Origin: Candidatus Saccharimonadales bacterium
Lineage (GTDB): Bacteria > Patescibacteriota > Saccharimonadia > Saccharimonadales > UBA10212
Length of the DNA: 64,000 nucleotides
Direction of reading: 5' to 3'
Assembly: GCA_049521895.1 (NCBI GenBank)
Contig: JBEKOJ010000001.1
Location: 418,717-482,716 of the forward strand
Positions within the stretch are counted from its first letter, which is position 1, and the number at the start of each line of letters is the position of its first letter. A model generated the notes under the pieces. The model was not told the origin of the DNA and did not search any database. It saw nothing but the letters and a program-made list of their open reading frames with translations. Position numbers and translations under genes: made by a program. Positions 1-64,000 of this stretch are shown piece after piece.

Positions 1-100
1 CTTTTTTATAAGTTAGGGTGCGATTTCTATCTATCAAACAAGCATAAGGAAAGTCTGTGCCAGACCAAATGATGTCATCGTCCATACAAACTATTCTACC

Positions 101-715
101 TTAGGCTTTTCCGGCCCGCTTCTTGGCAGGTTTATAGTGCCGTACCAGTAGAGTACCAGTAATGGCGGCGTTCCCGATCAAAATATAGATTGGAAACACC
201 GCCGCAGTGTAGCTGAAGCTACCAAGAACAATAACGCCTACGGCTGCAACGAGGACACCTATCGCCCAGGCTAGTAAACTTTCGGTTTCCGGGTATCTCC
301 AGGCTTTGCGCAATGTATACCATGCAAAACAAGCATCACCTAACACGGCCAGGGAGGCATGAACGCTAACTGGGAAGAGATTCATAGCTCTAAGGATAAG
401 CAAAATGATACCGGCAATTAGAATAGGCAGGTCCGCCGGTTCAGGTTTGTCAGTTCCTTTGTGTCCGTATCCCGGAATCAGTGAAACTACAAAGACACTG
501 GCAGTGACAGCAACGAACGATGCAGCGATATAAAATCCGAGCCCAGCGCCTCCGCTGTAAGAGGCCCAAGCACCCACTGCGCCAATGGCCGTCCAACCTC
601 CCCAAGTAATTGGCTGTGGCCTAGTGCTACCCTTGAGGATTGTCCATAAATAATAGACGGCTCCAACAAGCTCTACGATAAGACCAACTGCTGTAAGCCA
701 GTCCTTCCAGACCAT
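101..715 (-). CDS. integral membrane protein, unknown function
   Basis: 204-aa ORF with hydrophobic helix-like segments throughout. It starts 2 nt after the pdaD stop on the same strand. Confidence 0.6.
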   Translation of the reverse strand: MVWKDWLTAVGLIVELVGAVYYLWTILKGSTRPQPITWGGWTAIGAVGAWASYSGGAGLGFYIAASFVAVTASVFVVSLIPGYGHKGTDKPEPADLPILIAGIILLILRAMNLFPVSVHASLAVLGDACFAWYTLRKAWRYPETESLLAWAIGVLVAAVGVIVLGSFSYTAAVFPIYILIGNAAITGTLLVRHYKPAKKRAGKA

Positions 716-717
716 AT

Positions 718-1230
718 CTATTTATGCAAGCCCCGTACTTTAGGTCTTATATCAGACTTCCAGCCAGAGGCTTGAAAAATAGCCATGACTACGGCACAGA
801 CCGGCTTTTGTATACAAGTTATACCAACGACCTTCATGTTAACCGGCCCAAAATTTAGATTGCGGGTAGTCTGTAAAGCCTCCAAGCTCGCCTGTATGTC
901 ACGACGCACAGTGCTTTTGTTGGCACCCTCGTGTTCTACAAACAATCCTTGGCCGGATTTTTTGTTTTGGACCCAGCCAATACCAGCCCAGGCTTCAACA
1001 TTGGGGGTGTCCACCCGCGTATCAGCCATAACAACATAGAGTCTGTCGCCCCAGTTACCTGGTTGGGTATCTATCGGCCGGCTGGAAACTTTGACTTTTG
1101 CCCCTAGAGGAATAACAGAGCTGAGTTTAATCAGATTATAATTGGAGACACCGGCCTCGCCTAAAGCGGAGTCAAAAGCGGATAGCTTTGTTGGACCGGT
1201 GCCTACCCCTGATACGATTTGTATATTCAT
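718..1230 (-). CDS. pdaD: pyruvoyl-dependent arginine decarboxylase
   Basis: 170 aa. The N-terminus VSGVGTGPTKLSAFDSAL and the NLIKLSSVIP segment (Ser-Ser self-processing site) are typical of the PvlArgDC family. Confidence 0.8.
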   Translation of the reverse strand: MNIQIVSGVGTGPTKLSAFDSALGEAGVSNYNLIKLSSVIPLGAKVKVSSRPIDTQPGNWGDRLYVVMADTRVDTPNVEAWAGIGWVQNKKSGQGLFVEHEGANKSTVRRDIQASLEALQTTRNLNFGPVNMKVVGITCIQKPVCAVVMAIFQASGWKSDIRPKVRGLHK

Positions 1231-1316
1231 ATGTTTGTTATTTAACCTACTTAAGATAGCATAACAAGAACAACATCTAGACTCCAGTTTTTTAGGAGTG
1301 TAGTATTATTACAGTT

Positions 1317-1682
1317 ATGGTAAAAATTGCGATTGTTGAGGATGATCTGGCAATAGCCCAGATGTACCGCTTAAAATTTGAGGCGGAAGGCTATAAGGTG
1401 GAAATTGCCGAGAACGGCAAGCTAGGCTTGGCCCTATGTGAAGAGATGAAACCTGATATCTTATTGCTGGATTTAATGATGCCGGAAATGAACGGTGACG
1501 AAATGCTGGCCAAGATGCGTAAAACCGACTGGGGTAAAAGTATCAAGGTTATAATTTTGACTAACGTCGGTGAGCAAGAAGCGCCAGAACACCTTAAAAA
1601 TCTAGATGTATCGGCGTTTATAGTTAAGGCTGATATGACGCCCAAGCAGGTGACTGAGCTAGTCAAATCCAAACTTGCCTGA
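1317..1682 (+). CDS. stand-alone response regulator receiver domain (CheY-like)
   Basis: 121 aa. Carries IVEDD acidic pocket, LLLDLMMPEMNG phospho-acceptor Asp context and a conserved K near FIVKA. No output domain. Confidence 0.85.
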   Translation: MVKIAIVEDDLAIAQMYRLKFEAEGYKVEIAENGKLGLALCEEMKPDILLLDLMMPEMNGDEMLAKMRKTDWGKSIKVIILTNVGEQEAPEHLKNLDVSAFIVKADMTPKQVTELVKSKLA

Positions 1683-1713
1683 TTTAGCTCCAAGTGTCAG
1701 GTAGAATGTAGTT

Positions 1714-3159
1714 ATGAAAATAGGGATTGTCGGTTGGGGCTTGGAGAGCCAGAGCGCATTCAGGTATTTTGGCCCTAGCCACGACTACCTGATAGTTAAC
1801 GAGTCAGCGCAGGATAATTTTCCGCCGGAGTCGAACAAGATCAAAGTCCGTTTCCTGGCCAATAAGGCTCCGATTGGAATTCCAGGACAAGTGCAGGATC
1901 TAAGCTATCTGAAGGGCATCGAAGAATGCGATAAGATCATTTATCAGCCCACGGCTTATTTTAACCTCCAGAAGGTTTTTGGCGACAACCCAGAATTTTG
2001 GAAGAAGGCCACTACTGTTTACGATATTTATTTTGAGAATACTCCAACCCAAAATATAATCGGCGTCACCGGCACCAAAGGCAAAGGCACCACATCTACG
2101 CTGATCGCCAAGATACTCGAGGCCAGCGGCAAAACCGTCCATCTTGGCGGCAATATCGGTACGCCCATCTTGGACTTGCTGCCCAGCATTAAAGCAAGTG
2201 ATTGGCTGGTATGGGAGCTGGCTAACTTCCAGCTAAAAGCTGCTTCTTATAGCCCGCATATTGCCGTCTGTTTAATGATTACTGAAGAACATCTGGACTG
2301 GCATCCGAGCATGGAGGATTACCTGGAGGCCAAAAGTAATCTCTTCCGACACCAAAAAGCCGAAGACGTTGCCATTTACTTTGCTAAAAATGAATACTCC
2401 AAAAAAATAGCCGGGTATTCACCCGGTAAAAAAATTCCTTACTACGAACCGCCAGGAGCATACATTCGCGAAGACGGTGTCATTGTGATTGACGAAACAG
2501 AGGTAATGAACAAGAATGAAGTTAAACTACTGGGCGAACATAATTTACAAAATATTTGTGCTGCCCTTACGGTTGTTTTTGAGGCGCAAGGGAGCGTTGA
2601 CCCCAGTAGAATAGTCCATGGCGGAATTCCACAGGGTCAATCCAGTGGAGCTTTAGCCCCGCTAAACGCCGTAGGCGGCTCCACGTGGATTGACAAAGCA
2701 AAAACAGTATTATCTAGCTTTAGCGGCTTAGAACATCGCTTGGAGTTCGTACGGGCCTTAGATGGCGTAAAATATTACAACGATTCTTTTGCCACCACCC
2801 CCGAGTCAGCAGTGGTCGCCCTAAAGACTTTTAGCGCACCAAAGGTTGTCATCTTGGGCGGATCAGACAAGGGTTTGTCCTTTGACCCGCTTGCCGATGA
2901 GGTTGCCAAAGGAAATGTTCGCAAAGCCGTAGCCATCGGGACTACAGCAGATAAAATAGTCAGTCTACTCAAAGAACACGGCTTCACGAATACCATAACT
3001 GGCTTGAATAAAATGACTGATATCGTGGCAGCTGCCCGCGAAGCTTCTCAGCCTGGCGACGTGGTATTACTAAGTACAGGCTGCGCCAGTTTTGGGCTGT
3101 TTAAGGATTATAAAGACCGCGGCGAACAGTTCAAGAAAGCTGTTCAAGCCCAGCAGTGA
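1714..3159 (+). CDS. murD: UDP-N-acetylmuramoylalanine--D-glutamate ligase
   Basis: 481 aa. Shows the Mur ligase P-loop GVTGTKGKGTT, GLEHRLEF and NDSFATTPES motifs in MurD order. Carries an extra ~31-aa segment (see 2597-2694). Confidence 0.9.
   Translation: MKIGIVGWGLESQSAFRYFGPSHDYLIVNESAQDNFPPESNKIKVRFLANKAPIGIPGQVQDLSYLKGIEECDKIIYQPTAYFNLQKVFGDNPEFWKKATTVYDIYFENTPTQNIIGVTGTKGKGTTSTLIAKILEASGKTVHLGGNIGTPILDLLPSIKASDWLVWELANFQLKAASYSPHIAVCLMITEEHLDWHPSMEDYLEAKSNLFRHQKAEDVAIYFAKNEYSKKIAGYSPGKKIPYYEPPGAYIREDGVIVIDETEVMNKNEVKLLGEHNLQNICAALTVVFEAQGSVDPSRIVHGGIPQGQSSGALAPLNAVGGSTWIDKAKTVLSSFSGLEHRLEFVRALDGVKYYNDSFATTPESAVVALKTFSAPKVVILGGSDKGLSFDPLADEVAKGNVRKAVAIGTTADKIVSLLKEHGFTNTITGLNKMTDIVAAAREASQPGDVVLLSTGCASFGLFKDYKDRGEQFKKAVQAQQ
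2597..2694 (+). other. in-frame 93-nt insertion inside murD containing a 16/17-nt inverted repeat, bracketed by TTGAC direct repeats
   Basis: TTGAC occurs at 2597-2601 and 2690-2694, exactly 93 nt apart. The arms are GTCAATCCAGTGGAGC (2636-2651) and GCTCCACGTGGATTGAC (2678-2694). The encoded ~31 aa lie where E. coli MurD, as I recall its sequence, has no residues. Confidence 0.5.
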
Positions 3160-3293
3160 GCTTTCGAGATTTATTCGACTCCTTCCTGAAACTCCAACTC
3201 GCCAACCATACTCTCAACAGCTGGCAGATTATCAACTAAGACAGACTTTCCGTCGAATAAAAACTCTCTTTAGGGGCGAGTCGACTCGAAAGT

Positions 3294-3989
3294 CTACTGC
3301 TGGGCAAGCACTCGTTTGAGCTGGGCGATAACCGGTTGTTCCGGCTGCATTACGGTTGCCCTATTGCCCGCGTAACCCCTCAAAAGTTGCTCTATCCAAC
3401 GGTAATGGGTACAGCCCAGGACGATTACATCGGCACCTGCTTCACAAACCTCGTTTACAGTTTTTGCGATTTTTTCGCGGTCTACGTTGTTATTCTCAAT
3501 CATTAACGCCCATTCGCTGCAGTCCGGTTCTAAAACTTTTACACCTTTGGCGTATTTATCTTTTAACCAACGGTAGCGCTCACTACTAAGTGTTCTAGGC
3601 GTGGCACAAACGGCAATTACTCCTGTTTTTGTGGCTTCGGCAGCCGGTTTGACCGCTGGCTCCATACCTACCATCGGTACAGAGAACTCCTGTCTTAGCT
3701 GGGCGATTAAATTAGTGGTAACGGTGTTACAGGCCACCACGATAACTTGGCAATTTTCTTGTATGAATTCTTGGAAGATGGGCTTTACGAAGCTGTGGAT
3801 TTCTTCTATGCTGCGCGATCCATAGGGCAAGTGAGCTTTATCATCCTTATAGATAATTTCTATGCCTGGCAATTCGCGCTCAATAGCTCTGATCACATGC
3901 AGGGCGCCTACGCCGCTATCAAACACACCGATCTTAACCTTGGGCACCCCGCTACCAAAATCTTGATGTTCCGAAATAGAGTTATTCAT
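3294..3989 (-). CDS. murI: glutamate racemase
   Basis: 231 aa. Carries VFDSGVGALHV, VVACNT and LGCTHY catalytic-Cys motifs. Confidence 0.9.
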   Translation of the reverse strand: MNNSISEHQDFGSGVPKVKIGVFDSGVGALHVIRAIERELPGIEIIYKDDKAHLPYGSRSIEEIHSFVKPIFQEFIQENCQVIVVACNTVTTNLIAQLRQEFSVPMVGMEPAVKPAAEATKTGVIAVCATPRTLSSERYRWLKDKYAKGVKVLEPDCSEWALMIENNNVDREKIAKTVNEVCEAGADVIVLGCTHYRWIEQLLRGYAGNRATVMQPEQPVIAQLKRVLAQQ

Positions 3990-4001
3990 TCTCTTCTTCT
4001 C

Positions 4002-5006
4002 TCAGGATTTGGTACGGGGCAAGTTGTCGGCTGCCCGGATGACGTTTTCGAACAAAGCGCAGACCGTCAGGGGGCCGACGCCGCCTTTTTCGGGAGTGAT
4101 TATTAGATCATCGCGTTGGTAAACTTCGGGGGCTAGATCACCGACGGTTTTGCCCGATTCGGAGGCCACGCCGGCATCGACCACCACGGCACCAGTTTTT
4201 ATCATGTCCGGATAAAGCACTGCCGGGCTACCAGTAGCTGTGATAATAACGTCGGCTTTCTTGGTATAGTCTGACAAATTTTTGACTTCGCGGCCGATAA
4301 CTTCAACCTCGTAGCCAGAGGCCTTAAGAATTTTTTCTAGCGGTGCGCCAACCAGCTTACCGCGGCCGACCAGTAAAATATGCTTGCCTGCCAGATCAAC
4401 CCCGTAGCCGGCTAGCAGCCACATAATCGCCATCGGCGTCGCCGGTTCAAACCAGGTTCCTCGCACCGTGACGTCCTGCCTTCTGGCGGAGCCAGAAGCA
4501 CCGTCGTCACTTAAGGTCCGCTGCGGCGTCAAAGACTGCGCTACTCCTTCACCGTATTTCATATACGACTCAGTCTGTTGCCCGTCTTTTCCTTGCACCG
4601 CACTCTTATGCGAGGCCCTGGATTTTGTCAAAGGTGGCCATGGTGCATCTGGGTCACCTAGGGCGTCCACGTCCTTTTGCGGTGCTACCAAATTAACTAT
4701 TTCATCTGTTTGGCTGGGATCTGTAAGCGGTAGTTGGACGATGATACTGTGTATGCTGTCGTCATTACTTAACTTGTTAAGTAATTTTGGCGCGTCTTTC
4801 TGTTGGAGCGTATGAATATCTACATCAATACCGACATCGGCGCCGTATTGCTTTTTAAGCCGGACGTAAGTATTGATAACCGGATCGTCTTTAACCTGTA
4901 CAATTGCCAGCTTGGGCCGTATGCCGCGCCCTCGCAGGCTGCGCACCTGTTTAGCGTGGCGCTCCTTGATAAAACCGGCCAGCTCTTGGCCATTAAGTAT
5001 TTTCAT
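4002..5006 (-). CDS. folD: bifunctional methylenetetrahydrofolate dehydrogenase/cyclohydrolase with a ~55-aa internal insertion
   Basis: 334 aa. Motifs IIVQLPL, KDVDA, PATP, GRGKLVGAPL and GGVGPLT are present. The spacer between KDVD and PxTP is ~72 aa versus ~17 in E. coli FolD as I recall it. Confidence 0.85.
   Translation of the reverse strand: MKILNGQELAGFIKERHAKQVRSLRGRGIRPKLAIVQVKDDPVINTYVRLKKQYGADVGIDVDIHTLQQKDAPKLLNKLSNDDSIHSIIVQLPLTDPSQTDEIVNLVAPQKDVDALGDPDAPWPPLTKSRASHKSAVQGKDGQQTESYMKYGEGVAQSLTPQRTLSDDGASGSARRQDVTVRGTWFEPATPMAIMWLLAGYGVDLAGKHILLVGRGKLVGAPLEKILKASGYEVEVIGREVKNLSDYTKKADVIITATGSPAVLYPDMIKTGAVVVDAGVASESGKTVGDLAPEVYQRDDLIITPEKGGVGPLTVCALFENVIRAADNLPRTKS
4764..4785. repeat. 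hairpin palindrome copy 1 (ATTACTTAAC-TT-GTTAAGTAAT), inside folD
   Basis: Read directly from the sequence: 10-2-10 dyad. It encodes LLNKLSN of FolD on the minus strand. Confidence 0.95.
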
Positions 5007-5014
5007 AGTTCATG

Positions 5015-5091
5015 TGGAGGGCCAGGAGGGACTCGAACCCTCGACATTCTGCTTAAGAGGCAGACGCTCTAACCAGCTGAGCTACTGGCCC
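5015..5091 (-). tRNA. tRNA-Lys (anticodon CTT)
   Basis: Cloverleaf folded by eye. Anticodon arm is TCTGC-CTCTTAA-GCAGA, T-loop is GGTTCGAGTCC, and CCA is encoded. Confidence 0.9.
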
Positions 5092-5156
5092 GCTTTTGGG
5101 CATCCGAATACTAGCACGCTCACCCCTGTTTTGTAAACCGATGATACAATTGCTTC

Positions 5157-5660
5157 ATGAGTAGGGACAAGACCAGCCTGAGGCAAAATTTGGTTTCAGC
5201 ACGGCTCAATATGTCGGCACAGGAAGTCCAAGCTAGGAGCCGCGCTATTGCCAATCAACTGATACGCAACGTGGATTGGGCAAACATCGGCAGGATGCAT
5301 ATTTATTCTTCGGTAACTAAATGGAACGAGGTGCAGACCGATCCGATCGCTGAATATGTACGGAGACAATGGCCAACAATTAAAGTTATACGCCCGCTGA
5401 TAAAAGCGGGCCAATTACTACCAAACCAGAAATTTGATCTGATAATCGTTCCGTGTCTGGGATTTGACGAAGAGTTGTACCGACTGGGCCTAGGTGGCGG
5501 GTTTTATGACCGTTTCCTGGTAAACCAGCCAAAAGCCTTAAAAATTGGACTGTGTTTTGCCAATGGATTTATAAAAGATGGCTTGCCCGACGAGCCACAC
5601 GATATTCCGCTAGATGTAATCGTCACTGAAGAGGATATAATTAAGGCCCATGATAGTTAA
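5157..5660 (+). CDS. 5-formyltetrahydrofolate cyclo-ligase
   Basis: 167 aa. The C-terminal motif LIIVPCLGFDEELYRLGLGGGFYDRFL is typical of the MTHFS family. It sits next to folD. Confidence 0.8.
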   Translation: MSRDKTSLRQNLVSARLNMSAQEVQARSRAIANQLIRNVDWANIGRMHIYSSVTKWNEVQTDPIAEYVRRQWPTIKVIRPLIKAGQLLPNQKFDLIIVPCLGFDEELYRLGLGGGFYDRFLVNQPKALKIGLCFANGFIKDGLPDEPHDIPLDVIVTEEDIIKAHDS

Positions 5661-6408
5661 GGCCATAAAAACCAGAAAAGTTACGGCTGGTTCAGGCACG
5701 CTCTTGGAACTGTTGGACGAATATCTTACTGAGCTTAAAGAGAACAGCGTCATTGCTATAACTTCTAAAGTAGCGGCCTTGTGTGAAGGTCGGATTGTAC
5801 CCAAAGACCAAGCGAACAAACAAGACTTAGTAGTTCGTGAGGCCGATTATTACTTGCCGAAAAACCTCAGTAAGTACGGTTTTAGTTTTACTATCATCCA
5901 TAACACGTTAGCGCCGGCAGCCGGAGTTGATGAATCTAACGGCAACGGTAACTATGTTTTGTGGCCCATCGACCCGCAAAAAACTGTTAATGAGGTACGG
6001 CATTACTTAAAGAAACGTTTTGGTCTAAGAGAGATCGGCGTAATTTTAACCGACAGTACTGCCCGCCCACTGCACTATGGTACTGAGGGGGTGGCCATCC
6101 GTTATAGTGGTTTCTCGCCCAGTAATAACTATATCGGTACACCGGACCTTTTTGGACGTACGCTGGAAGTCAGTATTTCGAATGTAGTTGATGCGTTGGC
6201 TTCGGCGGCTGTGGTAGTTATGGGTGAAGGCGCCGAACAGACTCCGATAGCCGTTATTTCTGACATCCCGTTCGTGGCTTTCCAAGACCATGATCCAACA
6301 CTAGAGGAGTTAAAGAAGTTTTACCTGGAGCATATGGAAGATGATTTATTTGAGCCTTTCCTACGCCAAATGGGTTGGCGTGAAGGCGGCCATCGCGGAA
6401 AAGGATAA
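5650..6408 (+). CDS. CofE-like gamma-glutamyl ligase family protein (putative folate/F420-type glutamate ligase)
   Basis: 252 aa. The call rests on family-like segments AITSKVAALCEGR, AGVDESN and VVVMGEGAEQTP, an 11-nt overlap with the upstream cyclo-ligase gene, and my recollection of the family. Confidence 0.6.
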   Translation: MIVKAIKTRKVTAGSGTLLELLDEYLTELKENSVIAITSKVAALCEGRIVPKDQANKQDLVVREADYYLPKNLSKYGFSFTIIHNTLAPAAGVDESNGNGNYVLWPIDPQKTVNEVRHYLKKRFGLREIGVILTDSTARPLHYGTEGVAIRYSGFSPSNNYIGTPDLFGRTLEVSISNVVDALASAAVVVMGEGAEQTPIAVISDIPFVAFQDHDPTLEELKKFYLEHMEDDLFEPFLRQMGWREGGHRGKG

Positions 6409-6485
6409 TGGTACCCCCGGCAAGACTTGAACTTGCGGCCTCTTGTTCCGAAGACAAGCGCTCTAATCCACTGAGCTACGGGGGC
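6409..6485 (-). tRNA. tRNA-Arg (anticodon TCG)
   Basis: Cloverleaf by eye. Anticodon arm is CTTGT-CTTCGGA-ACAAG. CCA is encoded. Confidence 0.9.
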
Positions 6486-6493
6486 CTAACACA

Positions 6494-6838
6494 CTACAGT
6501 ATAGAAGATAGTCCAGTGATTCGTTTATAAGTTCTGGTTCGATGACAATTTGCGCAGACCAATTCACAATTGGCGATTTCTTCTTCTAGCTTTTCAATGC
6601 TGCAATTTTCTATTAGATCGTTTATTGTCGCCGTTTTCTTACCTACGTGATCGAAGTCCATAACGTAGTAAGGATAATTTTTACCGCAGTCGAGGCATGG
6701 GATAACTTCTTTTATGAGATTGATCAGTTCTCTAATGTCTTTTTTTCTTTTTGCTGCCTTTTCAATATAATACTGCCGATTAGCATAGTAATGTCGACGG
6801 ATTGCGGCCCGGCTGTCTTCTATATCTTTGTAGGCCAC
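6494..6838 (-). CDS. HNH endonuclease-like protein
   Basis: 114 aa. The pattern CLDCG...DFDHV...CANCHR matches a Cys4/His-Me finger. Confidence 0.7.
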   Translation of the reverse strand: MAYKDIEDSRAAIRRHYYANRQYYIEKAAKRKKDIRELINLIKEVIPCLDCGKNYPYYVMDFDHVGKKTATINDLIENCSIEKLEEEIANCELVCANCHRTRTYKRITGLSSIL

Positions 6839-6937
6839 GATACCTAATATTTTATCATTTTTAAGGTGTTAATTGGCTATTTTAGCTAATTTTACAATGA
6901 TACAGCACGATTGACGAAGTTAGAACCGTCTTAGTTG

Positions 6938-7663
6938 CTAACTGCTACTTCTAAACCAGCCGTTTTTTGCAACCTTATTCCATATGAATTCGTATAAAAT
7001 CTGATTTCCCTCAGCGCTTAAGTGAAGGCGATCTTTACCGACATTTTGAAGGATCCTAGGCTCCTCGGTTGTATTTGCATAAACTGCACCAACTCTCTTA
7101 GCTGCATCTTGAAATATTTTTGCTACAACTTTTTCTCGTCTTTTTAGGATAGGTCTTAACCACCAGGGAAATATAGTGAGCGTTGACATGTCGCCGGGTC
7201 CCGCAATAACAATTTTAGGACTGTGTCTTTTCATTTTATCGACAAGCTCATAGCAGTGGTGCCGGAATTTAGTTGACGCAAAACCATGCAACACGTCATT
7301 CGACCCAACAATTAGCGCTATCAGGTCCCATCTGCCTTCAATTTGGTCGTTTTTAATATCCGTAATCCACTTACCAAAACCCGCTTCATTAAGATAGATA
7401 ACATGGTGGTTCTTGGCTAACTCATTGGCTATCTTGCTGCCTACTGCGTTGTCAAACTGCTTCATGCCGTGACCGGAGCCGGCACTGTCTCCTAGGACCA
7501 ACAGTTTAAATTTCGGATTTTTTGTATCGCCTAACTCAAAACGCCCTGCTTGATGCGTCTCGCTGTGGGCAAGCTCGTAAGTCCGGTTCAGTTTTGGATA
7601 GGCATAAACGACTGCCCACAAAAGTGCCAACAAAATAAGAACGAGGGCTATAAGAAGTATCAC
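6938..7663 (-). CDS. SGNH/GDSL-type hydrolase with N-terminal membrane anchor
   Basis: 241 aa. Has an N-terminal TM helix, block I LVLGDSAGSG, and GSNDV. Confidence 0.7.
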   Translation of the reverse strand: MILLIALVLILLALLWAVVYAYPKLNRTYELAHSETHQAGRFELGDTKNPKFKLLVLGDSAGSGHGMKQFDNAVGSKIANELAKNHHVIYLNEAGFGKWITDIKNDQIEGRWDLIALIVGSNDVLHGFASTKFRHHCYELVDKMKRHSPKIVIAGPGDMSTLTIFPWWLRPILKRREKVVAKIFQDAAKRVGAVYANTTEEPRILQNVGKDRLHLSAEGNQILYEFIWNKVAKNGWFRSSS

Positions 7664-7708
7664 CTGTTAATAATATCAAAATCTACACGCCTTATTATGG
7701 TTGTGCTT

Positions 7709-7785
7709 TGGTACGCGTGAAGGGATTCGAACCCCCGACCTTTGGTACCGGAAACCAACGCTCTATCCATCTGAGCTACACGCGC
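7709..7785 (-). tRNA. tRNA-Arg (anticodon CCG)
   Basis: Cloverleaf by eye. Anticodon arm is TTGGT-TTCCGGT-ACCAA. CCA is encoded. Confidence 0.9.
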
Positions 7786-7809
7786 TTAACAGAGGTTATT
7801 ATATCATTT

Positions 7810-8373
7810 TTAAGCGCTATTTTCAGGGGTGCCGGTGTCTGGTGCAATCAATTTCTTAGGCAGACCTGACGATTGTTTTTCGGTTTGGGACAGCGTGACT
7901 TGCAGAATTTGCAGCACGCTTTTAGCGTGCTCGCGGCTCATGCCAACCCGGGCAACGCTGGCAGGTTTGGCGTTGGGGCCGGTACTTTGCATAAAATTCA
8001 TTACCACGCCGTAGTTATTGACCATAATGTCCACGATGTCGGTAAACAAAATTCGTGGATCATGATTGCCGGCGGGCAGTTGGGACTGTGGTTTATCATT
8101 GACTACCCGCATAGAAGAGACCCGGCTTATACCATAGCCGGCCAGTCTCCAAAGCCTGACAGCTTCATCGTCACGAACGCCAAAATGGCTAATGAGTAGC
8201 AGCAAGACGTCTTCGGACGGCCGGTTATGGCCAAGCTCAAAACTAGCCAATTGTTTAACGTCAATCTCCACGGCACCAGAGGCCTCGGCCAAGCTTTCGC
8301 GGGCGCGCTCGCGCAACGCTTTAAGTGTCTTACCAAGTTGCTGCATGGAACCCTCTGGTTGTGTTTTGCTCAT
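7810..8373 (-). CDS. XRE-type helix-turn-helix protein with uncharacterised C-terminal domain
   Basis: 187 aa. The N-terminal segment LGKTLKALRERARESLAEASGAVEIDVKQLASFELG is HTH-like. The gene is divergent from murB. Confidence 0.65.
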   Translation of the reverse strand: MSKTQPEGSMQQLGKTLKALRERARESLAEASGAVEIDVKQLASFELGHNRPSEDVLLLLISHFGVRDDEAVRLWRLAGYGISRVSSMRVVNDKPQSQLPAGNHDPRILFTDIVDIMVNNYGVVMNFMQSTGPNAKPASVARVGMSREHAKSVLQILQVTLSQTEKQSSGLPKKLIAPDTGTPENSA

Positions 8374-8416
8374 TAGCGTTTATTGTATCACTACTTTTAG
8401 CCGTATAATTGACGTA

Positions 8417-9445
8417 GTGAACTTAAAGCAAAACGTCAGCTTGGCAAACTATAGCACCATGCGTTTGGGCGGCAACGCCCGTTATTTTGCCGAGGCTGCG
8501 TCTCTGCAGGATGTAGAGCAACTTGGCAAATGGGCTAAAGAGCAAGCTTTGCCGATAATTACCGTCGGCGGCGGCAGTAACATTGTCTGGCGGGACGAGG
8601 GTTTTGACGGCTTGGTGATAGCTGACTGCATCAAAGGTCGGGAGATAGTTAACAAAGACGGCAATGCAACGGTTAAGATTGGCGGCGGCGAAAACTGGGA
8701 CGAAGTTGTTGGCTGGAGCGTAGAACAGGGCCTAAGTGGTATTGAAGCGTTATCTTTGATCCCAGGTACGGCCGGCGCCACACCAGTACAAAATGTTGAA
8801 GCCTACGGCCAGCAAATTGCTGACTCATTGCAAAAAGTCCTGGTTTACGATTTTCGAGACAATACGTTTCGCGAGTTGACTCCTGACCAGTGTAGTTTAA
8901 GCTACCGCAACAGCCGTTTTAAGGATGTTGACCACGGCCGGTTTCTAATTTGCGCCATCTGGCTTAAGCTCAACCGCGGGCAGATGAGCCCGCCCTTCCA
9001 CCATGGCTTGCAAACGTACATTGACCAACGTGGTATTACCGATTTTTCGCCAGTTAGTATCCGCCGAGCAGTTATAGATATCCGCAGTGCTAAACTCCCC
9101 GACCCCGCCAAAATGGCTAACAATGGCTCCTTTTTTAAAAACCCGTTTGTCCCACAAGAGCAATTTGAGAAGTTATCTAGACAGTTTCCGGATATTCTCA
9201 ACTATCCAGCCAATGATGGCAGTATCAAACTTTCGGCTATGTGGCTAATAGAGCATGCCGGTTTTAAGGCCGGTTACCGCGACGAGCCTACCGGCATGGC
9301 TTTGTGGCCCAAGCACGCTTTGGTATTTATAAACGAGCACGCTAAATCCACTGCCGACCTGTTAGCTTTCAGGCAGAAGATTGTTGACAAAGTCCAAGAA
9401 AAATTCGGCATCACACTCGAGCAAGAACCCGAATTACTGCCCTGA
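8417..9445 (+). CDS. murB: UDP-N-acetylenolpyruvoylglucosamine reductase
   Basis: The FAD-binding N-terminus is LANYSTMRLGGNARYF...GGGSNIV, and the family C-terminus is present. I start it at the in-frame GTG 8417, downstream of a TATAAT at 8404-8409, because the 8192 ATG lies inside the divergent gene. Confidence 0.85.
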   Translation: MNLKQNVSLANYSTMRLGGNARYFAEAASLQDVEQLGKWAKEQALPIITVGGGSNIVWRDEGFDGLVIADCIKGREIVNKDGNATVKIGGGENWDEVVGWSVEQGLSGIEALSLIPGTAGATPVQNVEAYGQQIADSLQKVLVYDFRDNTFRELTPDQCSLSYRNSRFKDVDHGRFLICAIWLKLNRGQMSPPFHHGLQTYIDQRGITDFSPVSIRRAVIDIRSAKLPDPAKMANNGSFFKNPFVPQEQFEKLSRQFPDILNYPANDGSIKLSAMWLIEHAGFKAGYRDEPTGMALWPKHALVFINEHAKSTADLLAFRQKIVDKVQEKFGITLEQEPELLP

Positions 9446-10714
9446 ATTATCGCTGGGAAGCGGAAATTGTTTGCAAAATTCCCGTATTTGTCTTTTTAAG
9501 CCGGCCAGTTTTTTAGAATTCTGGGGGTTGGCGATAGCCTCATCAATCCATTGAGCTATTTGAACCATTTCTTTCTCTTTCATGCCGCGGGTAGTTAATG
9601 CCGGAGTACCCAGACGAATACCGGAGGGACTAAACGGCGAGCGTGGATCAAAAGGCACCGTATTTTTATTTACCGTAATCCCGGCTCGGCCCAAAGCTTT
9701 TTCAGCGTCAGCTCCAATGATTTTTTTATTCGTTAAGTCTATCAACAACAGATGATTGTCGGTACCGCCAGTGACCAGTTTATAGTCTTTTTTAAGAAGT
9801 TCTTCGGCTAAAGTCTTGGCATTTTTGACAATCTGCTGACCATATTTCTTAAAACTCGGTTGAGCTGCTTCATATAAAGCCACGGCAATGGCGGCTGTTT
9901 GATGGTTGTGCGGCCCACCCTGCAAGCCTGGAATGATTGCCCTATCAATTAAGGTTGGCAGGTTCTCGGGTTTACGCTCGACCGCCTTGAGAGGATTAGA
10001 AGGATTACCGTTGCATAAAATCATCGCCCCGCGCGGCCCGCGCAAAGTTTTGTGGGTTGTGGTGGTGATCACATCAGCGTATCCAACGGGCGAAGGGTGA
10101 GCACCGGCTACCACCAAACCAGCGATATGCGCAATATCAGCAACCAGCCAGGCTTTAGAAATATCGGCGATTTCTCTAAGCTTTGCCCAATCAAATATTC
10201 TCGGGTAGGCAGTTGCTCCTACAAAAATAAGCTTTGGTTTTTCAGTTTTAACCATTTTTGTCATTTCACCGTAGTCCAAATAGCCGTCTTTACCCGTATG
10301 GTACTGAACGGAGTTGTAAAGCGTGCCGGAAAAATTGACTTTTAGCCCATGCGTCATATGGCCGCCATAATAGAGATGCATACCCATAATGGTGTCTCCT
10401 GGGTCAACCAACGCGAAGTAAACAGCTTGGTTGGCCGGTGAACCAGAATATGGCTGAACGTTGGCGTGGCTAACACCAAACAGTTTTTTAGCCCTATCGC
10501 GGGCGAGATTTTCCACGGCGTCAACGCACTCACAGCCTCCGTAATATCGCATTCCGGGATAACCCTCAGAATATTTATCGGTCAGCCGCGAACCTAGAGC
10601 TTTTAGAACCTCGCCGGAGGTATGATTCTCGCTGGGAATCATTTCCAAGCCCTCGCTTTGACGCCTTTTTTCGGCGGCAATCAATTTTGCTACCTCTTTA
10701 TCTTTCATCGCCAA
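9434..10714 (-). CDS. glyA: serine hydroxymethyltransferase
   Basis: 426 aa. Contains the PLP-Lys motif TTTTHKTLRGPRG and SENHTS. Confidence 0.95.
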   Translation of the reverse strand: MAMKDKEVAKLIAAEKRRQSEGLEMIPSENHTSGEVLKALGSRLTDKYSEGYPGMRYYGGCECVDAVENLARDRAKKLFGVSHANVQPYSGSPANQAVYFALVDPGDTIMGMHLYYGGHMTHGLKVNFSGTLYNSVQYHTGKDGYLDYGEMTKMVKTEKPKLIFVGATAYPRIFDWAKLREIADISKAWLVADIAHIAGLVVAGAHPSPVGYADVITTTTHKTLRGPRGAMILCNGNPSNPLKAVERKPENLPTLIDRAIIPGLQGGPHNHQTAAIAVALYEAAQPSFKKYGQQIVKNAKTLAEELLKKDYKLVTGGTDNHLLLIDLTNKKIIGADAEKALGRAGITVNKNTVPFDPRSPFSPSGIRLGTPALTTRGMKEKEMVQIAQWIDEAIANPQNSKKLAGLKRQIREFCKQFPLPSDNSGQ

Positions 10715-10815
10715 ACTCCCTCTTTCTTTAACTTGGTAAAACTCTATAAGAGACGAGGATTGTTATATCATTGCTTAATTGTATCAGTGTGAACCTGAAA
10801 TGTAAGTTGTATTTT

Positions 10816-10836
10816 TGGTATAGACATTTTATACCA
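10816..10836. promoter_or_regulatory. candidate operator: dyad TGGTATA-N7-TATACCA just upstream of a TGtGATATGAT -10-like box of the HTH-murA gene
   Basis: 7-bp perfect inverted arms read directly from the sequence. The position relative to the ATG at 10861 fits an autoregulatory site. Confidence 0.4.
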
Positions 10837-10860
10837 TCTGTGATATGATTCGATGGTTTT

Positions 10861-12384
10861 ATGCAAGAAACAAACGAGAAAATCGGTCGTTTAATTTACC
10901 AGATCCGGCAAGAGCGCGGTTTAACGCAGTCGTCTTTTGCCAAAAAACTCGGTACCAGCCAGTCGGCTGTTAACCGGATTGAGCACGGCAGGCAAAATCT
11001 AAGCCTGGACACGCTAGGGCGCATCAGTGATGTACTTAATAAACAGATCATTAGCCTTGGCGAGGGTGGTATCAACCTGCGTGTAGAAGGCGGCCACGAG
11101 TTGCACGGCGAGATTACACTAAAAACCAGCAAGAACGCTGCTGTAGCTCTTTTATGCGCGAGCTTACTAAACCGAGGTATGACCCGCTTTAAATCTTTTC
11201 CACGCATTGAGGAAGTTTTTCGTATCATTGAAGTTCTGGAGAGCATCGGCGTACGGATCAGGTGGCTGAATGGCAATGATCTGGAAATCAAAGTGCCCGC
11301 CCAGCTCGACCTGGAAGCTATGAATAAAGAGTCGGCGCGTAAAACGCGTAGTGTACTAATGTTGCTGGGGCCGTTGATGCATCACCATTCCAGTTTTAAA
11401 ATCCCGTATGCCGGCGGCTGTAAGCTAGGCAGACGTACTGTGGCGCCACACCTATTTGCGCTGGAGCAATTTGGCGTTAACGTAATTGCCACAAGCGGGC
11501 ACTACAATGTGAGAGTTAAAAAGAAAGTTCCCCAGGAAAGAGTCGTGTTATATGAACAAGGTAATACCGTAACTAATAACGTCCTTATGGCCGCGGCGCT
11601 CACCAAAGGCACCACCGTTATTCAATCAGCCAGTGCCGATTACATGGTCCAGGACTTGTGCCACTTTCTAGCCAAACTTGGTGTTAAGATAGACGGCATC
11701 GGCTCACCGGTGCTGACAGTCGAAGGTGTCGGCTCCATAAAGAAAAATGTAACTTACACTCCAACCGAAGATCCGATTGAAGCAATGCTATTTATTGCCG
11801 CTGCCGTAACTACCAATTCGCAGCTGACTATCCGCAGGGTTCCACTCTACTGGATTGGCTTGGAACTTCTTAAGCTACACAAGATGGGGTTAAAGACAGA
11901 AATCAGCCCCACCTATAAAGCTGATAATGGTGTGGTTGATCTGGCTGACATAAAGGTCCATAAACACAATGGCGAACTAACTGCACTAGAAGAAAAATTG
12001 CACCCCAATCTTTGGCCCGGTATTAACCCTGATAATATTCCCTACTTTGTCCCGATTGCGGCTGTTTGCCGTGGTCGAACGGTTATCAACGACTGGATGT
12101 ACGAAAACCGGGCAATTTATTTTACGGAGATGACCAAAATCGGTATGAATATAGAGCTGGCTGACCCACACCGTCTGTATATAGAGGGGCCGACCAAGTT
12201 CAATAAAGCCGACGTAGTTTCACCACCAGCGCTCCGGCCGGCTAGTTTACTGTTGATTGGCATGCTAGCAGCCGATGGTGTCAGTATGCTTCGTAACGTT
12301 TACACCATCAACCGTGGCTATGAGGACTTGGCTGAGCGTCTCAATGGTTTGGGCGCCCATATCGAAGTCATCCACGAAGTCTAA
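10861..12384 (+). CDS. murA: UDP-N-acetylglucosamine 1-carboxyvinyltransferase fused to an N-terminal XRE-type HTH domain
   Basis: 507 aa. Residues 1-65 are HTH-like (GLTQSSFAKKLGTSQSAVNRIEHG). The remainder is an EPSP/MurA fold with the catalytic Cys context PYAGGCKLGRR. Confidence 0.85.
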   Translation: MQETNEKIGRLIYQIRQERGLTQSSFAKKLGTSQSAVNRIEHGRQNLSLDTLGRISDVLNKQIISLGEGGINLRVEGGHELHGEITLKTSKNAAVALLCASLLNRGMTRFKSFPRIEEVFRIIEVLESIGVRIRWLNGNDLEIKVPAQLDLEAMNKESARKTRSVLMLLGPLMHHHSSFKIPYAGGCKLGRRTVAPHLFALEQFGVNVIATSGHYNVRVKKKVPQERVVLYEQGNTVTNNVLMAAALTKGTTVIQSASADYMVQDLCHFLAKLGVKIDGIGSPVLTVEGVGSIKKNVTYTPTEDPIEAMLFIAAAVTTNSQLTIRRVPLYWIGLELLKLHKMGLKTEISPTYKADNGVVDLADIKVHKHNGELTALEEKLHPNLWPGINPDNIPYFVPIAAVCRGRTVINDWMYENRAIYFTEMTKIGMNIELADPHRLYIEGPTKFNKADVVSPPALRPASLLLIGMLAADGVSMLRNVYTINRGYEDLAERLNGLGAHIEVIHEV

Positions 12385-12406
12385 GATGTCGAGATAGTCC
12401 TAAATC

Positions 12407-12425
12407 TGATATAATCACCTCTGTT
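12407..12425 (+). promoter_or_regulatory. tRNA promoter: extended -10 TGATATAAT followed by conserved CACCTCTGTT
   Basis: TATAAT lies at 12410-12415. The same TGnTATAAT + ACCYCTGTT module recurs at 15150, 16641 and 44756 (minus strand). Confidence 0.6.
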
Positions 12426-12500
12426 GCGGGTGTGGTATAGCGGCTATTACTCCAGTTTTCCAAACTGGTTACGGGGGTTCAACTCCCCCCACCCGCACCA
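12426..12500 (+). tRNA. tRNA-Gly (anticodon TCC)
   Basis: Cloverleaf by eye. Anticodon arm is CCAGT-TTTCCAA-ACTGG. CCA is encoded. Confidence 0.9.
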
Positions 12501-12652
12501 ACTTTGACTAAAGTCAAAGCATTTAACAATTACACGTTTACCATTTACCAATTATTTTTCATCTAACATTTGTCGAGTCTGGAAAATGACAGTTGGTAAA
12601 TTAATGTAAATTGTGAATTGAAAAATGTAAAATGTCCGCCAGAGGCGGACTG

Positions 12653-12729
12653 TGCCCCGGTAGCTCAGCTGGATAGAGCAGGAGACTTCTAAGCTCAAGG
12701 CCGCAGGTTCGAATCCTGCCCGGGGTACC
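12653..12729 (+). tRNA. tRNA-Arg (anticodon TCT)
   Basis: Cloverleaf by eye. Loop is CTTCTAA and T-arm is GCAGG-TTCGAAT-CCTGC, with CCA encoded. The anticodon stem has only three Watson-Crick pairs (G27/A43 and A31/G39 are mismatched). Confidence 0.8.
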
Positions 12730-12734
12730 ACAAA

Positions 12735-12760
12735 AATGCCCAGCCTCGCGTTGGGCATTT
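12735..12760 (+). terminator. rho-independent terminator after tRNA-Arg(TCT)
   Basis: ATGCCCA-GCCTCGCGT-TGGGCAT stem-loop followed by TTTTT. Confidence 0.7.
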
Positions 12761-12813
12761 TTGTGGTTCTCTGGTAGATTCGGTTCTGCGGCTCGACAGC
12801 TTTAGCTGGCGAT

Positions 12814-12898
12814 AGCCGCAGGTTCGGTCATCCAGCTCGCCTGCAGGAGCTTGCTTCGAGAACGAGCGCAGATGTGCGCTCACCCTGCCCGGGGTACC
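12814..12898 (+). repeat. second, interrupted copy of the tRNA-Arg(TCT) 3' part (GCCGCAGGTTCG + 57-nt insert + CCTGCCCGGGGTACCA)
   Basis: The 12 nt before and the 16 nt after the insert are identical to tRNA positions 12703-12714 and 12718-12729... in order. The insert (12826-12882) replaces only the last three T-loop bases. Confidence 0.85.
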
Positions 12899-13003
12899 AA
12901 AGTTCCGTGCCTGCCAACCTTAAATACGCCTAGTTAGCATTAGAGATCGAGAAATCACAGACCGGTAGTGGGGTGATTTGGCCTCTTTTGTTAGTATGTA
13001 AGT

Positions 13004-13693
13004 ATGCCATCAGTTCAAGAAAAGCACTTTACGGCTTCCGCAACTGTCCGAGATGTTGTTATCGGCATGTCAGATGGCTTGACTGTACCTTTTGCTCTAG
13101 CTGCTGGTTTAACAGGTGCTATAGCTGCCTCCCATTTAATTATTACAGCCGGACTAGCAGAAATTGCCGCGGGCTCGATATCTATGGGTCTAGGCGGTTA
13201 TCTGGCTGCTAAAAGTGACGTTGAACATTATTGGAGAGAGCGCGGCCTCGAGGAACAGGAAGTTCAGGACACACCAAGGGTCGAAGCCCAAGAAGTGCAA
13301 GATATATTCAGACAATATGGCCTAAATAACCACCAGATTGAACCTATCATACGAGGCTTTCAGTCCAATCACAAAGCTTGGATTGATTTTATGATGGCTA
13401 ATGAGCTGGGGCTAGAGAAACCCAAACCCAAGCGTGTGCGTAATAGCGCTCTAACTATCGCCCTAGCCTATGTTACAGGCGGTATAGTACCGCTTTCGCC
13501 CTACTTTTTCATTAGTAATGCTAGACACGCTGTATTGCCTTCGATAGTCGTAACACTTATTGCTTTATTTTTGTTTGGTTTTTTCAAAGCTAAAGTTTCA
13601 GGCACAAAGGCTTGGCGAAGCGCCTGGCAGACAGTTCTGATCGGCGGAATTGCCGCAGCTGCGGCGTTCTTTATCGCTAGGGCTATATCTTAG
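13004..13693 (+). CDS. VIT1/CCC1-family iron/manganese transporter
   Basis: 229 aa. Has the N-terminal RDVVIGMSDGLTVPFALAAG motif and C-terminal TM helices typical of the VIT family. Confidence 0.75.
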   Translation: MPSVQEKHFTASATVRDVVIGMSDGLTVPFALAAGLTGAIAASHLIITAGLAEIAAGSISMGLGGYLAAKSDVEHYWRERGLEEQEVQDTPRVEAQEVQDIFRQYGLNNHQIEPIIRGFQSNHKAWIDFMMANELGLEKPKPKRVRNSALTIALAYVTGGIVPLSPYFFISNARHAVLPSIVVTLIALFLFGFFKAKVSGTKAWRSAWQTVLIGGIAAAAAFFIARAIS

Positions 13694-13704
13694 GCTGGTT
13701 ATAC

Positions 13705-14745
13705 CTAGCTTGTTAAGGTAAGAGCTATAAGGCCAAGAATGTATACGGCTAGAACTATTATCGAATCAACCCCCATACGAAAATAGATTCGCTTCGGTCG
13801 AACCACCAGACCAATTATGTAGATTCCCGTTAGTAGTACGCCTAGTGCTGCAAACCATATATCGCTAGTCGACGCATTCTTTAAGATAGAGTGGCCGGCA
13901 ATCAAATCACAGATTACAAACAGTGCCGGCATGAAGGCATTGCCACCGAAAATATCGCTCATAGCTAGTTTGTAGTCCCCCAGGTCTATGGAGCCGAACC
14001 CCGTACTTATGTTTGGCAAAGCACCAGCAAAAGCGATGAAAGTCGCGGCAAATAAACCTGTGCCAATTCCCCAGGCGTTCGCCAACTGCGTACCGCTAGA
14101 TTGCAATCCAACTCCGGCAACCAAAGTAGCTAGTGCAGCAACTCCAAAAATGAGGAAAATCTTCGAACTGGAGGCACTTTTCAAAGATGGATGGTTAATC
14201 ATAGCCCGTCTCTCATGGTGTTCTCGCCCGGGATGAGCATGAATTGCTTCGCTACGCCAGGGTAAACCCTTTCTGGCCCGAAATATTAACCATAGGCCAA
14301 AAATCCACAGTACAAAAATTAAAGCCGAGGACAGGCTTACTCGCGAATAAATAACCACTGGCGTTTTAATGGCAATAATCGAGGCAACAGCAACCAATAT
14401 GACAATTACTGCTTCCAGAACTAGGGTTAAAGAAGCGGCCGAGAACGTCAGCGGACTGTCAACTTTCATACGAGCATCAAGCAGGCTAATAACTACCGTC
14501 TGAATAGCAATTCCGCCCAGTAAAGTGCCAATGATTACATCGTAATGATGGGCCAGCGCCGCCGACACCACAATGGCGGTTTCTGGCAAACTGGTGGCTA
14601 TACCTAGAATTAACAGGCCGCCAAAAGCGCTCCCAAGCTTATATTTAGCATCTATGGCATCGGTAGTTCGTGTAAGCCATATTCCTGCCACCCAAATCAT
14701 TGCTGCAGAGATTAAAAACTCTAATATCAAACTCAGGTGCGGCAT
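13705..14745 (-). CDS. sodium/calcium exchanger (CaCA) family membrane protein
   Basis: 346 aa, polytopic. Contains the alpha-repeat motif GIATSLPE and a second repeat GALPN. Confidence 0.75.
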   Translation of the reverse strand: MPHLSLILEFLISAAMIWVAGIWLTRTTDAIDAKYKLGSAFGGLLILGIATSLPETAIVVSAALAHHYDVIIGTLLGGIAIQTVVISLLDARMKVDSPLTFSAASLTLVLEAVIVILVAVASIIAIKTPVVIYSRVSLSSALIFVLWIFGLWLIFRARKGLPWRSEAIHAHPGREHHERRAMINHPSLKSASSSKIFLIFGVAALATLVAGVGLQSSGTQLANAWGIGTGLFAATFIAFAGALPNISTGFGSIDLGDYKLAMSDIFGGNAFMPALFVICDLIAGHSILKNASTSDIWFAALGVLLTGIYIIGLVVRPKRIYFRMGVDSIIVLAVYILGLIALTLTS

Positions 14746-14852
14746 TCTGCAACCATCATATCATCAGCCGGATGGGTTCTAATATCGTTCAGCACCGATT
14801 GCCAACATTTACTGCAGACCCTAAACACAAATACTGTTAAACTTGTGTCAGA

Positions 14853-15152
14853 ATGTCCGTAGCTGAAGGGCTCAAGCCAAATTGGTGGGAAGTGCAAGCT
14901 TTGGGTATGGTGGAGCCAATCGAGATTGTGCTCGGTGCCATGGTATGTGATGGATGCAGGCAGGAGATAAGAGCACATAGGCTAAACCCCGAGTTTTTTG
15001 AGCTCGGACCGCCCTTGGAGTCTACGAGAATACTATGCGGCGCTAGCGAAAAAAAGGTTGCTCCGCTCCCGCATGGAACGAGTATTACCATTTATGATTT
15101 TTCAGTGCAACGTAAGCCCGACGAAGCTGTGGTGCCTCTAGGCGTACTCTGA
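14853..15152 (+). CDS. hypothetical protein
   Basis: 99-aa ORF in an otherwise empty interval with no recognisable motif. Its stop overlaps the tRNA-His promoter. Confidence 0.3.
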   Translation: MSVAEGLKPNWWEVQALGMVEPIEIVLGAMVCDGCRQEIRAHRLNPEFFELGPPLESTRILCGASEKKVAPLPHGTSITIYDFSVQRKPDEAVVPLGVL

Positions 15153-15170
15153 TATAATTACCTCTGTTCT
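15150..15170 (+). promoter_or_regulatory. tRNA promoter module TGATATAAT + TACCTCTGTT
   Basis: TATAAT lies at 15153-15158. It has the same architecture as the other tRNA promoters in the window. Confidence 0.6.
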
Positions 15171-15299
15171 TTCAGATTATTTTTCAAATTTTCAAAGCGG
15201 CGGTCTACTAACCGTTTGAAAAATTGAGAGGAGGAGCATAGCGCTAAGCCGAAGCTTTTGCGAAAAAGCAAAACGAGGCCGGCGCGCAAGCTCCGACGA
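15165..15299 (+). ncRNA. L-type structured leader, copy 1 (precedes tRNA-His)
   Basis: Contains an A/T-rich 12-bp hairpin (15185-15226), a purine block GAGAGGAGG and a closing helix GGAGC/GCTCC. It ends in CTCCGACGA directly at the tRNA 5' end. Homologous copies lie at 44612, 47933 and 55360. Confidence 0.55.
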
Positions 15300-15377
15300 G
15301 GCGAATGTAGCTCAGTTGGTTAGAGCGTCGGGTTGTGGTCCCGAAGGTCGTGGGTTCGAGACCCATCATTCGCCCCA
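15300..15377 (+). tRNA. tRNA-His (anticodon GTG) with encoded G-1
   Basis: Cloverleaf by eye. Loop is TTGTGGT, there is an extra 5' G opposite the discriminator C, and CCA is encoded. Confidence 0.9.
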
Positions 15378-15385
15378 AGTAAATT

Positions 15386-15922
15386 ATGGCAAGAGATATT
15401 GATCCTTTTTCGCAGCCAATCGGTTTAGGCGGCCAAAGGCCACGCAACCAAGAAGAATATAACCGCTTTGTCTTGCAAACGGTACAGCCAGGTCTGGCTG
15501 GATTGATGGACGGCTCGGTATCCACTTTGGCGCCGATTTTTGCCGTCGCCTTTGCTACCCACAAACCTCACTTCGCTTTTTTGACTGGAATCGCGGCGGC
15601 CGTAGGCGCCGGAATCAGTATGGCTTTCGCCGAGGCTTTAAGCGACACCGGTGAGTTAACTGGCCGCGGACGACCTTTACGCCGCGGTATTATAATCGGC
15701 ACCATGACTTTTTTGGGCGGCATTTTCCATACTCTGCCTTTCTTAAGCTCCAATTTCCATACCGCTCTGAGCTTGGCCTACTTAATAGTGGGCATGGAGT
15801 TGGTTGCAATCGCCTATATACGCTACCACTACTTTGATATGAGGTTTTGGCTGTCAGTTTTACAGGTGATTGTCGGTGGCGGGCTGGTATTTACGGCCGG
15901 TATTTTAATAGGTAGCGCCTAG
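15386..15922 (+). CDS. VIT-family (CCC1-like) membrane protein, short form
   Basis: 178 aa. The motif GLMDGSVSTLAPIFAVAFAT plus TM helices makes it a paralogue-like relative of 13004-13693. Confidence 0.65.
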   Translation: MARDIDPFSQPIGLGGQRPRNQEEYNRFVLQTVQPGLAGLMDGSVSTLAPIFAVAFATHKPHFAFLTGIAAAVGAGISMAFAEALSDTGELTGRGRPLRRGIIIGTMTFLGGIFHTLPFLSSNFHTALSLAYLIVGMELVAIAYIRYHYFDMRFWLSVLQVIVGGGLVFTAGILIGSA

Positions 15923-16581
15923 GTACTTTGGGCGACTTGCAGAGCTATTAGCACGGCTAGCGGCACAAAGATATTATCCAGCCCCAGGCCGGTGACATTT
16001 TCTACCATGGTTAGCACGGGCGGCAACAGCAACAAAACCCAGACATAGTGGCTGAAGTTTATGAAGCTAGAGGTGTACAGCAGGCCTGCCCCTAAGATAC
16101 ACAGCGATACGAACCAAAAGGCCATAGAGCCGACAACCGTTTTGAGCTGATGAAACACTTTATACTTCCAGCGACGACCATAGCCTTGGCCTACCACTGC
16201 GGCAAAACCGTCGGCCAGCGCCATGTTTAAAACAGCCAAGGCAAAGAAGATTTTGTTAGTAGTAAGTAGCGCACAGAGCAGGATAGCTAGCGCTAGCATT
16301 ACGTCACCGTAACTTTCACGGGTGTCTTTGGTAATGCCGCGCAGGTGCAGCCATTGATAGCGACGGTTAATAAGCACGACCACCGCCATAGCCAACGCAA
16401 TAAGTTGGATAGAACGCCAGCTTATTAGCCACGGCCAGAAAGCTGCGAATGTGCCAACCGAAATGTGGGTAAACTTACGCAAGTTTTCACCCTTTAGAAT
16501 TTTGTAGCGCCACAGGATTTCGGCGATAACCAATAGTCCGAATACGCTAATCAGGCAATAAATAACCGCGAGCATTATCAA
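15919..16581 (-). CDS. polyprenol/dolichol kinase - CdsA-like membrane protein
   Basis: 220 aa, polytopic. The segment MALADGFAAVVGQGYGRR resembles the CTP-dependent kinase/cytidylyltransferase family. Confidence 0.5.
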   Translation of the reverse strand: MIMLAVIYCLISVFGLLVIAEILWRYKILKGENLRKFTHISVGTFAAFWPWLISWRSIQLIALAMAVVVLINRRYQWLHLRGITKDTRESYGDVMLALAILLCALLTTNKIFFALAVLNMALADGFAAVVGQGYGRRWKYKVFHQLKTVVGSMAFWFVSLCILGAGLLYTSSFINFSHYVWVLLLLPPVLTMVENVTGLGLDNIFVPLAVLIALQVAQST

Positions 16582-16640
16582 TATTGTAGCTTATTTGAAA
16601 AGCGGTACACTCGGGGCGGGTAGTTCATCTATCTGTTTTC

Positions 16641-16660
16641 TGCTATAATTACCCCTGTTG
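16641..16660 (+). promoter_or_regulatory. tRNA promoter module TGCTATAAT + TACCCCTGTT
   Basis: TATAAT lies at 16644-16649. Confidence 0.6.
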
Positions 16661-16674
16661 CACTTTCTGTTTAA

Positions 16675-16762
16675 GGGGAAAGGTAGTAGCGCCGATTCGG
16701 CTTTAGCCGAAGACGGATTCATTCCGGCAGGCGCGTTGAAGGAAAACCGTAGGTTGTCTTTC
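16675..16762 (+). ncRNA. R-type structured element, copy 1 (leader of tRNA-Pro CGG)
   Basis: About 88 nt homologous to 41097-41186. The two copies share identical ends (GGAAAGGTAG... and ...GGAAAACCGTAGGTTGTCTT). Two internal hairpins keep their pairing through compensatory changes. Confidence 0.55.
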
Positions 16763-16773
16763 AAAAATGGTTA

Positions 16774-16849
16774 CGGGGTGTGGCGCAGTTGGTAGCGCGC
16801 AGCGTTCGGGACGCTGAGGTCGCCGGTTCAAGTCCGGCCACCCCGACCA
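16774..16849 (+). tRNA. tRNA-Pro (anticodon CGG)
   Basis: Cloverleaf by eye. Anticodon arm is CAGCG-TTCGGGA-CGCTG. CCA is encoded. Confidence 0.9.
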
Positions 16850-16866
16850 CGTCCTAGCTAATTCCA

Positions 16867-17019
16867 GCCCCGCTAGAAATTTTGGCAATCAAGTGGCCAA
16901 AATTTAGCGGGGCCTTGCATTGCTACTCCTTTCCCCACAAAATCGTTAGCACAATTTTGCGGGGACCCCAAAAAACCGGCTCAATTCTAACCCCATTGCA
17001 TCTGAGCCATGCAATGGGG
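16867..17019 (+). repeat. three tandem CCCC...GGGG hairpins
   Basis: H1 spans 16867-16913 (about 19 bp with 1 bulge). H2 spans 16933-16964 (10 of 11 bp). H3 spans 16991-17019 (11 bp perfect). Confidence 0.8.
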
Positions 17020-17073
17020 ATCCCCAGAGAGAAGCTGTTTTACAAGAAAGGCATAAGCTGATATAAACCAAGC

Positions 17074-17889
17074 ATGCCTGGCGCGCATTTTTTTAATTCG
17101 GTGGTTATCGCGATCAAGGGGGCACTGGAGGTTGTCCGGCAATCCCTAAAGGTCATAAAAAAACATCCGGAAATTTCGTCTTACCCTTTCACGGCCTTGC
17201 TGTTTGTCTCTGTTACCTATCCGCTGATTGGAGCTTCTATTTTTGCCCGGTGGTATAACCGGATATTCAATGATGCCGGCAGTATAGCCCCACACCACTT
17301 GCGCATAATTTTAGGCCTAGTCGGTTTTTCGGCATTCTACACGGCTCTAGTCACAGCCTATTTCAGCTGTATCGTTTCGGCTGGCGTATTGGCCAAATTA
17401 GAAGGCCGGCCCACGCCACCGTTATATGGCCTGCGCAAGGTTCTGCGGCATTTCTTCAGGGTCACGCGTTTTGCTATCTTATCTGTTTTTTTCTTCCCGG
17501 TCGGTATCTACGCGCAAAGAGGGAGGTTGCCTAAGGGTTGGCTGGGTGTCTTGGGCAGCTCAATCACGCTCCATATCGCCCAGGTGGCTCCAGCAATTCT
17601 AAGTACCAGAAAAAAATTTACTGCCACGATACGTGACGCGGTGGATATTCTTGGCAAAACCTGGAAGGTGGGATTAACGCTAAAAATTGCTATGTATGTA
17701 GTGATTTTTGTGGTTGTAGCGCTGCCAAAACTAATACAACACGGTTTGTTCAAAGGCCACGTGGCCAGTAATGTGAGCTGGTTAGTCAGTCTAGAGCTAG
17801 CTGCCTCAAGCTATGTGACGCTTAAGGTAATAAACAGTTTGTTCACGACCGTCCTCTATTACCAAGCGAAAACCCAGGGAAATAACTAG
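17074..17889 (+). CDS. polytopic membrane protein, unknown function
   Basis: 271-aa ORF with several hydrophobic helices. Confidence 0.55.
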   Translation: MPGAHFFNSVVIAIKGALEVVRQSLKVIKKHPEISSYPFTALLFVSVTYPLIGASIFARWYNRIFNDAGSIAPHHLRIILGLVGFSAFYTALVTAYFSCIVSAGVLAKLEGRPTPPLYGLRKVLRHFFRVTRFAILSVFFFPVGIYAQRGRLPKGWLGVLGSSITLHIAQVAPAILSTRKKFTATIRDAVDILGKTWKVGLTLKIAMYVVIFVVVALPKLIQHGLFKGHVASNVSWLVSLELAASSYVTLKVINSLFTTVLYYQAKTQGNN

Positions 17890-17933
17890 CTGGTTTCTAC
17901 CTCTGTTTTTTGCTATAATCCGAGCGCGATGAT

Positions 17934-18010
17934 CGGGGTGTGGCGCAGTTGGCTAGCGCGCCGCGTTTGGGACGCGGAGGTCGGAGGTTCAAGTCCTCTC
18001 ACCCCGACCA
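17934..18010 (+). tRNA. tRNA-Pro (anticodon TGG)
   Basis: Cloverleaf by eye. Anticodon arm is CCGCG-TTTGGGA-CGCGG, with CCA encoded. It is preceded by TGCTATAAT at 17920-17928. Confidence 0.9.
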
Positions 18011-18021
18011 TTTTTTAGATT

Positions 18022-19536
18022 CTATTTGGCGAATTCGATGGCGCGGGTTTCGCGGATGACGTTAACCTTGATAGTACCCGGGTACTGCATAGTGGATTCA
18101 ATCTTAGTAGCGATATCGCGTGCCAGCCTAATGGCCTGCAGGTCATCAATAGCTTTAGGCTTTACGAATACACGCACTTCGCGACCGGCGCTGATGGCAT
18201 AGGCTTTTTCTATACCGTCAAAGCCCAGTGCCGTGTTTTCTAAGTCCTTCATACGCTCGGCAAAGTTTTCGGCACTAATGTTACGGGCGCCAGGCCGGGC
18301 GGCGCTAATGGCGTCACAAACACGGATGATCATCGCCTCTACGCTGGTAGCTTCCATGTCATCATGGTGCTGCTCGGCTGCCAAAGCCACGGCTTCAGGA
18401 GCGCCATATTTACGCAACATCTCACCCGAAATATGGTGATGTTTGCCCTCCAGTTTATGACTAAGAGCTTTACCGATATCGTGCACCAGCCCAGCGTATT
18501 TGGCAATCTTCACATCTGCGCCAAGCTCATCAGCCAACACACCGGCCAGTTGGGCGATCTCGGTGGAGTGTTTCAGGACGTTTTGGCCGTAGCTGGTGCG
18601 GTATTTAAGCTCACCCAGTAGTTGCAAGATTTCTTTAGGAATACCAATTACGCCCACTTCACGGGCAGCGTCTTCGCCAGCGCGCATAACGTCTTTTTGA
18701 ACCTGTTTTTGAGCTTTTTCAACTACCTCTTCGATGCGGCCCGGGTGTACACGCCCGTCTTTAAGCAACATTTCCATGGCCTGGCGGGCAATCTCACGCC
18801 GCACTGGGTCGAAGCTGGAAAGAATAACCATACCGGGTGTCTCGTCTACTAAAATATCCACGCCAGTAGCCCGCTGCAGGGCTTGGATATTGCGGCCTTC
18901 TTTGCCGATGATACGGCCTTTCATCTCTTCATCTTCCAGCTTGACGGCTGTAACTGTGCGCTCAGATGTAACCTCATTAGCCATGCGTTCCATGGCAGTT
19001 GTCAGAATTACTGCTGCTTGTTCTTCGGCTTCGTCCTTAGCATCGTTCTGCAATTTGACGACCAAACCTAGCAGATCATTTTTAATGTCACGTTCGGTCA
19101 TTTGCATTAGTTTCTCACTGGCCTCGTCTTTACTTAGCTTGGCGATTTTTTCCAACTTCTCCTGTTGTTTACCACGGATGTCACGGATTTCATTTTTGAG
19201 TGCCTCTACTTCGTCTTCAGCTTTGCGCAAGTTCTCAGAGCGCTTATCTAGCTCATCTAGTTTTTTGTCGAGTGATTCTTGGCGCTCTAGCAAGCGTTGT
19301 TCTAAGTTCTTAATTTCATCGCGGCGTTTTTGCTCATCTTTACGGGCTTCTTCGACTCGTCTGTCGGCTTCCTCACGGGCCTTACTGATAGTCTCCTCAG
19401 CCTCTTTTTTGGCTTTAGCCAACTCTTTTTTGACTTTGTCGGTCTGGGTTTTATTAAGCCGTCGATTAAAAACTGTGGCTCCGCCACCGCCCACTAATAA
19501 GCCGGCTATTGCCAGCACAATAGTTACTACTATCAT
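18022..19536 (-). CDS. rny: ribonuclease Y
   Basis: 504 aa. Has an N-terminal TM helix, a long charged coiled coil, a KH domain (GRIIGKEGRNI) and an HD domain (HDIGKA). Confidence 0.95.
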   Translation of the reverse strand: MIVVTIVLAIAGLLVGGGGATVFNRRLNKTQTDKVKKELAKAKKEAEETISKAREEADRRVEEARKDEQKRRDEIKNLEQRLLERQESLDKKLDELDKRSENLRKAEDEVEALKNEIRDIRGKQQEKLEKIAKLSKDEASEKLMQMTERDIKNDLLGLVVKLQNDAKDEAEEQAAVILTTAMERMANEVTSERTVTAVKLEDEEMKGRIIGKEGRNIQALQRATGVDILVDETPGMVILSSFDPVRREIARQAMEMLLKDGRVHPGRIEEVVEKAQKQVQKDVMRAGEDAAREVGVIGIPKEILQLLGELKYRTSYGQNVLKHSTEIAQLAGVLADELGADVKIAKYAGLVHDIGKALSHKLEGKHHHISGEMLRKYGAPEAVALAAEQHHDDMEATSVEAMIIRVCDAISAARPGARNISAENFAERMKDLENTALGFDGIEKAYAISAGREVRVFVKPKAIDDLQAIRLARDIATKIESTMQYPGTIKVNVIRETRAIEFAK

Positions 19537-19713
19537 CTTTTACCCCTTTCTAAGGGCAGCCGGACCGGCGAGTTACTTATGCGTCACTATCACTTCTTTA
19601 GCTAGTTCCTCGGCCGGTCAGTATGCTATCAAATAATTTATGTGTCCGAATAAGGACTCTCCCAAAACAGAAAATCCTACCTAGATAATATCACAATTTT
19701 ACGTTTCGCTTAT

Positions 19714-20097
19714 TTATTTGCTCGGGGGTGGCGTAGCAGCTGGGGCACCGTATTTGGGCAGCGCGAGACGGTCACTCAGACCAGCGCTTAGGGCCTGAAG
19801 GCCTTTGTTAACCCAATCCTCGCCAGCAGTAGCAACAATTGGGATATCATAGCTGTACGCCAGAGCATTAGCGACTGTCAGGCCGATGCGCAGCCCGGTA
19901 AAACTGCCTGGGCCTTTAAAGCACACTATGCCCTCAAGCTGGTCTATGGAAATACTTAACTTGTTAAGTATTTCCTGAATCTTAATATGAATAGTCGCAG
20001 CCAGTTGGCGGTCGGCTGGCCATGCTATATATGCCAATTGCTGGTCGCCATCGTAAATTCCTAGCTCGGCCCCAGGACTATCGGTTTTTAGTGTCAA
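19714..20097 (-). CDS. tsaB: tRNA t6A biosynthesis protein TsaB (short form)
   Basis: 127 aa. Carries the GPGSFTGLRIG motif and sits directly downstream of tsaE. Confidence 0.75.
   Translation of the reverse strand: MTLKTDSPGAELGIYDGDQQLAYIAWPADRQLAATIHIKIQEILNKLSISIDQLEGIVCFKGPGSFTGLRIGLTVANALAYSYDIPIVATAGEDWVNKGLQALSAGLSDRLALPKYGAPAATPPPSK
19950..19973. repeat. hairpin palindrome copy 2 (AAATACTTAAC-TT-GTTAAGTATTT), inside tsaB
   Basis: 11-2-11 dyad read directly from the sequence. It encodes EILNKLSIS. Confidence 0.95.
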
Positions 20098-20102
20098 GAC
20101 TC

Positions 20103-20588
20103 TTATGGTTCAACTCCTTCGAAACGAGCTCGCAGCTGCTCAATCAAACCAGCCAACGATTGCGGGTAAGTTATCTCTACCGCTCTTTCATCGGGACTAT
20201 CTGGCACAGGCTTGAGTCCAACGACCATACGGCTATCCGGCAATACACCGCGCACGATATCACTCCATTCCACCACTGTAATTACCCGGCTTTTTTGCAG
20301 TGACTCTTTCAGCTGGTCAGACACCACGCCGGGCTGGCTCAAGCGGTAAAAATCAAAGTGGTGAATCTCCAGACTTTTAGCCTTGTAGATTTTGCTGAGC
20401 GTGAAAGTCGGGCTGGCAACTTTATCATCGCTGCCCAAACCCCGAGCCAGTCCGCGTACAAAGGTCGTTTTGCCGCCGCCCAGATCAGAGCGCAATTCTA
20501 GGAGTATTGGCGGACTCAGTAGTCTGCCCAGCTGCTCGCCTAGCCTCTCGGTATCGGCGGAAGTGGTAGAGCGCAGCTGCCAAATCAT
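20103..20588 (-). CDS. tsaE: tRNA t6A biosynthesis ATPase TsaE
   Basis: Contains the P-loop SDLGGGKTTFVRGLARGLG. I chose the start at the MIWQL Met; the ORF could begin at 20609. Confidence 0.8.
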   Translation of the reverse strand: MIWQLRSTTSADTERLGEQLGRLLSPPILLELRSDLGGGKTTFVRGLARGLGSDDKVASPTFTLSKIYKAKSLEIHHFDFYRLSQPGVVSDQLKESLQKSRVITVVEWSDIVRGVLPDSRMVVGLKPVPDSPDERAVEITYPQSLAGLIEQLRARFEGVEP

Positions 20589-21876
20589 GTCGGTACTCAT
20601 ATAATGCATATATTACGGCTAGGCCTCCCACGCCGGCAAGTATCGCCGGGTGCAAACTGCCGGATGTTGATGTACCAGCCGTGCTGGAATTCCCTCCTGA
20701 TGAGTTACCGGTACTTATGCCCAGAACAGTCGTACTGTTTGATTTGGTGCTGGAGTTTTTGGCAGCCGGCGGCGCACTGATGACATTTTTGGCGCCGGGG
20801 GTGGCAGCGGTTGTCCATTGCCACAGGCCATCGGCATAAACCCAGGCATAGCCGTCCTTGGCTTTAGTGTAAACATCTGATTGCTCGAGGGTATTGCCCG
20901 AAGGATCAAGAAGCATTACCTGACCACCATTGTTGCTGAGGCTTAACCCGGTTTCTGAAGAATAATATACCCCGAACTGTAGCGGCTGCAGCATAGTGCC
21001 GGCAGGAAAAGTGTATTTATGGGTGGTGCTGATACCGACTTGGATCATAAAACCACTGAGATCGAACGGATGGTTGTTGGAGTTATAAAGCTCAACAAAC
21101 TCATCGTCGGCATCAGTCTGCGGTGGCGCCGGATTGGGTAGGATTTCGGACAGTCGCGGCGCGGCTAGACCAACATCGTCGGCAGGCAGCCCGGCATCTG
21201 AAGAGTTGCCGGTAACGCCTACAACACTAGGCACAGCGCCGCCGGCCTGTTCCAAGCCGGTGGACACGCTGCCGCCGGTACTGACGTCAAGCTGGCAGGC
21301 GTTGTTGCTGTCCAAATCAGCCAGCTGCCACTTATAAATGCCGCCGTTGGCGTAACGATAGTACATGCCTTTGGGGTCCTTACTGCTGGAGGGTACATTT
21401 TGAATCTGGCCGTTAGTGGCAGAAGACCACGATAAGGCGTCAACCGGTGTTTGCGATACGCCCAAGCTGCCCAGGCCAGTTTGTACTATTTGCAAAAATC
21501 CGGCAGTGTCGCCCAAGTTAACAGACAGTTTGCCAGTTGCTACCGCGCCGCAAGTATTCATCCCAACCGAACTGAGCAGAATGGTTTGGCCAATTGCCAG
21601 CTTGACGGCCGGTAGTTGCTGCGAAGACTTACTGACTCCAATATCCAGTGGATTATAACTGTTAAATTCATCCAGCCAATAGCTGCTGAGGTCGGCGATG
21701 TCTTTATCGCTATTGTTTTGTAGAACTAGAAATTCATCACCGGTGATTTTAATTTCTGCAACAGCTAGGGTGGGTGGCACCGCCATCATAGATGGCCCAG
21801 CAGCTAATGTCAGCGGCTGGACAGCCATAATTAGCCAGGTAAGCATAAGAAATACTACTATAAAATATTTCTTCAT
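20485..21876 (-). CDS. secreted/anchored protein with two lamin-tail-like domains and a C-terminal TM helix
   Basis: 463 aa with a signal-like N-terminus. LSEILPNPAPPQTDADDEFVELYN and AEIKITGDEFLVLQN are LTD-type motifs. The 3' end overlaps tsaE by about 100 nt in another frame. Confidence 0.7.
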   Translation of the reverse strand: MKKYFIVVFLMLTWLIMAVQPLTLAAGPSMMAVPPTLAVAEIKITGDEFLVLQNNSDKDIADLSSYWLDEFNSYNPLDIGVSKSSQQLPAVKLAIGQTILLSSVGMNTCGAVATGKLSVNLGDTAGFLQIVQTGLGSLGVSQTPVDALSWSSATNGQIQNVPSSSKDPKGMYYRYANGGIYKWQLADLDSNNACQLDVSTGGSVSTGLEQAGGAVPSVVGVTGNSSDAGLPADDVGLAAPRLSEILPNPAPPQTDADDEFVELYNSNNHPFDLSGFMIQVGISTTHKYTFPAGTMLQPLQFGVYYSSETGLSLSNNGGQVMLLDPSGNTLEQSDVYTKAKDGYAWVYADGLWQWTTAATPGAKNVISAPPAAKNSSTKSNSTTVLGISTGNSSGGNSSTAGTSTSGSLHPAILAGVGGLAVIYALYEYRHDLAAALYHFRRYREARRAAGQTTESANTPRIAL

Positions 21877-21978
21877 ATGCTCAAATTAGGCACTTATACC
21901 CGCACTTACAGTAAACAGATTATACCTTATCTCCCCAAAGTCCTTGACGACTTAGGGTACTTGGTGTACCATGACTTT

Positions 21979-22359
21979 ATGATTAATGGGATGAATGAAA
22001 AGCAAGCGAGGGAAGCGCTTAAGCGCCTGTTTAACGGTGTGAACGGCAATCAGATAACCCGCAAACAAATACTGGATAAAATCAGCTATAAGACCCTGAC
22101 AAACTACAGCCCCGCTCTAGTAGGCTATGGGTTGTGGACTCCTAAGAGAAGTGGCCGCAAGTATACGTCTTGGGAATTGACCGATAAGGGTAAGGAGGTG
22201 CTAGTTCTAGGCGCCCCGACCATACCAGAACAACAGACGCTAGTCCCCCGAGTAACTTCTGACTCCGATATCTACGCTGAGGCTATCCGTATCACCAATG
22301 AGTTCAATGACCGCTACAAGGCCGGTAAACACGAATGGAGGTTAGTAGAGAAAGGATAA
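21979..22359 (+). CDS. hypothetical IS passenger protein (possible winged-helix DNA binding)
   Basis: The ORF-track start at 21877 lies outside the IS boundary, so I start at the first internal Met. The protein is basic and helix-rich with no firm motif. Confidence 0.45.
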   Translation: MINGMNEKQAREALKRLFNGVNGNQITRKQILDKISYKTLTNYSPALVGYGLWTPKRSGRKYTSWELTDKGKEVLVLGAPTIPEQQTLVPRVTSDSDIYAEAIRITNEFNDRYKAGKHEWRLVEKG

Positions 22360-22377
22360 GCTGTTAATGCTCATTGC

Positions 22378-22547
22378 CCTGAACAGGCCTAAACGGGGAG
22401 AATCACCTTGAGAAAGTGCCCCAAACCTGTTCAGGACAGTGCGCACTAGCGATAGCGTACAGGTGGGGTGATACGGGAGGTCTCCGTAAATCCACGTGGT
22501 GGTGACTAGGCTGGCCAAGCTGAAACCCCGTATCCGCCCATCTGTAC
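22378..22547. ncRNA. strongly structured non-coding segment inside the IS
   Basis: A perfect 10-bp stem joins CCTGAACAGG (22378-22387) and CCTGTTCAGG (22426-22435). A second 21-position stem (18 Watson-Crick pairs, 1 G-U and 2 mismatches) joins 22457-22477 and 22527-22547. No ORF is present. Confidence 0.45.
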
Positions 22548-22585
22548 ACTATCAAGCTTATTTTAACTTTTTAATTCCTAATTGT

Positions 22586-22624
22586 CAACAGCTATCTCTG
22601 TTGATTACGCTGTACTGCTATAAT
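22586..22624 (+). promoter_or_regulatory. internal promoter TGCTATAAT preceded by dyad CAACAG-N6-CTGTTG
   Basis: The dyad spans 22586-22603. TATAAT lies at 22619-22624, followed by AAGGAG and a GTG start. Confidence 0.45.
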
Positions 22625-22646
22625 AATAGCATAAGGAGCAAGCCTC

Positions 22647-22766
22647 GTGCCCAAAAAAGACAACCCAATCCCTTCTACAACCAAAAATGAGTTTTTTAGG
22701 GTATTAAAAAAGGTTAGTCGCAAGACAAAGCAGAAACCCAAAGAAGCATCACCGAAAGCGCATTAA
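22647..22766 (+). CDS. possible 39-aa lysine-rich micro-protein
   Basis: GTG start 8 nt after AAGGAG. The peptide is VPKKDNPIPSTTKNEFFRVLKKVSRKTKQKPKEASPKAH. It is not in the ORF track because it is below the size cutoff. Confidence 0.3.
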   Translation: MPKKDNPIPSTTKNEFFRVLKKVSRKTKQKPKEASPKAH

Positions 22767-23230
22767 TGAATCCGGCGGTCTATTAATATCTGTAGTGTTT
22801 TAATCACACCCTCTATAATTGCCAAGATAGCGCCGCCAACTACCGCACCTGTATAGAATCGTTGAGATCTACCGTACGCTTTCAAAGAATCATCTACTAA
22901 ACCAGCGGGGTATATAAAAAACTTCTTACCTATAAAGTGGCGGCCTTTAATAGAAGTTACATATAAAGTCCAGTTACTACTAAGCCAATCTATGTATCCG
23001 TGTTCCTTAGATGCAACTAATATTGCGGCAACAGTACTCTCGCTTGGTTTTCTGAGTTTCCGAGATTTTATGTAGTCTTGAGTGAGGGCGAGCAATGCCT
23101 CGTTTTGTGCCTTGAAGGTTTGGGTGTGAGAAAGTATCTCGTACCTATTAGAATCTATGTACCTTACTAACTTGTACATATCTTTCATCTCTGCCATACG
23201 CTGAATTATACCTCTTGTCTGCGCAATCAT
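22763..23230 (-). CDS. hypothetical IS passenger protein with C-terminal hydrophobic helix
   Basis: 155 aa. Its start overlaps the transposase stop by 4 nt (ATGA), implying co-translation with the transposase. Confidence 0.55.
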   Translation of the reverse strand: MIAQTRGIIQRMAEMKDMYKLVRYIDSNRYEILSHTQTFKAQNEALLALTQDYIKSRKLRKPSESTVAAILVASKEHGYIDWLSSNWTLYVTSIKGRHFIGKKFFIYPAGLVDDSLKAYGRSQRFYTGAVVGGAILAIIEGVIKTLQILIDRRIH

Positions 23231-24111
23231 GTCTTACTCCGTGCAGATATGCTTACCTTGTCCATCAAAGCCCAAAACATAGGCTGAAAATCGTTTCTAT
23301 GGCTCTGCCTAAATGCATATTCGTTCACGTAGTTTTGTAAATGCTGAGAGCTAACGTGTCTATATACGCCCCGCATTCCACGCTTCATGTTACCCCAAAA
23401 GTTCTCAATGTTTTGGGTGTGAGTATCACCATCAACGTAATGCCTTTTGCCATGCTGGATAGTCTCATGGTAATAGCCTTTTTTATAAAGGCGTTTGTAG
23501 GAGCGGTGCTCATCAGAATAGATGGTAGACTCTCGCTGGATGTTCTCTTCAACTTCCCGTAATAACACTAACTCACCAGCAGACTTAACGTGCTTGGCTC
23601 TGACTACTCCGCCACGCTCGGCCATACCAAAGACCACAGGATTATCCTTCCTTGACTTATGAGGCTTACGAATGGTAGAGCGCTTTAGCGGGTCGGCGTG
23701 CATATAAGTTTCATCAATCTCAATTTCACCGTATAATCGCTCGCCATCATCACTCATCATAGATCTAATCTGGTGAAACATCCGCCACGCGGTTTTGTAA
23801 GTTACCCCTGTTTCACGCTCTAACTGTTTGGCTGAGATTCCGGCTCTAGTAGCGGCCATAATGAATATAGCCTCAAACCATATAGTTAAAGGTGTACTAG
23901 ATTTGTGGAAGATGGTATTTGCAGTAGGAGATGTAGAACCACCACAGTATTCGCAAGCATAAACTTTCATACTCCTTCGTTTGTGGTGAGGAGTTATCTT
24001 CTCACACTTCTTGCAAGTTATGCCCTCTGGGTACAGATATTCTTTCAACCATTCCAGACAAGCATCCTCATTTGGGAAATCTATCTTTAACTGTTGTCGT
24101 GTATATTTCAT
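23227..24111 (-). CDS. IS1595-family (ISXO2-like) DDE transposase
   Basis: 294 aa. Has an N-terminal Cys-rich zinc ribbon (CKKCE...CEYCG), an HTH (GISAKQLERETGVTYKTAWRM), EIDETY and DEHRSY acidic motifs. Confidence 0.9.
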   Translation of the reverse strand: MKYTRQQLKIDFPNEDACLEWLKEYLYPEGITCKKCEKITPHHKRRSMKVYACEYCGGSTSPTANTIFHKSSTPLTIWFEAIFIMAATRAGISAKQLERETGVTYKTAWRMFHQIRSMMSDDGERLYGEIEIDETYMHADPLKRSTIRKPHKSRKDNPVVFGMAERGGVVRAKHVKSAGELVLLREVEENIQRESTIYSDEHRSYKRLYKKGYYHETIQHGKRHYVDGDTHTQNIENFWGNMKRGMRGVYRHVSSQHLQNYVNEYAFRQSHRNDFQPMFWALMDKVSISARSKT

Positions 24112-24342
24112 GACGATATTAAACCTCCTTTCAATGAGGTTAAACTGAACTTAATTGAATATTTTTAGGTTTTTCGTTAATTAACCCTTTTAATTAACCC
24201 TTACTGTAGGTCAGGGTATAAGTGCCTCAAATTATATCTCTCAGCTTACTCTCAGCAAGCGCTTGTGCTAATAATTATGTTGTGGATATTAACGCAAGTT
24301 CAGTAGTAGCGTGATAATTGCTAGACGGCTATACTGGAGGGT

Positions 24343-24870
24343 ATGTTAAGGTTAAGCGCTAGCCTTAGAAACCAGCCGGTACTGAGTTTAAGGTCCGGCG
24401 ACCAAATCACTACGGCCATCGAACCGATTATTAATCCGCATAACCTAAAAATAGTCGGCTGGTGGTGTAAAGCGCCCGCTGGCAAAGAACTGGTATTACT
24501 AGCAGACAACGTGCGCGAGATTATGCCAAATGGCCTGGCCGTGAACGACGATGCCGACCTTAGCGACCGGAAAGATTTAGTCCGTCACGATGATATTCTA
24601 AAAATCCGTTTCCAGCTGCTAGATAAACTGGTCAAAACCAAGCGTCAAAAGTTGGGTAAAGTCAGCGACTTTAGCTATAACGACGGCTTGTTCGTGCAAA
24701 AACTATACGTAGCGCGCAGTCTGGCCAAAGTTTTCTCCAAAGATGAAACTTTACTGATTGACCGAACGCAGATTTTGGAAGTTACTGATAATTATATTTT
24801 AGTACGCGATAGTGATGTAAAGGCAACCGAAGAAGAGCTGGCTGGTGCGCTGGGTACGGTTGCCGCTTAG
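24343..24870 (+). CDS. PRC-barrel-like domain protein
   Basis: 175 aa with two repeats of a PRC-barrel-like pattern (VLSLRSGDQI..., GKVSDFSYND...). The assignment is tentative. Confidence 0.5.
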   Translation: MLRLSASLRNQPVLSLRSGDQITTAIEPIINPHNLKIVGWWCKAPAGKELVLLADNVREIMPNGLAVNDDADLSDRKDLVRHDDILKIRFQLLDKLVKTKRQKLGKVSDFSYNDGLFVQKLYVARSLAKVFSKDETLLIDRTQILEVTDNYILVRDSDVKATEEELAGALGTVAA

Positions 24871-24897
24871 AAATACCCAGGCATGTTTACTCTGTTA

Positions 24898-24921
24898 AAT
24901 TACTTAACTTGTTAAGTAATT
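24898..24921. repeat. hairpin palindrome copy 3 (AATTACTTAAC-TT-GTTAAGTAATT), intergenic
   Basis: 11-2-11 dyad lying between the convergent stops of 24343-24870 and recX. Confidence 0.95.
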
Positions 24922-24925
24922 GGGG

Positions 24926-25525
24926 TTAGGTATTTTTTAGAGTTCGGTTAATCAATTCGTAATCGAACCCTTGTTGGGCTAAGTATTGTTTAAGCTTAAG
25001 AGGATCGTTTTGATAGCGTAATAGTTTGGTTTTCTTAGCGATTAAGCTTTCCAGGCGTTTTTTCTCATTATTCTCCGAGCCAGCTAGAACTTCATCTGCC
25101 ACTTTCCTATTGATCCCTTTCGTGAAAAGCCCACTGCGGATCGCGCGGTTACTTTTGCCCCGGCGAGTCTGCAAATCTACGAACCAGATAGCAAATTTGG
25201 CGTCATCAAGATATTTTTTTTGACTAAAATCATTGATTAAATTTCTTATCTGCTCGGGCGCGGCTTTTTTTCGGTAGAGATAATCCTTAAACTCACGCTC
25301 CGAGTGCGGCCGGTTAAGCAGCCACTCCAGCGCCCAGGCTTTTAGCTTGCCGTCCTCAGAAATTTTTTTGAATTTTTTAACCTCGGCTACGCTCAGCTCG
25401 TCGTTTTGTTTAACTTTATATCTAATCAGTTCGTCCAGGCTAAGCGAGAAGCTATACTTATTATCTACAAAGACGCTCACCCGCTGTGAATTTTTAACTT
25501 GCTGCTCAAGGGCGGTTATTTTCAT
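24926..25525 (-). CDS. recX: recombination regulator RecX
   Basis: 199 aa with three-helix repeat pattern. It lies in the recA gene cluster, two genes downstream. Confidence 0.8.
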   Translation of the reverse strand: MKITALEQQVKNSQRVSVFVDNKYSFSLSLDELIRYKVKQNDELSVAEVKKFKKISEDGKLKAWALEWLLNRPHSEREFKDYLYRKKAAPEQIRNLINDFSQKKYLDDAKFAIWFVDLQTRRGKSNRAIRSGLFTKGINRKVADEVLAGSENNEKKRLESLIAKKTKLLRYQNDPLKLKQYLAQQGFDYELINRTLKNT

Positions 25526-25534
25526 AAGCTAACC

Positions 25535-26590
25535 TTAAAGAGCCTGCAGAGAATGTGTTTCTATCTGAGAGCGCTCGGCGAGCAGGCCGTGTTTGCCGTT
25601 GGGGTAAACAAAATATTGATGCGGCATATTTAGTTGATTAAGGGCGCGGCTTAAATCGGCGGAGAATCTGGGTGGCACTATACGATCCTTGGCGCCTACA
25701 TATATTTGAATATAGGCATGTGTGTGAATTAAGAAATTAAGCGGCGAGGTATAGTCCCAAAATTTAGGGTTAGTGAGAGGCGTACCATATTTTTTGAGCA
25801 CCGATTTGTGTATAGAAAACGCCACCGGGTTAGCCACATCAGATTTGGGCATATAAGAACTAAACATATCTTGCACATTGCCCACCGGGCCGGATAGCAG
25901 GATAACATTTTTGATATCCGGCGAAAGTACCGCCGCCCGCAGCGCCAAGTAGGCACCCATACTGTGACCCCAAAGACTAATATTTTTAGCATTTAGTCCC
26001 GGGGTATCTTTAATTGAAGCTATCAAACTCAGGATGTCGGTGTTGTAGGCCATGGAATAGTAGGCGCCCTCCGGTTTACCCTGATGGATTGACACCCCCT
26101 GCCCCCGCAGGTCGGGCTTAACAACTGCAAAACCGTGCTGGCTGTAAAATTCCATATCAGGCAAATAAGCTTTTTTAGTAGAATAGGCCGCCGGCTGGAT
26201 GTAGCCATGCAGCAGAATAATCACCGGATAACCAGCTGGTGGTGGTGGAGTACTTGGAGTGGTCATCAATCCATATTCGGTCAATCCGTCTGCCGGTACC
26301 GAAAAATTTATGATCGCCCGCTGGACATTGTGGTCAGGGCCAAGCACTGAGACCTTTTTAAGTAGGTTGCCCCGATAAACAGCCTGGGCGGCAATCCGCA
26401 AATCAAGATTGGCATAAGGCTGGTTGGTGGATATTAGTTGGTTGGTGTTGAACGATTTGGTGGTAAAAGGTTCGCCGACTTCATTGCCAACGATATAAAT
26501 TAAAATCAGTACCGTTAGCAAACAGACAAAAATAAGTATAGATTTTAGTGAAAGGTGGCTGATTTTTGCACTTAGCTGACGGAGTTTCAT
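25535..26590 (-). CDS. alpha/beta hydrolase (S9/dienelactone-hydrolase-like) with N-terminal anchor
   Basis: 351 aa with an N-terminal TM helix and the nucleophile elbow GHSMGA. Confidence 0.75.
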   Translation of the reverse strand: MKLRQLSAKISHLSLKSILIFVCLLTVLILIYIVGNEVGEPFTTKSFNTNQLISTNQPYANLDLRIAAQAVYRGNLLKKVSVLGPDHNVQRAIINFSVPADGLTEYGLMTTPSTPPPPAGYPVIILLHGYIQPAAYSTKKAYLPDMEFYSQHGFAVVKPDLRGQGVSIHQGKPEGAYYSMAYNTDILSLIASIKDTPGLNAKNISLWGHSMGAYLALRAAVLSPDIKNVILLSGPVGNVQDMFSSYMPKSDVANPVAFSIHKSVLKKYGTPLTNPKFWDYTSPLNFLIHTHAYIQIYVGAKDRIVPPRFSADLSRALNQLNMPHQYFVYPNGKHGLLAERSQIETHSLQAL

Positions 26591-26593
26591 AGT

Positions 26594-27040
26594 TTAGCGG
26601 CCTATGACTAGTATAAAAGCTAGGGCTATAGCAAACCAGACCATTTCCACATAAAGTCCTCTTGGCAATTCGACGCGCTGGATCGTTTTATGATAGCGCC
26701 GCAATTGGCCTAATAATCCTGACTGATAAATTTTTGGCGGTTTGCCCTGCAAAATTTCTGGCAGCCACATAACATCCGGCGCCATACACAACAGACCGCA
26801 AGTTATCACCAGCCAGCCAGGGATTACTAACACAATGGCTAAAATTATAAGCAAGATGATACTTAAGGATAAATCGCTGCCCATAGCAATCTTGCGAGCC
26901 AGCCCAGTAAGCCCATAGTCCCAGTGGGGGATAGCATCAATGGCAAAGTGAGCAAGTAGCGCCAGCGGCAAAGCCAGCTCAGGCTGTTTGATAACAACAG
27001 CTACCAGTGCGCCGGTCGCGGCATGATTAAGCCCGGTCAT
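26594..27040 (-). CDS. small polytopic membrane protein
   Basis: 148 aa, hydrophobic, with His-rich HFAIDAIPHWDY. It sits immediately downstream of recA. Confidence 0.5.
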   Translation of the reverse strand: MTGLNHAATGALVAVVIKQPELALPLALLAHFAIDAIPHWDYGLTGLARKIAMGSDLSLSIILLIILAIVLVIPGWLVITCGLLCMAPDVMWLPEILQGKPPKIYQSGLLGQLRRYHKTIQRVELPRGLYVEMVWFAIALAFILVIGR

Positions 27041-27051
27041 CTGACCCTATT

Positions 27052-28083
27052 CTACTCAGCTTGGGCAGCAGCCATGGTCTCTTTGGCAATTTTTTCTAAA
27101 ACTTTTGGATTATCTTTCAGATATTGCTTGGCGGCTTCGCGGCCCTGGGCGATCTTCTGGCCCTGGTATTCGTACCAAGCGCCATTTTTATCCACCACTC
27201 CGTGAGCAGCGGCCAGGTCAATTACGTCACCCTCAATGCTAATCCCTTGGTTGTACATAATATCAAACTCGGCTTCACGGAACGGCGGCGCAACTTTGTT
27301 TTTGACAACCTTGACGCGGCAGTGGTTGCCTATGACGGTATCGCCAGACTTAATTTGACTGAGGCGACGGATATCCATGCGTACGGTAGCATAAAACTTC
27401 AGGGCATTGCCGCCGGTGGTGGTCTCGGGGTTACCAAACATCACGCCGATTTTCATCCTAAGCTGGTTCACAAAAATTACTGTGCATTTGGTACGGTTGA
27501 TGACGGCGGCGAGTTTGCGCAGTGCTTGGCTCATCAATCGGGCTTGCAAACCCATGTGGGCATCACCCATATCACCCTCGATTTCAGCCTGTGGTACCAG
27601 AGCGGCCACGGAATCCACCACAATAATATCGACAGCATTGCTGCGCACTAGTGCCTCAACGACTTCCAGAGCTTGCTCGCCGCTGTCCGGCTGGCTGATT
27701 AGCAGATTATCAATGTTGACCCCCAGACGTTTGGCATAAGCTGGGTCTAGGGCGTGTTCGGCATCTACGTAAGCCGCCGTGCCGCCGGTTTTTTGGACTT
27801 CGGCTACGGCGTGTAAGCAAACTGTGGTTTTTCCCGAAGATTCCGGCCCGTAGATTTCAATAACGCGGCCTTTGGGAATACCGCCGCCAAGCGCCAGATC
27901 GAGGCTTAGGCTACCAGATGGAATAGTCTCGACGTCAATTCTGTGGGCTTCGCCAAGACGCATAATGCTGCCTTTACCAAACTGTTTTTCAATCTGGTCG
28001 ACAGCTAGTTGCAGGGCTTGGGATTTGCCGCTGCCGGCGGCCGATGCGGCGCCATCTTTTTTAACTTTGGTTTTGTCAGCCAT
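27052..28083 (-). CDS. recA: recombinase RecA
   Basis: 343 aa with Walker [10 protein letters not shown] and the RecA signature [14 protein letters not shown]. Confidence 0.97.
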
Positions 28084-28232
28084 AAAGATTCTCCTTACCC
28101 GCCTTAAATCCGACGGATGTGCTTTCTAGTTTCAAGTATATCAGGCGGCACTGCTACAAAAAGTGCTGAAGCTTAAAAATAGCTGAGAAATAACATATCG
28201 TCCCTGTGGATGGTACTCAATTCTTAGCAGTT

Positions 28233-29822
28233 TTAGGGTTTAGTTAGCACTTCCCGCCAGGAAAGAATATTGAAACCGGTTGTCAGTGGATAGCTAGGCG
28301 GCGGCGAATAAAGCATGCTGTAGTCATACTGGGTAACGGTATGTTCTATGCCTGAGACGTAACCGTTGACTGGATCGTTGGCAGCATCACCACAAGCATC
28401 ACCAACTAGCCAGTTCCAAGTCCAAGTTTGGCGGGTGGCAACGGAGCCGTAAAATAATAGTTGCTGATTGGAGTTTATCCAGCCGTGAGTACAGCGATTA
28501 GCATTAGTGCGGTAGTAGACTGGATATTCTACGTTGCCAGATTCGGAGAGTATGGCGGCATCGATTTCGTAAGTAAAGCTACCGCTGGCTGGTGGTGCAT
28601 ACGGCGCAACCAAAATATCTCCCTCGGTCACTAAGCCAATGGAGTCACTGCCATTCTTGGTGGAGTAAAGCAAATCGTCAGCTATGACAATATCGGCGTT
28701 ATTATTGGTCGCCAGACGGCCAGCGGCAATAGTGACACGGCCGTGAAAAGTCGGATTACTCCTTACCCAAACATTATCCTCAGCAAAAATTACCCCAGAG
28801 GACGGCATAGCAATACCGGTAGCAACCGATTGTAGCGTGAGGGCGCTGGAATAGGTGGCAGCCTGGTCATTTTCGGCGTTGACGTTATACAGGTCATAGG
28901 TACCGTTGGTATTTAGCTGGATTAGGTAGCCTTTAGTCAGGCTAAAACTGCCATTGCTGCTGCGCTGCGGCAAATAAGCCGGAGTGCGAGTATTCGGGGT
29001 CTGTGAACAAGCGTTACTTTGGCTGGCCAGACTAGCGGTTGAGCTGTATGAGGCAAAGGCAGTCTTTTTCATAGAGCACAAACTGGTACTAACCTGGTTG
29101 AAGTCCACCGCCGGCTCCGGATATAACCAGTTGCTCTTGGAGCGGCTGTCGCAATTTACTGGAGATGTAACGCTGCTGCTACACCAGACACCCGGCTCAC
29201 TAGTATGGCCATCGCCGCCCAGAGCCACCGACGGCACATAAGTGGAGTTGGTACTGGAGACAGTATCCGTGTTGGGACCATCCATCCTGATTCCCTGGTT
29301 AGAAAAAATTGGCCCGTCAGCTGTTTCGTCGTTACCGAACCATAATGCCGAATCGCCGGCCACCCCGTAACTGGCAAAAGACGGCTCGCCGATTTGCGCC
29401 TGCACAGTGCGGTGAATATTGGTGTTTTTTACCTGTCCGGTAGAGCGTACGGTAGCCACGGTGGAACCGCTGCCCTGCGGATTGATCCAAATGGTAAAGG
29501 TGCCTTCATTGACGGCATTACTATCTACGTAGTTATGTACATAAGGCCCATAGCCCAGCGTCGGATTGGGCGTGGTTGGCGTAGACTGGCCATCTTTAAA
29601 GTCAGTAGGATTATGGCTGAGATGCCAAAGATAGTAATTGATACCTGCTTCGGCTATGTTGAAGGCCTGTTGGCTTTGCACGTTACCATTAACAACCGAC
29701 AAATTGGTATCAATCACTTCTACCAGAGCCGCGGAAATAATAATTGCCACCACTATGAAACTGAGGATAGTCGGTAGAATGAAGCCTTCGTCGCTGGGCG
29801 GAAAAACTTTAAGCCACTTCAT
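28233..29822 (-). CDS. pilus-associated protein with N-terminal hydrophobic anchor (PilX/tip-like)
   Basis: 529 aa. It is the last gene of the pilin-like operon and overlaps the upstream gene by 4 nt. It has an N-terminal TM segment and is Thr/Ser/Asn-rich. Confidence 0.55.
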   Translation of the reverse strand: MKWLKVFPPSDEGFILPTILSFIVVAIIISAALVEVIDTNLSVVNGNVQSQQAFNIAEAGINYYLWHLSHNPTDFKDGQSTPTTPNPTLGYGPYVHNYVDSNAVNEGTFTIWINPQGSGSTVATVRSTGQVKNTNIHRTVQAQIGEPSFASYGVAGDSALWFGNDETADGPIFSNQGIRMDGPNTDTVSSTNSTYVPSVALGGDGHTSEPGVWCSSSVTSPVNCDSRSKSNWLYPEPAVDFNQVSTSLCSMKKTAFASYSSTASLASQSNACSQTPNTRTPAYLPQRSSNGSFSLTKGYLIQLNTNGTYDLYNVNAENDQAATYSSALTLQSVATGIAMPSSGVIFAEDNVWVRSNPTFHGRVTIAAGRLATNNNADIVIADDLLYSTKNGSDSIGLVTEGDILVAPYAPPASGSFTYEIDAAILSESGNVEYPVYYRTNANRCTHGWINSNQQLLFYGSVATRQTWTWNWLVGDACGDAANDPVNGYVSGIEHTVTQYDYSMLYSPPPSYPLTTGFNILSWREVLTKP

Positions 29823-30430
29823 AAGTTGGTCTTTCTGTTGCGGAGGCTAACCTGCAATGATAATCGCTGCTTACCTGAAGCAGTTGGAAAGTTTGCCGGT
29901 ACAACCAGATTAATCTGGATCCCCTTTATGGAATTTTCGTCACTAATCGGCAAACTAAGTACGTTGCCAGAAGCGTCAAGATAGTTAAACAAGTTAACTC
30001 CATTTAGCTGATAGTAATTATCTATGACGCTGTAAGTGGCTTTTTGCGAGGTTATCGGCGTGCCTATGGGCGGATTGGCTGTCATCGGTGTGACATCGGC
30101 GTAGAGCGTGGTGGCGCTGGCATTAAGATAGTAGTGGATTTGTGATACGTAAGCGTCATTGGGTGAAAAATAGGCATAAATTGTCAGGTCATTACCAGAT
30201 TCAGAAACAATATTGGTCAATCCGCGTACGACATTAGCGATACGTTGCGATTCTATGGCCAGATTAGTAAACTCCGAGCCATCAGCCTGCAGCCCGAAAT
30301 ATTGATTAAGCAACGTGCTAAAGATACTATAGGCAGTCAGTGAAACCAGAAAAGCCACGACCATAGCGATCATCAACTCGACAATCGTAAAGCCTCGGGC
30401 TCCCCTGCCTTGTACGTTACGGCGTGACAC
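29819..30430 (-). CDS. minor pilin (prepilin-type N-terminal cleavage/methylation domain)
   Basis: The G|FTIVELMIAMVV class III signal motif is present. Confidence 0.75.
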   Translation of the reverse strand: MSRRNVQGRGARGFTIVELMIAMVVAFLVSLTAYSIFSTLLNQYFGLQADGSEFTNLAIESQRIANVVRGLTNIVSESGNDLTIYAYFSPNDAYVSQIHYYLNASATTLYADVTPMTANPPIGTPITSQKATYSVIDNYYQLNGVNLFNYLDASGNVLSLPISDENSIKGIQINLVVPANFPTASGKQRLSLQVSLRNRKTNL

Positions 30431-32021
30431 TCAAACCTCCCAACTGTGGACTTGCAGGTAAAGTTAGCGTATAGCCATTGGCTGATATCACCAGCTGCGC
30501 ATTGCCTACTGATATGCCAGACAGGTTCACCGTGCAGTTAATTTGGCTACCGCTGGTTCCGGTACACAATGAGACGTAAGTATTGCTGTTCTGGATAAAC
30601 TTGACGCTAGTTCCGCAGCTAGACGGCGAGTTGCTACACGGTAAGTTGGTCCCGTTAACCTGAAAACTAAAGCTGTTTAACGCACCGCCGGTTTGGCTAA
30701 CATCATAGGGCGAAAAACTGGTCACGCGCGGGAAGTTAGCGCTGGTTGTCAACAGCAAACGAACTTTCTGGTAATAGTTGCGGCCACCGTAGGGGAAAGT
30801 GACGGATGGTGGGTTGCCGGGATCATAAATTGGCACGCTAACAGGGTTAAGCGGATTGGTGCCACTGTAAGGCAGTGCAGCCGCCAAATAGTAGGTAGTA
30901 CTACCGACGCTGCAGCTGCTAGCGCCGCTGTCGCCGCAGAAGATGTACGGCCCTGGTACCAAATTGGATATGCCGACCAGACCGCTGCTATCGGTAATTG
31001 GCCGAGTGTCAGAAGGATTAAGGGTGTCGTAGTAATAAGACGTGTCGCTAGTGGAGGTGTATTTTTTATAACCGCCCTTTGTATAAACCTTAACGTTTGG
31101 CAGCGGGTTGCCATTGGTATCTGTGGTCTCCAGCAACAGGCTGTCCGGTCCCTGTAATTTGATAGTTAGTGTTACATAAGAAGATTGCTGGGCAAGGATC
31201 TTTTGGCTGGGGTAGTTAGGCTGCAGACTGCCGGATGGTATTATGGTCGCAAGCGTGGAATATCCAGAGTTAGAAGCAGTTACAGTGTAGTCGTAGTTTA
31301 AGGTGTCTGGCGGCAAGTCGTAAAAGATAGCAATGCCATTCTCGTCAGTGTTATCAGATACATTGACTGGCCCGACCTTAGTGTTTACAACGTTGACGGT
31401 AGCACCAGTTACGGGCGCACCGTTGCTATCTATCACGCTCACAAATAACGCACCGGTGGTACTGGCAGTCTCAGCTACTTTAGCTGATATCTGAGTGTCC
31501 ACCTCTGCCAGTTGTGTGCCGTCAGGGTTAAAGACGGTGACGTCAACGATTTTATAGTCTGCCGGGTTACTATCTACAGCCGGTGCGCCCGAAGGCGGCG
31601 GGTAGCTACGACAGTAAATCTGTTTTAGAGCTTGGGTAGGGTAGCTACCGCAGCCGTCATAAGCATCATCTATATAGCCGATGTTGGTCTTTACAGTGTA
31701 AGTAATACCGTTGAGTGTCTGGCTAGTGCTGGCCGGCAGTGGATTAGTGGTATAGATGCTGCCACCGGCAACTGCCAGACTGTCATAGGGTAAAGACTTC
31801 AAGTACTCCATTTGGTTGGTTGCCAAGGCCGAGGCCACGGCTTTTTCTTTGGCTATTACCGCACTATTAGCCAGGCTGGTAAAAAGCCCTGTCAAGCTGA
31901 AGGCGACTATAGACAGTACGGTCAGCGCAATAACAAGCTCTGCCAGCGTAAACCCACCTGAGTTATTGCAAGATCTTCGGTGGAGAAACTTACTTCTTCT
32001 GCAACTTCGGCCATAACGCAT
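30417..32021 (-). CDS. large pilin-like protein with prepilin N-terminus
   Basis: GGFTLAELVIALTVLSIV motif followed by a ~480-aa beta-rich, Thr/Ser/Asn-rich extension. Confidence 0.7.
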   Translation of the reverse strand: MRYGRSCRRSKFLHRRSCNNSGGFTLAELVIALTVLSIVAFSLTGLFTSLANSAVIAKEKAVASALATNQMEYLKSLPYDSLAVAGGSIYTTNPLPASTSQTLNGITYTVKTNIGYIDDAYDGCGSYPTQALKQIYCRSYPPPSGAPAVDSNPADYKIVDVTVFNPDGTQLAEVDTQISAKVAETASTTGALFVSVIDSNGAPVTGATVNVVNTKVGPVNVSDNTDENGIAIFYDLPPDTLNYDYTVTASNSGYSTLATIIPSGSLQPNYPSQKILAQQSSYVTLTIKLQGPDSLLLETTDTNGNPLPNVKVYTKGGYKKYTSTSDTSYYYDTLNPSDTRPITDSSGLVGISNLVPGPYIFCGDSGASSCSVGSTTYYLAAALPYSGTNPLNPVSVPIYDPGNPPSVTFPYGGRNYYQKVRLLLTTSANFPRVTSFSPYDVSQTGGALNSFSFQVNGTNLPCSNSPSSCGTSVKFIQNSNTYVSLCTGTSGSQINCTVNLSGISVGNAQLVISANGYTLTLPASPQLGGLSVTP

Positions 32022-32087
32022 ACGCTTATTGTACTAGAGTGGGCCAGCCTGCAGGTAGCGATAGATTCTGGGTTATACTTAAAGCAT

Positions 32088-33893
32088 ATGCGTATTAATG
32101 ACAACTTTGTCATTGAGCTGCTTAGGCATAGCCGGAAAATAACTGAGGAGCAGCTCAAGGCCCTCCTGGAGCAGCAGAAGACCGAGAAAAAACCGCTTCA
32201 AGAGCTGGCTCTAAAAGCTAATTTGGTATCGGAAAAAGAGCTGGCCTATCTTTACTCAGGGCTAATTGAGGTACCTTTTGTCGAACTTGCGCCACGCAAT
32301 ATCAATAAAGAGGTGCTAAAACTAATACCGGAACGCGTGGCTCGTCAATATAATGCTGTGGTTTTTGACGTCAAGCTTGATGGCAGCAAGCTGCTGGCCA
32401 TGGAAGACCCCGACGATGTACAAGCCCTAAACTTTTTGCAAAAACAGCTTGGTCCAGATGTGCAGGTTTATCTGGCAACGCGGTCCAACATCCTGGCAGC
32501 CCTTGATCAGTACCGTAGCAACATTACCAGTGAACTTACACAAGTAATCGCTAGTGAGAACAGCTCTCAAAAAAATGATGAAGAGGAAGAAGTTAAAGAA
32601 GAAGACGTGGCCGAGGATAGTCCGGTTGCCCAAACTGTTAACTTAATAATTGATTTTGCGATCAAACAGGGCGCCAGCGATATTCATATTGAGCCACGGG
32701 AGGATTATGTATCTATCCGATATCGCATTGACGGACAGTTGCGCGAAACCAATAAACTACCTAAAAAAATTCTGTTACCCCTCGTCAGCCGCATTAAAAT
32801 TTTATCTAACCTCAAGATTGACGAGCGCCGGGCGCCCCAAGACGGCCGCTTTAAAGTTGTAGTTGGTAGCGGTCAGTACGCGCTACGTGTTAGTACCTTG
32901 CCAATAGCCGACGGCGAGAAAGTGGCAATGCGTATTTTAAATGAGTCCAGCAAAGCTTCGTCGCTGCAAGAGCTGGGTTTCTGGGGAATAAGTCTGGAAC
33001 GTCTAGAACAAGCTCTAACCCGTCCACACGGCTTGGTATTATTTACCGGGCCAACAGGTTCAGGCAAAAGTACCAGCTTGTTTAGTATTTTGAGCCGCTT
33101 AAATCAGCCGGTGGTGAACATCAGCACCGTGGAGGACCCGATAGAATACAAAATCCCAGGTGTTAATCAGGTTCAGGTTAATCCGGTCGCCGGTATGACC
33201 TTTGCTAACGGACTGCGGGCACTGTTACGCCAAGACCCCAATATCATTATGGTCGGCGAGATTCGTGACAACGAGACCGCCAACTTGGCAGTGCAGGCCG
33301 CCCTGACTGGACATCTGGTTTTCAGTACCGTGCACACCAATAACGCTGCTACCTGCTTACCGCGCCTGCTAGACATGGGCATAGAACCTTTTCTGATTGC
33401 CAGCACTGTACGGGCTATCGTTGCCCAACGTCTGGTACGGCGATTAGTACCAGAGGTGATGGAAGCCTACAAGCCCGATGAGCCAACCATCAAGCGCATT
33501 CAAGCAGCATTTGGCGTCGATGGTGCTGAGGGTATAAAACGTGTGCACGAACTGGAAATGCAAGCTATTACTGGTAACATAGGCCAGTTTGGTCCTAGCG
33601 GCAAAACAGCCGAAGCCCTAGAGCCATCCACCACCGAACAGACTATAAGTCGCTTGTGGCGTATTAGTGGCATTGGTGGTACTAGTTCTTTTCGCGGCCG
33701 AATAGGTATTTACGAAGTTCTTACTTTAAGTTCAGAGGTTCAAAAAATGATTGTCAGTAACGATACCAGTGAGAACATCCAGAACCAAGCTATCAAAGAG
33801 GGTATGATTACCATGCAGACCGACGGCTTGATAAAGGCACTACGCGGTCAAACGACGCTTGAGGAAGTATTAAGGGTAACGAGTGAAACATAA
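32088..33893 (+). CDS. pilB: type IV pilus assembly ATPase PilB (GspE family)
   Basis: Walker A GPTGSGKST plus Asp and His boxes. I chose the start at ATG 32088 because the 31980 ATG lies inside the divergent pilin gene. Confidence 0.9.
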   Translation: MRINDNFVIELLRHSRKITEEQLKALLEQQKTEKKPLQELALKANLVSEKELAYLYSGLIEVPFVELAPRNINKEVLKLIPERVARQYNAVVFDVKLDGSKLLAMEDPDDVQALNFLQKQLGPDVQVYLATRSNILAALDQYRSNITSELTQVIASENSSQKNDEEEEVKEEDVAEDSPVAQTVNLIIDFAIKQGASDIHIEPREDYVSIRYRIDGQLRETNKLPKKILLPLVSRIKILSNLKIDERRAPQDGRFKVVVGSGQYALRVSTLPIADGEKVAMRILNESSKASSLQELGFWGISLERLEQALTRPHGLVLFTGPTGSGKSTSLFSILSRLNQPVVNISTVEDPIEYKIPGVNQVQVNPVAGMTFANGLRALLRQDPNIIMVGEIRDNETANLAVQAALTGHLVFSTVHTNNAATCLPRLLDMGIEPFLIASTVRAIVAQRLVRRLVPEVMEAYKPDEPTIKRIQAAFGVDGAEGIKRVHELEMQAITGNIGQFGPSGKTAEALEPSTTEQTISRLWRISGIGGTSSFRGRIGIYEVLTLSSEVQKMIVSNDTSENIQNQAIKEGMITMQTDGLIKALRGQTTLEEVLRVTSET

Positions 33894-35133
33894 AAATAAT
33901 CAAGATAAGGGCTCGGTTGAGTTCAGCTATATTACCCTGGCAGACGGCAAGAAAGTTAGCGGTACTATAGCTGCCCCTTTCCGTGAGGCAGCCATTGCTG
34001 CTCTGCGCCAGCAAAATATCAAACCGCTTAGCGTACGCGAGGTGAAGGCAAAAAAGAGCCTGCTTAATATATCCATCGGCAAAGCCAAGGTTAAAAAGCG
34101 TGATTTGGTAATCTTTACCCGTGAGCTTTCTACTATGGTTAGTGCCGGCGTACCACTGCCGCGGGCACTTGGGACACTGTCCGACCAGTCGGAGAATAAA
34201 TATTTCCAAGAGGTAATTATCGGTATAAATCACGAGGTCGAAGGTGGCGCCCCGTTAGCTGATGCTATGGCCAAATATCCTAATGTATTTAGCGATGTTT
34301 ACGTGAATATGGTTCGGGCCGGCGAAGCCGGCGGGATTTTAGATGATATTCTTAAACGCCTAGCTACCCAGGTAGAAAAAGACGAAACCATCCGTAAAAA
34401 AATCCACGCTGCTATGGCCTACCCGATAGTCATTCTGACCATTACCATCATTGCTTTCTTTGGCATCATGATATTCATTTTACCTAAGATCGCCAAGATT
34501 ATTAAAGACTTAGCTGGCCCCAACGCCCAGTTGCCAGTTTACACGCGGGTACTAATGAGTATCAGTAATTTTATGCAGCACAATTTCATTTTTATCTTCA
34601 TCATCTTGGCACTAGCCATTTGGGGTTTTCAGCACTATATAAGTACCCCTAAAGGACTTTATGCCTGGCACGGTTTTTTGCTACGTACGCCTATAATTGG
34701 ACCAGTAATAGCTAAAATCGTCGTGGCGCGCTTTTCGCGTACCTTTGCTTCGCTTATGGGCTCCGGCGTCAGCATACTCGAGGCTTTGGAGGTAACTGGC
34801 AAAGCAGTTGGCAACCGTGTTGTCCAAAAAGAGCTGGCTGACATTGCTATCAACGTTAAAAATGGCCAACCGCTGGGCAAGCAGCTAATGGAAGCTAAGT
34901 TCTTCCCGCCTATTGTCGGACAGATGATGGCCGTGGGCGAAGAAACTGGTAAAATCGATCAGGTGTTGGTCAAAGTAGCCGACTTCTATGAGGAAGAGGT
35001 AGATGCTGTAATTGATGGTCTGGCCGCCGTTATTGAACCCATCATGATAATCATCCTTGGTGCTATCGTAGGGGTTATTGCGGCATCGGTTATGGGACCA
35101 ATTGCCAATCTATCTAAACAAATCAATGGTTAG
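33883..35133 (+). CDS. pilC: type IV pilus platform protein PilC (GspF family)
   Basis: 416 aa with two GspF repeats and three TM segments. It overlaps the pilB stop. Confidence 0.9.
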   Translation: MKHKNNQDKGSVEFSYITLADGKKVSGTIAAPFREAAIAALRQQNIKPLSVREVKAKKSLLNISIGKAKVKKRDLVIFTRELSTMVSAGVPLPRALGTLSDQSENKYFQEVIIGINHEVEGGAPLADAMAKYPNVFSDVYVNMVRAGEAGGILDDILKRLATQVEKDETIRKKIHAAMAYPIVILTITIIAFFGIMIFILPKIAKIIKDLAGPNAQLPVYTRVLMSISNFMQHNFIFIFIILALAIWGFQHYISTPKGLYAWHGFLLRTPIIGPVIAKIVVARFSRTFASLMGSGVSILEALEVTGKAVGNRVVQKELADIAINVKNGQPLGKQLMEAKFFPPIVGQMMAVGEETGKIDQVLVKVADFYEEEVDAVIDGLAAVIEPIMIIILGAIVGVIAASVMGPIANLSKQING

Positions 35134-35258
35134 GTTTACCTCTATCCACATCTTTGCTTGACAAGCTTATGCTTATATTTATACAATCAAGCTCATGGAA
35201 CGGCTGCGTTCAGCGAATATACAAATTAGTTGATAAACCATATTAGAAGGGTGGGAAT

Positions 35259-35711
35259 ATGCTTTCATTAAAAAAATATAAGAACCAAGGTTTCACCATC
35301 GTTGAACTTTTGATAGTCATCGTGGTAATCGGTATCTTGGCCACATTAGTAATTACTACCTATAACGGTGTGCAGTCCAAGGCCCGCGATACTAAGCGCA
35401 AGACGGACATTAACGCTCTCCAGGGCCAGGTGGAAGCTTTTAATACCAACGCTGGCTACTACCCGACTTTAGCGAATATCAATAGTTCTACCTGGCGCAC
35501 GACCAATATGAAGGGCTTGGATCCATCAGCACTGCAGGATCCGCAGGGTAGCGCACAGACTCTGGTAGCTTCACCGGCGACTGGTTCCTACGCCTATGCG
35601 GCTGCGCCTAGCGGTTGTGATGATGTTACAACCAATTGTACTAGCTATACTCTGACTGCCACGCTCGAGAATCCGGCCGGTAGCACTTATGCTAAGACTG
35701 GTACTGACTGA
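35259..35711 (+). CDS. pilA: major type IV pilin
   Basis: 150 aa. Leader ends ...KNQG|FTIVELLIVIVVIGILA with Glu at +5. A strong terminator follows. Confidence 0.85.
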   Translation: MLSLKKYKNQGFTIVELLIVIVVIGILATLVITTYNGVQSKARDTKRKTDINALQGQVEAFNTNAGYYPTLANINSSTWRTTNMKGLDPSALQDPQGSAQTLVASPATGSYAYAAAPSGCDDVTTNCTSYTLTATLENPAGSTYAKTGTD

Positions 35712-35728
35712 TCCTAGCAATTAGGTAC

Positions 35729-35767
35729 AACAAACCCGGAAGGATGTAGCTTTCCGGGTTTGTTTAT
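35729..35767 (+). terminator. rho-independent terminator after pilA
   Basis: ACAAACCCGGAA / TTCCGGGTTTGT 12-bp stem followed by TTAT. Confidence 0.7.
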
Positions 35768-35849
35768 AGCTAGCCACAGACTGTTGTCTGACTCTTTTCA
35801 AACCCTTTAATGTTATACTCGTAGCTATAAGGATAACCAGTATTAACAG

Positions 35850-36923
35850 ATGAAGCCGGTGAACTTTTATCACGACCAGCCGTTGTTCGGTCTGGACATT
35901 GGGCACTCCAGCTTGAAAGTCATGCAAGTAGACACAACTGGTAAGGCCCCAAAGATACTGGGTTATGGAGTAGCTGATTATCCGCCCGAGGTTATCAAGA
36001 ATGGGGTCATTGTCGACCACAAAACACTATACGACTGTTTGTTCAAGCTTTTGAACAAAGGCTTACTGGGTTATATCGATACCGGCCGGGTAGTGTGTAC
36101 CATTCCAACAGCTTTTACCTTTAGCCGCTCGATGAAATTACCGCCCATGGACCGTTCGGACCTTACCGAGGCCGTCAATCTTGAGACCGAACAATATATC
36201 CCCGTACCGATTGCTAACTTATATATTGATTACGAGATTGCGCGCGAGGATAAAGATGGCATAGAGTTGCTGATGGTGGCTTCGCCAAAAAATATTGTTG
36301 ATAGCCGCGTACAATTTTTAGAGAAGGTCGGCTTAGAACCAATAGCGCTGGAGCCGACTATGAATGCTGCCGCTCGGTTGTTCGCCGTTGCGGACTCGTC
36401 GCATAACCAGCCGTCTATCTTGATCGACTTTGGCTCGGTCGCTATAGATGTGGCGGTTTTTGACCAGACGATGTTTGTCAACACTACTGTGATCGGTGGT
36501 AGTGATAACCTTACTGATCTTATTGCCAAGCAACTAGGAGTTTCTGCGACTAAAGCCTACGAGCTCAAGAATAGCCACGGTATTGCGCCTGGCCCCAGGC
36601 AGCACGAGATTAAAGAGGCAACTAAGCCAATGCTGGACAACTTGATCCGTGAAATCCAAAAGATTATTCGCTACTATGACGAACGACAAACACAACTCCA
36701 CCACAAACTCGTCCAGATTATTACTATTGGTGGTGGCGCCAATATGCCCGGACTTAGCGACTTTATATCCGCCGAGCTACATATGCCCACACGCAAACTT
36801 GACCCTTGGCAAACTATTGACTTTAACAGTTTGCCTACGCCCGATGATCTAGACCGCTCGATGTATATAACTGTCGCTGGCGCGGCCATTTTAAATCCAA
36901 AGGAGATTTTTTCGCGTGATTAA
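35850..36923 (+). CDS. pilM: type IV pilus assembly protein PilM (actin-like ATPase fold)
   Basis: 357 aa with LFGLDIGHSSLKV and IGGGANMPGL motifs. Confidence 0.85.
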   Translation: MKPVNFYHDQPLFGLDIGHSSLKVMQVDTTGKAPKILGYGVADYPPEVIKNGVIVDHKTLYDCLFKLLNKGLLGYIDTGRVVCTIPTAFTFSRSMKLPPMDRSDLTEAVNLETEQYIPVPIANLYIDYEIAREDKDGIELLMVASPKNIVDSRVQFLEKVGLEPIALEPTMNAAARLFAVADSSHNQPSILIDFGSVAIDVAVFDQTMFVNTTVIGGSDNLTDLIAKQLGVSATKAYELKNSHGIAPGPRQHEIKEATKPMLDNLIREIQKIIRYYDERQTQLHHKLVQIITIGGGANMPGLSDFISAELHMPTRKLDPWQTIDFNSLPTPDDLDRSMYITVAGAAILNPKEIFSRD

Positions 36924-37515
36924 TCTATTGCCACCAGAAAGGGCTATACGTATCCGTTACGGCCGTGGTAACAGTCTGCTTATTCAGTGGTTGATCTCTA
37001 TGGGCATAGCCATAGTTGGCTTAGTGCTGATAGTAGCTAGTGGCGTAGTTTATATTAATCAACAATCAGGTGATCTGAAAAAAAATATTGCTACTGATAA
37101 TGAACAGCTAACTACTGGAGATATCGGCCAGGTGGAAGCTAATGTTAAGGCCATAAGCAGCGATGTCAAACTCATCAACCAGGTCCTCAGCCGCGAAATC
37201 CGTTTTTCGGACCTGATGCAACAAATCGGCAAGGTCATGCCAGCTGGTACTGTTTTGAGTTCTTTGACCCTGACAAACATCAATGGCGCTATGGATATTA
37301 CTGCCAATACATTAGATAACCCTTCGGCGGCTCAGATTGCAATTAACCTAAGCGATCCTGGTAATAATCTGTTCACGCACGTTGATATTGTCAGTATTGC
37401 CTGCGCGAATGACCATCCTACTTCGCCTTATCCCTGTGTTGCTACTTACAGAGCCCTATTCAGTAAATCAGCCTCCAGCCGCTTTTTGAACGTAGCTAAA
37501 GGGCCAGACCAATGA
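36916..37515 (+). CDS. pilN: PilN-like pilus assembly protein
   Basis: Starts MINLLPPE (the INLLP motif) and has a single TM helix. It overlaps pilM. Confidence 0.7.
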   Translation: MINLLPPERAIRIRYGRGNSLLIQWLISMGIAIVGLVLIVASGVVYINQQSGDLKKNIATDNEQLTTGDIGQVEANVKAISSDVKLINQVLSREIRFSDLMQQIGKVMPAGTVLSSLTLTNINGAMDITANTLDNPSAAQIAINLSDPGNNLFTHVDIVSIACANDHPTSPYPCVATYRALFSKSASSRFLNVAKGPDQ

Positions 37516-38168
37516 AACCTTTTGACAGCAAACAGTTGCGCTGGATACTGCTAGGGGTTTTAGGGCTGACAGTTATATTATTCATCGGCATTGCTTATTT
37601 TGGGTTGTCCATGCTGGGCAGCAAAAGCCAAAAAATGGTCGACTTAAAACTGCAAAGCGCAGCCGCGGAAAATCAGCTTACCAGTCTTGACGTGGCAAAG
37701 AAAGAAATCAAGCAATACGGTTACTTTAAGACAGTTACTGGGGAAGTTATACCCAATGATAAAGACCAAGCGGCAGCAGTACTCCAGATAAACCAGTTTG
37801 CCGCCAGTGCCGGTTTTCGGCTTCAGGGTATATCTTTCCCAAGCAGCAACTTAGGTTTGACTACCAGTGGCGCCTCGGCCAACGCCCAGACCGCTTCACC
37901 ATCAGCTATAATCAGCCAAGCTACCCCTGTAAATGGTATACCGGGTCTATATAGTGTCCTGCTTACTATTACTCCGCAGACTGACCAGGATCTACCTGCC
38001 AACCAACAGGTTACATACGACAAGCTGCTGGCTTTTCTAAACAGCATAGAAAATAACCAACGTACGGCCCAAATCACCCAGGTAACAGTTACGCCAGTAT
38101 ATAATAGCGACGGCTCATTCCGCTGTCTGAATTTTACACTTTCTATTAATATATTCTTAAAGCCATGA
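37512..38168 (+). CDS. PilO-like pilus assembly protein
   Basis: 218 aa with a single N-terminal TM helix and a coiled segment. It is translationally coupled within the pilMN operon. Confidence 0.5.
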   Translation: MKPFDSKQLRWILLGVLGLTVILFIGIAYFGLSMLGSKSQKMVDLKLQSAAAENQLTSLDVAKKEIKQYGYFKTVTGEVIPNDKDQAAAVLQINQFAASAGFRLQGISFPSSNLGLTTSGASANAQTASPSAIISQATPVNGIPGLYSVLLTITPQTDQDLPANQQVTYDKLLAFLNSIENNQRTAQITQVTVTPVYNSDGSFRCLNFTLSINIFLKP

Positions 38169-38476
38169 AGAAAAATCTTAACTTTGATTTCAAGGCCGTC
38201 TTGCCGCGTCTTAAAAAACTGCAAAAACAATTAGCCGCGCACCGGGCCTTTATAACTATCCTGGCTGTGCTGCTGGCCTATGTCTTCATACTCTGGCAGA
38301 TCAACCGTCTCGCCACCGCTGAACCTTCACCGGACGCCCTGTCTGCCACTAACTCCACCAGCAGCGTTCCATCAATTGACAGTAATGCCATCAAACAGAT
38401 ACAAACCCTAGAACAAAATAGTCCTAGTGTGCATGTACTGCTGCAAGCGGCCCGCAATAACCCCTTCCAAGAGTAG
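38165..38476 (+). CDS. small membrane-anchored protein, last gene of the pilM operon
   Basis: 103 aa with a single TM helix and a 4-nt overlap with the upstream gene. Its stop codon lies inside the inverted repeat arm at 38470-38487. Confidence 0.45.
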   Translation: MKKNLNFDFKAVLPRLKKLQKQLAAHRAFITILAVLLAYVFILWQINRLATAEPSPDALSATNSTSSVPSIDSNAIKQIQTLEQNSPSVHVLLQAARNNPFQE

Positions 38477-38642
38477 ATCTTCGCACCGCCCGTCCTGTTG
38501 CCTGGCAAAGCCAGGCATGCCGGCGGACTTCTGGCGCATTACTACGTCAGCGTCTCCGTTGCTCGTTCGCCGTATGTTAGATACGACTTACTGCGCTACT
38601 CGTCGCTTCCTTGTACTGTATCCAGGTGCGAAGATCTACTCT
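38470..38642. repeat. 18-bp perfect inverted repeats enclosing 137 bp (MITE-like or long-stem RNA)
   Basis: AGAGTAGATCTTCGCACC (38470-38487) is the exact reverse complement of 38625-38642. An internal 7-bp hairpin GCCTGGC-AAA-GCCAGGC spans 38500-38516. Confidence 0.8.
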
Positions 38643-38696
38643 GCTCCGCAAGCTCAAATGCGTAAACCCTTCCTCTTGAAAGCAAGTTTCTGGAAT

Positions 38697-38718
38697 AATA
38701 CTTAACTTGTTAAGTATT
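38697..38718. repeat. hairpin palindrome copy 4 (AATACTTAAC-TT-GTTAAGTATT), intergenic
   Basis: 10-2-10 dyad lying between the pil operon end and the convergent stop of 38723-39379. Confidence 0.95.
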
Positions 38719-38722
38719 TATG

Positions 38723-39379
38723 CTACAGGCCCTCTTTGCCGGCTTCGCTTTCGGCATAACTTTGCCGGGCTTCCAAAATACGCTCGGCATAGATGTCTGG
38801 AGTTGGACACCAAGGAAAAACAAAATTATCCTCTTCGCCAGCGGTTTCTATAGTCAATGTCCCGTAACCAAAAATAGTAGCCAAAAAACCCTTGTGCTCG
38901 GCTGTTACGTCCTGCACATTAGACATGGAAAGCCTTGAGATCTTACGGATAAATAGACCTCTTTGGATAACTTGTATCAAACTCCTATTACTGACAACCA
39001 GCCGGCTCTGCCGGTAAATATAGGTTGCTACCAGCAGCACCAATGCCACTAGCGCCACTACTATGATTGCAATAGCTATCATCAGTGTGTAGGCCTGCCC
39101 GGAGAGGTTATCCAAAAAGCTCGGCGCTAAAACTTTTATCAAAACCACTACGGCGATTAAGCCGGCCAAGGCCTCGAGGTAAATCGCTATAATGCCAATC
39201 GGGTGGCGGTGCACAATGGTAACTATGCGCTCGCCAGGCTCCAACATATCGCTATTTGATTTGGATATCGGGGGAGACGATGGCTGTAGATTAACAGGTG
39301 GTGGAGATGGCACCGGTATTTGAGCAGGGGGTGGCGGAACTGGTACCGGAGGTGTTGGCATGGGAGTCTCAGGCTGCAT
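38723..39379 (-). CDS. membrane protein with bacterial PH (YdbT/bPH_2-like) domain and Pro-rich N-terminus
   Basis: 218 aa. The segment GERIVTIVHRHPIGII followed by two TM helices and a C-terminal beta-rich domain resembles the bPH_2 family. Confidence 0.6.
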   Translation of the reverse strand: MQPETPMPTPPVPVPPPPAQIPVPSPPPVNLQPSSPPISKSNSDMLEPGERIVTIVHRHPIGIIAIYLEALAGLIAVVVLIKVLAPSFLDNLSGQAYTLMIAIAIIVVALVALVLLVATYIYRQSRLVVSNRSLIQVIQRGLFIRKISRLSMSNVQDVTAEHKGFLATIFGYGTLTIETAGEEDNFVFPWCPTPDIYAERILEARQSYAESEAGKEGL

Positions 39380-39469
39380 GGCTCGATTATATAGCTTCGC
39401 GCCAGGAAAACTTTATTTTTAAGGATTGTTTTCTTGGGCTCGGCATATAATTCTCCTTAATCAGCTGAA

Positions 39470-40507
39470 TTATAACAGGCTAGGCTGGGATTTTGTGGCT
39501 TTTGGTTTCTTACCTAGGTGCTGCCAGGCTTTCGGTGTAACCTTACGACCGCGCGGTGTGCGTTCCAGTAACCCAATCTGCATCAGGTATGGCTCAATAA
39601 AATCCTCAATGGTGGTACGCTCTTCGGCGGTCAAAGCCGCCAGCGTTTCTACGCCCACCGGCCCGCCATTGTGGTGTTCAATGATCACGCCGAGTAAATG
39701 TCGGTCGGCGGGGTCCAATCCCAGATCATCAATTTCCAGCAGCGCCAGAGCTTCTGTAGCCAAAGCCTCATCAATTATGCCATCACCGTTAATATCGGCA
39801 TAATCACGCACTCGCTTTAGCAGACGGTTGGCAATGCGCGGGGTCAGGCGAGCGCGGCCAGATAATAAATCAGCCGCCTGCTTGTCAATTGGCACATCTA
39901 GTATTTTGGCCGAGCGGTTGATAATCCGACTTATCTCTTCCGGCGTATAAAATTCCAGTCGGTGGATCATACCAAAACGGTCACGCAACGGCGGCGCCAG
40001 CGCGCCGGCACGAGTAGTAGCGCCAATGATGGTAAATTTGGGCAAATCCAGCCGCAAACTGCGTGCGCTCGGGCCTTTGCCCAGCATTATATCTAGCTTG
40101 AAGTCTTCCATGGCCGCGTATAGCACTTCTTCTATCACGCGGTGCAAACGATGGATCTCGTCGATAAACAAGATGTCACCATCCTGTAGATTAGTCAGCA
40201 GGGACGCCAAATCACCGGCCCGTTCGATTGCCGGGCCGCTGGTTACGCGAATTTGCGCCCCCATTTCATTGGCTATCACACCGGCTAATGTAGTTTTGCC
40301 CAAGCCCGGTGGTCCATAAAGCAAGATATGGTCGATCGGCTCGCCGCGTTTTTTGGCGGCATCAATTGCCAGTTTAATGTTTTTTTTCAGACGTTCCTGG
40401 CCAACGTAATTTTTAAAATCACGCGGGCGCAGAGTTTGTTCCAACTCTAACTCTTCCGGCTCGTCCTTGCCGGCAGTATTGATAATCCTTTCAACCGCCA
40501 TACCCAC
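39470..40507 (-). CDS. ruvB: Holliday junction branch migration helicase RuvB
   Basis: 345 aa with Walker [10 protein letters not shown], Walker B FIDEIHR and the RuvB C-terminal winged helix. Confidence 0.95.
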
Positions 40508-40533
40508 ATTCTAACATTTGCTATGATGAACCC

Positions 40534-41109
40534 ATGAAAGAGTTCCTAGCCATAGACATAGCTTTGCTGCCACCTGACGAAGTTATGGACACAGTAATAG
40601 CTATAAACAAAAGCCATAAACCTGATTTTTTGTTAAATAAAACCTCTCGGTTGCCTCACATAACTCTTTGCCAAGCAACTATAAAAAACAGGGATATCCC
40701 AAAACTTGCATTACTACTAGAAGAAATTGCCTCACGGCACAATCCTCTTATTTTGAAAGCAAAACTTGTTAATACACCCTACAGGTATTTCAAAATAGAT
40801 AGGACCAAGGACATTGATAATCTACATGACCAAGTAATGGCTAGCTCTAAAAACCTTATATTATATGACATAAAACCAGAGTACTTCTACGATTCTCCTG
40901 TAAGAGAAAGCAGTGTTGAATATGTGCGTAATTTTCAGAAGAAAGCTGCTTATGAGAAATATGATCCTCATATAAGCCTAGGTATAGTCAAGCCCACTTC
41001 GCATGAACAGGCCATTAGTTTTGTTACTAAGCGTTTAACTATCTGTCACCTCGGTAACTACAACACCTGCCGTAAGATTCTTTTTGAAACGGTACTGAAG
41101 GAAAGGTAG
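40534..41109 (+). CDS. 2H phosphoesterase superfamily protein (LigT-like)
   Basis: 191 aa with two H-x-T/S-x motifs (PHITLCQ and PHISLGI). Confidence 0.65.
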   Translation: MKEFLAIDIALLPPDEVMDTVIAINKSHKPDFLLNKTSRLPHITLCQATIKNRDIPKLALLLEEIASRHNPLILKAKLVNTPYRYFKIDRTKDIDNLHDQVMASSKNLILYDIKPEYFYDSPVRESSVEYVRNFQKKAAYEKYDPHISLGIVKPTSHEQAISFVTKRLTICHLGNYNTCRKILFETVLKER

Positions 41110-41186
41110 CAGCGACCGGTTCCGCGTAGCGGAAACTGGATTCACTCCAGTAGGGAGCGCCGGAGGAAAACCGTAGGTTGTCTTCC
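41097..41186 (+). ncRNA. R-type structured element, copy 2 (orphan, between the 2H phosphoesterase gene and ftsH)
   Basis: Homologous to 16675-16762 with the same ends and covarying hairpins. No tRNA follows it. Confidence 0.5.
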
Positions 41187-41189
41187 GGA

Positions 41190-43061
41190 TTAATTCAAAA
41201 TGGCGGCTTTGGGGAGATGTGAGCCCTTAAGGATTGTTAGAACTTCTTTGGCTTCCACGGTTTCTTTTTCTAACAGAGCCTTTTTGAGGTCTTCCAATTT
41301 GTCCATGTTAGCCTTAAGCACTGCCCGGGCCCGGGTGGCAGCTTCGGTAATCAAAGCTTCTACTTCATCATCGATAACCTTAGCGGTTTCGTCCGAATAC
41401 TGGCGTTCGTGGACTAATCTTTCTAGCATCATGCCCTCGTCCACTTGGAAGACCTGATCGCGCAGTTTTTTGCCCATGCCTTGGTTTACAATCATGTCAC
41501 GGGCCAGTTCGGCCGCCTTTTGCAAATCAGAGCCCGCCCCAGTTGTTACCCTATCAATACCGTAGATTAACTCTTCGGCAACCCGTCCACCCAACATGCG
41601 CGCCAACACATCTTTATATTCAACAATGCTGTGGTAGCTTTTATCCTCGGGCGGGATGAACCAAGTTACACCGCCAGTTGCCCCGCGTGGGATAATGGTA
41701 ACTTTGTGGACCATGTCGCTATCTGGCAGCACGTGGCCGACTATGGCATGGCCAGCCTCGTGATAGGCTGTTAGTTCCTTTTCTTTATCGCTCATGATCT
41801 TACTTTTGCGCTCTGGGCCAATGGCAACTTTTTCAAAGGCTCCAACTACATCTTCGTCCTCAATAACTTTGCGGTTATGCCGGGCGGCCAAAATTGCCGC
41901 CTCGTTGGCTATGTTAGCCAGATCTGCGCCGCTGCTACCGGCACTTTTGGCTGCCAACGAATCCAAATCCACGTCTTTGCTGACCGGCTTTTCAGCAAAA
42001 TGCACTTTTAGTATGGCTTCGCGGTCTTTGCGGTCGGGTAAATCAATATTTACCCGCCGGTCAAAACGTCCGGGGCGCAGCAGTGCCGGGTCTAGCACAT
42101 CCGAGCGGTTTGTAGCCGCCAGAACTATTACGTTTTGTCCCTGCTCAAAGCCATCCATCTCTACCAATATTTGATTGAGTGTTTGTTCGCGCTCATCGTG
42201 TCCACCGCCCATGCCGGATCCGCGGCGGCGGCCAACGGCGTCAATTTCGTCTATAAAAATGATGCATGGGGCGTTTTTCTTGGCCTTGTTAAACAGATCG
42301 CGCACCCTACTGGCGCCCACGCCTACGAACATTTCTACGAACTCTGAGCCACTGATGCTAAAAAATGGTGCGTTGGCTTCACCAGCTACCGCCCGTGCAA
42401 GCATGGTTTTACCGGTACCCGGTGGCCCAATTAACAGAACTCCCTTGGGAATTTTGGCCCCTACGCCCTCAAATTTCTTGGGGTATTTAAGAAACTCCAC
42501 TACTTCTTGCAAATCTTGTTTAGCTTCGTCGCTACCAGCAACATCTTTAAAACTGATGCGGTTTTTCTCATTACCATAAAGCCTAGCCCGGCTTTTGCCA
42601 AAACTTAAGGCCTGGTTCCCTTGCCCTTGGGCGCTACGGAACATAAATATAATCAGTACAACTATAATCACTACCGGAAGTACCCCTGTGAGTAAGCCAA
42701 TCCAGATACTGTTGCTGCTGGAGGGCGGAGCATTGGTCAAGACGACTTTGCCTTGCTGCAACCCCTGTTGATAGATACTGGAGCCGTCTTCTTTATAGGA
42801 TTTTTCGGTAGCTTTGGCCTGGCCTTTAGGGGTGATGTCCAATTCATCGCCCTTAACGGTTATCTGCTGGGTTTTACCACTGTTAGCATCGCTAATTACC
42901 TGCGAGAATGGAACGGTTTTAAGTTGGCTTGGTTGATTAAAGGCCGCAAATATAATCAGCCCAAAAAGAATGATTAAAGCCAAGAAGCCAACGTTCTTAA
43001 AATTGTTACGCCGTCGGTCATCGCTCCCGCCTCCAAGGCGAAACTGGTTTCTACCATCCAT
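41190..43061 (-). CDS. ftsH: ATP-dependent zinc metalloprotease FtsH
   Basis: 623 aa with AAA+ Walker A GPPGTGKT, the SRH region and the HEAGH zinc motif. Confidence 0.97.
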
Positions 43062-43088
43062 ACTGCAGATATTATAGCAGGCAGATCA

Positions 43089-43994
43089 TCATCTGTTGCT
43101 AAAGTGTGCTTCTGTAGCACCAACTACCAAGCTTAAGTTCTTGCCGACATCAACCTTAGTGTTTGGTCTGGCAGTTTTTAGCGCAAGATTCAACCGCTCG
43201 ATAGTTTTTTCATCAAACTGATTGTTTCCATTGGCTTTTAACCAAAAAATAATCAGTTCGTTGGCAATTACCGTAGGCATAGTTGCAAATTTACTACGAT
43301 CAACATGATCATTACTAGTAATAGTATGCGATAAGGTCGCAATTATATTGTTTAGCTCTAGTCTATTTTTTGCGACTTTTTCTATATTTTTAACTAATTC
43401 TTGTTTCTGTGAAGCTTTTAGTCTAGGGATAATTTGCAGGCGGATATAGTTGCGCAGATACTTCGAATCCTTGTTGGTGCTATCTTCGTGCCAGCCAAGC
43501 TTGTGGTATTTAGCATACCTGACAATTTTAGTTTTAGGAGTATTAATTAACGGCCTGACAATCCCGGGATTGTCCATTATTGATGTTAGTCCCCGTCGCC
43601 CAGTACCGCGTAAGATGTTAATGAGAGCCGTTTCAATCAGATCATCCTGGTGGTGGGCGGTAATTATTGCTCTGGCTTTATGCCGCTTTCTCAGCGCGTT
43701 TAAAAATGCGTAGCGGGCATTTCTTGCCTTTTCCTCGCTAGCTGCAACGCCGAGTTCACCATGCCCGACCTCAAATTGCAGCCCGTATCTTTTGGCCGCT
43801 CGTTTAACAAGCTTCTCGTCCTTTGAGGCATCACTTCGTATACCGTGGTTGAAATGAGCTACAACTAGCTCAACATCTGGCTTTTTTGATAGCAAATCAA
43901 GCAGAGCCATAGAGTCTACGCCGCCACTGACACCAAGAACGTACTTGCCGGGTTCTATCTGAATATTCATAATCAAACCTCCTCTATTCGGCAT
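43089..43994 (-). CDS. tilS: tRNA(Ile)-lysidine synthase
   Basis: PP-loop LGVSGGVDSMAL. The start could alternatively be the Met at 43970. Confidence 0.85.
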   Translation of the reverse strand: MPNRGGLIMNIQIEPGKYVLGVSGGVDSMALLDLLSKKPDVELVVAHFNHGIRSDASKDEKLVKRAAKRYGLQFEVGHGELGVAASEEKARNARYAFLNALRKRHKARAIITAHHQDDLIETALINILRGTGRRGLTSIMDNPGIVRPLINTPKTKIVRYAKYHKLGWHEDSTNKDSKYLRNYIRLQIIPRLKASQKQELVKNIEKVAKNRLELNNIIATLSHTITSNDHVDRSKFATMPTVIANELIIFWLKANGNNQFDEKTIERLNLALKTARPNTKVDVGKNLSLVVGATEAHFSNR

Positions 43995-44490
43995 TTGTGG
44001 GTTGACGCCGGCAGCTATATTCTTTACCGGTCAGATAGATGATTATCAGATCAAAGATAGTTAGTGCTATTAAGCCAACAGAGAATTTATAGCTAATCCT
44101 ATAAACCTGGTAAACCACGAACAAGCTAGTTACTGTTATTAGCGCGACGTATGCCCAAAGGTGATTTCTTAGCACCTCAACCACTAAAACCAGCTTTACG
44201 ATGCCGTGGCTCAGTAGATAAGCAGCACCAAAGGTCAGTGAAGTACCGCTGAGGCCATGGGCGGTTTTTAGAATATGGTTAGCGATAAAGTCATGTGGAT
44301 CCTCTGACAGTTCGCCTTGGGTCAGTCTGGCTGCCCAGCGGTTAATCTCATCGGGTGTGATGAGTAACAGCAAAATTCCACCAAGCGCCTCTAGTAGGCC
44401 ATCTAGTCCCTTAAGATAAAGGCCGATCCTAAAAGCTTTGTCGGTGGCGGTTTTAGGGTGTTCGACCGGATTATAGTCGAGTTTATTCAT
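43984..44490 (-). CDS. small polytopic membrane protein (DUF2127-like)
   Basis: 168 aa with four hydrophobic helices. Confidence 0.55.
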   Translation of the reverse strand: MNKLDYNPVEHPKTATDKAFRIGLYLKGLDGLLEALGGILLLLITPDEINRWAARLTQGELSEDPHDFIANHILKTAHGLSGTSLTFGAAYLLSHGIVKLVLVVEVLRNHLWAYVALITVTSLFVVYQVYRISYKFSVGLIALTIFDLIIIYLTGKEYSCRRQPTNAE

Positions 44491-44534
44491 AGGTTAACGG
44501 GTTAAAGAACCCAGACTATGAGTTCCAGCACTTT

Positions 44535-44611
44535 TGGTAGCAGCGACAGGAATCGAACCTGTGACCTCGGGCTTATGAGTCCCACGCTCTAACCAACTGA
44601 GCTACGCTGCC
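44535..44611 (-). tRNA. tRNA with anticodon CAT (elongator Met or Ile2/lysidine substrate)
   Basis: Cloverleaf by eye with loop CTCATAA and CCA encoded. There is an A31/G39 mismatch at the base of the anticodon stem. tilS lies about 0.5 kb away. Confidence 0.8.
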
Positions 44612-44741
44612 TCGTCAGAGTCGACGTGCCGGCCTCCGTACTTTTACTATTTAGAAAAAGTACTTGCGGCCTCAGGTCGTCTCTCCCTCTTCAATTTCAC
44701 AAGCAAGACAACTACTTGTCTTGTGAAATTGCTAAAGAACA
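44612..44741 (-). ncRNA. L-type structured leader, copy 3 (precedes the CAT tRNA)
   Basis: On the minus strand it runs: promoter TGCTATAAT (TATAAT 44753-44748) + ACCCCTGTT, a 12-bp A/T hairpin (44692-44731), the purine block AAGAGGGAGAG, then CTCTGACGA abutting the tRNA. Confidence 0.55.
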
Positions 44742-45107
44742 GGGGTTATTATAGCACAAAACAGATTAGCCCGGGGCTATTCTTCGTTTATCACTTCGTC
44801 TATCGCCAGAAGTTGCGGGTCTTCTGTCGGCAGCAGCACGTATGTTAGCGCGTCAGCCATTTTTTACCTCGTTTTTGTATTTTTTTGATCTGCTATTTAT
44901 TATCATAAGGCTTTTGTTTTGCCTGTCAACAACTTTTAAGCTTGTTTTTATGCTAACTTCGTGGTTAACTATCGCCGTTAGGATCTTATCTGTTCTTGGT
45001 CAAGAGAGAACTAGTGAACGGCCGCAAGGAGATTGTCCGAGTTCAACCGTAGCCAGACGAGTAAGGGGTCGTTCCTAAGTTAGTTAAAGAAATCAAGGAT
45101 ACACTCA

Positions 45108-45362
45108 ATGTACAAATTATTTGTAGGCGGTTTGCCTTTTTCTACTACCGATGATGAGCTCAAAGAACTTTTTGCTGCTCACGGTACCGTAGCTTCAGCT
45201 ACCGTTGTCCGCGACCGCGATAGCGGCCGCAGCAAAGGCTTTGGCTTCGTCGAGTTCGAAAACGACGAAGAAGGTAAAGCTGCCGAGGCTGCCCTTAACG
45301 GCACCGAGGTTGGTGGACGCAACATTTCTGTTGCCCAAGCCCGCCCCAAAGAAGAGCGCTAA
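45108..45362 (+). CDS. RRM-type RNA-binding protein
   Basis: 84 aa with RNP2 LFVGGL and RNP1 KGFGFVEF. Confidence 0.9.
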   Translation: MYKLFVGGLPFSTTDDELKELFAAHGTVASATVVRDRDSGRSKGFGFVEFENDEEGKAAEAALNGTEVGGRNISVAQARPKEER

Positions 45363-45383
45363 GTTTACTTCGACGCTTAAACA

Positions 45384-45412
45384 AAACTCCCTCGATCTGG
45401 GGGAGTTTTTTT
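45384..45412 (+). terminator. rho-independent terminator after the RRM gene
   Basis: ACTCCC-loop-GGGAGT stem followed by a T7 run. Confidence 0.75.
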
Positions 45413-45455
45413 GATAACTAGACAGACTTGACGCATCGCATAGGGAGGAATCTGG

Positions 45456-46844
45456 TTATTTGATAGTTGCGTATTGTTCGACCTTATCGGTCGTGGTGTT
45501 GTATATAGCGATGTACTCGTGGTTCGTAGAGGTAGCGGTATCTAGAATCTGAAGGATAATTTTATCATCGCCAGCCCAGCCCTTGGGGATTATCTGGCTA
45601 ATCTGAGTTATACCATCCGGTACGGGGTTAAAAGAGCTGGTGTCCTTGGTGTTAGTATCAATTACTGTATACCCGTTACTTTTAAACAAAACCGGGAAGA
45701 GATAAAGCTTGTCGCCCTTGGGAGACAGGCTGGTAAAACTATCGGTGGTTACGGCTAGCACTTCAGGTTTATTATCGAGCGACTGTTCGGAGAACTGGTT
45801 TACAGCCGCGCCAACCGTAACTTCATTAGTAAAAATTAAGCCGCCATCTTCTCTGGTGTAGATATCGTAAATGCCACTGCCATCGGTAGTCAATTGGCTA
45901 CTTTTACCAGTAGTTAAATCAAGCTGGAATAAATCGCTGCTGACTGCTGGCTTGGTGGTTGCGCCGCCGGCCTCGACATATTTGGTGGCTGGTTTATCGG
46001 CATAAATAACGGTGTTATTATCTGCCCAAGCCGGGCTGGCATAGCTCATTTCTACCGCATAATCATTGGCGGCGGTCCGACTAAAGCCCTCGCCTATCGG
46101 GTTTAGTGTGGCTGGATAGTCTTTCGTTGTGTTGCTGCGTATATCCCACACTGTTATTTTGTTTTTCTGTGGCAGCGCGAGCTTGTAGCCGTCGGGCGAA
46201 ACGCTACAACAGATTGTGTCAGATACTTCTTCAGGGGTCGCCGAAAAAACTATCTTGTTCTCGCCGGTGTTCAAATCAAGCAGCCTCGCGCCGAGCTTTT
46301 TGTCAACGCCACTGCCTTCGTCAAAACCATACACTACAAAATGGTCACTCATAATATGCGGGGTTCCGCCTCCAGACGTAAGCTTATAGGCTTTATTGGT
46401 CTTCAAATCGTAAAGATAAAGACCGCTATCTCCATAACTGACCACGTTCGCGGAGACTATGACAGTATTGACGTCCGGGTTCGCGCTTTTTACCGTTGGT
46501 AGACCGATAGTCGAGAGTTCTTTGAACTTGCCGGCGTCATAAGTCAGATAGCCTGCTACCGAATCGCCAAACGAAAATTGAGGTTTGGCGCTGGCAAGAG
46601 TAGTGTTGGATGTTTGGTTTGGCGATGAGTTTTTGGAAGTGCTGTGGTACTTAACGAAATAAACAGCTGTTCCGACGGCCAGTATTAGAATTCCGATAAT
46701 AATTATCCAAAGCTTGCTTCTTTTTTGTGGCAAATTCCCAAGGGGAGGCGGCGGAACCGGTTGTTGGCTAACAGGTGGTGTCTCGACCAATTGGGGCTGG
46801 GGTGCAGGCGTTATGGACGGTGGAGCAGTAGAATCATCGTTCAT
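45456..46844 (-). CDS. membrane-anchored protein with beta-propeller-like (TolB/WD40-like) ectodomain
   Basis: 462 aa with a Pro-rich N-terminus, one TM helix and a repetitive beta-strand pattern. Confidence 0.55.
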   Translation of the reverse strand: MNDDSTAPPSITPAPQPQLVETPPVSQQPVPPPPLGNLPQKRSKLWIIIIGILILAVGTAVYFVKYHSTSKNSSPNQTSNTTLASAKPQFSFGDSVAGYLTYDAGKFKELSTIGLPTVKSANPDVNTVIVSANVVSYGDSGLYLYDLKTNKAYKLTSGGGTPHIMSDHFVVYGFDEGSGVDKKLGARLLDLNTGENKIVFSATPEEVSDTICCSVSPDGYKLALPQKNKITVWDIRSNTTKDYPATLNPIGEGFSRTAANDYAVEMSYASPAWADNNTVIYADKPATKYVEAGGATTKPAVSSDLFQLDLTTGKSSQLTTDGSGIYDIYTREDGGLIFTNEVTVGAAVNQFSEQSLDNKPEVLAVTTDSFTSLSPKGDKLYLFPVLFKSNGYTVIDTNTKDTSSFNPVPDGITQISQIIPKGWAGDDKIILQILDTATSTNHEYIAIYNTTTDKVEQYATIK

Positions 46845-47018
46845 TAAACTTAAGTATTACAGAACAGTTGATGAAATACAAAAAGGCGCTAAAGCGCCTT
46901 CTGAATCTAACTTGGTAGCCCGAGTTCATTCGAATTGGAACAACCTCAGGGCAGAATTGGCCAGATGGAAAGCTTTATCTAGGAGCGGTAATCTGTTTGC
47001 TAGCTCTACCGCTCAGTA

Positions 47019-47543
47019 CTAGAACAGGCCGAATGTTGGCAACGATTGGCTACAGGAAATGCTTTGGTAATAAGTTAGAGCCCCGTTATGCGCTGGGTCT
47101 GCCGAATTAAAGCTGATTACGACCGAACAGTAGTTACTGGCTAGAAGCTTATGGACATTGACGCCCATGCTTCTATAAATGTATCGGTTGCCGTTGTTGT
47201 CAGAGCCGTATATGTATGCACCCCAACCATTACTTTTAAGTGAGGCTGTGGCTGTTTGAATATAGTTTTTCAGGTAAGAAGCGGGCTTTCCGTTTGCTCC
47301 AAAAGTGAGCTTGGACTGACACACGGTCTCAAATTCCGAGGGAGCACACTTTACTTCTGTCGGCGTTAAATTATTGGTGACTTGAGATGCTTGCGACAAA
47401 CTAATCGCACTTTTTATGGAACTATTAACATTACGCGGTGCTATATAGTATCGAATTACTAAAACAGCGAAGACCGTAATTAGGATGATTGCCACAAGCA
47501 CAATTAATAAGTTTTTTAGCGGGAGTTTTAAATACCGTTTCAT
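47019..47543 (-). CDS. hypothetical anchored/secreted protein
   Basis: 174 aa with an N-terminal TM helix and no recognisable motif. Confidence 0.5.
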   Translation of the reverse strand: MKRYLKLPLKNLLIVLVAIILITVFAVLVIRYYIAPRNVNSSIKSAISLSQASQVTNNLTPTEVKCAPSEFETVCQSKLTFGANGKPASYLKNYIQTATASLKSNGWGAYIYGSDNNGNRYIYRSMGVNVHKLLASNYCSVVISFNSADPAHNGALTYYQSISCSQSLPTFGLF

Positions 47544-47581
47544 TGACTAGAATATAACCTATTTTTTGAATTTAGGATAAT

Positions 47582-47594
47582 AGGACTCGAACCT
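47582..47594 (-). repeat. third, isolated copy of the tRNA-fMet T-arm (AGGTTCGAGTCCT)
   Basis: 13 nt identical to the tRNA T-arm, preceded on the minus strand by ACCCCTGTT (the promoter-module motif). Confidence 0.6.
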
Positions 47595-47670
47595 AATTAA
47601 CAGGGGTGAGTTTTGATGTAAATCAAAAAGAGACTGGTTTTGGAACCAATCTCTATCTGTAATTATCACT

Positions 47671-47774
47671 TGGTAGCGGGGAGAGGACGGCGTCAGGGCT
47701 AACACGCCTGACTATATCCGCTCCTGCGTTACTCGGAATAAATTCCTGCGTGACTTAGTCGCTACACGAACCTC
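47671..47774 (-). repeat. second, interrupted copy of the tRNA-fMet 3' part (GAGGTTCG + 80-nt insert + CCTCTCCCCGCTACCA)
   Basis: The 16-nt 3' end is identical to the tRNA. The T-stem 5' strand is repeated at 47767-47774. The insert spans 47687-47766. Confidence 0.8.
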
Positions 47775-47823
47775 CCGCTCACTACGTTCGCTCAACGAGG
47801 TTCTCGCCCTTCTCCGAACCATG

Positions 47824-47850
47824 AAAAAAGACCCATCAGAAGATGAGTCA
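47824..47850 (-). terminator. rho-independent terminator after tRNA-fMet
   Basis: On the minus strand: GACTCATC-TTCT-GATGGGTC followed by TTTTTT. Confidence 0.7.
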
Positions 47851-47857
47851 TTTTTCA

Positions 47858-47932
47858 TGGTAGCGGGGAGAGGACTCGAACCTCTGACCTCGTGGTTATG
47901 AGCCACGCGAGCTGCCACTGCTCCACCCCGCG
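47858..47932 (-). tRNA. initiator tRNA-fMet (anticodon CAT)
   Basis: 5' CGCGGGGTGGAGCAG as in bacterial initiators. Position 1:72 is a C/U mismatch. CCA is encoded. Confidence 0.85.
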
Positions 47933-48085
47933 TCGTTGGAGCAAGCCACCAGCTTGCAACGACGAACAGCTAAACTTACGTTTATTGTTCGTGTCTTCAG
48001 CTTTATGCTGCTCCTCCTCTCAAATTTTCAAACCGTGATCAGACCCCCGCTTTGAAAATTTGTGGAAGACCAAGTACATATTCTA
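47933..48085 (-). ncRNA. L-type structured leader, copy 2 (precedes tRNA-fMet)
   Basis: On the minus strand it has a perfect 12-bp A/T hairpin (48021-48062), the purine block GAGAGGAGGAGCA and a closing helix GGAGCA/TGCTCC. It ends in CTCCAACGA at the tRNA 5' end. A -10-like TATAAC lies at 48095-48090. Confidence 0.55.
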
Positions 48086-48104
48086 ATCTGTTATAAGGTG
48101 TTTG

Positions 48105-48569
48105 TCAATCGCTGAAGAGTTTGCGTCCGAGCAAAAAATCCCGCCAATCCTCTAAGTTTTTGGCTACTCCTGTCGGGCCATTTGTTGTGTTGGCATTATT
48201 CGCCGTAGTGGGGGAGACGGCCAAAGATGGATCAATATATTTCATAGCCACACTCTTTGGAATCAGCAAGACCGTTTCGCCGGGGGCGGCTAAGCCAAAA
48301 TTCTGCCGGGCGGCCAGTTCCAGATACTGGTTAGTCTGCAGATATTCATTCTGTAAGGACATATTGGCATTCTGCAAGCCAAGTACACTGTTCTGCTGCC
48401 TCAGGGTAGAGATTTGCTTTTGCAACTCGTAGTTATTCTGAACAGTTTTTACACCGCTCCAGGTAATAGCCAACACGATGACGGCAAAAATATAAAGGCC
48501 GACGTTACGAATATCGGTTAGCTGCCTAATGCGAGCACTGTTCCACTTGGTTTTATTTTTTTTAAACAT
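48105..48569 (-). CDS. septum formation initiator (FtsB/DivIC-like)
   Basis: 154 aa with an N-terminal TM helix followed by a Leu/Gln-rich coiled coil. Confidence 0.6.
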   Translation of the reverse strand: MFKKNKTKWNSARIRQLTDIRNVGLYIFAVIVLAITWSGVKTVQNNYELQKQISTLRQQNSVLGLQNANMSLQNEYLQTNQYLELAARQNFGLAAPGETVLLIPKSVAMKYIDPSLAVSPTTANNANTTNGPTGVAKNLEDWRDFLLGRKLFSD

Positions 48570-48576
48570 CTTAAGC

Positions 48577-48652
48577 TGGTGGGGATGCCTGGACTTGAAC
48601 CAGGGACCAATCGGTTATGAGCCGACTGCTCTAACCACTGAGCTACATCCCC
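48577..48652 (-). tRNA. tRNA with anticodon CAT (elongator Met or Ile2)
   Basis: Cloverleaf by eye. Anticodon arm is GTCGG-CTCATAA-CCGAT. CCA is encoded. Confidence 0.85.
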
Positions 48653-48687
48653 GTATACCAAGTATAACAGATAGGGAAGGTCTGGTT

Positions 48688-49629
48688 TTAGTCTAAATAA
48701 CTTAAGAGTTCTTGTAAGCTTCTAGCTGCCATTAGCTTTTCGCGTAGTTCTTTGGCATCGTCAAAGCCGTTTATATAGATCTTGCAGAATTTATTAAGAG
48801 TTTCTACCCTCCGCTCACCATTTTTCCAAGTTCTCGCAAATAGCCTGACGTGTTTGCGATATAGCTCTATCTTCTGCTCTTTACCAAAGCTTGCCCACGG
48901 GCTGGTTCTGGCAAATACGAACGGATCATTGAATACTCCGCGACCGATCATTACACCGTCCAGCTCATATTTTTTGGCCAGCTTCTCGGCTTGCTGGCGG
49001 CTCATAACATTGCCGTTACCAACAATCAGCGTAGAAGGGCAGAGGGCATCGCGCGTTTCCCGGGCTTGGCCGACTAAATCCCAATTAGCCGGAACTTTAG
49101 AGAGTTGCTTAGCTGTCCGGCCATGAATACTTAACATGTTAAGTTTTTTCGTCAGCAGGAACTCGATCCAGCCCATATCTACTGTTGTAAATCCTACGCG
49201 CGTTTTGATGCTAACAGGGAAGTCCTTGCCCACCCCCTCTCTTGTTGCATCAATAATTTCCGCCGCTAGCTCTCTGTTGTTCATCAGTGCTGCGCAAGCG
49301 CCATTTTTGATAACTGTTTTGACTGGGCACCCCATGTTAAGGTCTATCCCATCAAACCCCATGGCTTTTATTTCGGTTGCGGTTTTTTTAAAATTTTCGG
49401 GTTTTAGCCCCCACAACTGGGCAAAAATCGGCCGCTCTTTATCTGTAAAACGCAATTTTGGCAGCAGCTTTTCCCGCCCTGGGCTCTGTAGGCCATCAAC
49501 GTTTACAAATTCAGTGATAAACAGATCCGGCTTGGCACAATCGGCTACGATCTGGCGGAAAACTGTGTCCGTAACATCGTCCATTGGCGCCAACACCAAA
49601 AACGGCCTCGGTAATTGATTAACATTCAT
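48688..49629 (-). CDS. dus: tRNA-dihydrouridine synthase
   Basis: 313 aa with LAPMDDVTD, DLNMGCP (catalytic Cys) and HGRT motifs. Confidence 0.85.
   Translation of the reverse strand: MNVNQLPRPFLVLAPMDDVTDTVFRQIVADCAKPDLFITEFVNVDGLQSPGREKLLPKLRFTDKERPIFAQLWGLKPENFKKTATEIKAMGFDGIDLNMGCPVKTVIKNGACAALMNNRELAAEIIDATREGVGKDFPVSIKTRVGFTTVDMGWIEFLLTKKLNMLSIHGRTAKQLSKVPANWDLVGQARETRDALCPSTLIVGNGNVMSRQQAEKLAKKYELDGVMIGRGVFNDPFVFARTSPWASFGKEQKIELYRKHVRLFARTWKNGERRVETLNKFCKIYINGFDDAKELREKLMAARSLQELLSYLD
49129..49144. repeat. variant of the hairpin palindrome (ACTTAACATGTTAAGT, perfect 16-mer), inside dus
   Basis: It has the same arms as the main motif with a CATG centre. It encodes KLNMLS. Confidence 0.8.
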
Positions 49630-49643
49630 AATATTTAGAAAAA

Positions 49644-50069
49644 CTAGTAAGTTTTTCGGGCATCCTCCACGTTTGGAGGCGGCCCGTCTGCGTTTATTAG
49701 TTGTCTAGATCCTAAACCCCTTCTGGTTTTTTTCCTCTTTGCCTTAGGCCTGCTAGCCAGCACTCTCCTAGCAGCACGCCCTATCAAGATATCCTCGTCT
49801 TCCGGTGTCAAAGTTTTAGATCTTTCGCGAGTACCAAATGCGGTAGTTTGACCCTGTTGATCCACAATACCACGTCTAAAATCTATGTCTTTCTGTATGT
49901 CATCTACGACTGGTCTTATTTTACTAGGTGGCAAGTGGGGCTTTGGCGGCAGCGGCTCGACTGGTATTGATGGTTCAAGCTCCGGTATGGGTATTGCAGA
50001 TTTTATAGGTAGCCGGCCTTGGCCATCATCGGGCTGTGCTGCATAGTCACTCTCTGGATCCTTTAACAT
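49644..50069 (-). CDS. hypothetical Pro/Arg-rich protein
   Basis: 141-aa ORF of low complexity, positioned between ruvA and dus. Confidence 0.4.
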   Translation of the reverse strand: MLKDPESDYAAQPDDGQGRLPIKSAIPIPELEPSIPVEPLPPKPHLPPSKIRPVVDDIQKDIDFRRGIVDQQGQTTAFGTRERSKTLTPEDEDILIGRAARRVLASRPKAKRKKTRRGLGSRQLINADGPPPNVEDARKTY

Positions 50070-50086
50070 ATTTATATCCTAACATA

Positions 50087-50659
50087 CTAGGTTTTGAGGG
50101 CGGCTTTTATGCGGTCTTCAGGCGAGAGTTTGGAATCAACTTTACTGAGGGCTTGGGCGGCATCTTGGACAGAGTAACCTAAAGCTACTAATCCCTGCAG
50201 AGCTTCGTCGTTGGGATTGGCACTGGCAGTTAGAAAATCTGTAGCATCTTGGCTGGCGGTCAGGCCAACTTTGTCCTTCAGATCCACCACAACCCGTTCG
50301 GCCACCCTTTTGCCCACGCCGTTAGCTTGAGTAATAAACTTGGTGTCGCCGGCAGCAATTGCCTGGCGTACATGCGACAAACTCGCAATACTCATAATGG
50401 CCAACGCCATCTTGGGGCCTACTCCGTTAACGCTCAGCAACTGTTCAAAAAGCAGCTTAGCTGGGACTTCACGAAAGCCAAATAAATCATGGGCGTTATC
50501 CCGGATATGTTCATAAATATAAAGTTTGGCTGGCTTACCAGTTTCTAGCGCGCCAAAATCTTCAAAACTGACGTTCAGGCCATAGCCAACGCCGGCACAC
50601 TCCAAAATTACAGTATCGCCAAGTTTTTCGGTTACCTTACCTTCCAAAACTGCAATCAT
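50087..50659 (-). CDS. ruvA: Holliday junction DNA helicase subunit RuvA
   Basis: 190 aa with an OB N-terminus and HhH motifs (LLSVNGVGPKMA, ANGVGKRVAERV). Confidence 0.9.
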   Translation of the reverse strand: MIAVLEGKVTEKLGDTVILECAGVGYGLNVSFEDFGALETGKPAKLYIYEHIRDNAHDLFGFREVPAKLLFEQLLSVNGVGPKMALAIMSIASLSHVRQAIAAGDTKFITQANGVGKRVAERVVVDLKDKVGLTASQDATDFLTASANPNDEALQGLVALGYSVQDAAQALSKVDSKLSPEDRIKAALKT

Positions 50660-50663
50660 GGTC

Positions 50664-51143
50664 TTATTCTACACGAGATGTCATAGCATGGGTTATAGCG
50701 GCGGCTAAGGCGTCGGCGCAATCGTCCGGTTTTGGTACTTCTTTCAGACCCAATATTACCCGCACCATTTCTTGCATTTGTTTTTTATCGGCACGACCGT
50801 ACCCGGTAAGCGATTGCTTGATTTGCAGCGGCGTGTACTCGGCAATCTCTAAACCAGCTAGCTTACCTGCTAGCATAGCCACGCCGCGAGCGTGGCTGAC
50901 ACTAATTGCCGTAGTAATATTTTGGGCGAAAAAAAGCTTTTCTATCACCATCACGGTCGGTTTAGTGTGTGCTATTTCGCTAGCTAAGTGGCGATAAATC
51001 TCAATCAACCTCTCGTCCAGGGGCTGGTGGACATTTGTGCGGATCACCCCTCCGTCAATTAATTTAGCTTTGCCGCCCGCAGAGGTTTCTATAACCCCGA
51101 ACCCTAAAATCCCCGTCCCTGGATCAATTCCGATGATCCTCAT
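50664..51143 (-). CDS. ruvC: crossover junction endodeoxyribonuclease RuvC
   Basis: Starts MRIIGIDPGTG (catalytic Asp). The ATG overlaps the upstream stop (ATGA), so the longer ORF-track start at 51236 is rejected. Confidence 0.9.
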   Translation of the reverse strand: MRIIGIDPGTGILGFGVIETSAGGKAKLIDGGVIRTNVHQPLDERLIEIYRHLASEIAHTKPTVMVIEKLFFAQNITTAISVSHARGVAMLAGKLAGLEIAEYTPLQIKQSLTGYGRADKKQMQEMVRVILGLKEVPKPDDCADALAAAITHAMTSRVE

Positions 51144-51958
51144 CTGTATTCTTCGGTTATTGGCTGGATGATGTCCAAAATCTCTTTGTGCATATCCGGC
51201 GCAGCAACCAAAACGCCGTTTATATCCTCGTCCCATCTCGGGACCTCTTCACCAAAAATATCTGTGACTTTTGCCCCGCTCTCCTGGGCAATCAAACAAC
51301 CGGCGGCTAAATCCCATGGGTTAATCACACTAGTGATACAGGCATCAAAATATCCAGCTCCAACCATTGGCAAGATGTAGGCAATCGGGTGGTCAAAGAT
51401 GGTGAACCCACCCTTTTTACCAAATGCCGCTGCCAGTTTGCCATCGATGTCGTTACTCTTAAAAACTGCTTGGTTGACGCCGCCAACTACCCAAGCTGAT
51501 ATTACCTTTTTCCCTCGATGAACGTGGTTGCTTAAATCCAATTTGTTGCCATTCTCGTAAGCACCACCCCCTTCTACAGCCCAAAAAATCCGCTCGGTAT
51601 TGGGGTCGGACACTACTCCAAGTTTTGGTTGACCGTCTTCCACGAAGGCAACGCTAAACGCAAAAACCGGCACACCACGACCAAAATTCGGTGTGCCATC
51701 CAGCGGATCAACTATCCACAGCTGCTCGCTGTTTAGCATATAGCTTTCTTCTTCACCTAAGACCCCGTGATCGGGAAACTTTCGCTTGACCCTGGAGATT
51801 ACCATTGAGTTGATCTCAGTGTCCGCTAATGTGACGGGTGTGAGATCTTCCTTGATGTCCATCTGGAGGGATTTTGTAAGAAAATGCTTGAGCATAATCT
51901 TTCCGGCTTCTTCGGCTAACTCTTTTGCAAATTCTAAATAGTTCTTCGGGTCATTCAT
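51140..51958 (-). CDS. inositol monophosphatase family protein
   Basis: 272 aa with WIVDPLDGTPNF and the GEE metal-site motif. Confidence 0.85.
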   Translation of the reverse strand: MNDPKNYLEFAKELAEEAGKIMLKHFLTKSLQMDIKEDLTPVTLADTEINSMVISRVKRKFPDHGVLGEEESYMLNSEQLWIVDPLDGTPNFGRGVPVFAFSVAFVEDGQPKLGVVSDPNTERIFWAVEGGGAYENGNKLDLSNHVHRGKKVISAWVVGGVNQAVFKSNDIDGKLAAAFGKKGGFTIFDHPIAYILPMVGAGYFDACITSVINPWDLAAGCLIAQESGAKVTDIFGEEVPRWDEDINGVLVAAPDMHKEILDIIQPITEEYR

Positions 51959-52602
51959 TTTAAAAATTCTTCTCTAGTTCCGTCTATTAATATAACCTGT
52001 CCATCCTCCAGTGGCTTGTATGAAATCTTGTGCTTTTTAAAATACTGGATTGATTTATCGGCCTCTGCACCAAACCAATCAGACTTGCAGTGTGGAACAA
52101 TCATAAAATCGACCAGACCTAATCCATCCCAGATAATTTCTTTGTTAGGATAATTATCTGGAACCGCATCCGGCTGTGGTCTATCGCCGTATTCAATACC
52201 GCGCAGTGACGGGGCGGTAATACAGGCTCCGGCACTCCAACCACCGTAAAGAATTTTATCTTCTTTTAGCAATTTTTTAAGGATCATATCGAGGCTGCTG
52301 GCTCTCATAGCTCTGCGCAAAATGAAAGTATTTCCGCCTGATGACCAGAGTGAGCCAAAATTACTTAACTTGTTAAGTAATTTCTCCGATTCACCGAAAT
52401 AATCGCGCAGGTCTATTTCTTCAAATTCAAATCCGGCGGCTTCAAACATCTTTTTCTTTTCTGGGGTACTCCAATTTCTCTCCTCTGGAGACAAATCATC
52501 TTGGGCATTCTTTAAATAGGCAGCTTTTTTGTTCTTGCCCGCCAGTTTTGCGGCGACTTCAGGGTAATTTCCAAGGTCTTGTGATGACAAAAATAGGCGC
52601 AT
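51955..52602 (-). CDS. peptidase E-like (S51 family) protein
   Basis: 215 aa with SSGGNTF and GWSAGA (nucleophile Ser) motifs. Confidence 0.7.
   Translation of the reverse strand: MRLFLSSQDLGNYPEVAAKLAGKNKKAAYLKNAQDDLSPEERNWSTPEKKKMFEAAGFEFEEIDLRDYFGESEKLLNKLSNFGSLWSSGGNTFILRRAMRASSLDMILKKLLKEDKILYGGWSAGACITAPSLRGIEYGDRPQPDAVPDNYPNKEIIWDGLGLVDFMIVPHCKSDWFGAEADKSIQYFKKHKISYKPLEDGQVILIDGTREEFLK
52358..52383. repeat. hairpin palindrome copy 5 (AAATTACTTAAC-TT-GTTAAGTAATTT), inside the S51 peptidase gene
   Basis: 12-2-12 dyad. It encodes EKLLNKLSNF. Confidence 0.95.
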
Positions 52603-53018
52603 TATTTTCTCTGCTCAGCTTTACGAATGCTATCTACGGCCCACTCATCCCTGATTTTACCGTCTTTGAGCATTTTCTCTATTGCTTGCAGGCTAAACCA
52701 TTTTGCATCTAATATTTCCTCTGGCTGGGGTGTGATCTCCCCATCCTCAATCTTGGCTTCAAAGGAGTAAAGTGCCCTACCCGACCTATCGCTGTCTTTT
52801 ATATAGAGCGGTTCTGGATCTATAATCTTGACTACTAATCCCACTTCCTCTAAGGCTTCACGCGTCGCAGTTTCTGGTAAGGTTTCTCCCTTGTCTTGAA
52901 TGCCTGCTGGCAGGTTCCACAACCCTCGCACTTTTTCCCATTTTTCTTGCACAAGTAGATACTCACCGCTTTCATTCCTCAAAACTACGCCTGCGGCTGG
53001 GACATTTTCATCGCTCAT
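52602..53018 (-). CDS. NUDIX hydrolase
   Basis: 138 aa with the Nudix box GIQDKGETLPETATREALEEVG. Confidence 0.85.
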   Translation of the reverse strand: MSDENVPAAGVVLRNESGEYLLVQEKWEKVRGLWNLPAGIQDKGETLPETATREALEEVGLVVKIIDPEPLYIKDSDRSGRALYSFEAKIEDGEITPQPEEILDAKWFSLQAIEKMLKDGKIRDEWAVDSIRKAEQRK

Positions 53019-53746
53019 ACGTTAACTCCTTCGGGGATATCAAAATTGGTGTGGGTGGCTATAACATCATCTAAATCATCAAGGGCGTTCATGAGATTAA
53101 TTACTTTGCGGGCAGTTTCCGGATCGCTGATTTCTACGGTATTGTTGGGCACGTAGGTAAGCTCGGCGTCAACCACTTCCAGCCCGGTGTCTTTTAGCCG
53201 ATCCCGGACTTTAGCCAAATCGTGCTGAGCAGTATAAATAACGGTTTCGCCTGTTTCCTTTTCTTCTACCACATCCTCGGCACCAGCTTCAATTGCCTGT
53301 AATTGAATGTCTTCGCCAATACCTTTTACCCGAATTACCCCTTTGTGGCTAAATTGGAAGGCCACGCTTCCTTGCTCGGCCATGTTACCGCCGGACTTAC
53401 TGAAAGCCGTGCGGACCTCGGGCAGTGTACGGTTCTTATTATCCGTTGCCACGTCCACCAAAACGGCTATGCCGCCTGGCCCGTAGCCTTCGTACATTGC
53501 TTGCTCGAGCTGAGTAGTAGATTTGTCGGACGCCCGCTGAATGGACCGCTCTATGTTGGTATTAGGCATGCTGGCTTTCTTGGCTTTTTCAACAACCATA
53601 GCTAGCGCCGAGTTAGTGGCTGGGTCGGTGCCGCCACGGGCAGCTATGGCAATCTGGTTACCAAGTTTGGTAAACAGGGCGCCGCGCTTAGCATCGTTGG
53701 CGCCCTTTTGGCGTTTGATAGTCGCCCATTTGGAATGTCCACTCAT
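53015..53746 (-). CDS. yebC: YebC/PmpR family DNA-binding regulator
   Basis: 243 aa starting MSGHSKWATIKRQKG. Confidence 0.95.
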   Translation of the reverse strand: MSGHSKWATIKRQKGANDAKRGALFTKLGNQIAIAARGGTDPATNSALAMVVEKAKKASMPNTNIERSIQRASDKSTTQLEQAMYEGYGPGGIAVLVDVATDNKNRTLPEVRTAFSKSGGNMAEQGSVAFQFSHKGVIRVKGIGEDIQLQAIEAGAEDVVEEKETGETVIYTAQHDLAKVRDRLKDTGLEVVDAELTYVPNNTVEISDPETARKVINLMNALDDLDDVIATHTNFDIPEGVNV

Positions 53747-53829
53747 ACAATAATTATCTCATTGATTAAAGTTTCTGTTAATCTGCCTGCCCCTTACCAA
53801 AACCTGAGCGAAGAAGAGGCTGGATAAGC

Positions 53830-55272
53830 CTATTCCGCAGAATCAAGTTTTTGGTGAGGGGTTATTATAGCATTTTTTAGGTGGACGTGCCTTTGAGCCG
53901 CTAAAACCGCCAACAGCACCAGACCATAGCAGGCAACCATTAGGGCTGGGGCAATGGTCAGATGCAAAAATTCGGAGGGAATACTTGCTAATATATGCAC
54001 AACATCAAGCATATATGTCAGTAGCAACCGGGCCGGCAACGCAAACCAGCCGGCGACCGGCGCGGCCAAGCTGCCGGCCGCAGCAGCAATAGCTGATAGT
54101 AACATTGCTACTGATACCAGAGGCACAATCAAGAGATTAGCAATTAAGGCGACCAGTGAAAGTTGGCCAAAAGTCATCATAATCAACGGCTGGGTCATGA
54201 TTTGGGCCGAAAAAGTTTCAATCAGAACCGAAGTCAATATCTTTGGTGGCCGGCTAAATAGGCGGGCGGAAATTATTGGCGCTATCACCAAGACGCCAAA
54301 AAAGGCCAGGAACGACAGGTACCACCCCAAATCGCCCCAAACGTAAAATGGGCTAATCATCCCTGTTAAAGCTGCTGTGAAGCCGATAAGAACCAGGGGC
54401 TTGATTCGCCGGCCATAAAACCAGGCCCACAAAGTCAACAGCGAGACGATTGCCGCCCGCACAATAGACGCGCTAAAACCAGTTATAAGCACAAAGCCGG
54501 CGATAAAGGTGAGCGACAGCATCAGCTGCTGGTATTTGGAGGGCAATCTCAACCGCGCTATAGCCCGGGCAATAATCGTTACATTGTAGCCAGATACCGC
54601 CACGATGTGCACCAGGCCCACCATCGTTAAAGCAGCCAGAACGTCTTGCGGTAGGGTAACCCGTTGGCCAACCAGTAACCCCATGGCAAATGAGGCTACC
54701 GGCTCGGGCAAAGCGTTCTGCATGCCAGCGGCAAAACGCCGGCCAACACTGATAAGCCAGCTATGGCCGATGCCGATGCGGGTTAGCTGCGCATAAGCTA
54801 TGGTCGCCTGGTTGGCGCCACGAGTAGGATAAAGTTTGCCGGTTACTTGCACCCTATCACCCCTGTAAATCATGTGCTCGCCAAAACCACTGAGTTTAAA
54901 CGAACCAGCTAGCGGCTGGTTCTTGGGGGCTATAAGCTGGACATTATTTGCCGTGAATTGGATTTGCGATTTCGTAGAATAGACAGAGTCGCTAGTAGCT
55001 GTAGCCTGAATAGTCACTTTTTGCAGGCTGTAGTCCTGCAGGACATGCAGCCGCTGCATATAAATTCCGCCACGCCACATGCCTAAGCCTAAACCCAGCA
55101 AACAAATTACAATCAGGCTGGTGAAATTTTTTGATTTCAAAAGTAAAAACAGAGGAGTAAATATTAACCACCAAATCTGCGGCGTAATCTGTAATTTACG
55201 CGATAAACCCAGCCCCGCCAGAACCGCAGTGCAACCAGCGGTAATCAGAGTAGTTCGCCTAAACTTTCTCAC
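53830..55272 (-). CDS. comEC: DNA internalisation channel ComEC/Rec2 (competence domain, no beta-lactamase domain)
   Basis: 480 aa, polytopic. The N-terminal OB-like region plus competence-domain pattern (HIVAVSGYNV) is present. The apparent start is GTG. Confidence 0.8.
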   Translation of the reverse strand: MRKFRRTTLITAGCTAVLAGLGLSRKLQITPQIWWLIFTPLFLLLKSKNFTSLIVICLLGLGLGMWRGGIYMQRLHVLQDYSLQKVTIQATATSDSVYSTKSQIQFTANNVQLIAPKNQPLAGSFKLSGFGEHMIYRGDRVQVTGKLYPTRGANQATIAYAQLTRIGIGHSWLISVGRRFAAGMQNALPEPVASFAMGLLVGQRVTLPQDVLAALTMVGLVHIVAVSGYNVTIIARAIARLRLPSKYQQLMLSLTFIAGFVLITGFSASIVRAAIVSLLTLWAWFYGRRIKPLVLIGFTAALTGMISPFYVWGDLGWYLSFLAFFGVLVIAPIISARLFSRPPKILTSVLIETFSAQIMTQPLIMMTFGQLSLVALIANLLIVPLVSVAMLLSAIAAAAGSLAAPVAGWFALPARLLLTYMLDVVHILASIPSEFLHLTIAPALMVACYGLVLLAVLAAQRHVHLKNAIITPHQKLDSAE

Positions 55273-55359
55273 TATTCTGCCATCATGGCAGATATTTGTT
55301 CATAAATTAATTGCTTAAGGTTGATTTTTGGCCTAATAAAACAGATAATGTAAGGTGTT

Positions 55360-55478
55360 TCGTCGGAATCGAGGCACCGGCTTCCGTGAGCTTGTAGACC
55401 GTGCTCACTTTCAGCCTCGGCTCGCTTCCTCCTCTCAATTTCGCAAACGGTCGCTAGCGCCCCGATTCGCAAAATTGC
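55360..55478 (-). ncRNA. L-type structured element, copy 4 (orphan; lies in the comEC upstream region, same strand)
   Basis: On the minus strand it has an 11-bp hairpin with two G-U pairs (55437-55476), GAGAGGAGGAAGC and a closing helix. It ends in ATTCCGACGA, but no tRNA follows. The comEC start is 88 nt downstream. Confidence 0.5.
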
Positions 55479-55664
55479 AAGAGAAATTTTGGACGCCCAA
55501 ACTCACACACTTGGATGCAGTGCAAGACGCCGCCGAGGAACGCCCGCAGGTGTATTACAATACATTGAGGACGTACCGCCGGCGAGCAACGTAGCAGTGC
55601 GCCAAAAAGCCAGCAGGGTTTACGGCTTTGCCGGGAAGCAGTGTTGGCTGGTGTGTGAATTTGG

Positions 55665-55740
55665 GGGCCCATAGCTCAGTTGGTAGAGCAGAGGCCTTTT
55701 AAGCCTCGTGTCGCGGGTTCGAGACCCGCTGGGCCCTCCA
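55665..55740 (+). tRNA. tRNA-Lys (anticodon TTT)
   Basis: Cloverleaf by eye. Anticodon arm is GAGGC-CTTTTAA-GCCTC. CCA is encoded. Confidence 0.9.
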
Positions 55741-55748
55741 ATGAAAGT

Positions 55749-55775
55749 GCCCGGCCTTGCGCCGGGTATTTTCAT
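55749..55775 (+). terminator. rho-independent terminator after tRNA-Lys(TTT)
   Basis: CCCGGC-CTTGC-GCCGGG stem-loop followed by TATTTT. Confidence 0.65.
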
Positions 55776-55827
55776 TGGTTGTCTTAGTCGGTTTCGGTTC
55801 CGCGACCAAGACGCAAAGCGGATTGTA

Positions 55828-55916
55828 GTCGCGGGTTCGGTCATCCAGGTCGCGCGCAGTCCGCCTGAAGCGGACGAGCACGGCTGCAGATGTGCGCTGT
55901 CCCGCTGGGCCCTCCA
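55828..55916 (+). repeat. second, interrupted copy of the tRNA-Lys(TTT) 3' part (GTCGCGGGTTCG + 61-nt insert + CCCGCTGGGCCCTCCA)
   Basis: The flanks are identical to the tRNA. The insert (55840-55900) shares GTCATCCAGSTCGC and GCAGATGTGCGCT blocks with the insert at 12826-12882. Confidence 0.85.
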
Positions 55917-56021
55917 ACCATAAGCATTTTGACCTCTATAATTAACAGGCTACAATCTTATATAATTGCACACAACAAGCTAATTATTGACAACAGTTTA
56001 TAATTATGCTTATATGTGTGT

Positions 56022-56261
56022 ATGTCTCGGGAAAGAAATTCCACTTACTACAGGGATTATGCTGATATGGCACAAGAAATGATTAATGGCTTAAGCGATG
56101 GTGATATGCCACACGTAGGAACACTGCAATATATGTACGGCATTAGTGAAGCGGGTCGTGTGCAAGCAGAACTTGTTATGGACCATATTTTGGCTGACCC
56201 TCAACTAACAGAACAGTTTGACGCTACTGTTACTGCGTTTCAAGCAGAACAAGCGGCTTAA
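56022..56261 (+). CDS. hypothetical small acidic protein (island cassette 1)
   Basis: ORF in the A+T-rich cassette. TTGACA-N17-TTATAT (55987-56015) ends 6 nt before this ATG, so the mRNA may be leaderless. The ORF-track start is 56016. Confidence 0.4.
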   Translation: MSRERNSTYYRDYADMAQEMINGLSDGDMPHVGTLQYMYGISEAGRVQAELVMDHILADPQLTEQFDATVTAFQAEQAA

Positions 56262-56271
56262 TCTTGATAAT

Positions 56272-56499
56272 ATGGAAAGCAGGATTGGTTGGCTACATAA
56301 TACTTCAGGGGATGAAATACCTGTAGATCCGACATTAATTACAGATACATCTGGTGAATTAGTGGACGTAACGCCACAACAACTAGAGCAAATACTTGCC
56401 AATGACCCTGACTCTATTTTGCAGTTAATGGCTTGGGGTAGTTTTCAGAGCAGACAAGAAGCTGAGGCATTTCTTGCTGAGAGCGAGCAAGCCTCTTAA
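56272..56499 (+). CDS. hypothetical small acidic protein (island cassette 1)
   Basis: 75-aa ORF starting at MESRIG, 8 nt after the previous stop. No recognisable motif. Confidence 0.4.
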   Translation: MESRIGWLHNTSGDEIPVDPTLITDTSGELVDVTPQQLEQILANDPDSILQLMAWGSFQSRQEAEAFLAESEQAS

Positions 56500-56506
56500 T
56501 TTCGGC

Positions 56507-56534
56507 TGCTACAGCCTTCACGGTGGCCCTCCAC
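56507..56534 (+). repeat. 28-nt cassette-boundary repeat TGCTACAGCCTTCACGGTGGCCCTCCAC, copy 1
   Basis: Identical to 57660-57687. Its 3' half resembles the tRNA-Lys acceptor end (TGGGCCCTCCA). Confidence 0.9.
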
Positions 56535-56647
56535 AGATAAGACCTAGTGCATCTTCCAAACAGATACTCCCGCCCAGTAATTAATTGACAATCTAGGCAA
56601 GTGATAGTATTCTTAACTTTTTAAAGAGTCGAGGTAGTATTGTTACC

Positions 56648-57613
56648 ATGACAGAACGCAATCCGCAGTTATCGCAGAAGGTTATTGATCTCGCTTGGGA
56701 AGCTGCACAGGCCAGTGACCGAGCATTCGATGAGCGTGATCTAGCCAACTTTAAAATACTAAGTGATATGGCTGCAACTGTTATGCTATTGCCCACTACC
56801 GCGTTTAATTTTCAACGTGCTGAAATTCCATCTGCCCAAGTACCGGAAATTGACGTTGAAACAACTGAACGGCTGGAGGTTCTACCCACTGATTACCGTA
56901 AATTAGTACTAAACCGCTATACCGAAAAAAATGAAGTAGTAGGTACCCAAATTAATGCCAACACCCTGCCTGAACACTATCGGCTGCCGGGGTTAAGTGA
57001 ATTTATAGAAGAGGTCATAGCTTTAGCTCCGGTCTATGAAGCATTTATCAAAAATAGCTGGGAGCCAGAAGTAGTTTTTGTGCCCAACAACCTAAGCCTC
57101 GAGCAGTGGGACAGCCTGCTCATGGGCCATACATTGCCAAATGGCCGTAAGTCCAAGGGCCTATCACGTGCCTGGAGAGTTAATGAAGTTTATGACCAAG
57201 GAACCGACGCTAACCCATGGTATTTAGCTATTGTATGTAGTACTGAAAGACCCCCGCTTACTAATGTAAGTCCTGACGGTGAACACGGCTCTCGAGCCAA
57301 TAAAACCATTAGAATATTGTCAGAACTGCCAAACATAGCTGACGTCTCATCTCCAGAAGCCATTATTAATCAAGCTAGTCCATCAGAAGAAATGTATTGT
57401 GCTTTTCAGCTTGCTCGCTTAGAGCGTGGTGAGCAACCCGTAGACACCGAGACCTGGACCATTGGCAAAGAAAATATTAGCCTGGGATCTCTGTTCTTTA
57501 GCTTTCCTATATACAAGCGGCAGGTTTTCTCTTTCTTTAGCGATCGTGCTCACCGCCTTGAAGGTAGCGGTGTCCGCCCCTCAGCTAACGGTAAAGATCT
57601 AGTTCTCGGCTAG
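56648..57613 (+). CDS. hypothetical protein (island cassette 2)
   Basis: 321-aa ORF with no motif I recognise. It is preceded by TAATTAATTGACAA, a promoter-like sequence homologous to that of cassette 1. Confidence 0.55.
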   Translation: MTERNPQLSQKVIDLAWEAAQASDRAFDERDLANFKILSDMAATVMLLPTTAFNFQRAEIPSAQVPEIDVETTERLEVLPTDYRKLVLNRYTEKNEVVGTQINANTLPEHYRLPGLSEFIEEVIALAPVYEAFIKNSWEPEVVFVPNNLSLEQWDSLLMGHTLPNGRKSKGLSRAWRVNEVYDQGTDANPWYLAIVCSTERPPLTNVSPDGEHGSRANKTIRILSELPNIADVSSPEAIINQASPSEEMYCAFQLARLERGEQPVDTETWTIGKENISLGSLFFSFPIYKRQVFSFFSDRAHRLEGSGVRPSANGKDLVLG

Positions 57614-57659
57614 GGACATAATTACTAATATGTAGGTGTTGGCTACCCTGAATTGTAGT

Positions 57660-57687
57660 TGCTACAGCCTTCACGGTGGCCCTCCAC
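57660..57687 (+). repeat. 28-nt cassette-boundary repeat, copy 2
   Basis: Identical to 56507-56534. It is followed by the terminator hairpin at 57692-57716. Confidence 0.9.
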
Positions 57688-57691
57688 GGAA

Positions 57692-57716
57692 AGCTCATCA
57701 TTTGGATGAGTTTTTA
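57692..57716. terminator. terminator hairpin between the island and the convergent membrane-protein gene
   Basis: CTCATC-ATTTG-GATGAG stem-loop followed by TTTTT. Confidence 0.65.
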
Positions 57717-58193
57717 TTTGTGTCTCTTAATATAATGACTTCTACTGAACCAGACCAGCAATAGGCTTACTAGAGTACCAATACCAATAATTATTGCTTC
57801 TTGCTTTTCTAGCTGGTTCCAAATGCTAAGGTTGCTAAAATTAATGTTCGCCCAGTTGCTCAGTAGCGGACCGACCGTTAGGGCCAGCAAACCGCCGCTA
57901 GCCAGAGCTGGTACGATTTGTAAGTAAAAACGTGAATGTGTGGCGTGTTTTCTAGTCAGTAAAAGCGTTATCGCCAGCGGCACGGCAATCATTATTAGAT
58001 TGATGGCGTTGCCGCTTAGCAGCTGGCCTGATGACACCAAGTGGCTCAACCAATGCTGCGTGCTACCGCTAGCATAGGTGGCAGCTGTAAAGCCGGTGCA
58101 GAGCGCCAAAAATCCCAGGGCCGCATCGGCCCGTAACAAAAAAGTTAACACCAGAGGCGCAGCAAGCAGAGCAATCAGTACCAATTCGGCCAT
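57714..58193 (-). CDS. polytopic membrane protein, unknown function
   Basis: 159 aa with four to five hydrophobic helices. Confidence 0.55.
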   Translation of the reverse strand: MAELVLIALLAAPLVLTFLLRADAALGFLALCTGFTAATYASGSTQHWLSHLVSSGQLLSGNAINLIMIAVPLAITLLLTRKHATHSRFYLQIVPALASGGLLALTVGPLLSNWANINFSNLSIWNQLEKQEAIIIGIGTLVSLLLVWFSRSHYIKRHK

Positions 58194-58296
58194 ACACTGT
58201 TATTTTAGCACTAGCGCTTAGAAAAGTACGGCTGTTCCAAGGTCAATATTTAAAATTTTTGAATACGGCTACTAATTGCGAACTCTTTATTTAGGC

Positions 58297-59214
58297 TTAT
58301 GCGCCAACACGGTCTTTACGGTGCCTAGCTTTGGCATTAACTTCTACGTACTCAATAATTTTTTCGGCGACGTTGCGACTCGTAACCAGCTCTATGCCAA
58401 ACCCAGGACTGGAGTTAACCTCAAGCACAAGCGGTCCTCTATTACTCCTCATAAGATCCACGCCACAGATAGATAGACCCATAGCCCTAGCGGCCTTGAT
58501 GGCCACGTGTTTTTCTTCATCTGTTAGCTTTACCGTACTCCCCTCTCCGCCTTGGTGAAGGTTAGAACGGAATTCCTCCTCAACATTAATGCTTTGGCGT
58601 TTCATACTGGCCACTACTTGACCACCCACCACGAAAGCCCTGATGTCGGTTCCGGCTGACTCCTCTATATACTCTTGTAGCAAGATGTTAGTGCCATCGT
58701 CGTCCATCATATAAAAAGATTGGATAACTGACTTTGCAGCCTTTCTGGTTTCTGCCAGCACTACACCCCGGCCATGGGTGCCACGAGCCAGTTTGATGAT
58801 AATTGGCGGGCCGTCCAGTTTTTCCATTACTTGGTCAACGTCGGTGGCGCCGCGGGAGAAAATGGTTTTTGGAATACCAATACCAGCCCGCGCTAACAGT
58901 TGCACAGAGCGGAGTTTATCACGGGAACGCACAATGGCAATTGAGCTGGCAGTAGTAAAGACACCTTGCATCTCAAACTGCCGCACAATAGCCGTACCGT
59001 AGCGGGTATAGCTAGCCGCAATACGCGGGATAATGGCATCAAAGCCAGTCAGAATCTCGCCTTCGCAGGTAACGATTGGGTTGCTTTTTTCTATCTTGGC
59101 CTCGCATAGCACATAGTTAATAATGCGCACTTCGTGTCCGCGCTTGATGGCTTCTTCTTTCAGCCGTTTGGTTGAGTAATTGCCTGGCCCCTTGGATAAG
59201 ATTGCTATTTTCAT
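58297..59214 (-). CDS. rimK: RimK-family ATP-grasp alpha-L-glutamate ligase
   Basis: 305 aa with ATP-grasp motifs (IIKLARGTHGRGV, LQEYIEES, EVNSSPG). Confidence 0.9.
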   Translation of the reverse strand: MKIAILSKGPGNYSTKRLKEEAIKRGHEVRIINYVLCEAKIEKSNPIVTCEGEILTGFDAIIPRIAASYTRYGTAIVRQFEMQGVFTTASSIAIVRSRDKLRSVQLLARAGIGIPKTIFSRGATDVDQVMEKLDGPPIIIKLARGTHGRGVVLAETRKAAKSVIQSFYMMDDDGTNILLQEYIEESAGTDIRAFVVGGQVVASMKRQSINVEEEFRSNLHQGGEGSTVKLTDEEKHVAIKAARAMGLSICGVDLMRSNRGPLVLEVNSSPGFGIELVTSRNVAEKIIEYVEVNAKARHRKDRVGA

Positions 59215-59221
59215 ATTGCTA

Positions 59222-59641
59222 TCATTTTACATGGCCACGATACTTGGTTCCCTTAGTAGCGTCAACCAAGAACCCATGGTCCCTTAAAAACTGTCGACCG
59301 ATTAAGACACCCTTTTTCATAAGTGTACGGTCGGCCAGAGTTACGGATATCGGATACTGCACACCCCGGATAGTAACTGTGGTTGGGATGCAATAGCGTA
59401 GAGAGACAGCTCCGTTGCTGCTACGCACCTCCTTAAGGGTAAACCCGGTTGCTGTTACTGCCTTGTCTAGACCAAAGGGCAAAAATTGTACCGCCTTTTC
59501 GCCCGTGGATAGCAAAACCTCTTTTATGCGGGTAGCATGTACGGATCCGCTAGTGGCACCGGTATCCACTTTGGCAACCACGTCAAAAAGCCCGAAATCC
59601 GGGAGGCTGACTTTTTCAAATGCACCGATTACTTTTTGCAT
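59222..59641 (-). CDS. RimK-associated retropepsin-like protease domain protein
   Basis: 139 aa. AKVDTGATSGSVHA is an aspartic-protease-like motif. It occupies the conserved position upstream of rimK. Confidence 0.7.
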   Translation of the reverse strand: MQKVIGAFEKVSLPDFGLFDVVAKVDTGATSGSVHATRIKEVLLSTGEKAVQFLPFGLDKAVTATGFTLKEVRSSNGAVSLRYCIPTTVTIRGVQYPISVTLADRTLMKKGVLIGRQFLRDHGFLVDATKGTKYRGHVK

Positions 59642-59709
59642 CTGTTAATAATAACATATTCGCGTTAATTAAGCAACGTTTGGCCCGTTGTGTGCGTTCT
59701 CCTATACTT

Positions 59710-60309
59710 ATGGACGTGAGCGATTCAAATTCTACTCATAATTATCTTAGAGCTTTTAGTGAACACGGGGAAAGTCCTAAATCTTTAAAATGGATTAGCT
59801 ATAAATCTGTGGCAAAAAGATACAGACAACTGGTGCGCGACCTAAATTTTGAGAATAAAACTATTCTCGATGCTGGCTGTGGGATGGGAGATCTTTTACC
59901 ATTTATCTATGCTAAAAGCTCAAATTTCGACTATTTGGGTGTAGACATTATTCCCGAGTTTATCGATATTGCTAAAAAACGCTACGAAGGCAATGCATTC
60001 AAAGTAGCAGATGTATTTGGCAAAGACTTTAACCAAAAGTTCGACGTGATCGTATCCTCAGGAATTATGAATCATAATATCTCTGATTGGCTGGAAGTAA
60101 GAAAAAAAATGATAGTCAAGCTCTTTGATTTAGCAAATGAGGTACTGGCTTTTAATATGGCCGGGGCACTAAATCCTATACCTTCAGACCAAAAAATCGC
60201 CTACGCCAATGCTAAAGAAATTTTAGACTTTTGCGCTACCCTTACACCAAAGTTAATCCTTAAAACCCATTATCACCCCAAAGACTTCACGGTAGTGATG
60301 TTCAAGTAA
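59710..60309 (+). CDS. class I SAM-dependent methyltransferase
   Basis: Motif I ILDAGCGMGDL. I chose the start at ATG 59710 to avoid overlap with the divergent gene. Confidence 0.7.
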   Translation: MDVSDSNSTHNYLRAFSEHGESPKSLKWISYKSVAKRYRQLVRDLNFENKTILDAGCGMGDLLPFIYAKSSNFDYLGVDIIPEFIDIAKKRYEGNAFKVADVFGKDFNQKFDVIVSSGIMNHNISDWLEVRKKMIVKLFDLANEVLAFNMAGALNPIPSDQKIAYANAKEILDFCATLTPKLILKTHYHPKDFTVVMFK

Positions 60310-60531
60310 AACTGATTGTCATTAGTTGTTCTAGGCAAAGGGTGCCGCCTTTTTCGAGGTAGGATCGGAGAGATTTATTTCTACCCCTGGGCTTTATGAA
60401 CCCTTACGTAAACAATTACAATGGCCACCGCCAGAATTAGCAGCAACAGTATTAACATAGGGATAAAACCTTTTTGGTTTTTATGCATCCTAATTTTATT
60501 TTAGTACTGCTGAAAATAAACACAACCTTCT

Positions 60532-61179
60532 TTGACAATACCGAGCACATGTTATAGTGATATCGTGAACGATTTAGAACGTGTCCGAGCCGATTCTGGC
60601 TTTGATAAGATGACTAGCTTGCCAGACCGGGTAGCTTTCTTGACTCAACTGGAAACCCTGGCAAGTGAAAGGCCTGGCGATTTCGGCGTCCTCATTGCGG
60701 ATCTTGATAGGTTAAAGGTAATTAATGACGCGGGGGGGCATGCAGCTGGAAATTTTATGATAATAAGTGCGGGTAATATTATATCATCGAGTATCCGTGT
60801 TGAGTCTGAAGGTACAGGAGTAGACCCAGAGAGAAGAGCAAAAATCAGCGGGCCCGACGCAGTAGCAGCTAGGATTCATGGTGATGAGTTTGGCATCATA
60901 CTGCCCGGGGTAAATAGTCCGGACATCTTGGAAGTCATCCGACAGCGCGTGGAACAAGATTTAGAAAGAGGAGGAATAGATGCCTCTATCGACGGCCGAG
61001 TACATATGCAGGGAGAAGCTGTTGATACGCTAGTCCATGAGGCAGACCTGCTAATGTTAAAAAGGAAAAACGAAAGAAAAAAAGCAGTCTTTGAAGCACT
61101 TCCTAAGCATAAGCGTGTCGCTGCCAGATTGGGTTTATTAATGCTGCATTATGCGGGAATGAATCCGCCTCGCCAATAA
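60532..61179 (+). CDS. GGDEF-domain protein with altered active-site motif (HGDEF)
   Basis: Carries DLDRLKVINDAGGHAAGN and RIHGDEFGIILPG. It has no sensor domain and an apparent TTG start. Confidence 0.6.
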   Translation: MTIPSTCYSDIVNDLERVRADSGFDKMTSLPDRVAFLTQLETLASERPGDFGVLIADLDRLKVINDAGGHAAGNFMIISAGNIISSSIRVESEGTGVDPERRAKISGPDAVAARIHGDEFGIILPGVNSPDILEVIRQRVEQDLERGGIDASIDGRVHMQGEAVDTLVHEADLLMLKRKNERKKAVFEALPKHKRVAARLGLLMLHYAGMNPPRQ

Positions 61180-61181
61180 GT

Positions 61182-62294
61182 CTAGCCGAATAGGCCTTTT
61201 TTGCCCTCGGTTTTGCGCAGCTGCTCTAGCAGCTGTTTTTGTTTGGAGCTAAGTTTAGTTGGCGTGTCTACTAGTATGGTTACGATGTGGGCACCGCGCA
61301 GGCCGTCGCTTAGCCGCGGTACGCCGTGGCCGGAAAGTTTGAAGTCTGTACCGCTCTGGGTGCCGATAGGCACGCGCATACGTACCGGGCCATCTACTGT
61401 ATCTACCTCTATTTCAGTACCCAGCGCGGCATCTATCATGGTGACGTGTTCGCTGGAAAGAATTAAATCACCTTCGCGGGTGAATTTTTTATGCGGTTTC
61501 ACTCTTACGTTAACGTATAAGTCGCCCTTGGGGCCGTTGGCGATAGCCTCGCCGTGCTCACGAAGGCGAATAGTAGCACCGTCGTCTATGCCGGCTGGCA
61601 CTTTAAGATTAATGGTTTGATGACGGCCTTTAGTCCCCTTGCCGCCGCAAACACTGCAGACTTTTTCGGGAATTCGTCCACGACCATGGCATTTGGTGCA
61701 AGTGGTAGCCTGTTGGATATTGCCAAAAATAGTGCGTGTAACCCGTTTGATCTGGCCAGAGCCGTCGCACTCGTCGCATTTTTTGAGCTCGTAGCCGGGC
61801 TCTACGGTGGTGCCGTTACAGTGCTCGCAGGTGTCTTCCATGTTGAGGCGCAGTTCCACCTCGGTGCCAAAAACAGCTTGCTCGAAAGTAATTTCAACAG
61901 AGGTTTCGACGTCGCGGCCACGGTTTTGGCGCCGGCGGCCCGCACCACCTAAATCGCCAGTAAAGAAGCTGCCCAAGATGTCGCCGAGACCCAGGTCGCC
62001 AAAGTCAAAGTTGACATTCTCTGTTCCGGTGCCAAAACCGCCAAAGCCAGCGAATGGGCTACCATCAGAGGCGGCACTGCTACCCACGCCGGCGTGGCCG
62101 AACTGGTCATAGCGTTTACGCTTAGAGTCGTCCTTTAGAACTTCGTAGGCTTCGTTAACTTCCTTGAACTGCTCTTCACTGCCGCCACGATCCGGGTGGT
62201 GCTCTACCGCCAGCCGGCGGTAAGCTTTTTTGATCTCATCAGCACTGGCGCTCTTGGATACACCGAGCACCTCATAGTAGTCTCTTTTAGCCAT
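61182..62294 (-). CDS. dnaJ: molecular chaperone DnaJ
   Basis: J domain DYYEVLGV...HPD, a G/F region and four CxxCxGxG zinc motifs. I chose the start at MAKRDYY. Confidence 0.95.
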
Positions 62295-62520
62295 GGTCAG
62301 GCGTTCCTGTTTGGCGTTCAATCCGTTTTTCGATTATCCAACCGTATACGTCTCTTGTTGAAAGACCGTGGACACGCGCCAAACGTGCCAGCTCTAAAAC
62401 GTGCCTTGTTGACACGGGTAAATCGATCGGAGCCTCATCTAAGATTCTTAAAACTTCCGGGTCAGTTTCTATCCTTTTCATTCTTTCCTCGACTGTAAGC
62501 GGTCGCTCAAACTCAGTCAT
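62287..62520 (-). CDS. hypothetical small protein
   Basis: 77-aa ORF coupled to the flanking genes by 8-nt overlaps. Confidence 0.4.
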
Positions 62521-62836
62521 TTTTGAGCTCCCTATTCAGCCATTCTTGGGCGCTTTTAGAAATTCGTGAAACTGGTACGGCTTCCAAAACAAAGGTTTCG
62601 TAGCTATGGAGTTTAGTAACTTCGGCTTCGATTTTATCGAATAAATCCAGTTTACTTAACATGCCAAGGAAAACTTCGTCGGCCTGCTCTACTTTACCGT
62701 GCCACCAGAACTCTCCAGCATAAGAGGAAAGTTGCCCGTAGCAAGCAATCAGTTTTTTTTGCAGCAAAGTTGAACCGATTTTATCTGCTTCTTTTTTATT
62801 AGCGCATGTCAGCCACAACTGGCAAAAATCAGCCAT
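62513..62836 (-). CDS. cutA: divalent-cation tolerance protein CutA
   Basis: 107 aa with CutA-like pattern (ACANKKEADKI..., YWWHGKVE, HSYETF). Confidence 0.75.
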   Translation of the reverse strand: MADFCQLWLTCANKKEADKIGSTLLQKKLIACYGQLSSYAGEFWWHGKVEQADEVFLGMLSKLDLFDKIEAEVTKLHSYETFVLEAVPVSRISKSAQEWLNRELKND

Positions 62837-63193
62837 TTATAAAGCGCCTATCTCCTCTTGAACATCTTTTAACTGCTCCAGCCAGTAGGGAAATAGCTCT
62901 TTGGCAGTAGCAATAGTAAAACCTGTAAATGGCTGCTCGCGCTTTTGGTTAACGATGGCACTAAGGACACTATGGGTCTCCCTGAGAGGCGAGTAAAGAG
63001 AGCTGCGCTCATCATCAAATACGTGGTTCGGCATAGCGTTTATTTCGGCGTCCCAGCGGTTTACTATAGACCTCATATGTTCAAGCGGTGTTATATCGTG
63101 TTCTGCAAGCATTGGATCAAGCCTCGCCCAGAAAGTCTCAGGATCAATTCCGACAGTTCTTTTACCATCTGCTAAAGCTTCGGGTCCTATCAT
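62837..63193 (-). CDS. hypothetical protein
   Basis: 118-aa ORF abutting the cutA start. No recognisable motif. Confidence 0.45.
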   Translation of the reverse strand: MIGPEALADGKRTVGIDPETFWARLDPMLAEHDITPLEHMRSIVNRWDAEINAMPNHVFDDERSSLYSPLRETHSVLSAIVNQKREQPFTGFTIATAKELFPYWLEQLKDVQEEIGAL

Positions 63194-63345
63194 TGTTTCT
63201 TCTCCTTATCTATTACTTCACCATTGATGAATTTGCGGTCTTTGCTGACGTAGGTTTCCTGGGCGTATTTGATGCCCAGCTTAACTCCTGCGCTTAGTGC
63301 CAATATTGGCAGCAGGACATAGTGCAAGAAGTTAGCTAGTTTCAC
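63190..63345 (-). CDS. possible 51-aa single-TM micro-protein
   Basis: The GTG starts immediately after the dnaK stop, and the TGA overlaps the next ATG (ATGA). It has a hydrophobic N-terminal helix. It is below the ORF-track size cutoff. Confidence 0.3.
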   Translation of the reverse strand: MKLANFLHYVLLPILALSAGVKLGIKYAQETYVSKDRKFINGEVIDKEKKQ

Positions 63346-64000
63346 CTATTCTTCTTTCTTGCCGTCAGGTCCTGAGCCTGTCGAAGGATCGTCGATGACT
63401 TCGCCTTCAACCGGTTCGTCTTTGTCCTTCTTGTCGGATTTCTTGCCGCTGGTCTTATCTTCACCGGTTTCTTGTTCCTTGTTCCCTGTTTCTGAATCGG
63501 CTTGGGCCGATTCGTATATCTTGGCGCCGATAGGCATGATCTTGTCGCTTAGGTCTTTGGCTGCCTTTTCCAGCTCTTCCTTATCGGTGGCTTCAAGATG
63601 GGTTTTGGCTTCGTCTATTGCCCCTTGGATGGTCTTAGTATCTTCCTCGGATAGTTTATCTTTGTAGTCGGTCTTCATTTTTTCGGCCTGGTAGACAGCG
63701 TTGTCCAAATGGTTTTTAACTTCGATGGCTTCGCGCTTTTTCTTGTCTTCTTCGGCATGGACTTCGGCCTCTTTTGCGGCCTTTTCTACTTCTTCTTTGT
63801 CAAGATTGCCGCTGCCCTGGATAGTAATGCTCTGCTCTTTACTGGTGCCTTTATCTTTGGCAGTAACATTCAAAATACCGTTGGCATCAATGTTGAAAGT
63901 AACCTCAATTTGCGGCACGCCGCGCGGCGCCGGCGGAATACCGTCCAACACAAAACGTCCTAAGCTTTTGTTGTCGGCCGACATTTCGCGTTCGCCTTGC
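63346..64000 (-). CDS. dnaK: molecular chaperone DnaK, C-terminal part (gene continues beyond the window)
   Basis: Substrate-binding and lid region ([34 protein letters not shown]) with an acidic tail. The reading frame is open to the window edge. Confidence 0.95.

Follow-up and report, generated by a model that had tools for sequence, protein, structure and literature searches.

A structured RNA module without an Rfam match adjoins the start of tRNA and tmRNA genes in Saccharibacteria and other bacteria

Here, we describe a discrete structured RNA module of about 115 nt, composed of two hairpins, which matches no Rfam 15 family and which lies directly against the start of tRNA genes in a Saccharibacteria genome. 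The same module was found in more than 100 loci from Saccharibacteria, other Patescibacteria, Clostridia and Bacteroidales, where it abuts tRNA genes of different isotypes and, in two genomes, the tmRNA gene. Near-identical copies sit on different tRNAs in different genomes, while orthologous tRNAs lack it. We tentatively regard it as an exchangeable, probably selfish or hitch-hiking, leader cassette whose release by RNase P is inferred and whose function is not established.

Bacterial tRNA leaders are treated as short, disposable and unstructured. An earlier note on a 64,000-nt stretch of Candidatus Saccharimonadales DNA (GCA_049521895.1 JBEKOJ010000001.1:418717-482716; hereafter the window) had described four homologous copies of a structured leader, termed the L-type element, three of them fused to the 5' ends of tRNA genes and one an orphan. 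Our analysis confirmed this observation, all four copies being homologous and present at the stated coordinates. The interpretation as a leader family fused to tRNA 5' ends was supported only in part, since the module is a real, covarying RNA and the transcribed 5' leader of three tRNAs in this genome, whereas a tRNA-specific role was not supported.

Four copies in the window and their predicted structure

In the window, ARAGORN and Rfam find 12 tRNAs, three of which are preceded by homologous segments of about 115-130 nt. These are tRNA-His at 15301-15377 (+), a C1·U72 initiator-type tRNA-Met at 47858-47932 (-), and a CAT tRNA at 44535-44611 (-) which has G1·U72 and lies upstream of a tilS-type gene. 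The fourth copy is followed by no tRNA. The individual parts are as follows.

15150..15158 (+): extended -10 promoter TGATATAAT of the His unit, followed by ACCTCTGTTCTTT (15160-15172), a generic tRNA-promoter feature that resembles boxA; not part of the module.
15185..15226 (+): copy 1 (His), hairpin P1, closed by C15185-G15226.
15224..15235 (+): copy 1, 5' box UUGAGAGGAGGA.
15233..15294 (+): copy 1, long irregular hairpin P2-P5 (GGAGC...GCUCC).
15292..15299 (+): copy 1, 3' box UCCGACGA; A15299 is nt -2 relative to G1 and lies immediately before G-1 (15300) of tRNA-His (15300/15301-15377).
48080..48108 (-): promoter TTGACA-17-TAGAAT of the fMet unit (11 of 12 matches).
47933..48062 (-): copy 2 (fMet), with P1 at 48062-48021, the 5' box at 48023-48012, the long P2-P5 hairpin following, and the 3' box UCCAACGA at 47940-47933; it abuts tRNA-fMet +1 (47932-47858), and the terminator is at 47849-47830.
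44748..44756 (-): extended -10 promoter TGCTATAAT of the CAT unit, followed by AACCCCTGTTCTTTAG.
44612..44731 (-): copy 3 (CAT tRNA, probably tRNA-Ile2, next to tilS), with P1 at 44731-44692, the variant 5' box UUGAAGAGGGAGAG at 44694-44681 and the 3' box CUCUGACGA at 44620-44612; the variant pair AGA/UCU compensates for the canonical GGA/UCC, and the copy abuts the tRNA (44611-44535).
55360..55477 (-): copy 4 (orphan), with P1 at 55477-55436, the 5' box at 55438-55427 and the 3' box UCCGACGA at 55367-55360; no tRNA follows, the comEC-like ORF (55272-53830) starts 87 nt downstream, and no sigma-70 promoter was found.

Each copy folds more stably than its dinucleotide shuffles, with z-scores from -3.5 to -6.2. 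A covariance model, R1, was built from 26 copies from other genomes plus the His, CAT and orphan copies of the window. Applied to the whole window with filters off, it finds exactly four hits, at 55360-55474 (-) with 96 bits, 15188-15299 (+) with 86 bits, 44612-44728 (-) with 76 bits and 47933-48059 (-) with 44.7 bits (E = 6.5e-10). The last of these, the fMet copy, was not in the seed, and the next best hit has E = 0.22. A mismatch-tolerant scan for the two boxes found no further copy. The observation is real and not due to chance.

P1 is a 5' hairpin of free sequence with A/U-rich ends, closed by the C of CAAWWUU and the G of UUG. It is followed by one unpaired A and a long irregular hairpin, P2-P5, which contains a purine-rich internal loop (GAA(A)/GGA). 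The purine block and the 3' tail are the two strands of one conserved basal helix, 5'-GAGGAG(GA)/(UC)CGACGN-3', in which G-C and A-U pairs are interrupted by two tandem G·A/A·G steps and which runs to the very last nucleotide. Natural variants prove this helix: GGA/UCC becomes GAA/UUC, AGA/UCU (as in the CAT copy of the window), GCG/CGC or CGG/CCG, and the last pair, which contains nt -1, is G·A in most copies but G-C, G·U or A-U in others. Apart from UUGAGAGGAGGA...UCCGACGA, no position is conserved.

Covariation of the whole fold is strong. Alignment of all subtypes together by MAFFT followed by RNAalifold recovered only the basal helix, and the structure was therefore set by hand on a Saccharibacteria subset. 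On a plain MAFFT alignment of 29 Saccharibacteria copies, 82.6% of cells are paired against 68% in shuffles (0 of 500 shuffles reach it), with slid controls giving 34-52%. On 107 model-aligned copies, an alignment which is fitted to the model and so leans towards the structure, 91.4% are paired against 60.8% in shuffles, slid controls give 32-51%, and 25 of 26 pairs show double changes.

Several points of the earlier description hold, namely the A/U-rich first hairpin that keeps its pairing while its sequence changes, the purine block, the closing helix, and the 3' end YUCYRACGA abutting tRNA +1, or G-1 for tRNA-His. The G·U pairs in P1 occur in the tRNA-sense orientation in the Saccharibacteria set (UG 11 and GU 6 at two pairs). 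Three points had to be corrected. First, TGnTATAAT with ACCYCTGTT, listed in the note as the start of the element, is not part of it but is the tRNA promoter of this organism. Second, the "multi-hairpin core" is one long irregular hairpin. Third, the 3' tail RACGA is not single-stranded but pairs with GAGGA of the purine block.

With regard to transcription, the fMet unit is complete and consists of promoter, module, tRNA and terminator. The His and CAT units start with TGnTATAAT-N-ACCYCTGTTCTTT, a string which also runs directly into the nearly leaderless tRNA-Gly(tcc) and tRNA-Arg(ccg) and which precedes a different leader on tRNA-Pro(cgg). In the three units promoter, leader, tRNA and terminator are contiguous with no room for another promoter, and because the module abuts the tRNA, the tRNA can only be transcribed through it. 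The three window copies thus qualify as tRNA 5' leaders, which the orphan, the inverted copies and the Clostridia copies described below do not. Across loci, 65% of same-strand abutting copies have a -10 box within 50 nt upstream of P1, against 28% in shuffles. Within the module, TTGAGA could serve as a -35 box, but no -10 box lies at the right spacing, and no start codon lies at a suitable distance after the SD-like block to indicate a small ORF.

Distribution and genomic context

An exact-pattern scan of one genome per species returned at least 119 loci (numbered here with the prefix L). About 100 of the 120 matches are true members by structure and by R1. The loci up to L082, on which the taxonomic placement rests, belong to Saccharibacteria/Saccharimonadia, to Woese-, Curtiss-, Jackson-, Peri- and Parcubacteria, to Oscillospiraceae, Ruminococcaceae, Monoglobus, Acutalibacteraceae and a cultured Caproiciproducens, and to Bacteroidales and Paludibacteraceae. 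Caproiciproducens galactitolivorans BS-1 carries a copy (L031). The spread over three phyla is patchy, and the family is not confined to CPR. A search of viral contigs gave one probable chance hit, so that the module is not phage-borne. The absence of further copies or of covariation had been named in advance as grounds for rejecting the element; instead, more than 100 further copies with covariation were found, and no match in Rfam.

The Rfam comparison used 4227 models, including T-box, ribozymes, HEARO/IS605-orfB, 6S, SRP and Y RNA. At gathering threshold the window gave only its 12 tRNAs, the His copy at E <= 10 gave only the tRNA and a 9-bit chance hit, and 24 loci with copies gave only tRNA, tmRNA and, elsewhere, pemK. 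Literature searches of open-access papers and bioRxiv, including searches with the box sequences themselves, found no description of the module, the sequence hits being sequencing adapters.

Of the 107 R1 hits, 49 abut a same-strand tRNA, with 0 nt between in 39, 1 nt in 4, 2 nt in 4 and 3 nt in 2. Spacers of 1-3 nt occur outside Saccharibacteria. Ten copies abut the 3' end of an opposite-strand tRNA, 13 have a tRNA within 200 nt, and for 35 no tRNA was called. Two of these 35 abut tmRNA with 0 nt between. The tRNAs cover 18 isotypes with no pattern, and for tRNA-His the junction falls before G-1. The junctions with same-strand tRNAs and tmRNA are all RNase P cleavage sites; cleavage of the module/tRNA junction was not assayed and is inferred from its exact position at +1, at G-1 for tRNA-His and at tmRNA +1.

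Most copies were retrieved with an exact-match pattern, so that conservation of the boxes is overstated in that set. To remove this bias, a metagenome scan was anchored on the promoter string instead. Of 49 distinct promoter contexts, 14 are followed by an L-type module, and all 13 of those with readable flank abut a tRNA at the mature 5' end. In this smaller set, on which alone the conservation of the boxes is confirmed, the helix core GGAG/CGAC(G) is still almost invariant, while everything around it covaries.

The module is a discrete cassette and not simply a tRNA-specific leader. Modules 97%, 96% and 91% identical sit on Lys(ctt) against Arg(ccg), Leu(tag) against Arg(ccg) (both inverted), and Arg(tct) against the window's His. 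In each case homology starts at the base of P1 and stops at GACGA. Near-identical copies on different tRNAs in different genomes could partly reflect several paralogous copies per genome rather than movement; whole genomes were not scanned, and copy numbers per genome and true rates of gain and loss were not determined. Locus L044 is syntenic with the window at tRNA-Gly(tcc)-tRNA-Arg(tct) and carries the module in the spacer, where the window has an unrelated 153-nt spacer. tRNA-His is found with the module (6 contexts), leaderless (8 nt from the promoter string), or with other inserts. At the orthologous tRNA-fMet locus, the window and L048 share a similar P1 but have quite different P2-P5. 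L170 is a deletion derivative in which P1 is followed by the fused boxes and the tRNA.

In the ten inverted cases the GACGA end faces the 3' end of a tRNA on the other strand, 1-3 nt past the discriminator. They include all six copies of one subtype, four of which come from a Curtissbacteria MAG (L043), a Woesebacteria MAG (L068, two copies) and an unclassified bacterium MAG (L042). The inverted copies show no enrichment for a promoter of their own (22% against 22% in shuffles), and there the element is at most an antisense 3' trailer. Their P1 has G·U pairs only when read on the tRNA strand, where it looks like the tRNA's terminator, whereas P1 in the window is A/U-rich with no U tract and was not called by the terminator scan, so that these observations do not settle whether P1 is an intrinsic terminator. 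In several Clostridia genomes, the module is the 3' domain of a non-coding element of about 280 nt, which is present in multiple copies between unrelated housekeeping genes and is not linked to tRNA.

No linked protein partner was detected. The neighbours are housekeeping genes, and all-against-all clustering of 1869 ORFs from about 100 loci found no recurring family, the top cluster being a spurious ORF through the Clostridia repeat. The leader of tRNA-Pro(cgg) was considered as a divergent member but gives no R1 hit and belongs to a second family, the "P-type" leader, also found in L153 and L175.

Some modules are followed by 14-36 nt of a tRNA terminus, then 60-170 nt, then the full tRNA. 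These partial tRNA copies were considered as guides or as scars of retro-insertion, and both ideas were rejected. The reverse cases have the layout [full tRNA]-insert-[3' repeat] of ordinary integrase att duplications, and MobC/NikA or RhuM genes lie next to two orphan modules. The forward layout also occurs without any L-type module (L132, L159), where it involves a related insert that starts ACAGCCYTGAGC after ...GCTCAGTTGG. No partial copy carries a CCA that the full gene lacks.

Interpretation and comparison with known systems

What the analysis demonstrates is a covarying RNA fold, its position as a transcribed leader in this genome, the nucleotide-exact junction with RNase P sites, its exchange between tRNAs, its occurrence in both orientations and outside tRNA contexts, and the absence of any known family or linked gene. 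The remainder of our preferred view is inference and is held with less than even confidence. In this view, RNase P matures the tRNA, or the tmRNA in other genomes, by cutting at the last nucleotide of the module, and the same cut would free the module as a compact RNA whose 5' end is guarded by P1 and whose 3' end is buried in the G·A helix. No transcript data exist, accumulation of the released RNA is likewise an inference, and whether the released RNA has an activity of its own is not established. The module would not be tied to any tRNA but would behave as an exchangeable, probably selfish or hitch-hiking cassette that has repeatedly been gained, lost and swapped at the ends of tRNA genes. 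Those ends would be a safe harbour, because the tRNA-processing enzymes of the host trim the insert away, RNase P when it lies 5' in sense and 3'-end processing when it lies 3' in antisense, in which position P1 would double as the tRNA's terminator. The conserved basal helix would be the part under selection and most likely the recognition platform for whatever maintains the cassette, be it the machinery that moves it, or RNase P or another universal host factor acting at the junction.

Some findings speak against this view. No mobility signature was found, that is, no terminal inverted repeats, no target duplication and no linked transposase or reverse transcriptase, and how the cassette moves is not established. 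The association is stable in some lineages, with tRNA-Trp in four Bacteroidales, tmRNA in two Saccharibacteria, and tRNA-fMet in the window and L048, which fits a host function as well. Furthermore, a helix reaching nt -1 should hinder RNase P rather than help it.

A possible but less likely alternative is a host-beneficial cis-acting leader that tunes maturation or stability of the precursor. Its basal G·A helix could present or mask the RNase P site, it could protect the 5' end, or, together with the boxA-like GUUCUUU, it could shield the untranslated transcript from Rho, and its spread would then reflect recruitment rather than selfishness. This is supported by the exact junction in 39 of 49 copies, by the location of the only conserved sequence at the junction, and by the stable associations mentioned above. 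The other, unrelated structured tRNA leaders of Saccharibacteria, such as the P-type leader, suggest that long leaders are used, and the three window tRNAs that carry the module all have unusual acceptor ends, namely G-1, a C1·U72 mismatch and a G1·U72 wobble. On the other hand, orthologous tRNAs do without it, 18 isotypes carry it, some copies are inverted at tRNA 3' ends without a promoter, others are far from any tRNA, and the leader-less deletion derivative L170 is tolerated.

It is more doubtful that the released module is itself a trans-acting stable small RNA, for example a protein sponge or scaffold recognised through the G·A helix, which uses the tRNA only as a device for making its 3' end, as MALAT1 uses mascRNA. 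Both ends of the predicted product are base-paired, the strict 0-nt junction would give a defined 3' end, and in Clostridia the module is a domain of a longer, RNA-like element. However, each genome carries many copies with freely varying sequence outside one helix, the inverted copies lack a promoter, no partner gene co-occurs locally, and there are no expression data.

Three further readings appear very unlikely. A guide RNA scaffold in the manner of a TnpB omega RNA or a Cas12 crRNA would fit the sharp end of the conserved scaffold against variable sequence in either orientation and the partial tRNA copies, but no tnpB, iscB or cas gene lies nearby, the Rfam omega-RNA-type families do not match, the "guide" is normally a complete, functional, promoter-driven tRNA, and the partial copies have the other explanations given above. 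A self-cleaving ribozyme that cuts at its own 3' end and so makes tRNA 5' ends without RNase P would fit the exact junction and the conserved purine-rich non-Watson-Crick core at the cut site, but no known ribozyme class in Rfam matches, the core is a simple helix with few invariant unpaired bases, spacers of 1-3 nt occur, self-cleavage (not assayed here) would leave a 5'-OH on the tRNA, and most tRNAs of the same genome lack the module, so that RNase P is needed anyway. A DNA-level recombination or attachment site or single-strand DNA structure with an incidental RNA fold would fit the occurrence in both orientations with the same end facing the tRNA, the weak strand preference in the inverted copies and the islands with MobC/NikA or RhuM genes next to some copies, but five helices covary with G·U pairs on the tRNA-sense strand in the leader copies, the sense strand folds better than the antisense strand (p = 7e-5), and no integrase or transposase is linked.

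Among known systems, MALAT1/mascRNA and MEN-beta comprise, as is inferred here for the module, an upstream RNA that RNase P separates from a tRNA(-like) fold and whose new 3' end is immediately locked into structure. Those are eukaryotic long non-coding RNAs with a triple-helix end and a pseudo-tRNA, whereas here the partner is a real, essential bacterial tRNA or tmRNA, and the module is about 115 nt long, multi-copy, and has its 3' end in a tandem G·A helix. Spacer-derived small RNAs from bacterial tRNA precursors, such as the 3'ETS of leuZ in E. coli, likewise show that a by-product of tRNA processing may be a functional RNA, but they are lineage-specific, largely unstructured segments, while the module is a covarying family shared by three phyla and placed 5' of the tRNA. 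T-box leaders are structured, related to tRNA biology and abundant in Firmicutes, but they precede aminoacyl-tRNA synthetase and amino-acid genes, bind tRNA in trans and end in a terminator/antiterminator. The module precedes the tRNA itself, has no specifier or T-box sequence and does not match RF00230.

Small non-autonomous repeat elements (MITEs, REP/BIME, IS200/IS605-derived PATEs) share with the module the short, non-coding, structured and multi-copy nature, sharp homology boundaries at non-orthologous sites and a patchy distribution, and conserved sequence 5' and 3' of a hairpin foot pairs non-canonically, as at IS608 ends. However, the ends of the module, CAAWWUU... and ...UCCGACGA, are not inverted repeats, pairwise comparisons of the boundaries show no target duplication, there is no conserved target sequence, the insertion is at tRNA gene termini, and the long hairpin varies freely in sequence. 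TnpB/IscB omega RNAs and Cas12 crRNA scaffolds also have a conserved structured scaffold whose 3' end abuts locus-specific sequence, but here no nuclease gene is adjacent, and the downstream sequence is a whole functional tRNA transcribed from a promoter upstream of the scaffold. Mobile elements that use tRNA genes as safe harbours (Ty3, Dictyostelium TRE, tRNA-targeting integrases) are also placed where insertion is harmless, and integrase-type 3'-end duplications are seen next to some copies. Those are kilobase-scale coding elements placed near or in tRNA genes, while the module is a 115-nt non-coding RNA fold joined to the tRNA terminus to the nucleotide.

A more far-reaching reading, which we consider unlikely but not excluded, is that of a new class of genetic element, a non-coding, RNA-structured cassette that docks nucleotide-exactly onto the termini of tRNA and tmRNA genes across bacterial phyla and survives because the host's own tRNA-processing enzymes excise it from the transcript. 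It may spread through an RNA intermediate, in which the RNase P-made 3' end GACGA-OH is joined end-to-end to mature tRNA ends, for example by ligation or by reverse-transcriptase template jumping. This would explain the junctions at +1, at G-1 of tRNA-His, and at C74-A76 in the inverted copies.

In contrast to the usual picture of bacterial tRNA leaders, a single covarying RNA fold is shared by Patescibacteria, Clostridia and Bacteroidales and is joined to the RNase P site to the nucleotide. If it is a host device, it is an unrecognised layer of control over tRNA and tmRNA maturation in organisms with minimal genomes. If it is a hitch-hiker, it is a new strategy for a selfish element, which would use tRNA processing as its excision system and tRNA promoters as its expression system, and which would also mark tRNA gene ends as a dynamic insertion arena. 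Either way, it is a sizeable RNA family missing from Rfam, with a compact conserved motif, a tandem G·A helix, at the inferred cleavage site.

Promoters and acceptor ends of the tRNA genes in the window

The tRNA genes of this genome share a promoter of the form TGnTATAAT-N-ACCYCTGTT, which is found in the window at the following positions:
12406-12425
7786-7808
15150-15172
44741-44756
16640-16659
In tRNA-Gly(tcc) and tRNA-Arg(ccg), this promoter runs straight into nucleotide +1, so that these transcripts are nearly leaderless. In contrast, in units that carry a leader it continues as GTTCTTT(A/G), a sequence which resembles the boxA of rRNA operons.

All three tRNAs that carry the L-type module have atypical acceptor ends, including two with the following features:
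44535-44611, the CAT tRNA next to the tilS-type gene, with a G1·U72 wobble
47858-47932, the initiator-like tRNA, with a C1·U72 mismatch and only two G-C pairs at the bottom of the anticodon stem

Further leaders and inserts at tRNA genes

A different structured leader of about 114 nt (z = -2.9) precedes tRNA-Pro(cgg) at 16660-16773 (+) of the window and contains AGGGGAAAGGUAGUAGC ... GUUGAAGGAAAACCGUAGGUUGUCUUUCAA. Homologous leaders were found in front of tRNA-Met and tRNA-Pro(tgg) in two metagenome contigs (L153 and L175). These leaders represent a second family, likewise located on different tRNAs, which is not detected by the covariance model of the L-type module (R1).

The spacer between tRNA-Gly(tcc) and tRNA-Arg(tct) in the window (12501-12653) is 153 nt long and A/T-rich, and it contains short direct repeats (TTACCATTTACCAATTA...) as well as a GC hairpin just before tRNA-Arg. 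In L044, a locus from another genome, the syntenic spacer holds an L-type module instead.

In the loci L053, L132, and L159 (and also in L015, L055, L066, L111, and L156), a first partial copy of the tRNA 5′ end (14-36 nt) is followed by an insert of 60-150 nt with its own -10 box and then by the full tRNA. Inserts in three loci start with ACAGCCYTGAGC right after ...GCTCAGTTGG. This arrangement occurs with or without an L-type module and looks like a separate small element that invades tRNA genes. In addition, two unrelated contigs share a conserved two-hairpin module (CUUCUnnUGAAAACUnGUUUUCAAnnAUGAAGUU, then CGGGG...CCAAGUCC) between a degenerate tRNA copy and the full tRNA, which is tRNA-Lys in one contig and tRNA-Leu in the other:
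L052, 3520-3600
L057, 5330-5420

Occurrence and extent of the L-type module in other genomes

In Clostridia MAGs (L003, L028, L064, L082, L096, L100, L110, L113, and L116), a non-coding element of ~280 nt is present in several copies per genome between unrelated housekeeping genes. It consists of three upstream hairpins followed by the L-type module, then GGGCUUUGCCCC..ACCCCACC and a hairpin. UGGGGU upstream of the 5′ hairpin P1 could pair with ACCCCA downstream.

Orphan modules in Caproiciproducens galactitolivorans BS-1 and in a Paludibacteraceae MAG are directly followed by a NikA/MobC-type mobilisation gene and a RhuM-family gene:
L031, 6973-7413 (C. galactitolivorans BS-1)
L077, 5379-6431 (Paludibacteraceae MAG)
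This suggests that islands integrated between the module and its former tRNA.

A shorter relative was observed in a further locus (L124, 953-1062), where a P1 similar to that of the L-type module is followed by GAGAGAAGCCC...GGGCGAUAAG directly before a tRNA. R1 does not call it at this site, and the family probably extends beyond what the model detects.

Follow-up and report, generated by a model that had tools for sequence, protein, structure and literature searches.

Two copies of a structured element in the window

The window, that is, the whole 64-kb stretch of DNA that was analysed, carries two copies of an element of about 90 nt, both on the + strand, as an earlier note on this DNA had reported. 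Copy 1 (16675-16764) sits in the 5′ leader of tRNA-Pro(CGG), and copy 2 (41097-41188) fills the 80-nt gap between a 2H phosphoesterase gene and ftsH (Table 1), a position that is also occupied in two relatives (L007 and L011). The note had placed copy 1 between a promoter and the tRNA gene. The tRNA was recovered, but the promoter was reduced to a lone perfect −10 hexamer, and a consensus scan found no full sigma-70 site on the + strand before copy 1. The context of this hexamer, TATAAT-N-ACCYCTGTT, also precedes tRNA-leader copies of the element in other Saccharibacteria (L022, L042, L086, L099 and L103). Copy 2 fills its gap as described, with the correction that the 2H stop codon (TAG, 41107-41109) falls within the tail of the element, inside its conserved 5′ block.

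Table 1. Features of the two element copies and of their neighbours in the window.
Feature	Coordinates	Strand	Basis
Perfect −10 hexamer TATAAT, 25 nt 5′ of copy 1	16644..16649	+	Sequence
Copy 1 tail GGGGAAAGGUAGUA, single-stranded, purine-rich (core part 1)	16675..16688	+	Unpaired in MFE fold; family A-GGG-AAA(A)-G
Copy 1 inserted domain	16689..16734	+	MFE pairs; P1/P2 covariation
Copy 1 P1, enclosing hp1 (16696-16711) and P2 (16714-16726)	16689-16693/16730-16734	+	MFE fold
Copy 1 P3 hairpin UUGAAGGAAAACC-GUA-GGUUGUCUUUCAA with conserved A·G mismatch (core part 2)	16736..16764	+	Fold; covariation
tRNA-Pro(CGG), 9 nt 3′ of copy 1	16774..16849	+	Rfam tRNA model; ARAGORN
2H phosphoesterase (2′,5′ RNA ligase superfamily) gene	40534..41109	+	ORF; weak Pfam PF13563 match; homologues
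Copy 2 tail GAAGGAAAGGUAGCA	41097..41111	+	Sequence; fold
Copy 2 inserted domain	41112..41158	+	MFE pairs
Copy 2 P1 with internal GA/GA loop	41112-41117/41153-41158	+	MFE fold; same P1 variant in L180, L168 and L036
Copy 2 hp1 (41120-41134) and P2 (41135-41151), P2 capped GGA-UUCAC-UCC		+	MFE fold
Copy 2 P3 hairpin CCGGAGGAAAACC-GUA-GGUUGUCUUCCGG	41160..41188	+	Fold; model R2
ftsH, convergent with the 2H gene	41190..43061	−	ORF; synteny

The ends of the two copies are identical, and both end blocks match exactly twice in the window. For the 20-mer of the 3′ block, GGAAAACCGTAGGTTGTCTT, this held even when up to three mismatches were permitted (16741-16760 and 41165-41184; chance expectation 0.00 in 100 shuffles), and the 5′ block, GGAAAGGTAGYAGCG, occurs only at 16677 and 41100, where 0.22 occurrences were expected. 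When folded, both copies adopted the same MFE structure, in which an unpaired tail is followed by a helix, P1, that encloses the hairpins hp1 and P2, and then by a separate hairpin, P3. Fold energies were −32.8 and −36.0 kcal/mol for copies 1 and 2, with z values of −2.9 and −2.4 relative to their own shuffles. The P2 of copy 1 is capped by GGA-UUCAU-UCC.

Compensatory changes are present in every stem of the two copies. Both swaps listed in the earlier note are correct, namely UUCGGC/GCCGAA in copy 1 versus UUCCGC/GCGGAA in copy 2 for hairpin 1 (hp1), and CGGA/UCCG versus (C)UGGA/UCCA(G) for hairpin 2 (P2). Two further features had been overlooked: the base of P3 also covaries (UUGA/UCAA versus CCGG/CCGG), and the outer helix P1 (GCGCC/GGCGC) closes a three-way junction. 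A covariance-model scan, run with filters off, recovered only the two copies in the 64 kb, and the next match reached 12 bits (E 0.5).

Neither window copy is followed by a transcription terminator according to the terminator scan, and a sigma-70 promoter or intrinsic terminator function of these copies was rejected, as the + strand and terminator scans were empty. Reading P3 as a TTGTCT/−10 promoter was likewise discarded, since the spacing fails and the transcription start would fall inside an ORF.

The element forms a large uncatalogued family in Saccharibacteria

The conserved positions of the element were revealed by the syntenic relative L007, which carries RuvB, the 2H gene, the element and ftsH. 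A degenerate pattern built from this comparison was scanned against one genome per species and returned 110 stretches. About 91-95 of them were real, nearly all from Saccharibacteria MAGs, and about 21 were chance matches (about 14 were estimated from base composition). Model R1 detected 104 copies in 8-kb loci of about 75 Saccharibacteria genomes, with up to three copies per 8 kb. All searches were seeded with exact patterns, and the conservation of the seeded blocks is therefore partly built in; 12 of the 104 R1 copies fall outside the seed pattern and provide an unbiased view.

In its common form, the element consists of the tail AGGGAAAAGAG, a bulged hairpin P1-P2 with the cap GGA-UUCAY-UCC, and the P3 hairpin AUGAGAAAAACC-GUA-GGUUUGUCUCAU, which contains the conserved A·G mismatch. 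The window form adds the extra hairpin hp1 to this common form, producing the three-way junction P1/hp1/P2. The same architecture was reached independently by 17 of the 25 three-way-junction copies, whose hp1 sequences are very different.

The covariation that the earlier note had read from two copies extends to the family. Overall, 92.4% of the cells are paired and 18 of the 23 pairs change on both sides, values that none of 500 shuffles attained, while slid controls showed 32-53% pairing. In P1 and P3, G-U outnumbers A-C by 33:10, which fixes the + (element) strand as the one that folds. In addition, the length of the A-run in the tail tracks that of the U-run in P3, with 75 copies on the diagonal and 14 off by one. 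On paper, GGGAAAAG in the tail could pair with UUUGUCUC, including the same A·G, which, together with the tracking of the two runs, would allow the tail to replace the 5′ strand of P3; however, the lower P3 stem covaries with its local 5′ strand, so that such a switch is hypothetical. Contacts of the tail with sequence further downstream or with the loop of hairpin 2 were discarded, as inspection showed no covariation.

We then compared the element with catalogued RNAs. At the gathering threshold, Rfam 15 yielded no family on the window, 18 Saccharibacteria loci and 19 metagenome loci except tRNAs and one 5S rRNA. With E values up to 10, nothing relevant beyond the neighbouring tRNA was found for copy 1, copy 2 and one relative of the common form. 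Full-text literature searches returned no description of the element, and the published tRNA introns in Patescibacteria, which were checked, are unrelated to it. The element thus represents an uncatalogued family that corresponds to no Rfam family.

Copies occupy tRNA leaders and gene boundaries in both orientations

Twenty of the 104 copies lie 3-16 nt 5′ of a tRNA gene, all 20 in the sense orientation and with many different anticodons. Many others are found 10-30 nt before the start codons of ribosomal protein genes (L2, L14, L5, S17, L17, L15, L11, L33 and S18, confirmed by Pfam). In L015 the S10-spc operon has only three gaps of notable size (L23-L2, S17-L14 and L5-S14), and each of them holds a copy of the element; in other genomes the element is located at other junctions of this operon, before S17, L5, L15 or L17. 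Downstream genes are heterogeneous and comprise, besides tRNAs and ribosomal protein genes, recA, clpC, nadD and tpiA as judged from their N-termini. No gene follows copy 2 on its own strand.

With respect to the two neighbours, the orientation is sense in 47 copies and antisense in 17. Antisense sites checked by hand include the pgk-tpiA gap in three genomes, the lysS-greA gap, and positions after rpsI, after groEL and before truB. A replication-strand bias behind the orientation bias was set aside, as GC skew follows gene orientation and the two are not separable. No match was found among 2.9 million viral contigs, and the idea of a phage-borne element was rejected.

Gene context and element conservation could be followed at the 2H/ftsH site. 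Between the window and L007, the 2H proteins are 53% identical and third codon positions 36%, while the element is 67% identical with an intact core. L011 has lost the 2H gene and kept its last codons together with the element, which is 82% identical to that of the window. Old orthologous copies are thus conserved well above neutral sites, which makes an RNA-level role probable for many copies.

Target duplications and relay ORFs as signatures of probable insertions

The sites that are occupied differ between genomes. At the L5-S14 junction, L055 is empty (..GAAAAGGAGAACAACTAATGGCTAAAAAA..) and L015 is filled, with an 18-nt duplication that leaves the element between two copies of AAGGAGA..AAGTAAT.GG. 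When flanking direct repeats were compared with a mixed-flank control, 15 of 99 copies exceeded the 99th percentile, and four of these repeats are perfect or near-perfect at 30-53 nt; about 85% of the copies have no flanking repeat. The target repeats vary between 13 and 53 nt and lie at distances of 0-58 nt (upstream side) and 0-26 nt (downstream side) from the core, which makes the ends ragged.

Insertions into reading frames were also observed. The truB genes of L054, L072 and L120 contain a complete in-frame element as an insert of 28-30 aa directly before KVGHTGTLDP, and the TruB of L047 lacks it. In L110 and L044, the element encodes a 35-aa C-terminal extension of S5, ahead of L15. The truB and S5 insertions share the peptide GKGAA..DSLR..RDEEKP.VVPHKR; unrelated genes have therefore received the same conserved peptide by in-frame insertion.

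The period of the repeats is 2 mod 3 in 12 cases out of 16, which is precisely what is required for an ORF opened by the duplicated start codon to terminate on the stop codon that was duplicated too. Accordingly, we identified 12 clear relay ORFs of 36-47 codons, with the element in either orientation, whose stop codon overlaps or abuts the true start codon as ATGA or TAATG. At tpiA and truB, the duplicated N-terminal codons of the relay ORFs diverge from the genuine ones nearly always synonymously, with 17 synonymous and 3 non-synonymous differences, a pattern that would not be expected of plain selfish DNA. Taken together, the insertion features are those of a tolerated insertion.

A minimal core is present in Archaea

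A metagenome scan with the P3 18-mer returned at least 116 loci. Among the matches listed, most are AT-rich contigs that carry only AGGGAAAG, a linker of 4-6 nt and the hairpin, whose lower stem covaries widely. These contigs have low GC and sizes of 470-840 kb, and they are archaeal because they encode S27a/eS31, L24e, Hjc and an Rpb2-type RNA polymerase subunit. The true core of the element is therefore AGGGAAAG, a linker and the hairpin AAGAAAACC-GUA-GGUUGUCUU: a single-stranded purine tail of the type A-GGG-AAA(A)-G followed by a hairpin with a variable, covarying lower stem and a nearly invariant upper part that includes the A·G mismatch. The earlier note had drawn attention to conserved ends around a variable middle, and this proved to be the key point, as the family core corresponds to the ends, and the middle is a lineage-specific insert. 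In Saccharibacteria, to which it is specific, this middle domain is inserted in the linker of the core.

Other subtypes, on GC-rich metagenome contigs, combine a linker hairpin similar to hp1 with an additional conserved stretch at the 3′ end, and tandem arrays of the element occur in L154 and L227. The minimal-core model R2 found no stand-alone minimal copies in the Saccharibacteria loci, and in the window its matches were confined to P3 of the two known copies (16737-16765 in copy 1). Structured RNAs often tolerate insertions in a linker where two conserved parts must remain near each other. Tolerance of a domain in the linker would be explained in this way if tail and P3 must stay close, and the tracking of A-run and U-run fits such a requirement.

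About one quarter of the minimal copies among the matches listed are followed, 2-6 nt after the conserved hairpin sequence, by the AUG of an ORF of at least 35 codons. The genes concerned include those of eS31, L24e, S10, Rpo2 and Hjc, together with SRP54 and MCM as identified from N-termini only. The geometry of an archaeal BRE-TATA promoter would fit, as the tail spans about −38 to −32 relative to the AUG. As the sole explanation of the minimal core such a promoter was rejected, since covariation is seen in the lower stem and a TATA-like linker is absent from the commonest subfamily. The core bears a presumed resemblance to small-subunit rRNA at the end of helix 44 and the helix 45 base; the loci analysed contained no 16S 3′ ends.

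Discussion

The finding is real and of wider interest than the first description suggested, since both copies are members of a dispersed family with a cross-domain core. With even confidence, we favour the reading that they represent an extensive family of short insertion elements, structured and so far uncatalogued, similar to Rickettsia palindromic elements (RPEs) and MITEs but atypical. The family has spread by new copies, in either orientation, that are located between genes, in the leaders of tRNAs and sometimes in frame within genes, and insertion is accompanied by a target duplication of 13-53 bp with imprecise ends. Variable long duplications and ragged ends would fit a templated insertion, either by polymerase template switching or through a cDNA-type intermediate. 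Where genes are translationally coupled, the insertion can split their stop/start overlap (ATGA or TAATG), and the duplicated start codon then opens a relay ORF that crosses the element and ends on the duplicated stop codon overlapping the true start, so that coupling would be kept. Hosts tolerate the element, whose consensus is open in four of six frames, through such relay ORFs in 12 cases. In tRNA leaders, the element may be removed along with the leader by RNase P. The strand-specific fold might be needed by the copying process or by an RNA role in cis. Within this framework, copy 1 is a leader insertion before tRNA-Pro(CGG) and copy 2 an old insertion where the 2H phosphoesterase gene ends. 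Many copies are probably also used by the host as RNA structures in transcripts.

Several observations speak against insertion as the explanation. No transposase, integrase or reverse transcriptase is linked to the element, there are no terminal inverted repeats, and ragged duplications of 13-53 bp match no known bacterial transposition chemistry. Most copies lack a flanking repeat, and orthologous copies are under purifying selection, whereas plain selfish DNA would have decayed. The uniform sense orientation in tRNA leaders, the archaeal AUGs that closely follow the conserved hairpin sequence and suggest a role in expression, and the absence from viral contigs are also unfavourable. Finally, a near-identical core in Archaea and Bacteria is better explained by a universal partner than by mobility.

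Second in our ranking, and rather unlikely, is a reading in which the element would be a functional RNA module acting in cis through a partner that is universally conserved, for example the small ribosomal subunit or a shared RNase, and its insertion traits would be secondary. The tail and hairpin, placed upstream of starts and tRNAs, would then act in translation initiation or re-initiation, in 5′ processing or in protection from 5′-3′ decay. The near identity of the core in Archaea and Saccharibacteria is in agreement with this, as are the archaeal start codons 2-6 nt past the conserved hairpin sequence (eS31, L24e, S10, Rpo2, Hjc and the putative SRP54 and MCM), the many Saccharibacteria copies before ribosomal protein genes and the 20 sense copies in tRNA leaders. 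Conservation of orthologous copies well beyond neutral sites, the restriction of optional hairpins to the linker, as in RNAs with two parts that are kept close, and the coordinated lengths of A-run and U-run point the same way. However, 17 copies are antisense to both neighbours, some of them kept at the same site in three genomes, some copies are translated within ORFs, and copy 2 has no downstream gene on its strand. Moreover, the spacing to the start codon, tight in archaea, is 10-30 nt in Saccharibacteria, and the partner remains putative. The features of a riboswitch are not seen: the downstream genes do not form a coherent set, some copies are antisense or inside ORFs, and neither a conserved terminator nor an alternative pairing with the RBS was found as an expression platform. 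The insertion and cis-acting readings are not exclusive. The conservation of old copies suggests that a role at the RNA level was acquired by many insertions or was theirs from the beginning.

Quite tentatively, a broader proposal can be made, which we regard as improbable on balance: the core would be an RNA module, either ancient or under universal constraint, that DPANN-type Archaea and CPR Bacteria have in common and that serves a universal partner, and the Saccharibacteria copies would be its expanded mobile derivative. The core could mimic the segment of the small-subunit rRNA that it is presumed to resemble and thereby recruit or titrate a ribosome-associated factor, or it could be a new small ribozyme. 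In both cases, the module would define where highly expressed genes and tRNAs of ultra-small organisms have their 5′ ends or translation starts.

A new class of self-cleaving ribozyme, with tail and hairpin as catalytic core and the linker hairpins as peripheral stems, appears very unlikely. A small conserved core, covarying stems and an optional peripheral domain would suit it, and so would many copies scattered over domains, a distribution that is typical of hammerhead, twister and HDV-like ribozymes; the element also adjoins tRNAs, repeats and an IS630-like transposase ORF identified by eye from its sequence. Nevertheless, no Rfam ribozyme model matches, and no conserved candidate cleavage dinucleotide was found at either border of the element. 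Furthermore, the truB and relay-ORF copies retain all conserved features, even though cleavage would destroy their mRNAs.

We also give very little weight to a family of trans-acting sRNAs, which would be released from host transcripts, for instance by RNase P at the downstream tRNA, and would act through the single-stranded tail. Copy 1 and several relatives do have their own −10 box and a tRNA 3-16 nt downstream, the tail is conserved and unpaired, and antisense-located copies keep the fold. On the other side, most copies lie within operons or ORFs with no promoter of their own, a complementary target for the tail was not found, and no terminator follows the element.

The origin from a tRNA that the earlier note had proposed, on the grounds of a T-arm-like hairpin 2 and a D-arm-like segment GGUAG.AGCG, is effectively refuted. 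GGAUUCAYUCC resembles a T-arm superficially and copy 1 does adjoin a tRNA, but the Rfam tRNA model and all other families gave nothing on either copy with E up to 10, and ARAGORN reported the neighbouring tRNA-Pro alone. A T-loop is a 5-nt motif whose first and fifth positions form a U-A reverse Hoogsteen pair. The loop of hairpin 2, closed by A-U, is UUCAU, UUCAC or UUUAC across the family (UUCAY in the window copies), with a pyrimidine instead of an adenine at position 5. Both arm-like segments are parts of the lineage-specific insert that the minimal archaeal form lacks, and model R1 gave a window tRNA only 10.6 bits (E 1.2).

Equally negligible is a small protein-coding module with the conserved peptide ..GKRAA..DSF..RDEKNRRFVS..: the consensus is open in four of its six reading frames and one frame is common to the relay ORFs and the truB and S5 insertions, but the spacing between blocks varies by non-multiples of three (40-45 nt in the common two-hairpin form), many copies, copy 1 included, have stops in that frame, paired stem substitutions alter the peptide, and tRNA-leader copies cannot code. 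A −1 frameshift cassette made of the heptamer GGGAAAG, a spacer and the hairpin was also rejected, as the heptamer is not in X XXY YYZ register in L015 and truB when inspected by hand and the archaeal copies lie upstream of the AUG.

To our knowledge, almost no non-coding RNA or repeat biology has been described in ultra-small symbionts, including Saccharibacteria, whose genomes are very compact. The element explains many of the long intergenic gaps in Saccharibacteria genomes, and it can mislead gene callers through relay ORFs, extended S5 genes and truB genes that look interrupted. The relay ORFs illustrate clearly how, in nature, an insertion that separates translationally coupled genes can be rendered harmless. 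In turn, a core shared by Archaea and Bacteria, 2-6 nt before archaeal starts, offers a testable lead to a new signal for expression or RNA processing.

Comparison with known systems

Discontinuous ribosome binding sites are known from the phage T4 gene 38 type. The archaeal copies are similar in that a purine-rich, putatively Shine-Dalgarno-like segment is parted from the AUG by a hairpin that abuts it. In contrast to the T4 gene 38 type, the element is a conserved family and not a single case, and it also occurs before tRNAs and in 3′ regions.

With hammerhead, twister and HDV-like ribozymes and the fluoride riboswitch, the element shares a compact core, variable peripheral stems, a cross-domain distribution and several copies per genome. 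It differs from them in that it matches no such Rfam model, shows no evident cleavage site or ligand logic, and occurs inside ORFs and antisense to operons.

In systems of the REP/RAYT and IS200-IS605 type, a Y1 transposase recognises strand-specific hairpins and insertion leaves no target duplication. Strand-specific hairpins are present in the element, and its long target duplications speak against such a relationship. Like MITEs, Correia/CREE, ERIC and REP/BIME sequences, the element is non-autonomous, dispersed, mostly located at gene boundaries and co-transcribed. As in MITEs, it is small, multi-copy and non-coding, with variable occupancy. Unlike MITEs, it has no terminal inverted repeats, as the consensus 5′ end AGGGAAAAGAGCAGCC is not complementary to the 3′ end GGUUUGUCUCAU, and its duplications are ragged and of variable length instead of short and fixed. 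Its loops, bulges and tail are conserved in sequence while its stems covary, which is the signature of a tertiary-structured RNA and not of transposase sites. Small repeats of this kind can affect how RNA is processed and how stable it is: transcripts that contain Correia elements are cleaved by RNase III, and ERIC has an RNase E site (PMC10969869).

The closest described parallel, judged by description, is provided by the RPEs. These short multi-copy elements of about 100-150 bp are predicted to form a stable RNA fold, encode no transposase and occur in the reduced genomes of host-dependent bacteria, and they insert both between genes and in frame in protein genes, to which they add a conserved peptide (PMC10969869). 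The in-frame insertions in truB and S5 are comparable, although the host lineage, Saccharibacteria, is unrelated. In contrast to RPEs, the element is no simple palindrome, since it combines a tail with two or three different hairpins, and it is distinguished by long variable target duplications and by relay ORFs that keep translational coupling. Finally, the element is conserved over a whole class and not a genus, and its core is common to Archaea.

Gene starts and gene ends duplicated or extended at the element

The features described here are listed with their positions in the table. At tpiA and truB, the N-terminal codons are duplicated ahead of the element, and comparison with the real gene start revealed 17 synonymous and 3 non-synonymous changes. 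Because nearly all of these differences are synonymous, selection seems to act on the "spare" N-terminal copy at the protein level. Candidate explanations would be gene conversion, translational hopping, or splicing from one repeat to the other. The insertions at the 3′ end of lepA are flanked by direct repeats, a perfect 43-nt pair in one genome and a pair matching at 52 of 53 nt in the other. The two lepA ends look clearly diverged from each other despite the near-identity of the repeats within each pair, and this site would represent either an insertion hot spot or a case of concerted evolution of the repeat pair.

In the S5 examples, the element encodes the C-terminal 35 residues and a TAATG overlap joins the extended S5 to the start of L15. 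The extension sits exactly at the position that rpmD (L30) occupies in most bacteria. A further relative has lost the gene for the 2H phosphoesterase but keeps its last ~12 codons and the element beside ftsH.

Positions of the features in the fetched loci (L-numbers; minus sign, reverse strand)
Feature	Locus and positions	Remark
Duplicated tpiA/truB N-terminal codons	L070:4960-5115; L111:6559-6720 (-); L089:1238-1400 (-); L047:960-1110 (-)	
lepA 3′-end insertion	L050:6540-6700; L025:3100-3290	two genomes
S5 C-terminal extension	L110:4060-4180 (-); L044:7920-8000	element-encoded, 35 residues
2H phosphoesterase remnant	L011:4468-4845	
Second conserved hairpin upstream of core	L125; L136; L158; L175; L213; L126; L121	~20-70 nt 5′ of core
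Recurrent conserved non-coding unit around core	L138; L147; L160; L167; L190; L209; L210; L219; L229	many archaeal contigs
tRNA-like fragment directly 3′ of core	L191:5050-5080; L202; L207; L220; L230; L236; L156:3200-3320	archaeal contigs
Long tRNA model matches, 95-161 nt	L196:469-629; L154:9053-9180; L125:1167-1261; L214:1257-1355	archaeal contigs
GC-rich subtype	L170:4200-4330; L139; L143; L198; L199; L224; L231	
Tandem or clustered copies	L113:2926-3170; L154:4917-5060; L227 (reverse-strand positions 3000-5600)	
Look-alike	L032:7308-7393	Oscillospiraceae MAG

Conserved units and tRNA-like sequences around the archaeal core

In archaeal copies, the upstream hairpin and the core form a leader of ~85 nt. 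This hairpin has a covarying stem (GAUUUC/GAAAUC, AUAUC/GAUAU, GCAUC/GAUGC) with the loop CGUCGGAGGCAAUGAAA, and it precedes the genes of S3Ae and SRP54, read from their N-termini, and of eS31, S10 and L24e, assigned by Pfam. In the recurrent non-coding unit, an oligo-T run is followed by the hairpin GCGUUCACGCAGAUGAACGC, then by the core AGGGAAAGUUUCAAG.. and lastly by AAACGCCGAG..ACG.GC.GUCGUAA. It had no match in Rfam and possibly represents an ncRNA gene that has escaped annotation.

The fragment following the core in several archaeal contigs resembles the T-arm of a tRNA together with the 3′ acceptor strand, and L156 has two copies of an 11-nt T-arm segment, one on either side. These combinations may have arisen by insertion into a tRNA gene or beside one; split tRNA halves and att-like remnants are other possibilities. 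The long tRNA model matches presumably correspond to intron-containing tRNAs. Twelve tRNA genes are dispersed over positions 5015-55740 of the window, among them two for tRNA-Pro and three for tRNA-Met(CAT). The element occurs in the leader of just one of the twelve, tRNA-Pro(CGG).

Subtypes, arrays and a look-alike

The GC-rich subtype consists of the tail and GGGUUCCGCG..CGCGGGAAGUAG, followed by the core and a conserved UUCUGGCAGAGGGGGGUUCCUAAGGGGGGAGAUACCUUU, an arrangement that looks like part of a larger RNA. ORFs resembling, by eye, an IS630-type transposase were observed on one locus of this subtype (L170). Clustered copies took three forms: two copies of different subtypes with 64 nt between them (L113), three units with a 59-nt period (L154), and five or more copies, along with degenerate ones, ahead of small membrane-protein genes (L227). 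The Oscillospiraceae look-alike scored 38.8 bits with the covariance model of the Saccharibacteria form (R1). Its tail is A-rich and is accompanied by two hairpins, one of 13 perfectly paired bp with a GGAUUCACUCC cap and the other containing AAAAAACC..GGUU. Either it belongs to the family as a distant member, or the pattern pre-selection produced the resemblance.

A slippery-type heptamer and a possible resemblance to small-subunit rRNA

The family tail GGGAAAG (window 16676-16682, for example) is a slippery-type heptamer of the X XXY YYZ form, located 4-6 nt 5′ of the hairpin in the minimal form. Its use as a slippery site was rejected, as the register is not the one used by the ORFs crossing the element. 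For a comparison of the core with small-subunit rRNA, 16S 3′ ends were sought in the loci, and none of the loci contained one. The core, in the window (16675-16764) and across the family, may resemble the end of helix 44 and the base of helix 45 in the 3′ minor domain of that rRNA (GGGGUGAAGUCGUAACAAGGUAACCGUAGG[..]GGUUGG).

Follow-up and report, generated by a model that had tools for sequence, protein, structure and literature searches.

An IS1595-family element with conserved accessory components at a lamin-tail-domain gene of a Candidatus Saccharimonadales bacterium

Results and Discussion

Organization of the locus

The window, that is, the whole stretch of 64,000 nucleotides from a Candidatus Saccharimonadales bacterium that was analysed here, includes an IS1595-family element that lies directly 5' of a gene for a lamin-tail-domain (LTD) surface protein. 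The features of this region are as follows.

20485-21876, minus strand: LTD surface-protein gene (Pfam LTD, 4e-16), coding sequence intact
21881-21888: target-site duplication, left copy, 8 bp, TCAAATTA, abutting the inverted repeat
21889-24226: IS1595-family element, 2338 bp between the outer ends of the inverted repeats
21889-21914, plus strand: inverted repeat GGCACTTATACCCGCACTTACAGTAA, at the transposase-distal end
21944-21972, plus strand: promoter-like site of the 126-aa gene, TTGACG-17-TACCAT (consensus match only)
21979-22359, plus strand: 126-aa accessory gene, probably for a winged-helix DNA-binding protein
22363-22553, minus strand: predicted structured RNA of ~190 nt with two long hairpins (22451-22553 and 22365-22448)
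22560-22588, minus strand: predicted promoter of the structured RNA, TTGACA-17-TAAAAT (11/12 consensus matches), start near 22553
22616-22638, plus strand: extended -10 box TGCTATAAT and Shine-Dalgarno sequence AAGGAG of the micro-ORF
22647-22766, plus strand: gene for a basic, 39-aa micro-protein (MPKKDNPIPSTTKNEFFRVLKKVSRKTK...), convergent with the transposase operon
22763-23230, minus strand: 155-aa passenger gene, overlapping the transposase stop by 4 nt (ATGA)
23227-24111, minus strand: IS1595-family transposase, 294 aa, with Zn-ribbon and DDE domains (profile matches)
24177-24202: two tandem copies of the 13-bp sub-terminal repeat TTAATTAACCCTT, adjoining the inverted repeat on the transposase side
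24201-24226, minus strand: inverted repeat at the transposase end
24227-24234: target-site duplication, right copy, TCAAATTA, abutting the transposase-side repeat
24231-24258, minus strand: putative displaced native LTD promoter, TTGCTG-16-TATAAT (consensus match only)

The terminal inverted repeats are 26 bp long, match at 23 of 26 positions, start with GGCACTTAT, and form the longest inverted repeat of the region, while TCAAATTA has just two occurrences in the 64-kb window, each touching one of the repeats. Both the repeats and a perfect 8-bp duplication had been proposed in the original prediction and were recovered here, the former by a repeat search and the latter as one copy of TCAAATTA on either side of the element, with only one copy at the empty site described below. 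The insertion itself also stood, with its measures slightly revised: the element counts 2338 bp rather than 2337 bp, and the feature including both duplications begins at 21881, as proposed, and ends at 24234 rather than 24233. The three mismatches between the inverted repeats are, judging from related elements, no sign of age because the relatives share the same left/right asymmetry. As in other members of the family, the transposase would be expected to bind the 26-bp repeats and to cut the target with a stagger of 8 bp.

Family assignment

The placement in the IS1595 family that had been suggested is supported by matches of the transposase to NCBIfam NF033547 (194.7 bits against a cut-off of 75), to Pfam DDE_Tnp_IS1595 (PF12762; 1.5e-35), and to Zn_ribbon_IS1595 (PF12760), the last at 25.4 bits and thus exactly at its cut-off. 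An alignment of the clade transposases shows the Zn-ribbon cysteines C18, C33, C53, and C56 to be conserved and the catalytic residues D133, D200, and K243 to be invariant in eight clade members; E236 is kept in seven of the eight and is Asp in L040. From these features, the transposase is predicted to be an intact IS1595-family enzyme. A search of a plasmid collection returned only distant IS1595 transposases, and the window protein is at most 38% identical to those annotated on plasmids. The DDEK residues and the ends GGCACTTAT make the ISNwi1-like sub-group a candidate placement; in the ISfinder table, this group is characterized by DDEK, a Zn-ribbon, ends of the form ggnnatTAT, and an 8-bp duplication, and its members with passengers measure 1.75-4.75 kb. 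The identity to annotated IS1595 transposases does not, however, exceed the above 38%.

In the IS1595 family, an N-terminal zinc ribbon is present in all groups except IS1016, the target-site duplication is 8 bp, and a classical IS carries one transposase gene and nothing more (PMC8101967). The window element holds three further open reading frames and one RNA inside its repeats and is therefore filed under the transporter IS (tIS) variant rather than as a classical IS. The tIS resemble an IS in structure but harbour passenger genes between their repeats (bioRxiv 10.1101/2021.05.26.445724), and they form a recognised class that is limited to the IS1595 and IS66 families (bioRxiv 10.1101/2021.05.26.445724; PMC3129680 citing Siguier 2009). 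In keeping with that class, the 155-aa gene is met again at other positions and in other surroundings, and relatives carry Fic, NYN, and Panacea genes.

Filled and empty sites

The comparison with insertion-free contigs that had been proposed as a check was carried out, and the predicted empty site, ...CATATGCTCAAATTATATCTC..., was found verbatim in three metagenome contigs (L010, L013, and L015). These belong to a sister lineage with flanks that are 99.1% identical, and each has a single copy of TCAAATTA with undisturbed flanks. The filled allele was present in 18 of the 23 contigs read, all of them 100% identical to the window. In addition, the identical element was found behind a different flank (...GAGTGATA followed by GGCACTT, the element end) in two other, independent assemblies, and the element is therefore considered both mobile and recent. 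Taken together, the exact empty site in a 99.1% identical lineage, the uniformity of the filled contigs, and the second insertion context bear out the earlier claim of a recent event.

Displacement of a putative LTD promoter

As proposed, the LTD start codon lies at 21876-21874, with 4 nt between it and the duplication and 12 nt between it and the element. The earlier claim that the insertion separates this gene from its promoter also appears sound, given a perfect TATAAT on the far side; the coordinates given for it, 24234-24246, were slightly off, and by count the -10 box lies at 24231-24236 and the -35 box (TTGCTG) at 24253-24258, on the minus strand. In the empty allele TATAAT is 8 nt from the LTD ATG (TTGCTG-16-TATAAT-8-ATG), a geometry that fits the leaderless promoter design common in this genome's window. 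This putative native promoter was missed by the promoter scan because its -35 box has only 3/6 consensus matches. The insertion would thus have taken a consensus -10 box away from a leaderless LTD gene, and we infer that LTD expression would now be lower or depend on other promoters. Candidate substitutes are a second promoter-like site, TTGAGC-16-TATAGT (21884-21857), which the insertion leaves in place and which could be used for a 453-aa start, and outward transcription from the element, of which read-through from the RNA promoter, pointing at the LTD gene, would be one source. Since 18 of the 23 contigs carry the filled allele and the LTD coding sequence is undamaged, no disabling effect of the insertion is obvious.

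Related elements and their cargo

A total of 10 related elements with the same ends were found, nine of them complete (1758-3644 bp); the clade relatives as a whole span 1.46-3.64 kb. The end sequence GGCACTTATMCC is common to all clade relatives, and the ends read GGCAATTAT in L039, L042, L048, and L051. Exact 8-bp flanking repeats border seven of the nine complete relatives (L039, L041-L044, L052, and L053), the duplication of L040 matches at seven of eight bases, and L054 has a 9-bp repeat, ACAGGCTCA, with its register offset by one base. These duplications are AT-rich and diverse in sequence. The clade is mainly from Saccharimonadia, with one of the six genome relatives located in a MAG labelled Limnocylindria. 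The relatives' cargo includes NYN, Fic, AAA_14/DUF4143, and SocA_Panacea, the last an antitoxin that is accompanied by a neighbouring gene. The passenger genes of the window element are, as had been suggested, located inside the inverted repeats. The accompanying remark that this is more cargo than usual holds for the family as a whole and fails for this clade, where cargo is the rule.

A conserved micro-protein gene

What the original prediction listed as a possible micro-ORF behaves as a real gene: it is present in 11 of 11 relatives that were ascertained by their transposase, converges on the transposase operon in every case, and shows a codon pattern in line with purifying selection. Third positions vary in 15/15 codons of the alignment, compared with eight first and six second positions, and codon differences comprise 382 synonymous and 240 non-synonymous changes. 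It also occurs in seven further loci, all with a clade repeat or transposase, and in L036. The upstream signals differ at two positions in 112 nt from those of the mosaic relative L045, and in most copies the -10 box is placed 6-8 nt 5' of the ATG, which is a leaderless layout. Mosaic junctions of the element are placed at 22708-22924. The encoded proteins of the micro-ORF family have 26-41 residues and are very basic. The window micro-protein had a single match among 1.84 billion representative proteins, no match in Pfam, NCBIfam, or PADLOC, and matches at chance level only in PHROG and PDB. By its distribution and codon pattern, this gene counts as the clade's second core gene, and the micro-protein, or its 3'-overlapping transcript, would be a candidate regulator of transposition.

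A predicted structured RNA

The highly structured non-coding stretch that had been noticed, at 22363-22553, was borne out by folding z-scores, which are -7.0 for the minus strand and -5.6 for the plus strand. L053, a relative with 66% identity, keeps all 55 predicted pairs, with nine compensatory double changes and no broken pair (0-2 compensatory changes in slid controls) and 100% of cells paired (38-46% in slid controls), in a comparison that comprises two full-length sequences and one fragment. A search with a covariance model (R1; scores of 242-246 bits) recovered the RNA from the window element with its identical copies and from L053, plus a fragment from L045; the other clade members searched gave no match. 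L040, L044, and L048 have structured spacers as well, which show no homology to this RNA. No Rfam model matched within the element (best E = 3.8, a human lncRNA model) or, at gathering or E-value thresholds, within L053 or the spacers of other relatives, and scans of viral contigs recovered neither the RNA pattern nor the 126-aa family nor the transposase.

The assignment to the minus strand is supported mainly by the promoter, which is conserved in L053 (TTGACA-17-TATTAT) and has a counterpart, read by eye, at the equivalent place in L042 (TTGACA-17-TATAAT). Folding energies give a clear strand asymmetry in the window (-103.8 versus -93.5 kcal/mol) that is absent from L053 (-100.2 versus -99.2 kcal/mol). 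The RNA adjoins the 126-aa gene and is antisense to the spacer between that gene and the micro-ORF, a position from which it would be suited to act as a cis-antisense regulator of the transcript spanning this spacer. Like the micro-ORF, it is a conserved component and no incidental cargo.

The 126-aa and 155-aa genes

The ~126-aa open reading frame called on the other strand proved to be a gene at 21979-22359 whose promoter-like site ends 6 nt 5' of the ATG, again a leaderless layout. Homologues in the same position and orientation occur in L053 (147 aa, 37% identity) and L042 (152 aa, 23%), and no others were found among 5.8 billion proteins. The family profile gave weak matches to ScoC/Hpr, a MarR-type HTH regulator (E = 0.075), and to the predicted regulator 1xma (E = 1.2), and the protein alone matched Sso10a (E = 0.078); it is probably a winged-helix DNA-binding protein. 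Pfam gave no match, PHROG and NCBIfam gave chance-level matches (E 0.06-0.2), and PADLOC gave none for this protein or its two homologues. The 126-aa gene and the predicted ~190-nt RNA together make up a module of one sub-clade.

The 155-aa gene is, as had been stated, coupled to the transposase, through the 4-nt ATGA overlap. Its product has a C-terminal hydrophobic segment (residues 125-143; Kyte-Doolittle mean of 1.87 over 19 residues) that looks membrane-spanning, which would make this a membrane-anchored protein. Only three homologues were found (50-54% identity); one, in L036, starts inside a clade repeat, and another adjoins an MmeI-like restriction-modification gene, within an island that also holds Fic and MazE genes. 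Different elements hold the gene in different slots and orientations, a pattern that marks it as a shufflable passenger. Matches were far below threshold in Pfam (best E = 0.057), at chance level in PHROG and NCBIfam (E 0.06-0.2), and absent from PADLOC and, for the family profile, from PDB. AlphaFold2 models of the 126-aa protein (pLDDT 40.5, single sequence) and the 155-aa protein (41.9, four-sequence alignment) were too poor for fold searches.

Alternative explanations

A recent and intact IS1595-family tIS with conserved extra components, whose arrival displaced a putative LTD promoter, is the best explanation overall, with a probability of roughly 85%. An ancestral arrangement, with precise excision or recombination with an uninterrupted allele as the origin of the empty site, could draw on the fact that filled and empty alleles sit in different lineages (99.1%) rather than segregating in one clone, and on L054, another species with a related element in the same intergenic region. 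The L054 element, however, has a transposase of 64% identity, another duplication (ACAGGCTC), and a position 51 nt from the ATG, and therefore represents an independent event. With the empty site holding exactly one TCAAATTA between intact flanks, the filled copies without a single difference, and the same element also present elsewhere, an ancestral insertion is very improbable and was rejected, chiefly on the exact empty site and the different position and duplication in L054. A separate question is whether the accessory genes are toxin-antitoxin, addiction, or defence cargo that is merely transported, with no role in transposition for the 155-aa membrane protein and perhaps none for the 126-aa protein with the RNA. 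Type I toxin-antitoxin systems include layouts with a 3'-overlapping gene and an antisense RNA, which the convergent gene and antisense RNA seen here resemble; the relatives' Fic, NYN, and SocA_Panacea genes, the homologue beside the MmeI-like enzyme with its Fic and MazE island, and the varying slot and orientation of the 155-aa gene point the same way. None of the three proteins falls into a PADLOC, Pfam, PHROG, or NCBIfam family, however, the 126-aa protein resembles a DNA-binding winged helix and no toxin, and the micro-ORF, being universal in the clade, is unlike real cargo, and so we regard this reading as possible, if on the unlikely side.

The hairpins invite similar scrutiny. They could be a bidirectional intrinsic terminator or insulator between the convergent 126-aa transcript and the divergent promoters, or a palindrome that acts at the DNA level as a protein-binding site or persists as the relic of a small palindromic repeat. 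A T-rich run, CAAGCTTATTTTAACTTTTTAATT, follows hairpin A on the plus strand, both strands fold far better than shuffles, those of L053 fold equally well, Rfam offers no match, the spacers of other clade members are structured yet unrelated, and the RNA has no clean terminator, while a bidirectional terminator would keep the same hairpins. We nevertheless find this somewhat doubtful, as the near-consensus promoter (11/12), kept in L053 and read in L042, would fire precisely into the foot of hairpin A, the stems, which measure 23-27 bp and have apical regions of 38-49 nt, far exceed the size of intrinsic terminators, and seven G-U pairs on the transposase-sense strand are kept in both sequences. 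A MITE-like dispersed repeat was rejected, there being no second copy of the hairpins in the window. Finally, an RNA with two long hairpins and internal loops inside a mobile element recalls bridge RNA or omega RNA, and the window RNA contains GGCACUU, which corresponds to the first 7 nt of the inverted repeat. The longest matches between RNA and element ends or target are, however, 7 nt long, a length reached by 50-113 of 200 shuffled RNAs, and they are not kept in L053; the loop segment with GGCACUU is deleted in L053; the enzyme is of the DDE type with sequence-diverse, AT-rich duplications; and most clade members lack the RNA. A guide that programmes the transposase was therefore rejected for its chance-level complementarity and the loss of GGCACUU, its probability being close to nil.

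Significance and comparison with known systems

The insertion of this tIS is itself routine mobile-DNA biology. Its value lies in a clean natural pair of filled and empty alleles from an uncultured Saccharimonadales population with reduced genomes, in which the element sits exactly between the predicted -10 box and the ATG of the apparently leaderless LTD gene, such that existing metatranscriptomes of these peat samples could test the rewiring of expression by an IS in a bacterium of the Candidate Phyla Radiation (CPR). The clade also shows that IS1595 tIS can hold conserved non-transposase parts that are overlooked by gene callers; neither the micro-protein nor the structured RNA is described for IS1595 in the literature searched, and both are apparently undescribed so far. 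A more far-reaching proposal, which is put forward tentatively, is that the Saccharimonadia IS1595 clade is a multi-component transposon with its own control circuit and a switch for LTD. The circuit would consist of a leaderless micro-protein of ~30 residues throughout the clade and, in one sub-clade, the winged-helix protein and the cis-antisense two-hairpin RNA, which would jointly tune transposition or the outward transcription of the element, and repeated independent insertions 5' of the LTD gene (window and L054) would switch a surface protein in episymbionts. If these parts do regulate transposition, they would mean a new level of control for an IS family of very wide distribution and might find use in the still-sparse genetic toolbox for Patescibacteria.

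Several known systems offer partial parallels. RNA-OUT of IS10/Tn10 is an antisense RNA that acts by pairing with the transposase mRNA at its 5' end. Like it, the RNA described here is element-encoded, highly structured, antisense to an element transcript, and apparently served by a strong promoter of its own. It differs in lying on the transposase strand, more than 1 kb downstream (22363-22553, with the transposase starting at 24111), and in its length of ~190 nt with two hairpins. The bridge RNA of IS110 and the omega RNA of IS200/605 likewise are structured non-coding RNAs inside an insertion sequence; those RNAs partner DEDD recombinases or TnpB/IscB and pair with target or donor DNA, whereas the window element has a DDE transposase and an RNA with complementarity at chance. 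Conserved small accessory genes are known from IS66 (TnpA/TnpB/TnpC) and IS21 (IstB), and the micro-protein gene is similar in accompanying a transposase clade-wide. In contrast to them, its product has only 26-41 residues, and it is usually leaderless and convergent with the transposase, outside its operon. The closest counterparts are the tIS of IS1595 (Siguier, Gagnevin and Chandler, 2009), which share with the window element a single Zn-ribbon/DDE transposase, short repeats starting with GG, 8-bp duplications, unrelated passenger genes inside the repeats, and a size of 1.5 to 4 kb. The present clade is set apart by a transposase at most 38% identical to annotated plasmid-borne ones, by its occurrence mainly in Saccharimonadia, and by what appear to be a second core gene for a micro-protein and, in one sub-clade, a structured RNA and a probable winged-helix gene.

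A recent insertion of a known class

The insertion upstream of the lamin-tail-domain (LTD) surface-protein gene is genuine and recent, and the element is an intact IS1595-family transporter IS (tIS). The element belongs to a known class and its insertion is an ordinary event. What goes beyond the original prediction is a predicted micro-protein gene found throughout the clade (the element and its relatives with the same ends, mainly from Saccharimonadia) and a covariation-supported structured RNA with a probable winged-helix partner. The features that define the insertion are as follows.

21889-21914 and 24201-24226: terminal inverted repeats, 26 bp, matching at 23 of 26 positions
20485-21876, minus strand: LTD gene (Pfam LTD, 4e-16)

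The termini are the longest inverted repeat of the region, and the duplication TCAAATTA occurs just twice in the 64-kb window (21881-21888 and 24227-24234), in both cases flush against an inverted repeat; the LTD gene starts 4 nt from it. The repeats and the perfect 8-bp duplication are thus as originally predicted, and the content of that description stands, while its coordinates were off by 1-3 bases and the element (21889-24226; 43.4% G+C versus 47.4% for the window) measures 2338 bp, not 2337 bp. A perfect tandem 13-bp repeat (TTAATTAACCCTT twice, 24177-24202) lies immediately inside the transposase-side inverted repeat and could be a sub-terminal binding site or promoter element.

Look-ups with exact protein sequences recovered the same element at the same position in metagenome contigs of many samples, more than 20 contigs in all, and every one of these filled contigs matches the window at 100% across 21500-24600. 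A look-up with the neighboring 175-aa protein recovered three contigs (L010, L013, and L015) in which the LTD and 175-aa genes are adjacent and the predicted empty junction occurs verbatim with a single copy of TCAAATTA, as the proposed empty-site comparison had anticipated. Over flanks of about 10 kb, these three empty contigs are 99.1% identical to the window and the filled ones 100%; among 23 contigs, 18 carry the filled and 5 the empty allele. An empty site in a lineage this similar indicates that the insertion is younger than the split of two very close lineages. Moreover, an identical left end follows another flank (...GAGTGATA, then GGCACTT) in L031 and L057, which come from independent assemblies, indicating that the element is present at two or more sites. 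Recency, also part of the original prediction, is therefore borne out by the empty site, the identical filled copies, and the occupied second site. The second-site contigs (L031 1-158, JGI; L057 1-158, ENA; flank ...CCCTTGAGTGATA, then GGCACTT) share one starting base, 156 nt ahead of the IS, which suggests that this site lies beside another repeat or an assembly break.

Ten relatives were ascertained by their transposase, six from species genomes (L039-L044) and four fetched by protein (L052-L055). All share the ends GGCACTTATMCC. L055 is an incomplete contig; the nine complete elements have 8-bp, mostly AT-rich duplications, of which seven are exact, one matches at 7/8 (L040), and one is a 9-bp repeat offset by one base (L054).

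Possible consequences for the LTD gene

On the LTD-sense strand, the empty allele reads TTGCTG-16-TATAAT-8-ATG. Among 62 long ORFs in the window, at least 14 have a -10 hexamer 4-10 nt upstream of the start and 12 have a Shine-Dalgarno sequence, such that leaderless mRNAs look common in this genome and this promoter could plausibly yield a leaderless LTD mRNA. Examples of a -10-like hexamer without a Shine-Dalgarno sequence lie upstream of the ORF starts at 1714, 5157, 27040, 39379, 43061, and 50659. tRNA genes are dense in the window, twelve being called by Rfam between 5018 and 55737, as suits a genome that is small and compact.

The last four bases of the -10 box fall within the duplication. 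After insertion the LTD-side box reads CCTAAT and the intact TATAAT lies 2.3 kb away, in agreement with the prediction that the element splits the gene from its would-be promoter. The LTD reading frame itself is undamaged, and filled alleles outnumber empty ones. Two candidate replacement promoters are present.

21884-21857: promoter-like site surviving the insertion, TTGAGC-16-TATAGT
21924-21919: outward-facing TATAAT in the IS, with a poor -35

The former could serve a 453-aa LTD start chosen by some gene callers. Read-through from the promoter of the structured RNA, which is aimed at the LTD gene, is another possible replacement.

In another Saccharimonadales species (L054, 743-3000), a clade element with 64% transposase identity occupies the syntenic LTD/175-aa intergenic region in the same orientation; the LTD proteins are 49% and the 175-aa proteins 62% identical. 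That element, flanked by the direct repeat ACAGGCTC(A), stops 51 nt short of the LTD ATG (gene at 3052) on the upstream side, and the different distance and duplication indicate an independent hit on the same region. Two independent insertions upstream of LTD could reflect a hot spot or selection.

A micro-protein gene common to the clade

A 39-aa ORF (22647-22766, plus strand), noted originally as a possible micro-ORF, is the sole non-transposase segment common to the window element and all relatives. Homologs of 26-41 residues (consensus MNKKxKPxPxxTKxEFFKVLKKVSRKxK) occur in 10/10 relatives, or 11/11 elements including that of the window, always opposite to the transposase and reading inward from the far repeat. 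A search of metagenomes using the aligned peptides returned seven further loci, all seven with the clade repeat and/or transposase. The 15-codon core varies at 15/15 third, 8/15 first, and 6/15 second positions, and pairwise codon differences are synonymous in 382 and non-synonymous in 240 cases; together these constitute a coding signature. In most copies the layout is leaderless, with the -10 box placed 6-8 nt upstream of the ATG, while those of the window, where the start codon is GTG, and of L045 have instead an extended -10 (TGCTATAAT) and an AAGGAG Shine-Dalgarno. Gene callers rarely predict this ORF: among 1.84 billion representative proteins, searched in full with HMMER, there was one match. 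It was not found in a Sulfitobacter IS1595 element with a 38% identical transposase. Judged from these sequence patterns, the micro-ORF is a core gene of the clade, predicted to encode a micro-protein.

Its 3' end overlaps or abuts that of the transposase operon (by 4 nt with the 155-aa gene in the window); in L053 as well as L045 the overlap is with the transposase itself. Transcription of these genes must therefore converge. We infer a role in tuning transposase expression for the micro-peptide, the convergent transcript, or both.

A probable structured RNA and its likely partner

The predicted highly structured non-coding stretch (22363-22553) folds as two long hairpins (z = -5.6 on the plus and -7.0 on the minus strand) and has a near-consensus promoter.

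22588-22560, minus strand: TTGACA-17-TAAAAT, 11/12 consensus matches

This promoter would initiate at the base of the first hairpin. L053, an element of an unrelated sample with a 66% identical transposase, has the same module order (126-aa homolog, spacer about 82% identical, micro-ORF). All 55 consensus pairs are present in both sequences (55/55), nine preserved by two-sided changes and none broken, whereas slid controls gave 0-2 compensatory pairs; paired cells make up 38-46% in these controls and 100% in the actual structure. The promoter is conserved in L053 (TTGACA-17-TATTAT), and by reading of the sequence L042 has TTGACA-17-TATAAT at the equivalent place, beside a weaker 126-aa homolog. 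On our reading, the stretch encodes a small RNA of about 190 nt that would act in cis as an antisense transcript, targeting the spacer within the transcript that begins with the 126-aa gene and continues into the micro-ORF. A bidirectional terminator or insulator is a serious rival, as full-length RNA sequences number only two and L053 folds equally well on either strand; a guide-RNA role is disfavored. Rfam holds no family matching the RNA, and a search of other clade members with its covariance model (R1) returned no further copy. Near the micro-ORF, L048 (296-700), L040 (element 1041-1600), and L044 (element 1041-1280) also have long non-coding spacers with strong structure (z as low as -8.6 and -10); their sequence is unrelated to the window RNA and has no Rfam match.

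The adjacent 126-aa ORF (21979-22359, plus strand) has a candidate promoter of leaderless type (TTGACG-17-TACCAT) ending 6 nt from the ATG, a placement that favors this start over a 160-aa reading across the IS end. A search of 5.8 billion proteins gave a single match, a 158-aa reading of the same ORF in the second-site contigs (P0005); positional homologs are 37% (L053) and 23% (L042) identical. The family profile weakly matches the MarR-type regulator ScoC/Hpr (E = 0.075) and 1xma, a predicted but unnamed regulator (E = 1.2); the protein by itself weakly matches Sso10a. With predicted helices, a beta-hairpin, and a long C-terminal helix, it is probably a winged-helix DNA-binding protein.

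Cargo and module exchange

The 155-aa ORF is coupled to the transposase through an ATGA overlap, as predicted, and its product has a hydrophobic C-terminal segment and only three homologs (50-54% identity). One, in L036, has its start within the clade repeat and differs in slot and orientation; another, located in an island that also carries Fic and MazE genes, adjoins an MmeI-like restriction-modification gene. The gene behaves as genuine shufflable cargo, possibly linked to defense or addiction. In L036 (299-787) the start codon lies inside the terminal repeat (GGCACTTATACCATGAGC...), and several relatives keep ACCATGAG in the repeat far from the transposase.

The first 112 nt of L045 differ from window 22534-22645 at two positions; beyond them lie a micro-ORF with many, mostly silent, substitutions and a 58% identical transposase, a mosaic indicating that modules recombine between elements. 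Independent assemblies end inside the element at 22708, 22784-22802, and 22924 (L030, L006-L008, and L033), breaks attributable to module recombination between co-occurring elements. L032 (1012-1139) follows the window without a difference as far as 22924, within the 155-aa ORF, and then becomes unrelated, resembling a Fic-type N-terminus (NLALLRPSG...) similar to the start of the L041 Fic gene; the contig represents a mosaic element or else an assembly chimera.

Comparison with known IS1595 elements

The literature searched holds no description of a clade-wide micro-protein gene or of a structured RNA with a winged-helix partner. Two sources describe passenger-carrying ISs, or tISs, as confined to two families, IS1595 and IS66 (bioRxiv 10.1101/2021.05.26.445724; PMC3129680, citing Siguier et al. 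2009). The IS1595 family is defined by a Zn-ribbon/DDE domain pair, 8-bp duplications, and short repeats (PMC8101967). All of these features are present here, and the predicted assignment holds: the 294-aa transposase scores 194.7 bits against the NCBIfam IS1595 family transposase model (cut-off 75) and matches Pfam DDE_Tnp_IS1595 (1.5e-35) and Zn_ribbon_IS1595. In an eight-member clade alignment, D133, D200, and K243 are invariant and E236 is kept in 7/8 (Asp in L040), a DDEK signature, and the zinc-ribbon cysteines are present. Plasmid-borne IS1595 transposases are at most 38% identical to it, and more than 120 metagenome protein clusters, several labeled Saccharimonadales, are 57-71% identical. 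The original view that the element carries more cargo than usual holds for the family as a whole but not for this clade, in which such cargo is typical: the minimal form (L048) is 1463 bp, and complete relatives span 1758-3644 bp (n = 9) with passengers that include an NYN domain protein, a Fic protein, an AAA_14/DUF4143 ATPase, and a SocA_Panacea antitoxin. The DDEK and Zn-ribbon motifs, ends of the form ggnnatTAT, and 8-bp repeats would be compatible with the ISNwi1 group, which includes passenger-carrying forms.
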